Assembly: GCA_052168235.1 (NCBI GenBank)
Contig: JBQLZK010000062.1
Span: forward strand, 1-44,097
Reading direction: 5' to 3'
Length of the DNA: 44,097 bases
Source: Thainema sp.
Lineage (GTDB): Bacteria > Cyanobacteriota > Cyanobacteriia > Phormidesmidales > Phormidesmidaceae
Part shown: piece after piece, positions 1 through 44,097 of the stretch
Layout of the letters: each line of letters starts with the position of its first letter
Numbering within the stretch: the stretch's first letter is position 1
Made by a program: the position numbers and the translations under genes
The notes under the pieces: generated by a model
The model's input: the letters and a program-made list of their open reading frames with translations, nothing else
The model's database searches: none
What the model was told of the DNA's origin: nothing

Positions 1-90
1 TGCCAGTGCGGTCATCACATTTCGCTCATCTGAGGTTTTCGGATAGGCTCTTAATTAATTTGAATTTCCAACCGATGACATGTTGGCCCA

Positions 91-105
91 ATGCATCGCC
101 CCTAC
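91..105 (-). repeat. Right end of a GTAG-type (REP-like) element
   Basis: ATGCATCGCCCCTAC reads GTAGGGGCGATGCAT on the minus strand. It shares the GTAGGGGCG terminus of the complete element at 30481-30548. The partner end is probably outside the window. Confidence 0.5.
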
Positions 106-124
106 GGATAGATCGTTGAATCAC

Positions 125-895
125 CTAAAACTGGTCTTTGCGACCGCGCAAACGGGCAAATGTGTGTACCGGATCGCTCATGTTGACAGCCGCTTGTAGA
201 GCCGGTTGATCCCAGCGCAGAAAAGGATTCGTCTGTTTTTCGATCCCCAATAGAGAAGGAACCGTCGCCTCATTTCGCTGACGGGCCGTTTGTACCTCGC
301 GCATTCGTGTCTGAAGTGCCGCATTTTCGCCATCGACCGTCAGGGCAAACTTGAGATTCTTCAGTGTGTACTCATGGGCGCACCAAACACGGGTGTTATC
401 CGGTAGCGATCTCAGTTGTCCCAGCGACGTTACCATTTGCTCCGGCGTTCCTTCAAACAAGCGTCCGCAGCCTCCGGCAAACAGCGTGTCACCGCAAAAC
501 AGATTACCGGGTTCGTCAAGAGCAGGCGGAAAATAGTAGGCAATGTGGGCTTTGGTATGACCGGGGACGAAGAACACCTCGGCGGTTTGTCCGGCAAATT
601 CAACCGTGTCGCCTGCTTGAAGAAAATACTGCTGACCGGGAATTCGCCCGCGATCGCGTTCGCCGCCGTAGATCGTCACATTGGGAAACTGTCGCATCAG
701 TGCCTGATTCCCGCCTACGTGATCGGCATGGTGGTGGGTGTTGAAAATAGTCACCAACTGAGCGTCGAGTTCCTGTAATTTTGCCAACACAGGTTGCGCC
801 TCAGCCGGATCAACCACAGCAGCGATATTGCGATCGCAATCATGCAGCAGAAAAATGTAGTTATCGCTCAGAGCATTCAGTCGATAAATATTCAT
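125..895 (-). CDS. gloB: Hydroxyacylglutathione hydrolase (glyoxalase II)
   Basis: Metallo-beta-lactamase motif THHHADH, plus [28 protein letters not shown] and EKQTNPFLR. 256 aa. Confidence 0.95.
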
Positions 896-1305
896 TGTTG
901 ATCAGGTGTATTCATCGGGTGTTGGTCAAGAATATTGGCTTCATTGGGCTTTTTTGCTTGTTCGGAAGAAAATCAGGGTAGAGTTTGAGTGCAAGCTCAG
1001 CACTGAACCTAACCCTGGCGCTGTGACTGAGTAGCATCGGCTTCAGTTGGGCATTCTAGCGTATGCTGTGAACCTGATTAGCCTACTGAAGGAGAGAAAT
1101 CCGTAAATTTCGGGAGGCAATTGCCAAATTAGGCAAATTAATGCCGCTAAGATTCATACAGTCTTTACAAGATAATCATCGCGGCTTTGCCTAACGGCTC
1201 TTACTTTTTCTGACAATAGGTATAGAACGATACGCAGTGCCAAGGCATTGTTCACGTTCCAACCAATCCTGAATTATCGTCAACTTTTATCTGTTGTAGA
1301 ATCCT

Positions 1306-1518
1306 ATGTTTCGAGTCGCTAAAGTTGATAAATCGTTAGGTATCCGCTCATTGGTTGAGCAAATCATCTCTTCCGGCCAAATGAGTCAGCAGCAGCATTT
1401 ACTGCTCACTTCAACGATTTTGGCGGGTCGTCACATCAATGAGGAAGATCGACGACTGATTAATCGAGTATTGGACTATATCCAAATTGGCCGAATTCAG
1501 CTGATTGAAGAGCGATAG
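1306..1518 (+). CDS. Small helical hypothetical protein (cyanobacterial type)
   Basis: 70-aa ATG ORF with an amphipathic helical pattern (IRSLVEQIISSG...EEDRRLINRVLDYIQIG), followed directly by a terminator-like hairpin. Confidence 0.7.
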   Translation: MFRVAKVDKSLGIRSLVEQIISSGQMSQQQHLLLTSTILAGRHINEEDRRLINRVLDYIQIGRIQLIEER

Positions 1519-1560
1519 GTGCTAAGTCTTAGGGTGTTTCTTCCTGTATGTTTGGGGGTT

Positions 1561-1590
1561 TGGGGGTGTTACTGCACCCCCATTTTTTTA
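1561..1590 (+). terminator. Intrinsic terminator
   Basis: TGGGGGTG-ttactg-CACCCCCA followed by a T run, just downstream of the 1306-1518 ORF. Confidence 0.65.
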
Positions 1591-1886
1591 TCTCTCATGA
1601 CAGTTTTTATTGAACCCAGAGGCGAGATTTTGGTATTCCGTCGCGAGGGCAAAATCTCGCCTCCAGATTTAGTAAACTTCCGTGACTCCTCTTTAACAAG
1701 CTGACATAACATTTAGAGATGTGGGCATTCTATGCGCAGTAGCACACTACCTATGGAGTGCTTTAGCCGAAATTTGGCAATCAATCCCCAAATTTTTTGT
1801 GAAAGATGTGCGATGTGTACCTTTTACAAAAAAGGAAATCGGTTTGATGAGCGGATTGGGTATTAGTAGTAGAGGAGAAAAGGGTC

Positions 1887-3392
1887 ATGGCTAGAATTCG
1901 TACAGCGATCGCATTGCTCAGTTTCACCGCATTGTTGAGCGGTGTGTCCCCCATGACTTGGGCGCAGACGGAGCCCATGTCAGAGACGGCTACTCCGACC
2001 GAAGCCACGGAAGAAGCTGAGGAGGACTATTTTGAGCTGTACGAAGAGGGCATCGAAGAAGTTGAAGATGAAAATTATGCCGAAGCGGTGGGCCTGTTTA
2101 ATCAGGTGTTGGTGATTAATTCAGATTATGCGCCTGCCTATTTATATCGGGGATACGCGAAGGGCAAATTAGGCAATTTTGAGGGTGCGCTCGAAGATTT
2201 TGATGCTGCGATCGCACTTGATCCAAACTATGCGGAAGCCTATTTTAACCGAGGCGATATTTACTATCAGATCGGCGATAATGTAGCCGCATTGGAAAAC
2301 TTTGATCAGGCGATTGCGCTCAATTCGGACTATGCCAAAGCCTATATCTATCGCGGTTTTGTGCAGGTGCTCCTGAGTGAGGGGGGGCAGTCGGGTCTGG
2401 ATGGGCCGGATGAGTTTAGCGTGCCCATTGAAATGTCTGATGGCCCGATGACGCAGGATTTGACACCTGCCCAGCAGTCTGCTTTGGCTGATTTTGAAAA
2501 AGCGATTAGCCTCGATCCCATGAATCCTCAAGCCTATGTGCATCGGGGAGTGATTCGAGCGGCACAGGGTTTGGAAGAAGAAGCGATCGCAGATTTTAAC
2601 CGGGCGATTGATCTGGACGATGGCTATGCCGAAGCCTATCTGAACCGCGGCACGGTCTATTTCAACTTGAATCAATATTTGACAGCGCTGGAAGATTTGA
2701 CTACGGCTATTGATCAAAAGCCGTCCGCGACCGCTTACTTTAATCGGGGCTATATCCTCGCGTCTCAGCGCTTTTTTGAAGAAGCCTATGCCGATTACAG
2801 TCGCGCCATTGCGCTAGAGCCAACCTTTACCGAAGCCTATCTGAATCGGGCGTTTGTTCTGTCGCAGTTGGATAGCCAGCAGGCAGCGTTGATTGACTTG
2901 AATCGAGTGATTGAACTGGAAGCCCGGAGTGCTGAAGCCTTTCGGCGACGGGGAGATGTGCGGTTAGCTGCCGGGGATGCTAGCGGTGCGATCGCAGATT
3001 ACAGCGAGGCCATTCTCATCCAGCCGGATTATACTGCCGCCTATATTGGTCGGGGCAGGGCGCGCTCGGCGGATGGCGATTTTATCGGGGCAGAAGAGGA
3101 TTTTTCAACTGCGATCGCGCTGAATCCAAATGCGCTGGAAGCCTACCGGAATCGGGCTGCTCTGCTGATCGAACAGGGCGATCTAGATCGAGCATATGCC
3201 GACTATTCGCGTTTGATTGCAGTGGATAGCACCGATCCCAACTACTATTTCCAGCGGGCTCGCTTGCGGCTAGCGCTAGAAGATTATGCTGGTGCGATGG
3301 AAGATTTCCAGCAGGCAGCGGACTACTACCTCGCCATCGGCGATGCGGAAGGCTATCGCACCACGTTAGCGGCGATGCGTTCGATTCAGTAA
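1887..3392 (+). CDS. Exported tetratricopeptide-repeat (TPR) protein
   Basis: About 12 repeats of the pattern AY.NRG...A..DF..AI.L.P. N-terminal Sec-like signal (MARIRTAIALLSFTALL...TWA), acidic linker, GAGGAG RBS upstream. Confidence 0.9.
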   Translation: MARIRTAIALLSFTALLSGVSPMTWAQTEPMSETATPTEATEEAEEDYFELYEEGIEEVEDENYAEAVGLFNQVLVINSDYAPAYLYRGYAKGKLGNFEGALEDFDAAIALDPNYAEAYFNRGDIYYQIGDNVAALENFDQAIALNSDYAKAYIYRGFVQVLLSEGGQSGLDGPDEFSVPIEMSDGPMTQDLTPAQQSALADFEKAISLDPMNPQAYVHRGVIRAAQGLEEEAIADFNRAIDLDDGYAEAYLNRGTVYFNLNQYLTALEDLTTAIDQKPSATAYFNRGYILASQRFFEEAYADYSRAIALEPTFTEAYLNRAFVLSQLDSQQAALIDLNRVIELEARSAEAFRRRGDVRLAAGDASGAIADYSEAILIQPDYTAAYIGRGRARSADGDFIGAEEDFSTAIALNPNALEAYRNRAALLIEQGDLDRAYADYSRLIAVDSTDPNYYFQRARLRLALEDYAGAMEDFQQAADYYLAIGDAEGYRTTLAAMRSIQ

Positions 3393-3408
3393 CTTCGATT
3401 CAGTAGAA

Positions 3409-3504
3409 CTATAGCGGTTCTAGATTCAGAACGAGAGAGGAGAGTGCCTTAGGATGAGGCACTCTCCTCTCTCGTTTTCTCACTTTTAACTGGAATCACT
3501 ATAG
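3409..3504. mobile_element. MITE-like palindromic element (~96 bp)
   Basis: Imperfect terminal inverted repeats CTATAGCGGTTCTAG / CTGGAATCACTATAG enclose a long internal stem, AACGAGAGAGGAGAGTGCCT...AGGCACTCTCCTCTCTCGTT. It lies between convergent genes. Confidence 0.55.
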
Positions 3505-3566
3505 TACGGCAGGAGACGGGGACGTAATGCGCTACTGTCTCCTGTCGTATTAGTTCTTTTGTGTGA

Positions 3567-4349
3567 TCAACTGGAAGCGCTGGTGTAAAACCGCAGGGCC
3601 AAGCGCCAAAATCCTTGTGATGCCACAAACAGTAGAGCCGCAAGACCCATTGAGCCGATTGTCCAGCCCCAGCTAATTTGGTCGAGCATGGTTTGGGCTG
3701 GCACAGTGGTTAGGAACGCCACGGGGACAATAAACGTGAAGAAGATCCGATAGAGGGCAGGGTAAGCCGCAATGGGGTAGCGACCTGCCTCTAGCAAACC
3801 GCGCAGTACCTCCGTAACGTTATAGATTTTGACAAACCAAATGCTAGTTGCGCCCAGCATGAACCAGAGGCTGTAGAGACTGACAAAGCCAAACGCAAGT
3901 GGAATGAGGCTGAGCAAATAGTTCTGTGGTTGGAGGCCAAGCTGACTGCCACTGTAGAGAATGACTAACAGGCCGAAGGCCAAATCCGGTAAGCCCCAGG
4001 GGGACACCGTGCGGGTTGAGAGCCAAAACTGGGAGCTGATCGGCTTAAGCAACACAAAGTCGAGCGTGCCTTCCTGCACATGGCGCACAATTTTGTTTAG
4101 ATTTGGGGCCAATAGTGTGGCCGAGAATCCCTGTAATAGTGTGAATGAACCAAGTACCAATAGTGCCTCTTCCCAACTCCAACCCTGGAAGGTATAGCCC
4201 GTTCGGTAGAACAAAAATAGGCTAAAAATACTACCAATCAGATTGCCAAAGCTGCTGATCGCTGCGAGCAAGAAATTTACCCGATACTCTAATTCAGCTG
4301 CGATCGCAGCACTCCAAAATCGCTGAAGAACCGTTAAATAGCGCCTCAT
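3567..4349 (-). CDS. ABC-2 type transporter permease (DUF990/ABC2_membrane_6-like)
   Basis: About six TM segments. Motifs ELEYRVNF, GTLDFVLLKP, GRYP...Y, FTFIVPVAF and the C-terminal YTSASS. Confidence 0.88.
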   Translation of the reverse strand: MRRYLTVLQRFWSAAIAAELEYRVNFLLAAISSFGNLIGSIFSLFLFYRTGYTFQGWSWEEALLVLGSFTLLQGFSATLLAPNLNKIVRHVQEGTLDFVLLKPISSQFWLSTRTVSPWGLPDLAFGLLVILYSGSQLGLQPQNYLLSLIPLAFGFVSLYSLWFMLGATSIWFVKIYNVTEVLRGLLEAGRYPIAAYPALYRIFFTFIVPVAFLTTVPAQTMLDQISWGWTIGSMGLAALLFVASQGFWRLALRFYTSASS

Positions 4350-4554
4350 GGGTTCAATCTCGTCCGTGTTATCTGCATCACTTAAATGGGCTGAAAATCA
4401 GGCATAGTCATGAAATCATGGCAAAAATTAAGCAAAGCTGTAATCTATACGTTGATTCAGACTTGGGTCAGAGATATTATCGGGCCAAGTCCACTATATT
4501 TGACTTAATTACATTCAAATAATTTTTGGTCGATAACAAAATGTCCGAATAATA

Positions 4555-4974
4555 ATGACTACATCCAAACGAAGAATTTCACCCAAAGAGCAATCTAAAA
4601 CTCAATCAAGACCTTTTTACTCACCTTTAACATTTTCACAGTTTAAATCTCAGTCTAGTCCCGAGGAGTTGAGAATACGCCTTGAATTTGGGCGACCTGA
4701 TTTAACAATTTTAGATGTCCGCGATCGCAAAAGCTTTAACCAAGAGCATATTTCAGGTGCTATCCCAGCACCATTGAATCAGCTACCTGGATTGGTTCGC
4801 ACTATTCTGGAGCCGGATCGGGATATTTATCTCTATGGTGAATCCGATCAAGAAACGACTTTAGCGGCTAACAAGCTGCGGTCAGCTGGATTCAACCGAG
4901 TATCAGAACTCATTGGTGGGCTGCCAGCTTGGAAAGCGATTGACGGAGCAACAGAGGGCTACACTGACTGGTAA
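4555..4974 (+). CDS. Rhodanese-like domain protein
   Basis: ILDVRDR..FNQEHISGA and LIGGLPAW motifs. The active-site Cys position reads YGES, so it is probably non-catalytic. Confidence 0.88.
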   Translation: MTTSKRRISPKEQSKTQSRPFYSPLTFSQFKSQSSPEELRIRLEFGRPDLTILDVRDRKSFNQEHISGAIPAPLNQLPGLVRTILEPDRDIYLYGESDQETTLAANKLRSAGFNRVSELIGGLPAWKAIDGATEGYTDW

Positions 4975-5156
4975 CGGATGGCTGCAAGGTCAAAACGTCT
5001 GTCGGTGCAGATGCCCAAACGCAGATTAAGACTACTTTTAGAGGGATCTAACCGTCTCTTTGAAGGTAGTCTTAATGCTGTGTACCAAATGCGATGAAGA
5101 CCCCACTGTCCTGTTGTCAGAGGCTGGTGACGCAAGCTGATCGCAATCGGCACGAT

Positions 5157-6059
5157 TTAAGGCTGACTGCGATCGCAGAATCGCGCCTTCAAAAAATCGG
5201 TCAGTAGCCGAACTTTAGTGGATAAATGTCGATTGGCTGGATAAATAATGCAAATCGACAGTTCAGCCGAGCGATAGTTGGACAGTACAATCTGTAGCTG
5301 GCCTGCGACAAGCTGCTGCTCCATTAAGAAGGCAGGTAGCATGGCAATCCCTAGTCCCTGTAGAGCCGCATCTCGTAAGACTTCACCATTGTTGGAACAG
5401 AGTACACCGCTAATCGTTACAGTGTGCTCATTGCCATCGACATCCCGTAGCTTCCATTGATTGCTGGTACTGAGATAGCCGTAGTGCAGACAGGAATGGT
5501 CGCGCAGATCGCTAGGTTGCTGCGGCAGTCCATGTGCCGCTAAATAGTCTGGTGAGGCACAGAGTAGCAGGGGGACAGGCGCAATCACATGCACGATCAG
5601 CCCGGCTGCCTCCGGTGGATAAGAAATGCGTACGGTCAGATCGAATCCTTCTTCAATTGGATCAACTAAACGGTCTTCCAGCGTGAGCTGAATGCGCAGG
5701 TCGGGATACTGAGCCGCAAATTCTGCGATCGCAGGCGCTAGATGCAACGTGCCAAAGGACATAGGTGCATTGATGCGTAGATTTCCTTTCGGTTCGTCAT
5801 GAATTTGTGAGACGGCCAGTTCCGCTTCGGCCAAATCGGCCAAAATCGCCATACAGCGATCGTAAAAGCCCAAACCAGTCTCGGTCGGCGTGACTTGACG
5901 AGTCGTGCGATGCAGCAGTTGCACCCCCAGATTATCTTCTAGATTGATCACTAGCTTATTGACTGCCGAGCGGGAGACATTCATTTCCCGCGCTGCTGCG
6001 GCAAATCCGCCTGCTTCTACCACTTTGGTGAATGCGCGAATACTTTCAAACTTGTCCAT
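5157..6059 (-). CDS. LysR-family transcriptional regulator (CrgA-like)
   Basis: N-terminal HTH (GGFAAAAREMNVSRSAVNK...LE..LGVQLLHRTTR) and substrate-binding domain (DPIEEGFDLTVR). Divergent from the pirin gene. Confidence 0.95.
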   Translation of the reverse strand: MDKFESIRAFTKVVEAGGFAAAAREMNVSRSAVNKLVINLEDNLGVQLLHRTTRQVTPTETGLGFYDRCMAILADLAEAELAVSQIHDEPKGNLRINAPMSFGTLHLAPAIAEFAAQYPDLRIQLTLEDRLVDPIEEGFDLTVRISYPPEAAGLIVHVIAPVPLLLCASPDYLAAHGLPQQPSDLRDHSCLHYGYLSTSNQWKLRDVDGNEHTVTISGVLCSNNGEVLRDAALQGLGIAMLPAFLMEQQLVAGQLQIVLSNYRSAELSICIIYPANRHLSTKVRLLTDFLKARFCDRSQP

Positions 6060-6063
6060 GCAT

Positions 6064-6082
6064 TGTCATCTAAATAGAGACA
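6064..6082. promoter_or_regulatory. Putative LysR recognition dyad
   Basis: TGTC-ATCTAAATAGA-GACA interrupted dyad immediately upstream of the LysR start, within the LysR/pirin divergent spacer. Confidence 0.45.
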
Positions 6083-6247
6083 GTGTGTATATTGTATTGG
6101 CTATTGTCTTTTTATGGGAACCAATTCATAATGAATACAGTTAATTGTTTCGTCTTGGTTCACAATTCGTTCAATCTCATCTCATCAGTGCCATAACGCT
6201 CAATTTCATAACGCTCAATCACAAGCCCAACCACGGGAGGTGAAACA

Positions 6248-6949
6248 ATGATTACGCTACGTCCCGCTAACGAACGCGGTGTTGCTAATTTCGGCTGGCT
6301 CGATAGCCGCCACACATTTTCATTCGGCAACTACTATGATCCCAAGCATATGGGCTTCGGCACCCTGCGAGTGATCAACGATGACAAGATTGCTCCCAGC
6401 GGCGGCTTTGGGACTCACGGTCACCGCGATATGGAAATCGTGACCTATGTCCTCGATGGCGCACTGGAGCACAAAGACAGCATTGGCAACGGCTCCATCA
6501 TCCGTCCCGGTGACGTACAGCGGATGTCTGCCGGAACAGGTATTATGCACAGCGAATATAATGCCTCAGATGCCGAGCAGGTCCACCTGCTGCAAATCTG
6601 GATCTTGCCGGAGCGCACGGGCATGGAGCCAGGATACGAGCAAATCCATATTTCGGAAGCCGGAAAGCGTGGCCAACTGAGGCTCATCGGTTCACGTGAC
6701 GGTCGTGACGGTTCGGTCACCATTCACCAAGACATTAATCTGTATGCGACTCGTCTGGCAGACGGTGAACAGGTCGAACATGCGATCGCACCTCGTCGGT
6801 CGGTTTGGCTACATGTCGCTCGTGGGGCTGTCCGACTCAACGACCAAGAACTTTATGCCGGAGATGCTGCGGCCATCACAGAGACGGAAACTATTCAGCT
6901 AACAGGTCTCTCGGATGACGCCGAAGTTCTCGTCTTCGACATGGCATAA
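6248..6949 (+). CDS. Pirin family protein (YhhW-like bicupin)
   Basis: [30 protein letters not shown] and [13 protein letters not shown] motifs. GGGAGG RBS. Confidence 0.95.
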
Positions 6950-6970
6950 CCGTGTAGCATACTCGTTCTA

Positions 6971-7010
6971 ACCAGTGGAGCGTTAGGCACAGTCCCAACG
7001 CTCCACTGGT
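6971..7010. terminator. Hairpin between convergent pirin and grxC
   Basis: ACCAGTGGAGCGTT...AACGCTCCACTGGT, a 14-bp perfect stem. Confidence 0.6.
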
Positions 7011-7065
7011 CAGTGTCTGTACGTGCCTTTTCTTGCTGCCGAGACTCCCAAACCCTTTGCAGTCT

Positions 7066-7386
7066 CTACCGCCCTTCCCCTAACAACCCATTCAATCTCC
7101 CCTCTCGATCCAACCGATACAAATCATCACACCCACCCACATGCTGATTGTTGATAAAAATTTGTGGCACTGTCCGTCGGCCATTGGCACGCTCAGCCAT
7201 CTTGACTCGCGCGGCACCGTCACCATCGATTTTGTACTCCGTAAAGTTAACGCCTTTCCACCACAGCAGTAATTTGGCTCGAATACAGTAGGGACAAGTT
7301 TGCCACGTATAAATTTCTACATTGGCTTGTACCTGCTCCGGATGGCGACCCAATCGCTCTAATAATGGATTGAGAAAATCAAGCAT
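7066..7386 (-). CDS. grxC: Dithiol glutaredoxin 3
   Basis: CPYC active site, TVPQIFIN and VGGCDDL. Divergent from glpX. Confidence 0.92.
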   Translation of the reverse strand: MLDFLNPLLERLGRHPEQVQANVEIYTWQTCPYCIRAKLLLWWKGVNFTEYKIDGDGAARVKMAERANGRRTVPQIFINNQHVGGCDDLYRLDREGRLNGLLGEGR

Positions 7387-7578
7387 CGTCAGCGTTCTAC
7401 CGTTTTGATCGCAACGACTTCATCTTAAATAATTTGCATCTTGAATTGTCTTTAATTGTGTTGATTGCCCGCGTTGATCCCCAGAAGCATTTTAGAGGGT
7501 GCCTGCATTCTGATAGACTCTAAGACTGAGATAAGTCTTTTGAGCAGAGACGCATATCAGCCGTTGGAGGATGACTTC

Positions 7579-8619
7579 GTGGAGAGCACAATCGGATTAG
7601 AGATTATTGAAGTAGTAGAGCAAGCCGCGCTTGCATCTGCTCGCTGGATGGGAAAAGGTGAAAAGGACACTGCCGACCAAGTGGCGGTTGAAGCCATGCG
7701 GAATCGCATGAACCAAATCCACATGCGGGGTCGCATCGTGATTGGTGAAGGGGAGCGCGATGATGCACCGATGCTCTACATCGGTGAGGAAGTTGGGATT
7801 TGTACCCGTCCGGATGCAAAGGACTTTTGTAATCCAGAAGAACTACTTGAGATTGACATTGCAGTTGATCCCTGTGAAGGGACCAACCTCGTTGCCTATG
7901 GTCAGCCGGGATCAATGGCCGTATTGGCTATCTCAGAAAAAGGTGGCTTGTTCAACGCGCCTGACTTCTACATGAAGAAGCTAGCTGCACCTCCAGCTGC
8001 CAAGGGCAAAGTTGACATCAACAAGTCTGCGACTGAGAACCTGAAGATTTTGTCAGAGTGTCTCGATCGCGCCATTGAAGAACTAGTCATCGTCGTCATG
8101 AAGCGCGATCGCCACACTGACCTGATCAAAGAGATTCGTGAGGCGGGTGCTCGCGTTCAGTTGATTAGTGATGGTGATGTTGGTGCAGCACTGAACTGTG
8201 CATTCGCTGGAACCAACGTCCACGCGCTGATGGGCATCGGTGCAGCACCGGAAGGCGTGATCACGGCTGCGGCCATGCGCTGTCTGGGTGGACACTTCCA
8301 GGGTCAGTTGGTTTACGATCCGGCGGTTGTGAATACCAAAGAGTGGGCCAACAACACCAAGGAAGGTAATTTGGCTCGTCTTCAAGAGATGAACATCACC
8401 GATCCCGATAAAGTCTATGAGACAGATGAGCTAGCTTCCGGTGAGACTGTTCTATTCGCAGCTTGCGGCATTACCAGCGGCAACCTGATGAACGGGGTGC
8501 GCCTCTTCCACGGTGGCGCAAGAACTCAGTCTCTGGTTATTTCGACCCAGTCCAAGACGGCTCGCTTCGTTGATACAATTCACCTGTTTGATCAGCCGAA
8601 GTACATTCAATTGAAATAG
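7579..8619 (+). CDS. glpX: Bifunctional FBPase class II / sedoheptulose-1,7-bisphosphatase
   Basis: [34 protein letters not shown] and GIGAAPEGV motifs. Start reassigned to the GTG at 7579, which has GGAGG at 7566-7570. Confidence 0.96.
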
Positions 8620-8666
8620 TCGTATATCAGGTTTCTCAAGCCTGATGTATGAAATAACACCTTGAC

Positions 8667-8720
8667 AAATCGCGTTTACGAGATCAGCATCGCTAATTTC
8701 GTAAACGCGATTTATTTTTT
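8667..8720 (+). terminator. Intrinsic terminator after glpX
   Basis: AAATCGCGTTTACGA...TCGTAAACGCGATTT followed by a T-rich tail. Confidence 0.7.
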
Positions 8721-9510
8721 GAGTTTATTGTTGAATTTGCGGTTCGAGTAGGTGATGTTTTGCAGGTTTGCTGTTGGCAACTCTGACATTTGTTCTTTAG
8801 CAATTCCGGAGCACGTCCTGAAAAGTTGCCTGAGGCAAGTGAGCAAGAGCTAGTCTGTCTGCCAAGCCAACCTGGAAAGCGTTAAGTTAGTAGAGGATTC
8901 GATCTACTCGCGAAAAATATTACGGCAAGTGAACTTTGTCTAAGATTTTTGGGTAAGCGTTTCGTTGCACGGTTTAATCAGTAGAGGGCTTGATTGGCGT
9001 ATCTCACAGCTCATGCTTGGTTTCAGGTATTAATGCAATCCTGCACTGTTGCGATCGCAATTAACTCCATGAAACGTTTGATAAGGAATATCTCACGGAG
9101 CAATCTCTCAATCGAGGTTCAGAGAATCGATATCAAATAAAAGTGGAACTGTGTGGAATAAGCAGTCAAGCCATTTTAAAAATCTTGTAATTTAGGACTT
9201 TGGCCAAATTGCTCTTGTAGTCTTTAAGAGACATTATCAATGTGGTAGGTTTCGCCATTGGGCTTACCTTAAAATAGTGTCTCTGCACTAAAGCAACTGA
9301 ATTAAAGAGCCATTGAAACGGCCATTGAAACGAGCGCCATTCTGGATTGAAAAATAATTTGACAGTGCTTTGTTGTAATTTGTAGTCATACAGATACATT
9401 TGATCTTGCTTGATGGACTCAAAAGGAGTGAATCCCAAACGATCAGGATGACTGATCATTGTCTAGTTGGGCATTAAGCAGGGTTAAACACAAAATCATT
9501 GGGAGGAGAC

Positions 9511-10803
9511 ATGAATATCGCGGTTGTTGGTGTTAGTCACAAAACGGCTCCAGTGGAGGTTCGTGAAAAGCTCAGTATTCCTGAGCCGCAAATTGGTGAA
9601 GCTCTAGCTGAGTTGTGTAGTTATCCCCATGTTGAAGAAGCAGCTATTCTGAGCACTTGTAATCGCCTCGAAATCTATATCGTGACCGAAGAGTCGCGCA
9701 ACGGCATTCAGGACGTGACTCAGTTTTTGTGCGATCGCGGTAAGTTTTCGGCTTCCCATTTGCGGCCCCATCTCTTCATGCTGCTGCATCAGGATGCCGT
9801 CATGCACTTATTCCGCGTCGCTGCTGGATTGGACAGCTTAGTATTGGGTGAAGGCCAAATTTTGGCGCAGGTGAAGCAAACCCACAAGCTAGGACAGCAG
9901 CACAATGGCGTTGGCCGTATTCTAAATCGTTTCTTGAAGCAAGCTATTACCGCTGGTAAGCGCGTCCGCACTGAAACCAGCATCGGCACCGGAGCGGTTT
10001 CGATCAGCTCAGCTGCTGTTGAACTGGCCCAAAACCACTTAGAAGACCTGTCTCCCTGTCGCGTTACGATCATTGGCGCAGGTAAGATGTCGCGTTTGCT
10101 GGTGCAGCACCTGATTGCTAAAGGCGCGAACCATATTTGCGTCTTGAATCGTTCTCTGCGGCGGGCGGAAGATCTGGCGAAGAAGTTTGATCACGCTGGC
10201 CTGCACACGGGGACGCTGGAGGACATGTTGACGACGGTCGCTGAGTCTGACCTGGTGTTTACCAGCACAGGCGCAACCGAACCCATTCTGCACCGCGAAA
10301 ATCTAGAGCCCGTGCTGAGGTTAGATCGGCGCTTAACCCTGGTTGATATTTCCGTGCCGCGTAATATTCACGCCAGTGTGACTGAGCTGGAAACCATTCA
10401 GTGCTTCAACGTGGATGATCTCAAAGCCGTTGTAGCCCAGAACCACGAAAGTCGTCGGCAAATGGCAATGGAAGCCGAAGTGATCTTGGAAGACGAAGCC
10501 GAGGCGTTTGATGTTTGGTGGCGCTCGCTAGAAACAGTTTCGACAATTAGCAGCCTCCGTAACAAGGTGGAAACCATTCGGGAACAGGAGCTAGAGAAAG
10601 CGCTTTCCCGCTTGGGTTCTGAGTTTGCTGAAAAGCACCAAGAAATCATTGAAGCACTGACGCGCGGCATCGTTAATAAAATCCTGCATGACCCAATGGT
10701 GCAGCTTCGAGCTCAGCAAGATATTGAAGCTCGTCGCCACGCGATGGAAACGCTGCAAACGCTGTTTAATCTTGAAGCGATGTCGAACGAGAAATATAGC
10801 TAG
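9511..10803 (+). CDS. hemA: Glutamyl-tRNA reductase
   Basis: [43 protein letters not shown] and DISVPRN motifs. ATG at 9511 preceded by GGGAGGAG. Confidence 0.97.
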
Positions 10804-10849
10804 TCTCTCCTGCCCAGCTCTTTTCTAAGGAGAAAGGAGCGCTTTTGCA

Positions 10850-10880
10850 GTCCCTCTCCTGCTGGGAGAGGGATTTTTTT
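10850..10880. repeat. CCCTCTCC/GGAGAGGG palindromic dispersed repeat; probable terminator between convergent genes
   Basis: TCCCTCTCC-tgctg-GGAGAGGGA followed by a T run, with a degenerate related copy at about 10804-10840. Confidence 0.5.
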
Positions 10881-10894
10881 GGGTAAGAGTGGGC

Positions 10895-11827
10895 TTAGTT
10901 ACAGGAACTACTGGATACAGAAGCTGCTTCGATAAAAATTCGTTTGACTTCTTGATGGGACTCACGGATCGTGTGTTCGATTCTGCAGATGGCGGTTTCA
11001 ATGTCATCTGACGAAAGACCATCATTAAATTCAATATTGAGAGCCAACAAAATGTCGCTGGGGCCGAGATGAAGCGTGATCGGAGAGCCCATTTGGGAGA
11101 CAGATTCATCGGACTGAATAATTTCGCGGATACTGGCTTGAACTTCGACCGATGCACTTTCACCAACCAGAAGCCCTTTCGTTTCGGCAACTAGCACGAT
11201 TGCGACTCCAGTCAGCAACAACCCGATCACGATGGAGGCAATGCTGTCATATAGGCCATTGTGGGTGAGCTGACTAACAAGGACACCCGTAAATGCGATC
11301 GCTAATCCAATGAGGGCCGCGAAGTCCTCAAAAATGACCACAAATGCACAGGGATCTTTACTCTTGCGGAGGCTTCGCCAAAGGTTTTGGTTTTTAGTGG
11401 GATAGCTTTGTTTAAATTCGTGTAGGGAGATCAGGAGCGCTGTGCCCTCAAACACTGCCGCTGCGGCTAAGACCGCATAGCTAACGAGTGGATTACGCGA
11501 TAGTTCAGGTTCATGTAGACTGTGCAACCCTTCATAAATTGAGATTCCACCGCCCAAGCCGAAGATGAGCACGGCCACGATGAGTGACCAAAAATAGAGT
11601 TCTTGACCGTAGCCTAGCGGATGGTCATCATCTGGCTCTGCTTGGCTTCGCTGTAGGCCATAGAGTAACAGCACCTCATTGACTGAGTCAACAACGGAGT
11701 GGACGCCTTCTGATAACATCGCGGAGCTACCGCTGATTGCCGCTCCGATGAACTTGGCAATTCCAATAGCGATATTGGCAGCCATTGCTGCATAGAGAGA
11801 CAGTTTTGATGATGTTGATTCAGCCAT
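10895..11827 (-). CDS. Cation diffusion facilitator (CDF) family transporter
   Basis: SGSSAMLSEGVHSVVD, HPLGYG.E.Y and FEDFAAL motifs, six TM segments, cytoplasmic C-terminal domain. ATG 11827 chosen; GTG 11836 is an alternative start. Confidence 0.92.
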   Translation of the reverse strand: MAESTSSKLSLYAAMAANIAIGIAKFIGAAISGSSAMLSEGVHSVVDSVNEVLLLYGLQRSQAEPDDDHPLGYGQELYFWSLIVAVLIFGLGGGISIYEGLHSLHEPELSRNPLVSYAVLAAAAVFEGTALLISLHEFKQSYPTKNQNLWRSLRKSKDPCAFVVIFEDFAALIGLAIAFTGVLVSQLTHNGLYDSIASIVIGLLLTGVAIVLVAETKGLLVGESASVEVQASIREIIQSDESVSQMGSPITLHLGPSDILLALNIEFNDGLSSDDIETAICRIEHTIRESHQEVKRIFIEAASVSSSSCN

Positions 11828-12155
11828 GTGATTCACAGGTTTGACAGTTTATTCTAGACCCCGTTTATGCTGGAGACGATAGGTTTTTTGGGGTGGGACA
11901 CCTTTGTCTAGCATAAGTCTGGTTTAATCTATCTTTAGGTGGTTGTTACTTTATGGGGCACCGAGTATGTTCAGGCGATAATTTATTGAGTGATTCAACA
12001 TTCTCTCATTCTCAAGTTATGGTAGTGCCGCTAGGGATCTATTGCACAGATTGGAGCTACACAATCCTTTCGTTGAGTTCTTTGGCTGGGTTGGGTCGCC
12101 GCTATATTTTAGTTGCCTTCACGTCTTGGTTCGCAATTAGTTAAGGAGGATATTT

Positions 12156-12569
12156 GTGGATACAAGGCCCACTGCTGGTCAGCTAGAGCGATCGCTCTCG
12201 CAACAAATACAGGCACTTTACCGTGAAGAATTAGGACACTGTCCGAAACGGATTATTTGTCAGTTGTTTGAAAGCAAGCTGGCGATTATCTTAGAAGGAT
12301 CGATTACTCAGCCGGAAAAGTTTTTGGCCAATGATGGCCAGAAAGAACTCGCAGGGCAAGTGCGCGATCGCATTGATGAAGCTATCCGTCCCCAATTGAA
12401 AGACTTAGTTGAAGAGGTGCTTGGTGTGCCCGTCGTGGATATTCTCAGTGATGCAACTTTAGAGACTGAGCGAACTGGCTTAATTGTTGTCCTTGATGAA
12501 ATTCCAACGGTTCGAAACGCCAACTCAATTCCCAAAGTCAAATTACCTAACAGCCAACAGGATAATTAA
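12156..12569 (+). CDS. DUF2294 (MpsC-like) protein
   Basis: LGHCP, ITQPEKFL and DILSDATLETERTG pattern. GTG start with AGGAGG RBS. Confidence 0.82.
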   Translation: MDTRPTAGQLERSLSQQIQALYREELGHCPKRIICQLFESKLAIILEGSITQPEKFLANDGQKELAGQVRDRIDEAIRPQLKDLVEEVLGVPVVDILSDATLETERTGLIVVLDEIPTVRNANSIPKVKLPNSQQDN

Positions 12570-12607
12570 TTACCTCGACCCACTACCCCCAAAACATTTC
12601 GGATCTG

Positions 12608-12688
12608 GGGATTGCTGATTTTAAGTATGAATCGTGATGTGGGGGTACTGCCCCCGCATCACAATTCATACCCAGATTAAGCAACGCC
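12608..12688. mobile_element. MITE-like imperfect palindrome (~80 bp)
   Basis: Left arm GGGATTGCTGATTTTAAGTATGAATCGTGATGTGGGGG matches the reverse complement of the right arm, GGCGTTGCTTAATCTGGGTATGAATTGTGATGCGGGGG. Confidence 0.55.
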
Positions 12689-12703
12689 GGAAATAAACTC
12701 TCA

Positions 12704-12750
12704 AACGAATGATGGCAAACACAGCTAGTCTATGCTTGCCATCATTCGTT
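12704..12750. terminator. Hairpin between convergent genes
   Basis: AACGAATGATGGCAA...TTGCCATCATTCGTT, a 15-bp perfect stem. Confidence 0.6.
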
Positions 12751-12767
12751 GCGGGTTTTGGTTTTCC

Positions 12768-13352
12768 TTAAAACGATGAACCAGGCTGTTGAAGAAATTC
12801 GGCTTCTGCTGGAGTGGTTTCGCGGCCTAGAATTGTATTGCGATGGGGAAAGTGGCCAAACTGAGCGATAACGTCTCGATGGCGAACTGCATAATCTAGT
12901 GTCGAAGCAAATTGGGGTTCAACTGCAGCTAACTGCTCAAACAGACGTACGGCTTCGGTTTGGTGCTCTAGGTTTTCACTGTGTTCTAAAGGTAAATAGA
13001 CAAAGATTCGTTCAACCGGGTGCAACTGCTGGTCATAATGATGTGCGATCGCAAATTGAGCTATGGCCAAAGCCTGATCATCAGTCGCGAACGCTTGAGC
13101 CGTACCGCGAAACATATTACGGGGAAACTGATCCAGCAGCAAAATCAACGCTAGACAGGAGTGCGGTTCCGTCTGCCAGGATTGGAGTTCTCCTTGAGCT
13201 GCAGCTTGATAGGTAGAAAAAAAGCGATCGCAAATGGTTTGGTCAAACTGCGGATCTTTGCGAAACCAAACCTGACGCTGTTCTCCATACTCACTATTTG
13301 GGTCTTCAGGATCACCAAACCAGAACTGGAGAATATCCTCAATCGATGCCAT
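12768..13352 (-). CDS. DUF924 family protein
   Basis: ILQFWFG, LLDQFPRNMFRG, FVYLPLEHSE and FGHFPHRNTILGR motifs. ATG 13352 preferred. Confidence 0.9.
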   Translation of the reverse strand: MASIEDILQFWFGDPEDPNSEYGEQRQVWFRKDPQFDQTICDRFFSTYQAAAQGELQSWQTEPHSCLALILLLDQFPRNMFRGTAQAFATDDQALAIAQFAIAHHYDQQLHPVERIFVYLPLEHSENLEHQTEAVRLFEQLAAVEPQFASTLDYAVRHRDVIAQFGHFPHRNTILGRETTPAEAEFLQQPGSSF

Positions 13353-13602
13353 TGTCTTGCCTATGCCTTGCCTAAGGTACATGAACTGCTGACTGTTCCT
13401 GATTTCTATCCCTGTAGTGGTTTGTCAACGCTGTTTGGGTGGGTTTCTCTGGTTGGAAAACTGCGCAAAGCACGGCCTCTTAACCAGAGGAGAAATTAGA
13501 TTTGACGCAGTATTAGTCTGAAGCACGCTTCTAAAGTGTGCCGATCAAATCAAGTAGGAGGATTATCTGAAGATTTCAGTACAAGTGATGCAGAAATGCC
13601 TG

Positions 13603-13630
13603 TTGCAGTCAAACGAATATTAAGTATAAT
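13603..13630 (+). promoter_or_regulatory. Sigma70-type promoter of tRNA-Leu
   Basis: TTGCAG-16 nt-TATAAT, ending 12 nt before the tRNA 5' end. Confidence 0.65.
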
Positions 13631-13642
13631 AGTTAAGCTGTC

Positions 13643-13724
13643 GGGCGGATGGCGAAATTGGTAGACGCACCACACTCAAAATGTGGCGACTTCGGTCATG
13701 AGGGTTCGAGTCCCTCTCTGCCCA
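13643..13724 (+). tRNA. trnL: tRNA-Leu (anticodon CAA)
   Basis: Acceptor stem GGGCGGA/TCTGCCC+A, D-loop AAATTGGTAG, anticodon arm CCACA-CTCAAAA-TGTGG, long variable arm, T-arm GAGGG-TTCGAGT-CCCTC. No encoded CCA and no intron. Confidence 0.97.
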
Positions 13725-13735
13725 TCAAATTGGTT

Positions 13736-13788
13736 TCAACAATAGTGATTCTGGCACGACGCACGTATGACAGAATCACTATTGTTGA
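13736..13788. terminator. Bidirectional terminator-like hairpin after the tRNA
   Basis: TCAACAATAGTGATTCTG...CAGAATCACTATTGTTGA, an 18-bp perfect stem between the tRNA and the convergent CDS. Confidence 0.65.
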
Positions 13789-13789
13789 T

Positions 13790-14716
13790 TTAGGTTTTGA
13801 AGCGGCGATACCATGCAGTAACCATCATGTAGCCCGCATAGGAAATAAACCCAAAAGCCACAATCGCTAAGACGACTGTACCTAGTTCGCTGCCAGCCAG
13901 TCTCGAAAGTACTCCACCCAAGCCATCGACTTGTTTGGCGTCCGAGAGGAGGGCGGCTTTGACCAGAAAAAAGCCAATTAGAACAAACACAAACCCTCGG
14001 GCTGCATAGCCAAAACGGCCAAACTGAATGGCCCAGTGTTCAAACATGCTGTCGAGCTGTTCCGACTGCAAGTCACTTAAGTAGCGCTTGCTGTAGCCTC
14101 CATACATGTAGGTCAGGCCAACTCCAATTACGACAAGACCACCAATACCGATTAGCCACTCGCCAAACGGTTTCAAGATTAGCCATTCTGTCCAAACCTC
14201 GGCTGAGTCTTCGTTGGTCATGTTGCCTAATCCAGTCAAGAGCTGGATCGCGGTGTAGGCTACGCCTGCGTAACTCAAGCCGCTCACGGCATAGCCCAAG
14301 CGCTGCAAGAGCCGAATCGGCCTGTAAGAATCAGAGTGTTCTGGGTCGAGAATGGCCTGGATAAATCGCCATAGAGCATAAAAGCACAAGCCAATCGCTA
14401 GAATCGTTAGCAGCACTTCTCCGAACGGCTGAACGATAATTTCGATGAGCGCTTCTTCAGTGTCGGCAGTATCACTGGTGACATCGAAAGCCGCTTGTTC
14501 TGCCAGCAAGCCAATGACCAAATAAACGATTCCTTTCGCCGCAAAGCCCAAACGGATGAATCCTTCCATAATTGGATGTGCGATCGCACGTTTGGATTTT
14601 GCCACCAGTTCGGCAGCCGATTCCTCTAGATCGTTTGGTTCAGAATCTGGCTCTTTGAAAAGCTGTGAATCTGAGCCGGGATGCGATTGATCATCAGAAG
14701 CGGGTTGAATTGGCAT
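13790..14716 (-). CDS. DUF1206 membrane protein
   Basis: Repeated R.G.AA.G.VY...G units and QPFG..LL motifs, with multiple TM segments. ATG 14716 avoids overlap with the SDR gene. Confidence 0.85.
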   Translation of the reverse strand: MPIQPASDDQSHPGSDSQLFKEPDSEPNDLEESAAELVAKSKRAIAHPIMEGFIRLGFAAKGIVYLVIGLLAEQAAFDVTSDTADTEEALIEIIVQPFGEVLLTILAIGLCFYALWRFIQAILDPEHSDSYRPIRLLQRLGYAVSGLSYAGVAYTAIQLLTGLGNMTNEDSAEVWTEWLILKPFGEWLIGIGGLVVIGVGLTYMYGGYSKRYLSDLQSEQLDSMFEHWAIQFGRFGYAARGFVFVLIGFFLVKAALLSDAKQVDGLGGVLSRLAGSELGTVVLAIVAFGFISYAGYMMVTAWYRRFKT

Positions 14717-14753
14717 TAGATCGTTTGAAGACAGATGGTGATGAAAATGGATA

Positions 14754-15470
14754 TTACCAGGCAATCGGTTTGCGATCGCGGAAGAAGCCACCCGTTGCGC
14801 CATCATCCGGCAGAGTGGCTAACCAGATTGCTGTATCTGCTCCTTCTTCTGGGCTACGGGGAGCCTCTTCTCCACCCATGTTAGTTCTGACCCAGCCAGG
14901 ACACATGGAGTTAACCAAAATATTAGTGCCTTCCAGCTCAGCGCTGAGGATGCACGTTACCGCATTCAACGCCGTTTTTGAGAGGCGATAGGCTGGAGAA
15001 CCGCCACCCATTTCTGAAAGTTGTCCCATACCCGATGAGACATTCACAATTCGTCCATAGTGGTTGCGCTTCATCAATGGCACCAGGGTTTGGCAGAGCC
15101 GAATCGGGCCATACACATTGGTTGCAAGACCCTGCTGAATCGTTTCAACCTTAGTCGTCATCAGCGTTTTGCTTTGGTCAGACGTGTCAGGAAAGATGCC
15201 CGCATTGTTTACTAAGACATCTAAACGACCGTATTTGTGATCCATAAATTCGCTTAGTCGCTGAATATCTTCAGTGCGATTGACATCCAGTGGGGCATAG
15301 GCAACATCAAATCCTTGCGCTTGGAGGTCTTCTGCATTGGCATTCCCTTTATTGGGATTGCGTCCGGCTAAAACGATGCGCAATCCTTCTTTCGCCAATC
15401 CCTTGCAAATGGCAAGGCCAATTCCACCGTATCCCCCGGTAACGATGGCCACTCGCGTATTGCTATCCAT
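14754..15470 (-). CDS. Short-chain dehydrogenase/reductase (carbonyl-reductase-like)
   Basis: TGGYGGIG, LVNNAG, catalytic YRLSK and PGWVRTNMGG motifs. Confidence 0.93.
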   Translation of the reverse strand: MDSNTRVAIVTGGYGGIGLAICKGLAKEGLRIVLAGRNPNKGNANAEDLQAQGFDVAYAPLDVNRTEDIQRLSEFMDHKYGRLDVLVNNAGIFPDTSDQSKTLMTTKVETIQQGLATNVYGPIRLCQTLVPLMKRNHYGRIVNVSSGMGQLSEMGGGSPAYRLSKTALNAVTCILSAELEGTNILVNSMCPGWVRTNMGGEEAPRSPEEGADTAIWLATLPDDGATGGFFRDRKPIAW

Positions 15471-15746
15471 TGGTTTCCTTACTTGTTCGAGTCCTACACC
15501 AAATCCGCGTCGAGCGTGTTGGATCTTTGACGAAAGAGACGCGCAGCGTGCCTTTCGCCAAGGATCCGACTAGGATTTATAGCCGAATGTTGTCCGAACC
15601 TCACTCCTCACACGGTGTGTTCTACCTATGACAGTCTCATGAACACACCTGATTAGCGTCCCTCAGGAGAAGGAATTTGATGACCACCTGCGTCCAGCTT
15701 ACTTATTGAAGTCAACAGGATTTGCCCCAAACGTTGGGTTAAATAG

Positions 15747-16616
15747 CTACATTTTCATGCTGATGTCGAGCCAGGGTGAGCGGGTAATGGGGGCGCTACT
15801 GGAAATGTAGTCTACTCCGGTTTCGGCGACGGTGCGAATAGTTGCCAATGTAATATTGCCAGAGGCTTCAATCTTGATGCGATCGCTGTTGGCCCGAATT
15901 CGCTCAACTGCCACTCTCATCAAATCTGGGGCCATGTTATCCAGCATGATAATGTCAGCTCCATGGGCCAAAGCCTCTTCAACCTGCTCTAAGGATTCAG
16001 TTTCAACCTCAATTGAAAGTGGATAAGGCATGCGCTGGCGAATTTGTGCGATCGCAACCCCAATTCCTCCGGCTGCTGCAATGTGGTTGTCTTTAATCAT
16101 GACTCCGTCATCTAACCCCAGCCGATGATTGACGGCTCCCCCAGCGACGGTGGCATATTTCTCGAAGATACGTAATCCAGGCGTTGTTTTGCGGGTGTCA
16201 ACTAGCTGGGCGGGCAAGTCGGCAATTTTTTCGACATATTGGCGCGTCAGTGTTGCTATACCGCTGAGCCGCATCACCAGGTTCAGCGCTGTCCGTTCAC
16301 CCGTCAGTAAACTACCGATTGCCCCTGATAGTTCTGCGATCACCTGACCCGTCTGACAGGTGTCTCCCTCTGCGATCGCAGCATTGAATTGAATGGTTGG
16401 ATCGAGCAGGTAAAATACGCGATTTGCGATCGGCAGTCCTGCGACCGCGCCATCTGCTTTGGCCACCCATTTAGCCGTACTGTTCATCTCCGTGTTGAGC
16501 AATCCTTGTGTTGTGCGATCGCCCCGACCGAGATCTTCGCTGAGCCAACTGCGCAAGAGCGGGTCTAGAACTACCCACGGCGGTAATTCTGTAGAAATCA
16601 ACTGCGTCTTTTTCAT
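15747..16616 (-). CDS. nadC: Nicotinate-nucleotide diphosphorylase (carboxylating)
   Basis: EDLGRGD, ERTALN, DTRKTTPG, NHRLGLDD, IKDNH, IMLDN and EASGNI motifs. ATG 16616 preferred. Confidence 0.95.
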   Translation of the reverse strand: MKKTQLISTELPPWVVLDPLLRSWLSEDLGRGDRTTQGLLNTEMNSTAKWVAKADGAVAGLPIANRVFYLLDPTIQFNAAIAEGDTCQTGQVIAELSGAIGSLLTGERTALNLVMRLSGIATLTRQYVEKIADLPAQLVDTRKTTPGLRIFEKYATVAGGAVNHRLGLDDGVMIKDNHIAAAGGIGVAIAQIRQRMPYPLSIEVETESLEQVEEALAHGADIIMLDNMAPDLMRVAVERIRANSDRIKIEASGNITLATIRTVAETGVDYISSSAPITRSPWLDISMKM

Positions 16617-16658
16617 GGTTACTTTGGTTGATGCGTTGGAGCCAAATTCGATATTAAT

Positions 16659-16700
16659 GCAAAAGAAAAAGACACACTCGATGACAAAGTGTGTCTTCAT
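16659..16700 (-). terminator. Intrinsic terminator downstream of the sugar transferase
   Basis: Minus strand reads AAGACACACT-ttgtcatcg-AGTGTGTCTT followed by a T-rich run. Confidence 0.5.
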
Positions 16701-16852
16701 GCAGAACGTATCAGGAGTTTTTTGAATCAGCTAAAACTGATTAAGCAAGATTGATGTCAAGGAGAATCGGCAATGACTCAGTCGGGAGACGATAGATGCT
16801 GAGACTCGACTGAGACTCGACTGAGGTTCAAATACTGGGGAGTCTTAAAAGA

Positions 16853-17602
16853 TTAGCAGGCACCCTTGCGGTGGAAGACAACCCAGATCGTTTTAAAGAT
16901 CAGCTGCAAATCATATAGAACAGACCAGCGAGCTTGATAGAGGATATCCATCGCAACGATATCTTCGAAATCCTCAACCGAGGAGCGACCATTGGCCTGC
17001 CATTCGCCTGTGATTCCAGGCTTGACCCGCAAGCGATTCCAATGATGAGCGGAATAGTGCTGCACCTCGTCTACCGTGGGCGGGCGGGTTCCGACTAAGC
17101 TCATGTCGCCCATCAAAACATTCCAGAACTGAGGAAATTCGTCCAGGCTCGTCTTGCGGATAAAGCGACCGATACGAGTAATGCGCGGATCGTTATCGTT
17201 CTTAAAGATGTGTCCTTTGGCTTTGTTTTCAACCGTGTGCCGAATCTGGTCGGCATTGCTGACCATTGAACGGAATTTCCAAATCCGGAACTGCTTGCCA
17301 CCGACCCCACAGCGAATCTGGCTGTAGAAAATGGGGCCAGGGTTATCCATATAAATTGCGATCGCAAGTGGAACCAAAATAATCCCAGTGATCCAAAGAC
17401 CAACAATGGCTCCAAGGATATCTAAAATTCGCTTGGCTGGACTGTTAACTGACTCGTGAACGCGAAAGTACCCTTGCGGCGGCACAAAGGTCTGGGGTTC
17501 GACGGGCATTGTCTTTGTTAGTTGCTCAGAACTAGTAATCACAGGCGCAAGTAAGTCTTTATAACGGTTTTCAAGAGCTCTACCGTCAATAATACGGATC
17601 AC
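16853..17602 (-). CDS. Bacterial sugar transferase (polyprenyl-phosphate hexose-1-phosphate transferase, small PGT type)
   Basis: KRILDI, KFRSM, NDPRITRIGRFIRKTSLDEFPQFWNVLMGDMSLVG.RP and KPGITG motifs. Start codon uncertain. Confidence 0.92.
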   Translation of the reverse strand: MIRIIDGRALENRYKDLLAPVITSSEQLTKTMPVEPQTFVPPQGYFRVHESVNSPAKRILDILGAIVGLWITGIILVPLAIAIYMDNPGPIFYSQIRCGVGGKQFRIWKFRSMVSNADQIRHTVENKAKGHIFKNDNDPRITRIGRFIRKTSLDEFPQFWNVLMGDMSLVGTRPPTVDEVQHYSAHHWNRLRVKPGITGEWQANGRSSVEDFEDIVAMDILYQARWSVLYDLQLIFKTIWVVFHRKGAC

Positions 17603-18588
17603 TATAGATATGTGCCCAGCGTCCCTCCGGGATTTCGCCTAATCTTTGAACTGAGCGAAGCTTGTATAAAGATCTGAACAGGTGCAAATTTAGCTACCTT
17701 TAGATGGATGTAATCACCCTATCGTCCTGTTTTACTGAGTTCCAGCCGTTTCCTGGCCATTAAATCTACCCGTCGAAATGGGTTGGGTGCTATCGACTCG
17801 ACTGGATGATTTAAGCAGGGCCGATCATACAGCATCTATAAGAACTCTGGGCGTATGACAAAAGTGGTAAATTTGCGCAATTTGATCTGATTTGCATTAC
17901 AATAAATCGAACTTGATGGACAATGACTTTCGGCGAAGCCCATCACATGGTTAAATAGTTGCTGCAATTTGACAGCATTACGAAAGTTCTAACCCCGGCT
18001 TTGCTTCAGTTATTGTTCGGTGTGAGGAAATTACGTCAGCGCGTACAGCTCTAGCCACAGCAGTTTGCTGTTTAGGGTAATGGATCGGCTGCTTTAACTA
18101 TTTAGACTCGAACCTGGATGCCCTCGTCCCAGAGGTTTCAGGTTGAGTTGAGCTAAATCGGTCTTATCGGATCGATGTTAATGATGAGCAGGCTGCTGCA
18201 TGTTTCGATAGATTTCGCTGACTTTACACTGACCCCAAGGTTGAGAGGCACCCAATACAGTCTGCTTGTTTGCCTCTCAACTCTGCGGCGATGCGCGATC
18301 GCAGGCTTGAGCTGACGTTCATTCCATTGACGGCGCGCCGACGTTTGGGCCCAATTCAAGGTCACAAATGTGTAAGAACATCGGTAGAAACTTTAAGAAT
18401 CGGTAAGGACACATTACAGATTGGCACGAATTTAGTGCAGTTTTGGCCAAAATGGGGCACAATCGCTCAACAGCCTTTTAAAGCTGTGCGCTCAGTGTTC
18501 TACTGTTCGACTACAGTGATAATCTGAGAGCCGGAGTGAGCCTCCAAATCTCAGTTTTAGAATCCCATCAGGGAGGTGAATATATTTG

Positions 18589-18780
18589 ATGAAACCAAGC
18601 AACTACAGTCAACTGATTAATTTCTTACAAGAGGAATTATCGCTCTCCTCTTCTTCAATTGCGATCGCACTTCGTCATTGTGAGCAAGATCCAGGTCCGT
18701 TACCGATGATCTTGTGGCAGTACGGTTTAGTGACACTGGAGCAATTGGATCGGATCTATGACTGGATGGAAACAACCTAA
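18589..18780 (+). CDS. DUF2949 family small protein
   Basis: FLQEEL...IAIALR...PLPMILWQYGLVTLEQLDRIYDW. GGAGG RBS. Confidence 0.88.
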   Translation: MKPSNYSQLINFLQEELSLSSSSIAIALRHCEQDPGPLPMILWQYGLVTLEQLDRIYDWMETT

Positions 18781-18828
18781 AATCCCTCTATTGCCTGTAA
18801 TAGGCTACTGGTCTATAACCAGACTGAC

Positions 18829-18863
18829 AAAGAAGGGGCGATGGTCACCATCGCCCCTTCTTT
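18829..18863. terminator. Bidirectional intrinsic terminator
   Basis: AAAGAAGGGGCGATGG-tca-CCATCGCCCCTTCTTT, a perfect stem. Confidence 0.75.
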
Positions 18864-18906
18864 AATGGTTTGTTGTTGAACGGTTTATGATGAATCGGTT
18901 TCTGTC

Positions 18907-20406
18907 TTAACTCACGGTTTCAATAATGCCCATCATGCCGAGATCTTCGTGATCGAGTACATGGCAGTGATACACTGTTTTACCGCTGAACTGACGGAAC
19001 GGCACGCGAATGCGCACTGTCTCATAGGCTTTGACGAGGACGGTATCTTTCCAGGCAGCGTAGGGTTCGGGTTGACCGTTACGGCTAATGACCTGAAAGG
19101 GATAAGCGTGTAGGTGAAAGGGATGATCGAGGCCAGCCTGGTTAATAATCTCCCAATCTTCCGTTGTGCCCAATTGCACTTGCGTATCGATACGATGATG
19201 ATCAAACGCTTTATTGTTGATTAGAAACCCTGAACCGGAGTGGGGACTCATGCCATGATCGAGAACGAACTGGCGCGTTTGCTGAGCAGCCGGGAGCGTT
19301 TCAACTGGAATCAACTGTTTGGGTACAGAATTGGTTAAAGAAGTCGGTACGGTAGCTGTGCGATCGCGCCCATTGTCGCTGTATTGATTTTTGTACTGAA
19401 GAGTTGCCAGCGTCTGTGGCTCTCGATTAATCTGCAGCAGGTGTTCATGACCCTGCATCATGCCGCCCATCATGTTCTCCGCTAGGCTCATAAAGCCGCG
19501 ATCGTAGGGTAAGTTGAGTAGTCGATAGCTTCCAGATTTGCGATCGCATTTAATCAGCACATCGGCACGTTCTCCCGGAGATAGCAGCAACTCCTCTAGC
19601 TCAATTGGTGCGGCCACTGCGCCACCATCGGTTGCAATTAAATAAAACGGGTGGTGATCCAGCTTCAGGCGATATATTCGTGAAGCCGATGCATTCAGCA
19701 GACGTAGCCGCGCTAGACCCGCCTCTGGCAGTGCTATCGCTGGATTAATTTGACCATTGACGGTGAGCAGCGAACCTTCCCGTCCCCACATGCGATACAT
19801 GGGAGACGGAGTGGCAATCTCGCCATTCCGCGCCAGCTCTACATCCTGTAGCACGAGAACAGATTCCTGGGCGGCTTGGATTTCTGGTAGTTCATCCAGT
19901 GGGCCGCGCACTAAGATCAGACCTGCTAATCCACCGAACACCTGCTCTGCTACCAAACCGTGATAGTGGGGATGATACCAGGCCGTAACAGCCGGATGGT
20001 CGGCAGCTAATTCAAACTCATATTCAGCCGTTTCTCCCGGTTGTACCGTGCGAAATACATTATCGGCTTTGCCCGTTGGCGGAATCATCAGTCCGTGAAA
20101 GTGTAGATTCGTTGGCTGCGCTAGCTGATTCGTGAACTGAATGCGGACTCGATCGCCTGGTCGTAATTCGAGAATGGGACTTTGCTGCTGTTCACCATAG
20201 GTCAATAGTTTGGCCGACTGCCGACCGAGCGAAACAGTGTGTTGCTGTGCGGTTAACGCAATATCAAGCTGCCCATTTTGACTAGTCAGACGTGGCCAAG
20301 CGGCGGTTGCATCAGGAGATAGATTGGTGGTGTTGAGCGTGCATCGAGAGAGCAAAACTGTTCCAGCGGCAGCAGCCATGCTCGATAAAAAGGTACGACG
20401 ATCCAT
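18907..20406 (-). CDS. Multicopper oxidase (CueO/SufI family), Tat-exported
   Basis: DRRTFL Tat motif. Copper ligands NLHFHG, WYHPHYHG, HPFHLH and YHCHVLDHEDLGMM. Met/His-rich insert. Confidence 0.95.
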   Translation of the reverse strand: MDRRTFLSSMAAAAGTVLLSRCTLNTTNLSPDATAAWPRLTSQNGQLDIALTAQQHTVSLGRQSAKLLTYGEQQQSPILELRPGDRVRIQFTNQLAQPTNLHFHGLMIPPTGKADNVFRTVQPGETAEYEFELAADHPAVTAWYHPHYHGLVAEQVFGGLAGLILVRGPLDELPEIQAAQESVLVLQDVELARNGEIATPSPMYRMWGREGSLLTVNGQINPAIALPEAGLARLRLLNASASRIYRLKLDHHPFYLIATDGGAVAAPIELEELLLSPGERADVLIKCDRKSGSYRLLNLPYDRGFMSLAENMMGGMMQGHEHLLQINREPQTLATLQYKNQYSDNGRDRTATVPTSLTNSVPKQLIPVETLPAAQQTRQFVLDHGMSPHSGSGFLINNKAFDHHRIDTQVQLGTTEDWEIINQAGLDHPFHLHAYPFQVISRNGQPEPYAAWKDTVLVKAYETVRIRVPFRQFSGKTVYHCHVLDHEDLGMMGIIETVS

Positions 20407-20522
20407 TCTGTAGAAGGTTTGATATAGATTTTAGGATGACGATTGATGTGTTGTTTATCGCTGGCTACATGTAAGGCCATTAGTTCTATGCTATCTGAAC
20501 AAATTGGCATGTTGAACTCAAA

Positions 20523-20570
20523 CTCAGGGAGTGACGATATCGCCACGACGCGGCACAATCACTCCCTGAG
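20523..20570 (-). terminator. Hairpin downstream of btpA
   Basis: CTCAGGGAGTGA...TCACTCCCTGAG, a 12-bp inverted repeat. Confidence 0.5.
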
Positions 20571-20604
20571 ATTTTAATCAGCTTTTTAAATCGAAACATC
20601 GAAA

Positions 20605-21462
20605 CTACGCTGAGTGGGACGGCACGGCTACCGATGACTTCGCTGGTTTGGGATGGCTAGGGGTGAGAGTGCGACGCATCGCCTCTACAAACTGGCTAAC
20701 CCGAATTGGATCAATCGGTTGCTCAATTTGTCCTTTCCGTTTGAGTGAGCTGGACACAATGACGCCATCTGCGGCCTGAATTAGCTGAGGAATATTTTCC
20801 CAGTTGGCCCCACTGCCAATAAAGACAGGCGTACCATTGGCCGCAGCGCTAGCTAGCTCTAGATCCTCCAAACTAGGCGGACTCCCTGTCGCCCAGCCAG
20901 AGAGGATAATGCCGTCGGCTAAACCCCGTTCAATCGTTTCCTGCACAGCAGTCGTTAAATTGGGCGACCCTAGCGGTCGGGCATGTTTAACCAGCACATC
21001 GGCCAAAATTTGAACATCGCTGCCGAGTTCACGCCGATAGCGCAGCAGCTCATGAGCCTGTCCTTCAATCAAGCCTTGATCGGTAGCCATCACGCCCGTT
21101 AGGACGTTAACCCGAATGAACTGCGCCTGAATGCAAGTTGCGATCGCCATTGCACTAGCCGCATCGTTGCGTAAAACGTTAATGCCAATGGGTAAAGTCA
21201 CAAGCTGCTTGAGGTGATGCACCACTAAACTCATGGCGCTGACAACAGCTGGATCGACTCGGTCTTTGGGAAATGGAGCATCAAAGAAGTTTTCGACAAT
21301 AATGCCGTCTACTCCTCCTGAAGCTAATGCCGTAGCCTCTTGCTCGGCTCGATCAATAACGGCAGCTAAATTGCCGCCCCATCGTGGGGAAGTGGGCAAC
21401 GGCAAGAGATGAACAACACCAATAACAGGGTTTGCGGTTTTGAAAACTTTCTTTAAGTCCAC
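20605..21462 (-). CDS. btpA: Photosystem I biogenesis protein BtpA
   Basis: IGVVHLLPLPTSPRWGG, VENFFDAPF, GINVLRND and ADVLVKHA motifs. Confidence 0.95.
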   Translation of the reverse strand: MDLKKVFKTANPVIGVVHLLPLPTSPRWGGNLAAVIDRAEQEATALASGGVDGIIVENFFDAPFPKDRVDPAVVSAMSLVVHHLKQLVTLPIGINVLRNDAASAMAIATCIQAQFIRVNVLTGVMATDQGLIEGQAHELLRYRRELGSDVQILADVLVKHARPLGSPNLTTAVQETIERGLADGIILSGWATGSPPSLEDLELASAAANGTPVFIGSGANWENIPQLIQAADGVIVSSSLKRKGQIEQPIDPIRVSQFVEAMRRTLTPSHPKPAKSSVAVPSHSA

Positions 21463-21605
21463 GTGTCTATAACAACTGGGCTGAGTGCGACAAAAACGAT
21501 ATCAATACTACAGTAGACGGTGTTCTGGCAACACACAGTCCTATTCCATTACTTTAACAGTCTGCGTTCCCCTCCAGTGGTAGCGGGGGGCAAAATGGTT
21601 AACGT

Positions 21606-22796
21606 TTATTCATGTTGATTGGTCAGGTGCAATATCGAGGCGTAGGTTTCCTTCAGTTGCTGACCGACAGTTGCCCAGTTATAGCGATCGCAGCTCAGTT
21701 TCCGGCCATTGTGCCCAAGCCGATGGCGCTGGTCAACCGATTGCAGCAGCGTGGCTAAAGCCGATTGCCAAGCGGGTAATTCTCCGGGAACGACTAGGCC
21801 AGCGTTGGCAGTCTGCACATCATCGGCAATTTCCACCTCTGGCGTGATCACTACGGGTAAGCCTGCGCCCATCGCTTCCGCTACGGCAATGCCAAAGTTT
21901 TCGCCATAAGATGGCAACGCGAAGACATCTGCCCCGTAAAGTGCCATTGCCTTGTCTTCGCCTCGTAAGAAGCCCGGTAGCGTTGTGCGATCGCACAGCT
22001 CCCAGTGCTCGACCTGTGCTTTAACGTACTGAACATAATCGGCCTCACCGTCTCCGGCCAAAATGAGATGAAACGGCTGCTGGTCTTTCAGTTGATGCAG
22101 GACTTCCAGCAAGAAATCTGGACGCTTTTTGGCATGAAAGCGGGACAGGAAGAGAATAATCGGTACATCGGCAGGGATGCCATAGCGATCGCACAGCTGC
22201 TGCCGCGCATTGGCTACCGGAGGTGGGATGGTGACACCGAGCGGAATGGTGAATGTGGGAGCCTTGATGCCAAAGTGCTTGACATTTTTCGCTTCTGCCG
22301 TCGTTGTGCAGTGAATTCCCGCAGCGCGATCCAGATTGCCCTGCTCAAAAAGCGTGTTGTAAATTTGCTTCTTCGCCCGCTTTTGTTGAATTACCCAAGG
22401 GGCAAAATGGCCGTGGGGCGAAATTACATAGGGGACTTGCCGCTGTCGCGCAATCCAGCCTGAAGCGGTACAGACATAGGAAAACAGTGAGTTAATTTCA
22501 ACTAGGTCATACTCGCGAATATGCTGCCAGAGCCAGCGGCTGTGCTCCAGCGAAATAGCGAACTCGGACACCGCATGGGAGCGCGGCGAAAACCGAGGAA
22601 AAAACGTGACGGGTACTCCTTCAAATTCGATGGTTTGGTAGAGTGGCACATCCAAGAGCGTTGCCCCACTGTCGTTGGTGGTGACAATTTCCGCCGCCAC
22701 ACCGCAGTCGAGGAGCGATCGCACCGTTTCCAACACAGCCACCGTCGATCCACCCCGAATGGGGCTAACCGATGGCACAACGTGTAGTACCTTCAT
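21606..22796 (-). CDS. Glycosyltransferase family 4 (GT-B)
   Basis: LFLSRFHAKK and LPSYGENFGIAVAEAMGAGLPV. The 4-bp overlap with the upstream GT suggests translational coupling. Confidence 0.92.
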   Translation of the reverse strand: MKVLHVVPSVSPIRGGSTVAVLETVRSLLDCGVAAEIVTTNDSGATLLDVPLYQTIEFEGVPVTFFPRFSPRSHAVSEFAISLEHSRWLWQHIREYDLVEINSLFSYVCTASGWIARQRQVPYVISPHGHFAPWVIQQKRAKKQIYNTLFEQGNLDRAAGIHCTTTAEAKNVKHFGIKAPTFTIPLGVTIPPPVANARQQLCDRYGIPADVPIILFLSRFHAKKRPDFLLEVLHQLKDQQPFHLILAGDGEADYVQYVKAQVEHWELCDRTTLPGFLRGEDKAMALYGADVFALPSYGENFGIAVAEAMGAGLPVVITPEVEIADDVQTANAGLVVPGELPAWQSALATLLQSVDQRHRLGHNGRKLSCDRYNWATVGQQLKETYASILHLTNQHE

Positions 22797-24031
22797 AGAC
22801 AGTTGGGGGAGTCGATAGCATTGAGCGAATCTACGCCTGAGGCCTCATTCTTGGCGATCGCGCGATCGCAGGTTTGATCATCTGGCACATCGAATGGCGT
22901 TACCATTTCCCACTCGGCAATCACCTGTTCGTACTGTTCGACATAAGCCGCAATCATGGTTTCTGGCTGAAAGCGGTGGGCATTGGCCAGACTATCATGA
23001 ACGCGATGGGGTAAGTCAGGCAGATCAGCAACAATCTGAGCGGCAGAGGCTCTGATATCTTCTGGATCGATATAAATTGCGGCCTCACCGCCGACTTCAG
23101 TCATGGGTGCTCGATTAGAGGTAAATACAGGGCAGCCACAGGCTTGCGCTTCAATAATTGGCCAGCCAAATCCTTCTTGAAATGATGGAAAGAGCAGCGC
23201 CGTTGCACAGGTATAAATGGCCCGCAAATCCTCATTGCTGACATCGTGGGCTTCAATCACCCAGGGACGTAGTTTATACTCATCGATCCAGGCATGGATG
23301 TCTTCGGGTAGCGATTGTCCGGCAATGACCAGGTATAAGTCGTCGGGCTGACCAAGTTGCGATCGCACTTCGGCAAACATCTGGACAACCCCCATACGGT
23401 TTTTGTACCAGTGGTTGCCGCCGACATGCAGCAGGTAGCGCCCAGCAGAGGGGATCCCCAACTGGCTGATGCGATGGCGAGCTGGCGTCATGGCCATTGG
23501 CGTATAGGGGTAGTTTAAGCCCATATAAACCTGTGTAACAGCTTCCGGTGGTAGCTGACAGAGCCGCAGAAAATCCTGGCGGGTTTGCTGGGAAATACAC
23601 ACCGCTCGCTGCGCTCGATTTAATCCTTTTAGAATTAACTGTTGAAGCTGCTGTCCCGTCCAAGCTGTCTGATTCTGTGGAATTTCGCCTAGGGCCGACC
23701 GTACCGCCAAGAGGTCATGACAGGAAACCAAATGGGGCACATTCTGCAAGTAGCGTGTATACAGCGCATTGGAGTGATCACAAATATGCACCACATCCGC
23801 CCATGCGATCGCGCGGCGTAGGCTCAGGGGAAAGACTAAAAACTTGTCAATATAGCCCAGCCATTTGCCCAAACCACTAGCTGATGGCTTCAGTCGTCCA
23901 ACTACCTGTTCTGGACGAACAACCCGCACTTCATGTCCGGCTTCGGTTAACCCCGTTTCCATCAGTTGGGCAAACCGCTGCATACTCTGCTGACCATCGG
24001 TTAGGTAATTGGCAAGCAATACAACTTTCAT
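22793..24031 (-). CDS. Glycosyltransferase family 4 (MtfB/WbpX-like)
   Basis: HVGGNHWYKN and LFPSFQEGFGWPIIEAQACGCPV. ATG 24031 (MKVVLL) preferred. Confidence 0.9.
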   Translation of the reverse strand: MKVVLLANYLTDGQQSMQRFAQLMETGLTEAGHEVRVVRPEQVVGRLKPSASGLGKWLGYIDKFLVFPLSLRRAIAWADVVHICDHSNALYTRYLQNVPHLVSCHDLLAVRSALGEIPQNQTAWTGQQLQQLILKGLNRAQRAVCISQQTRQDFLRLCQLPPEAVTQVYMGLNYPYTPMAMTPARHRISQLGIPSAGRYLLHVGGNHWYKNRMGVVQMFAEVRSQLGQPDDLYLVIAGQSLPEDIHAWIDEYKLRPWVIEAHDVSNEDLRAIYTCATALLFPSFQEGFGWPIIEAQACGCPVFTSNRAPMTEVGGEAAIYIDPEDIRASAAQIVADLPDLPHRVHDSLANAHRFQPETMIAAYVEQYEQVIAEWEMVTPFDVPDDQTCDRAIAKNEASGVDSLNAIDSPNCL

Positions 24032-24997
24032 AGTTTGACGACTAGCAGCCTCATAATCGCTATTTCTATGTTGATCATTCCCACTTTCAGGCGGGTTGCA
24101 ACACTGACTTATACCCCGCAATTTTCATACTGGCGCGCTCTTGATTTGCACGTCTTTGCCTGTTGCTAGTTTCGGACGTTGCTAATTGAGTATTCAATTG
24201 AGTAACTGAAATTCGATGTAGGTATGAATGCGGCCACTGGATTTATATCTGGATTTATACGATATGGAATCTGGATTTGTATGCAGATGTGGAAGATGTA
24301 TACCCAACGCTTTACGCTCTTGGTTCTCTATACCGATGGCCATGCGGGGGTATCCGGGCACTACGCTTTCGCTTTACCGAAATTTTATCGAGCTATACAG
24401 ATTCTTTACGTTATTTTTGGGGGTTGCACAAAGATTCCATGAAGACGATCTTAGGAAGAATAGCTTCTGATAAAGGAGGTGTTGGATCACTACCACTTCT
24501 ACCCTGTGATCGTTATATTGCAGTTATATTGCAAGTAGAAAGTGTTGCTAGCTACAGAAAAAAACGTGAAGTCTCTATTTGGCAATGGCTGGTTGTAGCA
24601 ATATTCAAACTGCATGAATGTTGTATAAACTGATAGCGCTCAATGGAGCATCATGACTGAATATGACGCAGATAAAGCTTCTCTGAAGCAAGAGGTTATA
24701 CTTCTGACGTAAATCGACCGTATATCTACTGAGCTGCCTGATTGGCTGAGATATCTCAACTTGTATCGTAATCAGGTGTTCACATCGCTTTACGAGAAGG
24801 CACACAAAATGCATGCTGCTTAAAAATACATATTGATTGTATTTCGCAAACTCATCGTGCTGGCTTTGATCGTTCGATTCAATCTTTGGGGTACTGCATC
24901 TTACGTTCGTATTTTTATACCAGAAATTAGCAGCCATTCTACTGCTTCGCTTGAACTGTTTAATCACACGCATCTGTTTTGTTAGGAGAAAAGCCCC

Positions 24998-26146
24998 ATG
25001 GCTCTTGCCTACTTCCTTACTATTAACGGCAGCATTTTTAAGGCTCCCGTAGTTGACACATCAAACGCAAGTGCGTTGAATATCGAAGCTGGCTCAACTC
25101 TGGATGTTGAACCTCTAAATGCTGAACCAGGTGCTGATATTGCGATCGCAGCTGTGGATGATAGCGCGATCATGAATAGCACGGATATTACCAGCGCCAC
25201 GGATACAGATACTGCCAGCACCGATACGATTGACTCAGATCCTATCGGTGATACGGGCAGCAGCTCGGATAGTGCTACAGGTACGGATAATCAAGCTACT
25301 CGGGATGCCAAGGCAACGAGTACTGATCAGCCTCCTGCTGTCGATACCATTGATCCTGCCAGCGTTGAGACGGACAGTGCTGTTGCGCTGCCAGGTGCGA
25401 GCGATCCTGTTGTTGTTGACGTTGAGGCTGTCAGCGCAGCTACTGATGTTGGTCTAGATAGTGATAGCGCCGCAACTAGTAGCACTGAGATCGGCAGCGT
25501 TGAGATTGGCGGTGCTGGAATAAGCAGCGTTGAAGCTGTAACTGCTGATCAGGCCGAAACTAGTTTCCCGCTAGCTGTGCCGACAACCGCCGCAAGCAAC
25601 TACACCGAGGAACTGGCCTCCTTCTCGCTCATGGGGACATTGCTCTATGAGCAAGGTGCGATCGCATCTACGACCATCAATGATGTCAACGAGCAAGAAT
25701 TTGTTCTCAATGTCGGTAATCCCTTTGATGCGACACTGCAAACGGGTGAACTGAATCTGGTTAGTAATACGGCTCTCTATAGCTACTTCAACTTAGGGAC
25801 ACCCGATACTGATGTTGATCTGGTGAATTTAACGACTGCGGTTGATCCGCTTACTGGCATGGAAGAGGTCAGTATTACGTTTGACGCAACTGTCGCTGAT
25901 GCGGCTGACTACAACTTTTTCTATCCTTTCCTGGCGATGGTTCCGTACGATCTCGCTCAAACGATCGAAGTCACGGGTGGGGAGATGCTGTTATCTTTTT
26001 CGTCCGATTCCTTCTTGGTGGAAGGCTCAATCAATATTTACGGGACGGATGGCAAGACGAACTACTTGTACAGTGCTGAGCTGACTGGTTTTGCAGGATC
26101 TGAATATGTAGGCTTGGCTGAGAGTGGGCCACCTATAACCTCTTAA
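24998..26146 (+). CDS. Hypothetical hyper-acidic protein with D/S/T/A-rich N-terminal half
   Basis: 382-aa ATG ORF with AGGAG RBS and a perfect palindrome directly downstream. No family recognised. Confidence 0.8.
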   Translation: MALAYFLTINGSIFKAPVVDTSNASALNIEAGSTLDVEPLNAEPGADIAIAAVDDSAIMNSTDITSATDTDTASTDTIDSDPIGDTGSSSDSATGTDNQATRDAKATSTDQPPAVDTIDPASVETDSAVALPGASDPVVVDVEAVSAATDVGLDSDSAATSSTEIGSVEIGGAGISSVEAVTADQAETSFPLAVPTTAASNYTEELASFSLMGTLLYEQGAIASTTINDVNEQEFVLNVGNPFDATLQTGELNLVSNTALYSYFNLGTPDTDVDLVNLTTAVDPLTGMEEVSITFDATVADAADYNFFYPFLAMVPYDLAQTIEVTGGEMLLSFSSDSFLVEGSINIYGTDGKTNYLYSAELTGFAGSEYVGLAESGPPITS

Positions 26147-26181
26147 ACTGAAGCTGAGGCTTAAATCTAATCTCAAATGAC

Positions 26182-26238
26182 CTGTATAGCAACAGATGTG
26201 CCCTCCGCTAAGCGGAGGGCACATCTGTTGCTATACAG
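26182..26238. repeat. Perfect 27-bp-arm palindrome
   Basis: CTGTATAGCAACAGATGTGCCCTCCGC-TAA-GCGGAGGGCACATCTGTTGCTATACAG, between convergent genes. Confidence 0.9.
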
Positions 26239-26293
26239 CACAAACAACCATTATTTGGCGTTTAGTAGCAGATTTTGGATGAGACTACTTGTG

Positions 26294-27955
26294 TTAGTAG
26301 TTCCGCTTGAAAGAGTTTAACCACTCCCGCAGTTGTTCAGCCGCGACATCGCGACCGCCAAGGCCAAAGGACAGGGCAATCGCAACTGCGATCGCACCCA
26401 CCAATAGACCAAATGCCAAGTTGACAATATCGGTTGCCACACCCATTTGCTGCAGCGCCATCGCTGAAATTAGCGTAATAATGGCAATTCGGGCCGTTTG
26501 ACCCAGAATACGAGCCTGACGCCCACCACCACGGGTAATCAGCGAGAAGGCTAGATTCGCCAGATAAAGACCGACGCCAAAGACAATCAAACCAGCCAGA
26601 ATCCGACCTGATATGACCACAATGCCAGAAATTAGCAGCGTCAGCGCCGGAATTTCTAGGATATTGATGGCAGCCACAGCCGCAAATAGCATCACGCCGA
26701 CCCAGACAATGATGCCCACGATGTCAGACGGATTGGACGGAGTCTGCTGAGTTGCCGAAGGCGGAAAATCACCTGCGGGGGGAGCCGCTGGATCAGATAT
26801 GTAGGGATCAGTCGGTGATGGCGGTGCAGGCATTCTATCCGCCTGAGACTGTAACCCCAACCAGGTTAGTAAGTTATCAAAGCCGATGCTGGACAGCAGA
26901 GACGAAACCAAATTGGACAGGAACTTACCCACGTAGAACGCGAGGGCCAGGATTAGGATCGCTGTTGCAATCTTGGGTACGGCTTCCAGAACCTGGTTGA
27001 GCATGTCAATTGCAGGTTCAGAGACCGATTCGATACTAAGCGTATCCAGGGCAGAGATTGCCACTGGAATCAGAATCAGCACATAAACGACTGTACCAAT
27101 TAGGCCAGACAGCCGCATTTCTCCGACTTCATCGCCAATGCCCAACCGATAGCCCAGCCGATCAATCTGACTAGCTGCTAATAGGTTGGTGACGATGCCA
27201 CGCACAATGCGCGCCACAAACCAGCCAGCCACAGCAATGATAATTGCGGCAAAAATTTCCGGCAAAATGCCTAGAAACTGGTCTAGCAGATTTTCAACCG
27301 GCTGGAGTGGACCTTCCAGATCCAGCGTGCTGAGAATGGACGGTAAGAAAAAGAGGAAAACGAACCAGTATAAAACGTTGCCTAGCGTTTCGCTGAGGCT
27401 GAAACCCGTGCCGGTTGCATCCGGTGTATGTTCTGAACTGGCTAGTCGCTCATCAATATGGAGTGCTCTCAACCCACGAGTGGTAACGAGCTTGACAATG
27501 GTGGCCAGTATCCATGCGATCGCAACTAAAATCGCCGCTCCTGCCAACCGTGGCAGATAAGAAAAGACTTCGTCTAGCAGCGTATTCAGCGGTTGCGATA
27601 CCGCATCTAATCTGAGGGCCTGGAAGAAGGCCACTAAGACGAACAGCATGATCAGCCAGAACACAATGCTGCTGATCCATTTTTCAACTGGAGGAGACGT
27701 TCCTTCTCCTGCAATCCAGGTTGCTAAACGATTATCGAAATTCGTGCGATTTAAAATGCTGCGGACAATCGCACTGACAATCCAGGCAACAATAAAGCCA
27801 ACTACAAGGATGACAACCGCCTGAATCAACGGTAAATAAGGATTTAGATTAAATCCTGCGATTTGTACACCCTCCGTCTCCTGCGCAATTAGAGGAGGGA
27901 TGTCTAATAGGCCAGCCACAGGTTGTGGCAATATGCCTTGTGATGCTCCTATCAC
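26294..27955 (-). CDS. CmpX-like multi-TM protein with conserved TM-helix repeats (mechanosensitive-channel-associated family)
   Basis: Repeated YLP.L..A..I...GW.VA units, a Pro-rich loop, and C-terminal AFGLLVGAIAVAIALSFGLGGRDVA. Confidence 0.82.
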   Translation of the reverse strand: MIGASQGILPQPVAGLLDIPPLIAQETEGVQIAGFNLNPYLPLIQAVVILVVGFIVAWIVSAIVRSILNRTNFDNRLATWIAGEGTSPPVEKWISSIVFWLIMLFVLVAFFQALRLDAVSQPLNTLLDEVFSYLPRLAGAAILVAIAWILATIVKLVTTRGLRALHIDERLASSEHTPDATGTGFSLSETLGNVLYWFVFLFFLPSILSTLDLEGPLQPVENLLDQFLGILPEIFAAIIIAVAGWFVARIVRGIVTNLLAASQIDRLGYRLGIGDEVGEMRLSGLIGTVVYVLILIPVAISALDTLSIESVSEPAIDMLNQVLEAVPKIATAILILALAFYVGKFLSNLVSSLLSSIGFDNLLTWLGLQSQADRMPAPPSPTDPYISDPAAPPAGDFPPSATQQTPSNPSDIVGIIVWVGVMLFAAVAAINILEIPALTLLISGIVVISGRILAGLIVFGVGLYLANLAFSLITRGGGRQARILGQTARIAIITLISAMALQQMGVATDIVNLAFGLLVGAIAVAIALSFGLGGRDVAAEQLREWLNSFKRNY

Positions 27956-28482
27956 AGTTATTGCGACTCCTGATTTTTTTATGACGACACAAAATTGAGC
28001 CTTAAAGAATAGAGTTCAGCTTAGTAGCGCATCCGCTAATTTTCATCTTCCCTTATGAAGATTTAGGTAATTAGGACAGTTTATTTGCAGATTTCTAGAG
28101 TTAATCCACAGATTTTTTGGTAAAACACCGGACTTTATGGATTTATGGTGATGAAACCACAACTTCACTCAGTTGATTGCAACATCAAACTGACGGTTGT
28201 GAGCCCCCACTGAGTGGCAACATATCGATTTTTCGATATAGAGAGTAAAAATTAGCGTTGCCCGCTAAAACCCGGTGTTTTAATGACCTGAGCCATAAGA
28301 CGGCTAAGACTGAACCACCTTTATGTCGGCTCTTTACGAAAGATTAGCCCTCAGTCACGATGGTGGTGTTAGATTGCAATCTAACCACTTTCATGCCTAA
28401 GTGCTAAGTTCGAAACAGGTGTATGGTACACCGTCAAAGCTGATTTCCCAAGTTCAGGGCAAATTCGTCCCAAAAATTACGT

Positions 28483-28938
28483 ATGTCTCAAGTGTTCGAA
28501 CAATCCATTCAAATCCGTGCGAGTGCAACCACAGTGGAACAGTGCATTACCGATCGCGAGTTGATGCATCGCTGGCTGAATCCCGCTCTCCGCTGCGATC
28601 CGATTGGCAAATGGTCAACGGATTTGGGTAGCCGTAGTCGATTTATCATCCAAGTTCCGATCGTACAGCCTAGCTTAGAGAGCATTGTTGTTGAGCGCGA
28701 GCCGGGACTGATTGTGTGGCAATTTAAAGGTTTTTTTAACGGTTGCGATCGCTGGGAATGTCAGCCGCAGGGCAACGGGACGCTGCTGATTAATCGGTTT
28801 GAGTTTAAGATTCCGAATCCGGTTATCCAATATGGATTTAATCTGGTTGCTGCCAAGTGGACGAAGCAGGACATGCAGGCGCAACTACGACGGCTGAAGC
28901 GGGTTGCGGAAGAACAGTATATGCGGCTAGCCGTGTAG
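28483..28938 (+). CDS. SRPBCC/polyketide cyclase-like protein
   Basis: FEQSIQI.A, LMHRWLNP, VVEREPGLIVW.F and DMQAQLRRLK pattern. Ends 10 bp before cobB. Confidence 0.85.
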   Translation: MSQVFEQSIQIRASATTVEQCITDRELMHRWLNPALRCDPIGKWSTDLGSRSRFIIQVPIVQPSLESIVVEREPGLIVWQFKGFFNGCDRWECQPQGNGTLLINRFEFKIPNPVIQYGFNLVAAKWTKQDMQAQLRRLKRVAEEQYMRLAV

Positions 28939-28948
28939 TGGTGGGGCG

Positions 28949-30484
28949 ATGTCGTTAATTATTGCAGGTGAACGGAGCGGTGCAGGTAAAACCACCGTTA
29001 CCTTGGCTATCTTGGCTGCGCTGCGTCAGCGTTCGTTGCAGGATAAATTGAAGTGCGATCGCAACCAATCCACTCCTTCCATCCAGTCGTTCAAAGTGGG
29101 GCCAGATTACATTGACCCGATGTTTCACCAGGCGATCACCCAGATTCCCTGCCGCAATTTAGATCCGGTGTTAACCTCGGAAGCCTATGTGCAGCAGTGC
29201 TTTGAGCGCCATGCTCAGCAGGCCGATTATGCCCTAGTCGAAGGAGTAATGGGTCTATTTGACGGGGCTACGGGCGAAAGCGATTTTGCGAGTACGGCCC
29301 ACATTGCGCGATTGCTGAATTTGCCAATTTTGCTGGTGATTGATTGCAGTCGGCTGTCCCGATCCGTAGCTGCGATCGCGCATGGCTACCGCACGTTTGA
29401 TCCTCGGCTTCAGTTTGCTGGGTTGGTACTAAATCGGGTGGGCAGCGATCGACATTTGGATTTGCTCAAGTCGGCACTGACGGCGGTGGATTTGCCAATT
29501 CTGGGTGTGCTGCGTCGCGATGATCAGATTCAAATTCCGGATCGGCATTTGGGACTGGTGCCGACAGCGGAACTGCCTGCACTGCAGGGAATCTTGGATA
29601 AGCTGACTCACATTGGCGAAACCTGTTTTGACTGGCAGCGATTACTGCCTCTGTTGAAAGTTGAAAGATCCCCCCTAAATAAGGGGACAAAAGACACTTC
29701 CCCTGCCCCCCTTTTTAAGGGGGGTGGCGCTAGCCGGGGGGATCGTACCCGTGGCACTAGTGATAATAATCTTTCACCTGCATCATCTCAAATTCAAGCG
29801 ACTGCTCGATCCCCCCTAGCCCCCCTTGATAAGGGGGGAAAAGAATTGAGGGTGCGGATTGCAGTGGCGTGCGATCTCGCTTTTAGCTTTTACTATGCCG
29901 ATAACCTGGAAATCCTAGAACAGCTCGGCGCAGAGCTACTGTTTTGGAGTCCGCTAACGAAATCGGTGCCGGAAACAGCTCAGGGTTTATACTTTGGCGG
30001 CGGTTTCCCGGAGATGTTTGCGGCGGAGCTGAGTGACAATCAGGCGGCAATTCGCAGCGTTCAGCAAGCGATTCAGCGAGGACTGCCGACCTATGCGGAA
30101 TGCGGCGGGCTGATGTATCTCTGTCAGCATTTACAGGATTTTCAGGGACAAGCGTGGCCGATGGTGGGCGCGTTGCCGACGACGGCAGTGATGGGCAAGC
30201 GGCTCAGTTTGGGCTATCGACGAGCGACAGCGCAGCAGTCAAGTTACTTACTGGATGCGGGAGAAACGGTCTGGGGACACGAGTTTCATCGGTCGCATCT
30301 GACAGAATTGCCTGAGTTACCCATGTGGCAGTTTCAGAGCTATGATGCCGCTGATGTAATCGGCACAGAAGGCTGGAGCGTGGGCAATGTGTATGCCTCA
30401 TATCTACACCTGCACTGGGGCGAGCAGTTAGGCGTTGCGCGACGATTTGTACAGGCAGCACGTATGTCATCCGCATCACTGTAG
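28949..30484 (+). CDS. cobB: Cobyrinate a,c-diamide synthase (CobB/CbiA)
   Basis: SGAGKTT, FKVGPDYIDP, VEGVMGLFDG, RHLGLV, AFSFYY, GGGFPE, AECGGLMYL, GHEFH and ASYLHLH motifs. Confidence 0.95.
   Translation: MSLIIAGERSGAGKTTVTLAILAALRQRSLQDKLKCDRNQSTPSIQSFKVGPDYIDPMFHQAITQIPCRNLDPVLTSEAYVQQCFERHAQQADYALVEGVMGLFDGATGESDFASTAHIARLLNLPILLVIDCSRLSRSVAAIAHGYRTFDPRLQFAGLVLNRVGSDRHLDLLKSALTAVDLPILGVLRRDDQIQIPDRHLGLVPTAELPALQGILDKLTHIGETCFDWQRLLPLLKVERSPLNKGTKDTSPAPLFKGGGASRGDRTRGTSDNNLSPASSQIQATARSPLAPLDKGGKELRVRIAVACDLAFSFYYADNLEILEQLGAELLFWSPLTKSVPETAQGLYFGGGFPEMFAAELSDNQAAIRSVQQAIQRGLPTYAECGGLMYLCQHLQDFQGQAWPMVGALPTTAVMGKRLSLGYRRATAQQSSYLLDAGETVWGHEFHRSHLTELPELPMWQFQSYDAADVIGTEGWSVGNVYASYLHLHWGEQLGVARRFVQAARMSSASL
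29667..29840. repeat. GATCCCCCC/CCCCCCTT..AAGGGGGG palindromic repeats inserted in frame in cobB
   Basis: GATCCCCCCTAAATAAGGGG...CCCCCCTTTTTAAGGGGGG...GGGGGGATC at 29667-29744, and GATCCCCCCTAGCCCCCCTTGATAAGGGGGGAA at 29808-29840. They translate as SPLNKG, PAPLFKGG and SPLAPLDKGG. Confidence 0.8.
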
Positions 30485-30548
30485 GGGCGGGTTTAGCCGA
30501 AGATTGTGGTTTCCCAAATCGAAATTAATCAACAAAACCCGCCCCTAC
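30481..30548. repeat. GTAG-type REP-like element
   Basis: GTAGGGGCGGGTTT...AAACCCGCCCCTAC, a 14-bp perfect terminal inverted repeat. Confidence 0.8.
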
Positions 30549-30568
30549 GCAACGTTATTGGGTCATTC

Positions 30569-31264
30569 CTAATATTTCTGCATCTCTTTCGCGGTTGTGC
30601 CCGATGCTGTGGCGTCGGCGTATTTGGCGTAGGCTTGGATGTGGAACTCGGCAGGCTGCATCGTTTCCTGCATGACCGGATGAGCCTGCATGGTTTCCCA
30701 CCACTGCTGGAGCATTGTGCATTCGTCGGGAATCGAGATATGGCGGTAATGCGCGATCGCAGGCCAGCGTTCAAACCAGGGGGCAAAGGAAATGTCCACT
30801 AAACTCAGCTCAGAGCCAAGCCAGTAGGGGCCACCATTGGAGAATTTGCGGAGTCCTTCGTTTTCCATAAACCGCAGATGGTTTTGCAGTTCGTCGCTCC
30901 ATTCCTGCTGTTTGGCCGGATCTTGGGAGAGCAGCAGCTTGTAAAACGCGGTCGTGAACTTGGAGTTAGCGAACTCAATCCAAATGCGCGCCAGTGCTCG
31001 CTGACCGGGATCGGTGGGCATCAGGTGCGGTTCTGGAAAGACTTCGTCCAGATATTCATTGATGATGGCGGATTCCCAGATCCGGTTTTCGCCGTGCTTT
31101 AGCACCGGAACCTTGCCATAGGGCGAAATGTCCAGAAAATTGGCGGGTTTGTTCTGCAAATCAATCTCATTTAGGTCAAAATCAATCCCTTTGATCATCA
31201 GCGTCATGCGGCTGCGCTGAGCATAGGGACAGACATGAGCGCTATAAATTTGCACAGGTGCCAT
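30569..31264 (-). CDS. Glutathione S-transferase family protein (Cys-containing, omega-like)
   Basis: CPYAQR, SPYGKVPVL, ESAIINEYLDE and SLVDI motifs. Confidence 0.92.
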   Translation of the reverse strand: MAPVQIYSAHVCPYAQRSRMTLMIKGIDFDLNEIDLQNKPANFLDISPYGKVPVLKHGENRIWESAIINEYLDEVFPEPHLMPTDPGQRALARIWIEFANSKFTTAFYKLLLSQDPAKQQEWSDELQNHLRFMENEGLRKFSNGGPYWLGSELSLVDISFAPWFERWPAIAHYRHISIPDECTMLQQWWETMQAHPVMQETMQPAEFHIQAYAKYADATASGTTAKEMQKY

Positions 31265-31349
31265 CGGAAATTGCCTCGCGGATTTCAGTGTGAATAGGTT
31301 TCTCCCTTTACAATTTATCTGCTGAGTTCACATTTGCCCGGTCTGCCCC

Positions 31350-32705
31350 ATGACTGATATTGATCTCAAGGTCACGACGTATGAGCGCGATCGCACATCG
31401 ATCAACACCATTCGCACCCAGGTTTTTCAGCTTGAACAGGGCGTCGATCCGGCGTTGGAGTTCGACGGTCAGGATGAAACAGCGCAGCATGTGGTGGCTT
31501 ATGTGGACGGGCAACCTGCCGCAACGGCGCGGATTCGGCAGCTAACACCTCATTTAGCCAAGCTGGAACGGGTGGCCGTTTTACAGCATTTTCGCGGTTT
31601 GGGCTTGGGTAAGCAGGTGACGCTGAAGGCGCTGGGTTGGATGCGATCGCAGTCGATTTCGACCGTCAAGATTCACGCTCAGACCCCCGTGCAGGGATTT
31701 TATGAGAAGCTGGGGTTTGTGCCGCGCGGTGAGGGGTTTGAGGAAGCGGGCATTCCCCACATTGAAATGTTTAAAGTGCTGACACCGCGCATCGTGTCGC
31801 TGATTCCCAGTGCGACGGAAATTGTGGACTGCTTGGGTTTGACGGATTATTTAGTGGCGCGATCTCACGAGTGCGACTATCCGGCTGCGGTGCAAAATCT
31901 GCCTGCCTGCACTCATCCTAAGTTCAATCCCGACGGCACCAGCGGCGAAATTCACGACCGGGTGACGAACCTGCTGCAAACCGCACTCAGCGTTTACCAA
32001 ATTGCCACTGAGGTACTGGAAACGCTCCAGCCGACGCACATTTTGACCCAGGCGCAGTGCGAGGTTTGTGCAGTGAGTCTAGCCGATGTGGAGCAGGCAG
32101 TGACCGAGCTGACCCATAGTTACGCGCAGATTATCTCGCTTCAGCCCAGTACGCTGGCCGAGGTGTGGCAGGATATTCAGCGGGTGGCGGATTGTTTGGG
32201 TGTAGGGGAAAGGGGAAGAGATGCGATCGCATCTCTCCAACACCGAGTCACTAGCATTCAAACCCAAACTCAGAACATTTCAAAATCCGACCGTCCCCGC
32301 ATCGCCTGCATCGAGTGGACAGATCCGCTGATGGCAGCAGGCAACTGGATTCTAGAACTCGTCGATCTCGCAGGCGGAATCTCTCTATTCGGCACGGTTG
32401 GCGAACACTCACCCTGGCTGAACTGGCAGGAGCTAATCGCGGCGAACCCAGACGTACTGGTGATCATGCCCTGCGGGTATGATTTGCATCAAACGCAGCA
32501 GGACGTGGAAAACCTGCGCCGCCATTCGGCCTGGTCTTCTCTGACCGCTGTGCAATCGGGGCAGGTGTACATTACAGACGGCAACCAGTACTTCAACCGC
32601 CCAGGGCCACGCCTAGTTGATTCACTGGAAATTCTGGCCGAAATCCTGCACCCGTTACGGTTTCGGTTCGGCTATGAAGAAACAGGTTGGCAAAAGCTGG
32701 CGTAA
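31350..32705 (+). CDS. Fusion: ElaA/YjcF-like GNAT acetyltransferase + BtuF/TroA-like ('cobalamin-binding') domain
   Basis: aa ~1-143 carry IRTQVFQLEQGV, ERVAVL..FRGLGLG, HAQ, FYEKLGF and FEEAGIPHIEM. aa ~147-451 carry RIVSLIPSATEIV, RSHECDYP, IEWTDP, MPCGY and DGNQYFNRPGPRLVDSLEILAEILHP. Single uninterrupted frame. Confidence 0.88.
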   Translation: MTDIDLKVTTYERDRTSINTIRTQVFQLEQGVDPALEFDGQDETAQHVVAYVDGQPAATARIRQLTPHLAKLERVAVLQHFRGLGLGKQVTLKALGWMRSQSISTVKIHAQTPVQGFYEKLGFVPRGEGFEEAGIPHIEMFKVLTPRIVSLIPSATEIVDCLGLTDYLVARSHECDYPAAVQNLPACTHPKFNPDGTSGEIHDRVTNLLQTALSVYQIATEVLETLQPTHILTQAQCEVCAVSLADVEQAVTELTHSYAQIISLQPSTLAEVWQDIQRVADCLGVGERGRDAIASLQHRVTSIQTQTQNISKSDRPRIACIEWTDPLMAAGNWILELVDLAGGISLFGTVGEHSPWLNWQELIAANPDVLVIMPCGYDLHQTQQDVENLRRHSAWSSLTAVQSGQVYITDGNQYFNRPGPRLVDSLEILAEILHPLRFRFGYEETGWQKLA

Positions 32706-32747
32706 CTGGAGCGCATCCTAATGTAAAACCGAAACCATCCTTGTAAA

Positions 32748-32779
32748 CGTTGGGTTTCGCGTTGCTCAACCCAACCTAC
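32748..32779 (-). repeat. GTAG-type REP-like hairpin
   Basis: Minus strand reads GTAG-GTTGGGTT-GAGCAACGCGA-AACCCAAC-G. Confidence 0.75.
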
Positions 32780-32821
32780 TAGCGCTGCCTCCTTGCTCCT
32801 CACTCCTCTCGCCTTACCCTC

Positions 32822-33205
32822 CTACCGACTTGCCCGATTCAACGCCGTAATCCGCTCTGCACTAGCGAACACGTCTCGACCATGCAGCTCAGGTAGCGGC
32901 GGACTAGCTTCGATTTTGAGCACATTTTCAACGTTGATAAAAACGGTTTGCTCCGGCAATTGAAAGATCCACCACGGCGATTCCAGCATATGACGAATAT
33001 TCAGTTGCAACTGCTGCTCAGTGACCGCATCTTCTCCCACTGGCTGATGAACCATGAACGATTCAGTGTGCCCGTCTTTGTAATAAATGGTTAGCTGGGT
33101 TGGGTAAGTTTGGCTCTCTTCGCTATACACGGGCTGTTGTCTCCTCTGCGGATCGAAATAACTCACGCTGCTGATCATATCGAGGAGCGATTTGGCTGCT
33201 AACAA
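32822..33205 (-). CDS. Hypothetical protein
   Basis: Plausible small beta-rich ORF (LTIYYKDGHTESF...VFINVENVLKIE). Start uncertain (33178 or 33166 are possible). Confidence 0.7.
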   Translation of the reverse strand: MLAAKSLLDMISSVSYFDPQRRQQPVYSEESQTYPTQLTIYYKDGHTESFMVHQPVGEDAVTEQQLQLNIRHMLESPWWIFQLPEQTVFINVENVLKIEASPPLPELHGRDVFASAERITALNRASR

Positions 33206-33232
33206 TGAGACAAATACTGTTACATTGCGCCG

Positions 33233-33811
33233 TTAGCGAACCTGTCTGGAACTGGAAACGATTTGATGACAGCTCGCACAAGAGCCAACCTGCACGGGCG
33301 TTTCAAATTCAACGTCTGGATGAAGTGCTTGGAAAAATCGCGATCGCGCCACTCGATAGGTTAAAGGTTCATTGTCTTCATATAGTCGAGAAAAGGTTTG
33401 CAGATATTCCCACATGGCCTGCTGTCGGAGGCTATCGGGCAGTTGAATCTGCCGCCCATAGTGTTGGGAGGAGGTAATAATTTCTCGCCATGCCTGACTG
33501 GGAAGCACCTGAGGCGGCAACGCGACATGGCAGCTTCCGCACTGTTGGATATAGATTTCTGCACCAAGCTGATACTGGGCGGGGATCGGGTCAACGGGCT
33601 GAGCAAACTGCTGGATATCGGGCTGAGCAATTGAATCCAGTTGAGCATGAGCGAGTCCCCAGCCTAATCCGCCGCTCCATAGCAACACCGCCGTGAAGAT
33701 AACGACGGGTGCGAGCTTAAATCGCTGCTGACTAGGTTGGAGCGTAGATTTGAACACCGATATAAGCTGAACCAAAAAACGCTGTAGGCGACGGATCATG
33801 GGTTGAATCAC
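33233..33811 (-). CDS. Di-haem cytochrome c (DHC-like), exported
   Basis: Two CxxCH motifs (CGSCH, CASCH), PP.VLP...W, HYG and FQALHP. Signal peptide ending AHA-Q. Confidence 0.85.
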   Translation of the reverse strand: MIQPMIRRLQRFLVQLISVFKSTLQPSQQRFKLAPVVIFTAVLLWSGGLGWGLAHAQLDSIAQPDIQQFAQPVDPIPAQYQLGAEIYIQQCGSCHVALPPQVLPSQAWREIITSSQHYGRQIQLPDSLRQQAMWEYLQTFSRLYEDNEPLTYRVARSRFFQALHPDVEFETPVQVGSCASCHQIVSSSRQVR

Positions 33812-34148
33812 AGAAAACGGTACTCCTCAGAATGTCATGATGCCACGAGCTTTTTACTTAGGACATACTTACAGTCCTGAATTTTCAGATTATCCTGATT
33901 AGAGATGTGGGCTTTACAGTTATTAATGTGTGGCCACTCCTTTGCACCTTACTGGAATCCTTTTGGATTTTGGTACAGGATGCGAGGCTATCAAGATTGG
34001 GTATCGACATTATGACGATGCAAGCTTGGACGATGTAAGTCGGCCTGAAGTTTCAGCAATTGGCCCGCTTGATGGTGTTTTACTGATCACGTTTTACTGA
34101 TTGCGTTTAATTAAACAAGCGTTTGTGTTAAAGGGAAATCAGCCAAGC

Positions 34149-34619
34149 ATGGATTGTCGTCATATTCAGTTCCAATACAGTCAGTCAGTATCGGATATTC
34201 CTTTAGACCAGCTCCAAGCATTGTTTCAAACAGCGGCGTTCTGGGCCAAGCATCGCGATATTCCAGGACTTGCGATCGCAATTGAAAACAGTAATCCCGT
34301 TGTCACCGTTTGGGATCATCAGCGGCTGATCGGCTTTGCCCGAGCCACGTCTGATGGTATTTACCGGGCAACGATTTGGGACGTGGTCATTCATCCGGAC
34401 TATCAGGGCGCAGGCTTGGGCCGCAAGCTGGTGCAAACGGTGCTCAGCCATCCCAAGGTCAGCCAGGTTGAGCGTGTGTATCTGATGACGACCAACCAGC
34501 AAGAGTTCTACAAGCGCATTGGCTTTGACCTCAATGCCACCACGACACTGGTGCTGCACAATCAGCCGATGGAAGAACTGCCGACGCCCGTATCGACCGA
34601 GGTTTCGCACGGGTCATAA
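34149..34619 (+). CDS. GNAT N-acetyltransferase (Ycf52-like)
   Basis: LIGFARATSDG, ATIWDVVIHPDYQGAGLG and FYKRIGF motifs. ATG 34149. Confidence 0.9.
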   Translation: MDCRHIQFQYSQSVSDIPLDQLQALFQTAAFWAKHRDIPGLAIAIENSNPVVTVWDHQRLIGFARATSDGIYRATIWDVVIHPDYQGAGLGRKLVQTVLSHPKVSQVERVYLMTTNQQEFYKRIGFDLNATTTLVLHNQPMEELPTPVSTEVSHGS

Positions 34620-34628
34620 GCTGGAAAT

Positions 34629-34667
34629 ATCAAAGCGGGTCGTCGCGATGCGGCGACCCGCTTTGAT
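34629..34667. terminator. Hairpin between convergent genes
   Basis: ATCAAAGCGGGTCG...CGACCCGCTTTGAT. Confidence 0.65.
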
Positions 34668-34692
34668 GTTGGCGTTAAATAATGACGTGATG

Positions 34693-35226
34693 TTATTCGC
34701 CGTAAAAGTGGCCGTCGGGTAAGACAGTAGTGCGATCGCAGATTGCTAGTTCGAGAGTAACTCCCTTAGCCCGGAACAAGTTGCAGTTTTGCATCTGGGC
34801 TTGCTGTAAAACTGCGCCCTCTAAATTGGCTTCTTGCAAATCGGCTCCATTCAAATTGGCCCCGCGTAAATCGGCCCCACGTAAATCGGCCCCCCGTAAA
34901 CTGGCACCTACCAAATCCGCATCTTGCAAGTTACTGCGCTGCAAAATACAGCGAAACAGGTTAGCCTGCGCCAGTTTGGCCGCACTCAGCACTGCGCCAT
35001 ACAGATTAGCGTTGCTCATTTCAGCCCCAGACAAATCCGCCTGACTCAAGTTCGCCTGACTGAAATTGGCATAAGCCATATCTGCTCGCCGGATACAGCT
35101 CTGCGTCAAATTAATCTGGCGCAAATCGCGATCAAACAGATTGCAGTTCACAATTTCCAAATTTGAAAAATCGCGCTGCCCATCACTATAGGCTTGAATA
35201 AGCTGTTCCGCACTAATTTGGCGCAT
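34693..35226 (-). CDS. Pentapeptide repeat protein
   Basis: Y..GQRDF N-cap, tandem A(D/N)LxX repeats and C-terminal TVLPDG. ATG 35226 preferred. Confidence 0.92.
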   Translation of the reverse strand: MRQISAEQLIQAYSDGQRDFSNLEIVNCNLFDRDLRQINLTQSCIRRADMAYANFSQANLSQADLSGAEMSNANLYGAVLSAAKLAQANLFRCILQRSNLQDADLVGASLRGADLRGADLRGANLNGADLQEANLEGAVLQQAQMQNCNLFRAKGVTLELAICDRTTVLPDGHFYGE

Positions 35227-35455
35227 ATGCAACATGCAAGAAGATGCCAGGACGAAATTGCCCAACAACACACGCAACAAAAGGCGCTGGTCGCTAGGCT
35301 GAGCATATATACTCAGTACATTCAGATCCTATGGGGTAAGTTGCGTTACAAAGCGTTACTTAATGTTTTTTTCAAAATCTGAAAGGCCAAAGCGTAGGTA
35401 GTATAAGGGTTTAAGAAAACTTATACTTACATAAAGTAGCCTGAATCTCATACCG

Positions 35456-35848
35456 CTAGGGAATCTGCACGGTGAACTGCCCCGGACTGAGCACGGAAAT
35501 GACGCCGCCCCAGGTACACATACATTTGCAGTTGTTATTCAGTGCTGGGAAATTATTGATCAGGACAGTGGGGGAACCCGGTATCCAAGGAGCAGGCGTC
35601 ACCGGAATGCAGGGCATTGGCGTTAAAACACCCAATGCGGCGGCTGTGGCAGCAGCAACGGTGGGATTTGTAACTGTGGTGCACATGCCAAACGGCAAAA
35701 TATTCACGATCGGTGCATGATCCATAATCGTGGCCGCCAACGGCCCCCCATCCATCACCGGCATACCTTTGGGAATAACCATCAGGCTACTGGGAGCCAC
35801 GCCAAAACTGCACTGCAAAGTCGCACCCATCACAACTTGAATCGCCAT
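35456..35848 (-). CDS. DUF4280 PAAR-like spike-tip protein
   Basis: GATLQCSFG, NILPFGMC, PMPCIP...W.PG and CMCTWGGVI motifs. Starts 13 bp after the vgrG stop, with an AGGAG RBS. Confidence 0.92.
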   Translation of the reverse strand: MAIQVVMGATLQCSFGVAPSSLMVIPKGMPVMDGGPLAATIMDHAPIVNILPFGMCTTVTNPTVAAATAAALGVLTPMPCIPVTPAPWIPGSPTVLINNFPALNNNCKCMCTWGGVISVLSPGQFTVQIP

Positions 35849-35861
35849 TGTGCTTACTCCT

Positions 35862-37850
35862 CTAGTTAATCTTGACTAGACTGCCTTTGACGTTGGTGAT
35901 GCCGCTGGCCTGAACGGTGACAATGGCTCCTTCAAAATTGGCGGTGCCTGTTGCTTTTGCTTTAACCTGTAATCCCGTAATTTCGACACCGGAATTGCTA
36001 ATCACAATTTTGTTGCTGCCGACCTTCAGCGTGATATTGGTCGTCGCCTCAATCGTGATGTTGCCGCCATTAATATTGATGTTGTTTGACGTGCCGCTGC
36101 CGCCTGATTTGACGTTGATTTTGCCCTGGGATGTCCAGTCACAGGTTGAGCCATTGTCATCTAGCAGAAACTCATGACCGCCCTGGGTCTTAATTTGAAT
36201 CTTTTTATTCTGGTCATCCAGCTTCAGAAAGTGACCCTCTTTGGTTTTCAGCTCTGCATACTTTTCGGTGTCATTCAAGCTGAGCTGATGGCCGTAGACA
36301 GTTTGGGTATAGACGCCTTTTTTGATAGAGTCTTTATCCTCTTCTACAAAGCGGAGAATATGCCCGGTACGCGTTTTGAAGGTGCGCAGCCGCACTTTGC
36401 CGCCCACCACACTGTCTGCCACCGCTTCGGGCGTGGCATCTTTACCGTTCCAGACGCCACCGATTACGAAGGGGCGGTGGATGTCACCATGCTCAAAGGC
36501 AACCAGGACTTCATCGTTAATCTCCGGCAGACAGTCAAAGCCGCGACTGCTGCCTGCGCCCATGTTGACAACGCGCGCCCAGTTGCTCATGTGTTCTTCG
36601 GTCAGAGTGGGAAACTTAACGCGGACGCGGCCCCAACCTTTGGGATCATTATTATCAGCCACAATGCCAATCATGCAGGTTTGCCCCGGATGAAGCTGGG
36701 TCGGCGGCGATAGCGTTTGCAGCAAGTCACCACCCCGCAGTCCCCGCACGCTGAACTCGGTGATGTAGTGCCGCTCATGAAATAAATGGCGGGTTTCCGT
36801 CACGTAGTACGTGCCGCTGTACTTGCCCATATTGGCCAGTTCAACTAGCTTGCCGGGACGAATTAGAGGATTGCCTTCGCTGCGAGCATCGGCATGAACA
36901 AACTCGCCGCCAAGTTCGTTACATAACGCAGTTGCGATCGCTTTTGCTTCGGTAGATTGTGAAACGGGTCGATCCACCACGATCAGCTTGGGTGAAGTGG
37001 GTTTGCCCTGAAAGCTGCTGCTGGTGCTTCTGCCTGTTCCCGTTTCAGTCGTCGTAAAAACGGTATCGGGGCTGCTAATGACTTCTGAAATGGCTTCCTT
37101 TTTGCTGTAGTCCCAGCCGCGCACCTCGACGCTGCTCACCTGCTCGGCGCTGGTGACGCGCACCCGGAAGCTGTGCAAATCCTTCAGCCATTCCAGGGAT
37201 ACAGTGCTCCCTTTTTGTGGCTTGCGAAAGTTGAGCTTACCGTCCTGCACAAACAGTTCGTAGCCATTGCGCGCGGCGCGATCGCGCAGGAATTCCATAT
37301 TGGTTTGGTTTTCCTGAAACACATAGCCACTGGCCCCGCCAATATCGCCATAGCCGTATGGCCCACCCGTGCTGTCGATCGTCCCCGTCGCGATGCCAAC
37401 CTCTCCAGCAATTTGATTAACGATATCGGTGTCGGTCTTGTTCTGAAATGAGCGGTTGTAGCGCCCTCGATGCAGCCGATGCGAGGCATCGTAACCCCTA
37501 ATGATCAGGGGAGCCTGAGAACCACTGGTGAAGTGGGTTTCAATGGCGGTGATTTCACCCTTTAGGACATTGCCCTGATCGGCTTCATCATAGTCATCCG
37601 ACTCGGTGGCGCTGGAGATAAATCCAATTTCAATTGTTTTGCCAATTTCAAACAACGACTCGTGTTTCCAGGCTTCATCTTCGTCTCGGCCTGGAAAGTA
37701 GTCGTTCTTGATCACCAGCGTAAACATGCCAGGTAGATGCAAACTTTCCTCAACTGAAATTTGCAGGATATCCTCCAGCAGGTCGGCAGAGGCATCCTGG
37801 CCATCAATTTTCAGGATTGGCTTGGCGATATAAGACGTTGCAGTTGGCAT
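35862..37850 (-). CDS. vgrG: VgrG-related spike protein (gp27 hub + gp5 OB-fold + beta-helix), eCIS type
   Basis: Late-control-D-like region (GYDASHRLHRGR, QENQTNMEFL..RA, VEVRGWD), gp5 OB region (DPKGWGRVRVKFP, WARV, LPEINDEVLVAFEHGD..RPFVIG), T..GH...DD repeats and C-terminal VKIN. Confidence 0.92.
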   Translation of the reverse strand: MPTATSYIAKPILKIDGQDASADLLEDILQISVEESLHLPGMFTLVIKNDYFPGRDEDEAWKHESLFEIGKTIEIGFISSATESDDYDEADQGNVLKGEITAIETHFTSGSQAPLIIRGYDASHRLHRGRYNRSFQNKTDTDIVNQIAGEVGIATGTIDSTGGPYGYGDIGGASGYVFQENQTNMEFLRDRAARNGYELFVQDGKLNFRKPQKGSTVSLEWLKDLHSFRVRVTSAEQVSSVEVRGWDYSKKEAISEVISSPDTVFTTTETGTGRSTSSSFQGKPTSPKLIVVDRPVSQSTEAKAIATALCNELGGEFVHADARSEGNPLIRPGKLVELANMGKYSGTYYVTETRHLFHERHYITEFSVRGLRGGDLLQTLSPPTQLHPGQTCMIGIVADNNDPKGWGRVRVKFPTLTEEHMSNWARVVNMGAGSSRGFDCLPEINDEVLVAFEHGDIHRPFVIGGVWNGKDATPEAVADSVVGGKVRLRTFKTRTGHILRFVEEDKDSIKKGVYTQTVYGHQLSLNDTEKYAELKTKEGHFLKLDDQNKKIQIKTQGGHEFLLDDNGSTCDWTSQGKINVKSGGSGTSNNININGGNITIEATTNITLKVGSNKIVISNSGVEITGLQVKAKATGTANFEGAIVTVQASGITNVKGSLVKIN

Positions 37851-37954
37851 AAAGCAAAGACGGCAGCAACACAGTCGGTGGCTAAAAGGTGATGGGAGGT
37901 CAAAAGTCAGAAATTTTTGACCGTTGGTTGTAAGTCCTTCTGTTGGGGGATTCT

Positions 37955-38677
37955 ATGCAACCTGCTCAGTCAATACCATTCGACAAAGGTCGAATACGCA
38001 TCTGGGTTGGCCGCAGTATGGAAAAGCTATTTGTCAGGGGCACAGTATACCCAATTGAGGACTATCTGCCTCTGCCTAAAAAAAATATTGCCGATTCACC
38101 GCTACAGAATCGTTGGAAAGTTTTATTCAGACAGCATTTTGCTCAAATTGCCCCCGTTCTGGGTACAGCTGCTGTGGCAGGATTAATGCTTTTTTCTATA
38201 TGGCTGATGATGGCCTCGACTTTTGCTGACATAGACAAATGGGCGCTGCTACAGCACTACTGGGTCAGTTTACTTGGCGGCAGCTTGATTGTAGTTGCGA
38301 TCGCAAATTTAGCTGCCCGCTATCTGCGTCCCGTTGGCATGTTTCTCTACACCGTTGTTGCCTCATCGCGCCCTCTTCCCTTCGATGTTGCACAGTGGCA
38401 ATCAGCCAGCTATTGCAACGACAGTCATACTCTCAAAGACACCGCACGAGTCCAGATGGTAGACGACCTGCTGCACCAGTACGATTTTGTTGGCTCACCC
38501 TCTACGGCTGTGTTTGCACTGCTGGGACAGCCAACCGAAGTTTCCCTCTTTTCAGAATGGGACATCCTCTACTTTCTAGGCCCCGAACCCGGCTTATTCA
38601 GTACATCTCATCTCTGGCTAGGGTTTCAGCTTGATGATCAGCAGCGAGTGACCAATTGTCAGGTGGTGTCTGACTAG
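37955..38677 (+). CDS. Hypothetical membrane protein with C-terminal SmpA/BamE-like domain
   Basis: Two to three hydrophobic segments, then FD...W...R..MVDDLL...G.....V..LLG.P...Y.LG...WL..F.D...V. The domain call is by pattern only. Confidence 0.7.
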   Translation: MQPAQSIPFDKGRIRIWVGRSMEKLFVRGTVYPIEDYLPLPKKNIADSPLQNRWKVLFRQHFAQIAPVLGTAAVAGLMLFSIWLMMASTFADIDKWALLQHYWVSLLGGSLIVVAIANLAARYLRPVGMFLYTVVASSRPLPFDVAQWQSASYCNDSHTLKDTARVQMVDDLLHQYDFVGSPSTAVFALLGQPTEVSLFSEWDILYFLGPEPGLFSTSHLWLGFQLDDQQRVTNCQVVSD

Positions 38678-38689
38678 GTGAGTTGGGGG

Positions 38690-38830
38690 AGTATGGTTGA
38701 GTGCTGAGTACTGGGTTTTAAGTTTTGGGTACTGGTTACTAGGTACTAGGTACTGGTCTTTTGTAGCCTTCTACAGCCCTTTACAGTCTCTACAGCCCTT
38801 TTAACCCTCACTCCTCTCGCCTCACTCTGA
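38690..38830. repeat. Degenerate short tandem repeats (STRR-like)
   Basis: GTACTAG/GTACTGG heptamers and TACAGCCCT-type ~10-mers. The stretch CCTCACTCCTCTCGCCT also occurs near 32799-32815. Confidence 0.55.
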
Positions 38831-38935
38831 TTAAATGCTGATATCTAGATTCAACGGCTGGGAACTTCTAATGTAAAGCTGATTGCAAACCGAGAGTGTG
38901 CCGAAAAGTGCCCTCTCGGTTTGTATCTACAGTTT

Positions 38936-39000
38936 ATGCAACTAATTCTCAACAAATTTATTGCAAATCTATTGCAATAGCCCCTTTGGTCAGTTATGCT
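38936..39000 (+). promoter_or_regulatory. Promoter with tandem Fur-box-like dyads
   Basis: The perfect dyad TATTGCAA-ATCTA-TTGCAATA (38959-38979) overlaps a -35 TTGCAA (38972-38977), followed by 17 nt and a -10 TATGCT (38995-39000). A second dyad, ATGCAA-N5-TCTCAA, is at 38936-38952. Confidence 0.65.
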
Positions 39001-39218
39001 CGTTAGTGTTGGCTTGCATCTAGAGCAGCCCGGTCAGTGCGTAAAGCGACTGACTTATTCTTTGCCTAATTTTGGGTGCGATCGCAGTGGTTTTACCGAT
39101 TGCAGCGGTTACTGACGGTTTGGTCTAGCTTATCCTGAGCTAACTGAGCCTGGTTCTACGCCTAGCTGTCGCTCAAAGTTGAGAATTACTAGCAGCTAAT
39201 AAGTCAAAATACCACAAC

Positions 39219-39563
39219 ATGCTCATTAAAGCCCACGTCAAATCCATGCACCATCAGCCTGCACCCGTAGGTCATCGTCTGTACGCTGTATTCGAAACAG
39301 CAGAACAGGATGTTTTAGGTATTTGGACGAGCATCAAATCTCAGGACGTGCTTCAGGTTGGCGATCAGGTACTGCTGGAACGGAACCGCTCTGGACACTT
39401 GCGCTTAGCATTAAGACCCTTACCCTATGCAGCGCAGCTAAGTATTTTTGGTTTTCTTAACCGCACTCTGTTGCGATCGCAACAGGCGGCTTCCTACGTT
39501 GATCCAGCCGACCCAGTATCCATGCAATCTCAACCCTCTGGTTGGCGACGAGATATTCGATGA
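39219..39563 (+). CDS. Hypothetical protein (possible small OB-like beta barrel)
   Basis: 114-aa ATG ORF, first of three co-directional genes. Contains a LQVGDQVLL motif. Confidence 0.65.
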   Translation: MLIKAHVKSMHHQPAPVGHRLYAVFETAEQDVLGIWTSIKSQDVLQVGDQVLLERNRSGHLRLALRPLPYAAQLSIFGFLNRTLLRSQQAASYVDPADPVSMQSQPSGWRRDIR

Positions 39564-39619
39564 CGTTACCAGCGTTATGAATCTGACGGTACTGAAGAAT
39601 TTAGATTGTTAGAGCCCCT

Positions 39620-39871
39620 ATGGATTTTATAGATACTAATTTTCAAATCAGCAGCGTTTCTCAAATTGAGTGGATCGAACGCTGGAATATTTATAACCGA
39701 TTGCAGGAGCTAGCCATTCCCTGCACCTGTAGCATTGGACAACCCCTGTGCATACAGGTTGAAACAGCAGGAGCAGCCGTTCAGTTGTGGAGCGTTGTGC
39801 AGCAGTTTGTAGCTCCTCGCTTAGACAAGATTGATTATTTAGAGCGATGTTGGCAACAGTACAGACCGTAA
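39620..39871 (+). CDS. Asr1405/Asl0597 family protein
   Basis: RW.IY.RLQEL.IPC.C, A.VQLWSV and YLERCW pattern. Confidence 0.82.
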   Translation: MDFIDTNFQISSVSQIEWIERWNIYNRLQELAIPCTCSIGQPLCIQVETAGAAVQLWSVVQQFVAPRLDKIDYLERCWQQYRP

Positions 39872-39977
39872 AGCATAGGCCGCATGAGCATTCGTGCAAC
39901 ACGCGTTCATAACCATACAAACTTTTACAAACAGTACCTATTTACACTTATCTACCCAGTAACAGCAACTAATCGTG

Positions 39978-40589
39978 ATGCCTACAACAGCAAACCCCCA
40001 AGCCGCATATGCACCGCAAGGACAGGTCTTAAAAGGACAATATGTCAAAGCCTTCCGCTCTAGCAAAGGCAAAATCAAGGGCTTATGGCTACAGAATGGA
40101 GAGCAAAAATGCACCGTTCAATTGCCCAAGTACTTACGACCGATGCTGGTGCGCGAACTAGAACCGGGTGCATATATCCAAGTTTGGGCCTATCCAGATG
40201 AGGGTAACTGGCGCGGGATTCATATCCTACCCCTCACTCCACAGGAAATTGAAGCGCTGCCGATAGAGGATATCAGCCTGCCCAACTACACCGCTTCTGC
40301 TCCGCCTACCTGCCAACGCATCAAGGTTTGCGGCAAAGGAAGCTGTTGCAAGCGAGGCGGCGGCGAGATTTTTCAGGCACTCCGGCAAGAAGTTGCAGCG
40401 AATCCCAACTTGCAAAACATCGAGATTGAATCAACAGGATGCTTAAAGGCTTGTAAGCGTGGCCCTAACATAAAACTGCCGTCGGGCGAAATCGTCAGTT
40501 TTGCTCGCCCCGAAATGGCCAAGCCGCTGCTGGAAAATCTAGCTAATTCAACACCTTATCCTAAAAAATCCTTGCGAAAGGCAGACTAA
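39978..40589 (+). CDS. OB-fold + thioredoxin-like [2Fe-2S] ferredoxin domain protein
   Basis: C-terminal VCGKGSCCKRGG...TGCLKACKRGPN. N-terminal beta-rich region (LKGQY...KIKGLWL...LPKYLR). Confidence 0.85.
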   Translation: MPTTANPQAAYAPQGQVLKGQYVKAFRSSKGKIKGLWLQNGEQKCTVQLPKYLRPMLVRELEPGAYIQVWAYPDEGNWRGIHILPLTPQEIEALPIEDISLPNYTASAPPTCQRIKVCGKGSCCKRGGGEIFQALRQEVAANPNLQNIEIESTGCLKACKRGPNIKLPSGEIVSFARPEMAKPLLENLANSTPYPKKSLRKAD

Positions 40590-40609
40590 TCTACCTGTTC
40601 GCAAGGATT
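40567..40609. terminator. Hairpin between convergent ferredoxin and dps genes
   Basis: AATCCTTGCGAA...TTCGCAAGGATT. Confidence 0.55.
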
Positions 40610-40659
40610 GGCAAAAGCTAGGTTAATTGGGATGCATTTTATTCAGGCTGATGCAGCGA

Positions 40660-41196
40660 TTACCAGCCTAGTTTGAGACTATCCTGAGTCAGGAAATGAT
40701 CTAGATGATAAGCTCGTTCTTCCGTTTTCAGCAAAATCTTTTCATACAGATAGCGAGTTGCGCGATCGCCCAAACTTTCAGCCTGAGACGCTTGCCGCCG
40801 CAATAGCTCAATGATGGACTGCTCAGCCTTGAGATCATGCTCAATTATTAAGCGGCAGCGGAAAACATCATCGGATTCCTGCTCAAAACAGCACAGCTCG
40901 GCAAGTTTGCTGAACGTGCTAGCTGGAACGCCCCCTAAACCATGTAATCGTTCACCCACATCATGGGCGTGCTCCTGTACCTCTTCATAACTTTCTGAGA
41001 AGTAGTTGTGGAGCATGTAGTATTCAGAACCCTCAACTACAAAATGATGCTTTTGATACTGCAAGTACAGACCTAAAAAACTGGCATATGCAATTCCTAG
41101 TCCCTCACAGATGGGTTCTGTAATATTCTTTTCTAACAGAATAGGGTTGTCAGCAATTTCGTTAAAGGACTGTAATAGAGTCTCAGTAATCGGCAT
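40660..41196 (-). CDS. dpsA: Dps family protein (cyanobacterial DpsA type)
   Basis: [37 protein letters not shown] and TEERAYHL motifs. Confidence 0.92.
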
Positions 41197-41611
41197 ATGT
41201 TCTTTCCTCGACTAACAGCAAACAGGAGTAGTAGGTCATGCCCAAACAATCTTTTTGAGCTTAGCGTTAATTTCAAAAATTAGCTGTCAATCTTTTCTTA
41301 AAAACAGAACTCAACGTCAGTAACTCAGTAGCTAGTCAGCCCTAATTGAGAATTGGTTTCGATTTTCGAATTTTTGGAATTTTTTAGAATCATCTTAGCA
41401 AACGGACATCTTGTATGAGTTTAGTTGAAAATTTCTTTCATTAGCTTTCATCCTGAATTTTGGGAAGACGCATGAATTTATATTTGCTAAGGCAATTAAC
41501 TTTGAAAAACTCTATTCTATATTTCGCAATATTCACAGCATTAACTCAAGTTTAGCAATGCAAATATGAAAACTCGATCGAAATAAACTTCATTACTTTA
41601 AAACTTAGTTG

Positions 41612-42085
41612 ATGATGCAAAATCAAAGCGCTGTCTCAATGATGTCAAATTTCCCAGAAGACGAAAAATTGTTTAGATCCCTACTGAATCAAGAGGGATT
41701 CCGATTTACGATTCAGCGCCAGCGGATTTTAGACCTCTTCAAAACTTGTGATGAAGGGCAGCATTTAAGTGCGGAAGAAATCCATCAGTATTTGTCTACT
41801 CAGGGAGCAAGTGTAAGCCTCTCAACCATCTATCGAGCGCTGCACGTCATGGTTGACTTGAATTTGCTGCGAGAACTAGAGCTAGCTGAAGGCAAAAAGT
41901 ACTACGAACTTAGCGTCTCTCATTCCAGTAATCACCACCATCTTGTTTGTGTTGAGTGTGGTGCTGTCGTTGAGTTTGAAGAAGATTTAATGGCTCAAAT
42001 TGGCTCTAGCCAAACGGAAACGCGGGGGTATGCGCTATTAGACTGCCAGTTTACAATTTATGGCATTTGTCCTAAGTGCCAGTAA
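41612..42085 (+). CDS. fur: Fur-family regulator (FurA-like paralog)
   Basis: QRQRIL, HLSAEE, SLSTIYR, LRELELAEG.K.YEL, HHHLVCVEC and CPKC motifs. Start could be 41612, 41615, 41639 or 41642. Confidence 0.92.
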   Translation: MMQNQSAVSMMSNFPEDEKLFRSLLNQEGFRFTIQRQRILDLFKTCDEGQHLSAEEIHQYLSTQGASVSLSTIYRALHVMVDLNLLRELELAEGKKYYELSVSHSSNHHHLVCVECGAVVEFEEDLMAQIGSSQTETRGYALLDCQFTIYGICPKCQ

Positions 42086-42096
42086 GCCACTGTGTT

Positions 42097-42145
42097 GATT
42101 TTGGATTTTGGATTGGCGATTTTGGATGGGTGATTTTGAATGGGG
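42097..42145. repeat. STRR-like GATTTTG heptamer tandem
   Basis: GATTTTG-GATTTTG-GATTGGC-GATTTTG-GATGGGT-GATTTTG. Confidence 0.7.
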
Positions 42146-42181
42146 TGGCGTGTACTGTACAGAGCATCATAATAAACCCCA

Positions 42182-43942
42182 CTATATAAGTCCTGCTTGG
42201 GTTAGGAACTTGATGAAATTGCGCTTTCGTTTGTAATTTGTGCTCATTTCAGTCAATAACGTGTCGAATTCGGTTTGGCGATTCAATCTCGCCATGAGGT
42301 CTTTGATCTGCACCAGCAAATCAACAGCTTGAAGGTATGCATCGTTGTTAGTTTGATTAATTAACGGTTCAACCGCAGGCAAGTAAACGGATAACGCATC
42401 TTCAGGATGGTCAGCCGCCCGCCGCTCAGCCAGTCGCATCCAGAGATTGCGATGACAACCACCCGTTAGAGCTGCTTGCCATGCCTGATCGATATTGCCT
42501 TCCCACAGATAAATCTCGACCAACAGTGAGTAATCCCTGTGGCTGTACCCGAATCGTTGTCCGTAGGTGCTTTGCTTCGATTGCCGAGCCTCATCCGTCT
42601 TTTGCTGAACCTGTGCTAGGGCTTGCGATCGCAGTTCCGGCCACTTATTGGCCTTCTCAGCCTGCCGTTTCAGCTTTTGATAAAGAGGCAGCGAAGGACT
42701 AGAGGTGAAATCTCGCCAGACGATGTCCACCGCATCATCGACTCGTCCCTGCTGTTCGTAGGCCGTGACTAAAAAATCGCCCAGTTGACCTGTCAAATAG
42801 TCATTCTTGAAGGCTTCTAGTCCGTCTTCTGCCCATGCGATCGCATCTTCAGTTCGATTGGCATCTTGATACAGTCGGGCGATTTGCAGATAGCGAGAGG
42901 GTTGGGAGAGGTCTTTCGCGATCACAGTGACTAAATCCTCTAGGCTACCAGTGTGGGCAACCAGCGTTTCTTTCATCCGGTTTAGCTGTGAGCGGCGATA
43001 GTTAAAGCTGTGACGCTCCGACTGGCTAATGGGTGGCAGTTTCTCCCATTCTTCATCGACCAGCTCTTGATAGGCCTCGCGCCCCGCTTCACCCAGGATG
43101 TCGGCGTAGGTTTCCAAAGCGTTATAGAAAAAGCCATATCCCGACGCTAGCTCCATGCGAAACAGGCGCTGGGCCAAGGCGCGCGGATTGGGCTTCGCCC
43201 GTTCGCAAGCCCGGTAGTGCAGCTCTTGTACCTGATCCATAATGGTGCCGAGGTAGCCGGAGGAGTCATCAACCGAGTTCAGCGCATCGTCCAATAAATC
43301 CATGGCCTCTTCGCTCAGCTCAATGACTTCACTGGCATAGCCCGCTTCGAATAGTTCCTCTAAACCATCAACTGCCGATTGCACCTGATTGGAGTAATCA
43401 TAGGCGGCATAGTAATCAACGAAGTCGCCAACTGCGATCGCATTTCTCAGCACCCGGCGAAAGGTGTTGATATCCGCTCCTGACCGCTGTTGAAACGCGG
43501 CTTTCATCAGTAACTTTTCTCGCCAGTGGGTGTCTTCCATCGCCTGATCAAGAATCATTTGTACTAACGTTTCTCGATCCTGCTGCGCCAAATAATCATG
43601 CACGTCCTGCATGGTGGTTCCGGTTTTGGCGGGTGCGTCGCCAGCAGGACGATAGGATGGCGGTTCGTCAATCCACGATAGAGCGACCGCAACACATTGT
43701 TTACAGAACCAGCCCTCTACTCCCACTGGACAGGTGCAGCGATGCTTCAATTCTGCATCTTCTAACCAAAGCTGAACCTGATAGGCTTCGGTGCCGTAGA
43801 CATCAGCGGTAATGCGATCGCCATATTGAGCCAGAGAATGAACTGCGCCCCGCTCGAAGTAGTCAACACCTCGCTCATAGGATTGCTGACCTGCCACCTT
43901 GAGCAGCAAATCATCGTCCAGAATGTCGCTGAAGGTCGTCAT
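42182..43942 (-). CDS. SWIM zinc-finger domain protein with helical C-terminal repeats
   Basis: SYERGVDYF..G.V, V.GTEAY.V and CTCP...FCKQCVAV, followed by a long alpha-helical region. ATG 43942 preferred. Confidence 0.85.
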   Translation of the reverse strand: MTTFSDILDDDLLLKVAGQQSYERGVDYFERGAVHSLAQYGDRITADVYGTEAYQVQLWLEDAELKHRCTCPVGVEGWFCKQCVAVALSWIDEPPSYRPAGDAPAKTGTTMQDVHDYLAQQDRETLVQMILDQAMEDTHWREKLLMKAAFQQRSGADINTFRRVLRNAIAVGDFVDYYAAYDYSNQVQSAVDGLEELFEAGYASEVIELSEEAMDLLDDALNSVDDSSGYLGTIMDQVQELHYRACERAKPNPRALAQRLFRMELASGYGFFYNALETYADILGEAGREAYQELVDEEWEKLPPISQSERHSFNYRRSQLNRMKETLVAHTGSLEDLVTVIAKDLSQPSRYLQIARLYQDANRTEDAIAWAEDGLEAFKNDYLTGQLGDFLVTAYEQQGRVDDAVDIVWRDFTSSPSLPLYQKLKRQAEKANKWPELRSQALAQVQQKTDEARQSKQSTYGQRFGYSHRDYSLLVEIYLWEGNIDQAWQAALTGGCHRNLWMRLAERRAADHPEDALSVYLPAVEPLINQTNNDAYLQAVDLLVQIKDLMARLNRQTEFDTLLTEMSTNYKRKRNFIKFLTQAGLI

Positions 43943-44097
43943 GGCTGGATTCCTAACGCACACCTAGTTCCATCTTGCCAGAAAGTTAGGTGGTGGAGTT
44001 GGAGGTGAGATCGCAGCTTCAGGATCAATAGGATCAATCATCGTAATTGCTCAACCCAGTAGCCAATCGGACTGCTGAGAGGTAAGGGCACGAGAAA

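What the first reader, a model, noticed from the sequence alone, without database searches (positions are those of the whole stretch)
35456..37850. Orphan contractile-injection spike module (VgrG + DUF4280 tip) with no tube, sheath or baseplate
Seen: a full-length 662-aa VgrG followed 13 bp later by a DUF4280 PAAR-like gene, forming a two-gene unit. Only ~100 bp upstream is a divergent gene and downstream is a pentapeptide-repeat gene. No gp19 tube, sheath, LysM, gp25 or baseplate-J gene occurs in the window. The VgrG ends in the blunt ...VKIN strand with no evolved toxin domain, and it carries HIP1 sites, so it looks long-resident. Established: this VgrG type normally sits inside eCIS operons, including thylakoid-anchored CIS in filamentous cyanobacteria, and orphan vgrG/PAAR pairs are known as swappable warheads for T6SS. 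Inference: this may be an interchangeable spike for a CIS encoded elsewhere, or a stand-alone spike with another role.
Basis: partly seen in the sequence, partly recalled or inferred. Interest (0 to 1): 0.75.

Follow-up and report, generated by a model that had tools for sequence, protein, structure and literature searches.

The report
Detached spike genes of a split injection system
These two genes encode the only spike and spike tip of this cyanobacterium's single phage-tail-like injection machine, whose other parts lie at three other places in the genome, so the pair is a displaced piece of one system rather than a spare warhead.

Summary
A 662-aa VgrG-related gene (35862-37850, minus) is followed 13 bp later by a 130-aa DUF4280 gene (35456-35848, minus). 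Both sit among housekeeping genes, and no other contractile-injection (CIS) gene lies in the 44-kb contig.

The "interchangeable spike" reading does not hold. The 99.99%-complete genome has one VgrG-related gene, one DUF4280 gene, no PAAR gene, no T6SS sheath or Hcp, and one sheath gene. The rest of a single CIS lies at three other loci:
- contig C29: cap, sheath, tubes, tube initiator;
- contig C6: gp25, baseplate J, P2-I;
- contig C8: cap, AAA ATPase, two eCIS-core proteins.

In 50 of 61 relatives' loci with enough flank, the tube-initiator gene sits just upstream of VgrG. Here that junction is broken.

The pair is under strong purifying selection (dN/dS 0.03 and 0.05). It appears in RNA-library contigs of a relative about 92% identical. 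A VgrG trimer with DUF4280 models confidently (0.86, best control 0.01).

By sequence the system is closest to the Streptomyces cytoplasmic CIS, not the Anabaena thylakoid-anchored CIS. It is an ordinary component in an unusual, dispersed gene arrangement.

The parts
35862..37850 (-). vgrG-related spike gene (Cis8 equivalent), 662 aa: gp27-like hub, gp5 OB fold and a C-terminal spike region ending GSLVKIN.
   Evidence: ORF. NF033848 scores 338.9 bits against cut-off 275. PF04717 and PF05954 hit. It is the only match in the genome. Residues 93-618 align to the Streptomyces CIS spike 9gtr at 1.1e-43. dN/dS is 0.030 against the same-genus ortholog.
35849..35861 (-). 13-bp spacer between vgrG and the DUF4280 gene, with a GGAG ribosome-binding motif; suggests one transcript.
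   Evidence: Sequence read. No terminator-like site lies between the genes. Co-transcription is inferred.
35456..35848 (-). DUF4280 PAAR-like spike-tip gene (Cis10 equivalent), 130 aa.
   Evidence: PF14107 hits at 1.5e-36. It is the only match in the genome. C13, C56, C80, C109 and C111 are invariant in 34 sequences. The model with three VgrG C-termini scores 0.86 against a best control of 0.01. dN/dS is 0.048.
37851..37942 (.). Upstream intergenic region of vgrG, the presumed promoter/5' leader. It holds an inverted repeat at 37898-37922.
   Evidence: Sequence; repeat listed. The 150 bp upstream of vgrG are 83% identical in the same-genus genome. No consensus promoter was found, so function is not shown.
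34693..35280 (-). Pentapeptide-repeat gene downstream on the same strand. A neighbour, not a conserved part of the module.
   Evidence: PF00805 hits at 4.9e-54. The orthologous gene follows DUF4280 only in the same-genus genome (L017, 97% identity). One weak pentapeptide hit (31-34% identity) follows it in L022, and none of the other loci has one directly next to it. An RNA-library contig spans it together with the pair.
37943..38677 (+). Divergent 244-aa ORF with no family. It lies in an ~815-bp stretch missing from the same-genus genome. Not part of the module.
   Evidence: no Pfam or NCBIfam hit; about 900 bp of window DNA between the aligned blocks correspond to 84 bp in L017.

Best explanation
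The vgrG-related gene and the DUF4280 gene encode the sole spike and spike tip of the one contractile injection system in this cyanobacterial genome.

The system is of the Streptomyces CIS-Sc type by sequence, and its genes are dispersed over at least four loci:
- C29:60280-74851 holds a Pvc16_N cap, the sheath, three gp19 tubes, two unknown genes, a fourth gp19 tube-like protein, a 2645-aa low-complexity protein and a CIS_tube initiator.
- C62, this window, holds the spike and tip.
- C6:~66980-81497 holds gp25, baseplate J, P2-I and conserved accessory genes.
- C8:~130986-141685 holds a sensor kinase, a second Pvc16_N cap protein, an AAA+/WHD ATPase and two eCIS-core (DUF4157) proteins.

The ancestral operon ran ...tube initiator - vgrG - DUF4280 - gp25 - baseplate J... 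and was broken on both sides of the spike pair.

Inferred mechanism. Three VgrG chains form the hub and spike that seat on the tube-initiator rings and nucleate the baseplate. One DUF4280 molecule caps the blunt end by adding strands to the last 7-8 residues of each VgrG chain. Sheath contraction then drives tube and spike outward.

Shown here: gene content, copy numbers, synteny, selection and homology. Inferred: assembly in trans, co-regulation and the mode of action (cytoplasmic, released or membrane-anchored).
For: Copy number. The genome (7.54 Mb, 99.99% complete) has one VgrG_rel and one DUF4280. It has one Phage_base_V over the cut-off and no PAAR over the cut-off. It has one sheath, one gp25 and one baseplate J.

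Other loci. Pfam of the C29, C6 and C8 loci shows no spike there.

Synteny. A contiguous cluster with the order tubes...CIS_tube-VgrG-DUF4280-gp25-BpJ-P2I exists in L061. Of 61 loci with at least 2.5 kb upstream, 50 have the CIS_tube gene just upstream of VgrG. In G000, CIS_tube is instead followed by BrnT/BrnA, a Fic gene, gcvH and an amidase.

The same split elsewhere. The same three-way split occurs in the same-genus genome G001 and in G012. In G012 the pair sits mid-way in a 201-kb contig.

Selection. dN/dS is 0.030 for VgrG and 0.048 for DUF4280, at dS 0.60 and 0.47.

RNA. Three metatranscriptome runs of one study hold contigs about 92% identical that span DUF4280 and VgrG.

Complex model. 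VgrG residues 500-662 in three copies plus DUF4280 score 0.86, best of 3 controls 0.01. The tool's mark was reached by 116 of 157 solved complexes and 2 of 215 mismatched pairs. The runs agree in 100% of contacts and the partner pLDDT is at least 93. The interface is VgrG 655-662 against DUF4280 28-35, 92-99 and 124-130.

Homology. The sheath matches the Streptomyces CIS at 2.8e-109, baseplate J at 2.4e-108 and VgrG at 1.1e-43. The solved CIS-Sc baseplate is made of Cis1b/7/8/9/11/12 (passages of PMC12237407).
Against: - No particle, protein or strain-specific transcript data exist. The RNA evidence is contigs from a relative in RNA libraries, which cannot show strand, a single transcript or the absence of DNA carry-over.
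- The assembly has 205 contigs, so true distances between the loci are unknown and a second spike on unassembled DNA cannot be strictly excluded.
- No shared regulatory motif was found upstream of the four loci, and no consensus promoter upstream of vgrG.
- VgrG-PAAR is a textbook pair, so the complex model may pass by likeness to solved VgrG-PAAR structures. DUF4280 itself, however, has no sequence match in the PDB.
Confidence: 0.8

Rival explanations
1. Relic. The CIS has been broken up by rearrangement and no longer assembles; the spike pair is a leftover on its way to decay.
For: The operon is broken at two junctions. Toxin-antitoxin and Fic genes sit at the broken end on C29. No promoter or shared motif was found. 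There is no direct expression data for this strain.
Against: All core genes are intact, with no stops inside any match. dN/dS is 0.03-0.05 at dS 0.5-0.6. The same split is kept in G001 and G012, with sheath 96% and 87% identical and baseplate J 98% and 72% identical. RNA-library contigs of a relative cover the pair.
Confidence: 0.08
2. Stand-alone spike. VgrG and DUF4280 act without a sheath and tube, for example as a membrane-associated or secreted complex with another role.
For: Physical separation from all other CIS genes. The pair probably has its own transcription unit.
Against: A complete, single-copy set of matching partners exists in the genome. Of 14 relatives' genomes with a VgrG_rel over the cut-off, 13 also have the sheath; the exception is 69% complete. 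In most relatives the pair is embedded in the CIS operon. The VgrG has no extra domain.
Confidence: 0.05
3. Interchangeable or alternative warhead. The pair is an extra spike that can replace the spike of a complete CIS or T6SS encoded elsewhere.
For: Orphan vgrG-PAAR islands are known for T6SS (recalled background, not tested here). The same-genus genome G001 carries, besides the split system, a second contiguous CIS cluster with its own VgrG on C49. Cross-use is therefore conceivable in that strain.
Against: In this genome there is no other VgrG, base_V, DUF4280 or PAAR gene. There is only one sheath and no T6SS VipB or Hcp. No effector, adaptor or immunity gene lies next to the pair.
Confidence: 0.03

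Closest known systems
Streptomyces coelicolor/venezuelae cytoplasmic CIS (CIS-Sc; PDB 9GTP/9GTR/9GTS, 8BKY, 8BL4; dbeCIS subclade IId as named in PMC10066040)
   Same: It is the best solved match for three parts: the spike (9gtr, 1.1e-43, residues 93-618), the sheath over its full length (2.8e-109) and baseplate J (2.4e-108, the only PDB hit). The part list is the same: tube initiators, VgrG-like Cis8, gp25-like Cis9, Cis11, Cis12. In the passages read, CIS-Sc lacks conventional tail-fibre and tape-measure genes; no such family was detected in the ORFs scanned here.
   Different: The Streptomyces genes form one cluster; here they lie at four loci. This system has a DUF4280 tip, whereas in the passages read Cis10 is a PAAR-repeat protein present only in S. 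venezuelae. The host is a cyanobacterium. Localisation and the cell-death role are untested here, and a CisA homolog was not searched.
Anabaena sp. PCC 7120 thylakoid-anchored CIS (tCIS; all3313-all3327; PDB 7B5H/7B5I)
   Same: A cyanobacterial CIS with a VgrG-like Cis8 trimer tipped by one PAAR-like Cis10 (passages of PMC8894136).
   Different: The spike All3320 matches only residues 86-469 at 3e-25. The sheath All3325 matches only the C-terminal domain at 3.3e-48. The Anabaena cluster is contiguous. So this is a different CIS lineage, not the tCIS spike.
Orphan vgrG-PAAR islands of T6SS and Francisella IglG-type DUF4280 tips
   Same: A vgrG gene followed by a PAAR-like gene away from the main cluster. 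DUF4280 is treated as a divergent PAAR type (PAAR_H) in PMC8651086 (passages). NCBIfam IglG matches at 2.7e-17, below its cut-off.
   Different: It is not additional to a main-cluster spike, and no effector or immunity gene is linked. The T6SS VgrG models are below cut-off (60.2 against 186.35, and 72.8 against 121.8). The genome has no T6SS sheath or Hcp.

Membership tests
VgrG-related protein (NCBIfam NF033848) | Whole-protein HMM score above the curated cut-off | tested here: met
   338.9 bits against cut-off 275, residues 10-538; 338.3 bits in the genome search.
VgrG-related protein (NCBIfam NF033848) | gp27-like hub plus gp5 OB-fold domains | tested here: met
   PF05954 Phage_GPD covers residues 98-358 (32.6 bits, cut-off 30.1). 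PF04717 Phage_base_V covers 394-467 (92.3 bits, cut-off 23.8).
VgrG-related protein (NCBIfam NF033848) | C-terminal beta-helical spike that forms a trimer | tested here: inconclusive
   The alignment to the solved CIS-Sc spike runs to residue 618. Residues 500-662 in three copies modelled with pLDDT about 91. The fold itself was not inspected.
Canonical T6SS VgrG/TssI (TIGR03361, TIGR01646) | HMM score above cut-off | tested here: not met
   60.2 bits against 186.35, and 72.8 bits against 121.8.
Canonical T6SS VgrG/TssI (TIGR03361, TIGR01646) | T6SS core genes (TssC/VipB, Hcp) in the genome | tested here: not met
   No match at E<=1 for PF05943 or PF05638 in the own genome.
DUF4280 PAAR-like tip proteins (PF14107) | HMM score above the gathering cut-off over the full domain | tested here: met
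   125.8 bits against 26.3, profile positions 1-109 of 109.
DUF4280 PAAR-like tip proteins (PF14107) | Binds the blunt end of a VgrG trimer | tested here: inconclusive
   The model supports binding: score 0.86, best of 3 controls 0.01. The mark was reached by 116 of 157 solved complexes and 2 of 215 mismatched pairs. Contacts agree 100% and partner pLDDT is at least 93. This is a prediction only and may reflect likeness to solved VgrG-PAAR complexes.
PAAR motif family (PF05488) | HMM score above cut-off | tested here: not met
   The only hit in the genome lies inside this gene: E 0.18, 15.1 bits against cut-off 27.
Anabaena-type thylakoid-anchored CIS | Close relationship of spike and sheath to All3320/All3325 | tested here: not met
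   3e-25 (partial) and 3.3e-48 (C-terminal domain only), both weaker than the Streptomyces CIS matches.
Anabaena-type thylakoid-anchored CIS | Cis13 transmembrane domain, Cis12 extension, Cis19 crown | not tested
   No search with these proteins was run.
CIS-Sc-type (Streptomyces) CIS | Full-length similarity of sheath, baseplate J and spike | tested here: met
   2.8e-109, 2.4e-108 and 1.1e-43.
CIS-Sc-type (Streptomyces) CIS | Cytoplasmic particles that mediate cell death under stress; dependence on CisA | not testable with these tools
   Needs cryo-ET and genetics. A CisA homolog was not searched.
Auxiliary (swappable) vgrG-PAAR island | Additional to a spike in the main cluster | tested here: not met
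   Single VgrG_rel, base_V and DUF4280 in the genome; no spike at C29, C6 or C8.
Auxiliary (swappable) vgrG-PAAR island | Linked effector/adaptor/immunity genes | tested here: not met
   The neighbours are a pentapeptide-repeat gene, a GNAT, a dihaem cytochrome c and an ORF without family. The eCIS-core proteins lie on C8.

The most novel reading that the evidence does not exclude
A cyanobacterial clade keeps a working Streptomyces-type CIS whose genes are scattered over four unlinked loci. The spike-tip pair has become its own transcription unit and acts as the limiting nucleation step. Expression of vgrG-DUF4280 would then decide when baseplates, and hence whole particles, form, possibly under the sensor kinase encoded at the C8 locus. 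If so, operon-based CIS surveys miss such systems and undercount CIS in cyanobacteria.
Probability: 0.2. Interest if true: 0.5.

Novelty: new member of a known kind. Interest (0 to 1): 0.3.

Why it matters
The pair itself is an ordinary CIS spike and tip. What is worth knowing is the arrangement. All core parts of one phage-tail-like machine are single-copy, intact and under selection, yet spread over four loci. The same split is kept in a second genome of the same genus and in one of another genus.

This suggests that operon linkage is not needed to maintain a CIS. It also warns that cluster-based catalogues can miss or mis-score such systems, and that an "orphan" spike gene need not be a spare. 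Finally, it points to a second cyanobacterial CIS lineage, closer to the Streptomyces cytoplasmic CIS than to the Anabaena tCIS. None of the papers I retrieved in my searches described this lineage (listings and passages only).

Tried and rejected
- Promoter/terminator consensus scan of 34600-38800: 1 promoter-like site against 3.5 expected, and not upstream of vgrG. Uninformative.
- Shared regulatory motif upstream of the four loci: the shared 9-11-mers are at chance level, and blastn-short of the 210 bp upstream of vgrG found only 13-18-nt matches at E>=1.2.
- A 14-mer just upstream of vgrG is identical to the end of a repeat found at ten other places, most at contig ends. The similarity does not extend beyond it and is within chance expectation, so it was not taken as a breakpoint footprint.
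- The inverted repeat at 37898-37922 is unique to this locus apart from one unrelated palindrome on C23. Its function is unknown.
- Contig-end 55-mer overlaps link the right end of C62 through a 1263-bp contig to C100, C88 or C112, and not to C29, C6 or C8. This is suggestive only, because it assumes the overlaps are assembly-graph edges.
- Pentapeptide gene as part of the module: rejected. The orthologous gene follows DUF4280 only in L017; one weak pentapeptide hit follows it in L022.
- Earlier-findings look-ups by place, sequence and words returned nothing.
- Literature searches for split or dispersed CIS clusters in cyanobacteria gave nothing relevant in the listings.
- DNA-run shares and parts without contig cover were not used as evidence.
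- The tree could not settle how many times the pair was detached. The 14-row clade (support 99) holds three detached lineages and one attached lineage, with an unresolved inner fork (support 81).
Full report
**Observation.** The window is the whole 44,097-bp contig C62 of a 7.54-Mb, 205-contig, 99.99%-complete genome. On the minus strand, a 662-aa ORF (35862-37850) is followed after 13 bp by a 130-aa ORF (35456-35848). The spacer carries GGAG 9 nt before the second ATG.

The large protein passes NCBIfam VgrG_rel NF033848 (338.9 bits, cut-off 275). It has Phage_GPD and Phage_base_V domains and no further domain. The small protein is a full-length DUF4280 (1.5e-36).

Downstream on the same strand is a pentapeptide-repeat gene. 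Upstream, 92 bp away, is a divergent 244-aa ORF without any family. Two HIP1 sites lie in vgrG. G+C content there is like the rest of the contig.

The other 34 window ORFs I scanned are housekeeping or unknown (glpX, hemA, nadC, btpA, cobQ, fur, ferritin and others). None is a CIS family.

**Is there a CIS elsewhere, and does it have its own spike?** Family searches of the whole genome each found the core parts once:

| Part | Family | Place |
|---|---|---|
| Sheath | PF04984 | C29 |
| gp19 tube genes (four) | PF06841 | C29 |
| gp25 | PF04965 | C6 |
| Baseplate J | PF04865 | C6 |
| VgrG_rel | NF033848 | only in the window |
| DUF4280 | PF14107 | only in the window |
| Phage_base_V over cut-off | PF04717 | only in the window |
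| PAAR motif | PF05488 | none over cut-off; the one weak hit is inside the DUF4280 gene |
| T6SS VipB, Hcp | PF05943, PF05638 | no match |

Pfam scans of the loci give these gene orders:
- **C29:60280-74851 (+):** Pvc16_N, sheath, three gp19 tubes, two unknown genes, a fourth gp19 protein, a 2645-aa ORF without family, then a 164-aa CIS_tube (PF19266) protein. After it come BrnT/BrnA, an unknown gene, Fic, gcvH and an amidase.
- **C6 (-):** gp25, baseplate J, Tail_P2_I, a 457-aa protein, a WD40 protein and two large proteins.
- **C8 (-):** found through the ATPase that follows the pair in Nodosilinea-group relatives. It holds a Cache/HAMP histidine kinase, a 457-aa Pvc16_N protein, a 125-aa ORF, an AAA+/WHD ATPase and two eCIS_core (DUF4157) proteins.

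No spike gene lies at any of these loci. The genome therefore has one CIS, and the window holds its only spike and tip.

**What the ancestral arrangement was.** The protein has thousands of relatives. One search found 2703 proteins at E<=1e-10 among 7999 scored. Apart from the query's own cluster, the best 120 are 59-75% identical, and all that carry a name are from cyanobacteria.

One search kept 79 loci from species genomes. I searched them by tblastn with this genome's own CIS proteins and later added one locus from genome G012 (a row I chose because G012 looked split).
- Locus L061 carries the whole system in one run: tubes...CIS_tube, VgrG, DUF4280, gp25, baseplate J, P2-I, the 457-aa protein, WD40 and a large protein.
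- Of the 61 loci with at least 2.5 kb upstream, 50 have the CIS_tube gene directly upstream of VgrG and 11 do not.
- Of the 74 loci with at least 1 kb downstream, 37 have DUF4280 next.
- Of the 49 loci with at least 2.5 kb upstream and 5 kb downstream, 5 hold an isolated VgrG-DUF4280 pair: L014, L017, L018, L020 and L099.

In this genome the operon is thus broken exactly between CIS_tube and vgrG, and again between DUF4280 and gp25.

**Relatives.** In 25 related genomes plus this one:
- The same-genus genome G001 has the same three-way split: VgrG on C12, sheath on C178, baseplate J on C7, with sheath 96% and baseplate J 98% identical. The window's synteny is kept around the pair. G001 also has a second, contiguous CIS on C49.
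- G012 (sheath 87% identical) has the same split. Its pair lies in the middle of a 201-kb contig, and its Pvc16_N-to-CIS_tube run lies on another contig without a spike.
- G014 and G007 keep everything together.
- G006, G008 and G013 keep sheath and VgrG on one contig, with baseplate J on another.

Different contigs do not prove distance in fragmented assemblies, but the long flanks in G012 and in the window do.

In a VgrG tree the window groups, with 99% support, with G001, G012, an attached Leptothoe group and a detached Nodosilinea group. The flanks of the three detached lineages differ. The inner fork is unresolved, so the number of detachment events is open.

**Is the pair alive?**
- Against the G001 ortholog (89% nucleotide identity), dN/dS is 0.030 for VgrG (dS 0.60) and 0.048 for DUF4280.
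- Five cysteines and 31 other positions of DUF4280 are invariant in 34 sequences.
- Three metatranscriptome runs of one study hold contigs about 92% identical to the window that span the pair. One covers 35307-37886, almost exactly the two genes. Another also covers the pentapeptide gene.
- These are contigs from RNA libraries of a relative. They show neither strand nor a single transcript, and DNA carry-over is possible, so I count them as weak support.
- Of 14 genomes with a VgrG_rel over the cut-off, 13 also have the sheath; the exception is 69% complete.

**Spike-tip contact.** I modelled three copies of VgrG residues 500-662 with DUF4280, using alignments of 34 rows each.
- The score was 0.86; the best of 3 controls was 0.01.
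- The tool's mark was reached by 116 of 157 solved complexes and 2 of 215 mismatched pairs.
- The runs agree in 100% of contacts, and the partner pLDDT is at least 93.
- The last 7-8 residues of each VgrG chain (655-662, the "blunt" GSLVKIN end) touch three segments of DUF4280 (28-35, 92-99, 124-130).

VgrG-PAAR is a textbook pair, so the pass may reflect likeness to solved complexes. DUF4280 itself has no sequence match in the PDB.

**Which kind of CIS.**
- The best solved match of the spike is chain 9gtr_q (1.1e-43), a model of the Streptomyces coelicolor CIS. The Anabaena tCIS spike All3320 reaches 3e-25 over the N-terminal part only.
- The sheath matches the Streptomyces CIS sheaths over its full length (2.8e-109), but All3325 only in the C-terminal domain (3.3e-48).
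- Baseplate J matches only the Streptomyces CIS (2.4e-108).
- In the passages I read, the Anabaena cluster is contiguous (all3313-all3327), with Cis8 as spike and Cis10 as PAAR-like tip (PMC8894136).
- In the passages I read, the CIS-Sc baseplate is Cis1b/7/8/9/11/12 (PMC12237407), and PMC10066040 places the Streptomyces systems in dbeCIS subclade IId.

The system here is therefore a relative of the Streptomyces-type CIS in a cyanobacterium. Its mode of action is untested.

**Verdict.** It is not an alternative warhead, a T6SS-style island, a tCIS spike, a stand-alone spike or a decaying relic. It is the single spike module of one dispersed CIS.

In the searches I ran (listings and passages only, supplements not read) I found no description of such a dispersed cyanobacterial CIS. 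That is not proof that none exists.

Noticed in passing
G000 contig C29:66385-74322 (+) (L093:386-8323): A 2645-aa ORF lies between the fourth gp19 tube-like gene and the CIS_tube initiator. It has no Pfam hit. It is S/Q/A/P/T-rich (S 17%, Q 12%) with 66- and 87-nt tandem repeats, and only its C-terminal ~200 aa are conserved. The counterpart is 1166-1903 aa in the relatives examined. It may be a length determinant or a cargo protein; this is untested.
   Followed up: partly
G000 contig C29:74875-77232 (L011:4876-7233): A BrnT/BrnA toxin-antitoxin pair, an unknown 143-aa gene and a Fic protein sit exactly where vgrG follows the CIS_tube gene in relatives, that is, at the broken end of the operon.
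   Followed up: partly
G000 contig C8:130986-141685 (-) (L098:2987-13686): A fourth CIS locus: a Cache/HAMP histidine kinase, a second and longer Pvc16_N protein (457 aa), an AAA+/WHD ATPase and two eCIS_core (DUF4157) proteins of 737 and 673 aa. In Nodosilinea-group relatives a Cache/HAMP sensor and this ATPase follow vgrG-DUF4280 directly.
   Followed up: partly
window 37943-38901: About 815 bp holding the divergent 244-aa ORF (two hydrophobic stretches, one HIP1 site) are missing from the same-genus genome. In RNA-library contigs of a relative, 239 bases inside it are replaced by 230 other bases. This is a variable, lineage-specific insert next to vgrG.
   Followed up: partly
window 37898-37922: An inverted repeat with 10-bp arms (including G-T pairs) and a 5-nt loop lies 48-72 nt upstream of the vgrG start codon, in a stretch 83% identical in the same-genus genome. 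It could be an operator or a leader hairpin. The only other match to the relaxed pattern in this genome is an unrelated palindrome on C23.
   Followed up: partly
loci L019-L091: Among 50 relatives' loci with at least 9 kb downstream, DUF4280 next to vgrG and gp25/baseplate J downstream rarely occur together. The counts are 2 with both, 18 with DUF4280 only, 15 with gp25/BpJ only and 15 with neither. Where the tip gene lies in the loci without DUF4280 was not examined.
   Followed up: no
G001 contigs C49 and C19: The same-genus genome carries, besides the same split CIS, a second contiguous CIS cluster (sheath 61% identical, own VgrG_rel and baseplate J on C49). It also has a third, more distant sheath/VgrG-like pair on C19 with a stop inside the VgrG match. 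This genome has neither.
   Followed up: no
G000 contig ends (C32, C55, C77, C85, C103, C114, C129, C141, C197, C199): A repeated element with a common ~50-nt terminus lies about 30 nt from many contig ends. It is probably an insertion sequence that breaks the assembly.
   Followed up: no
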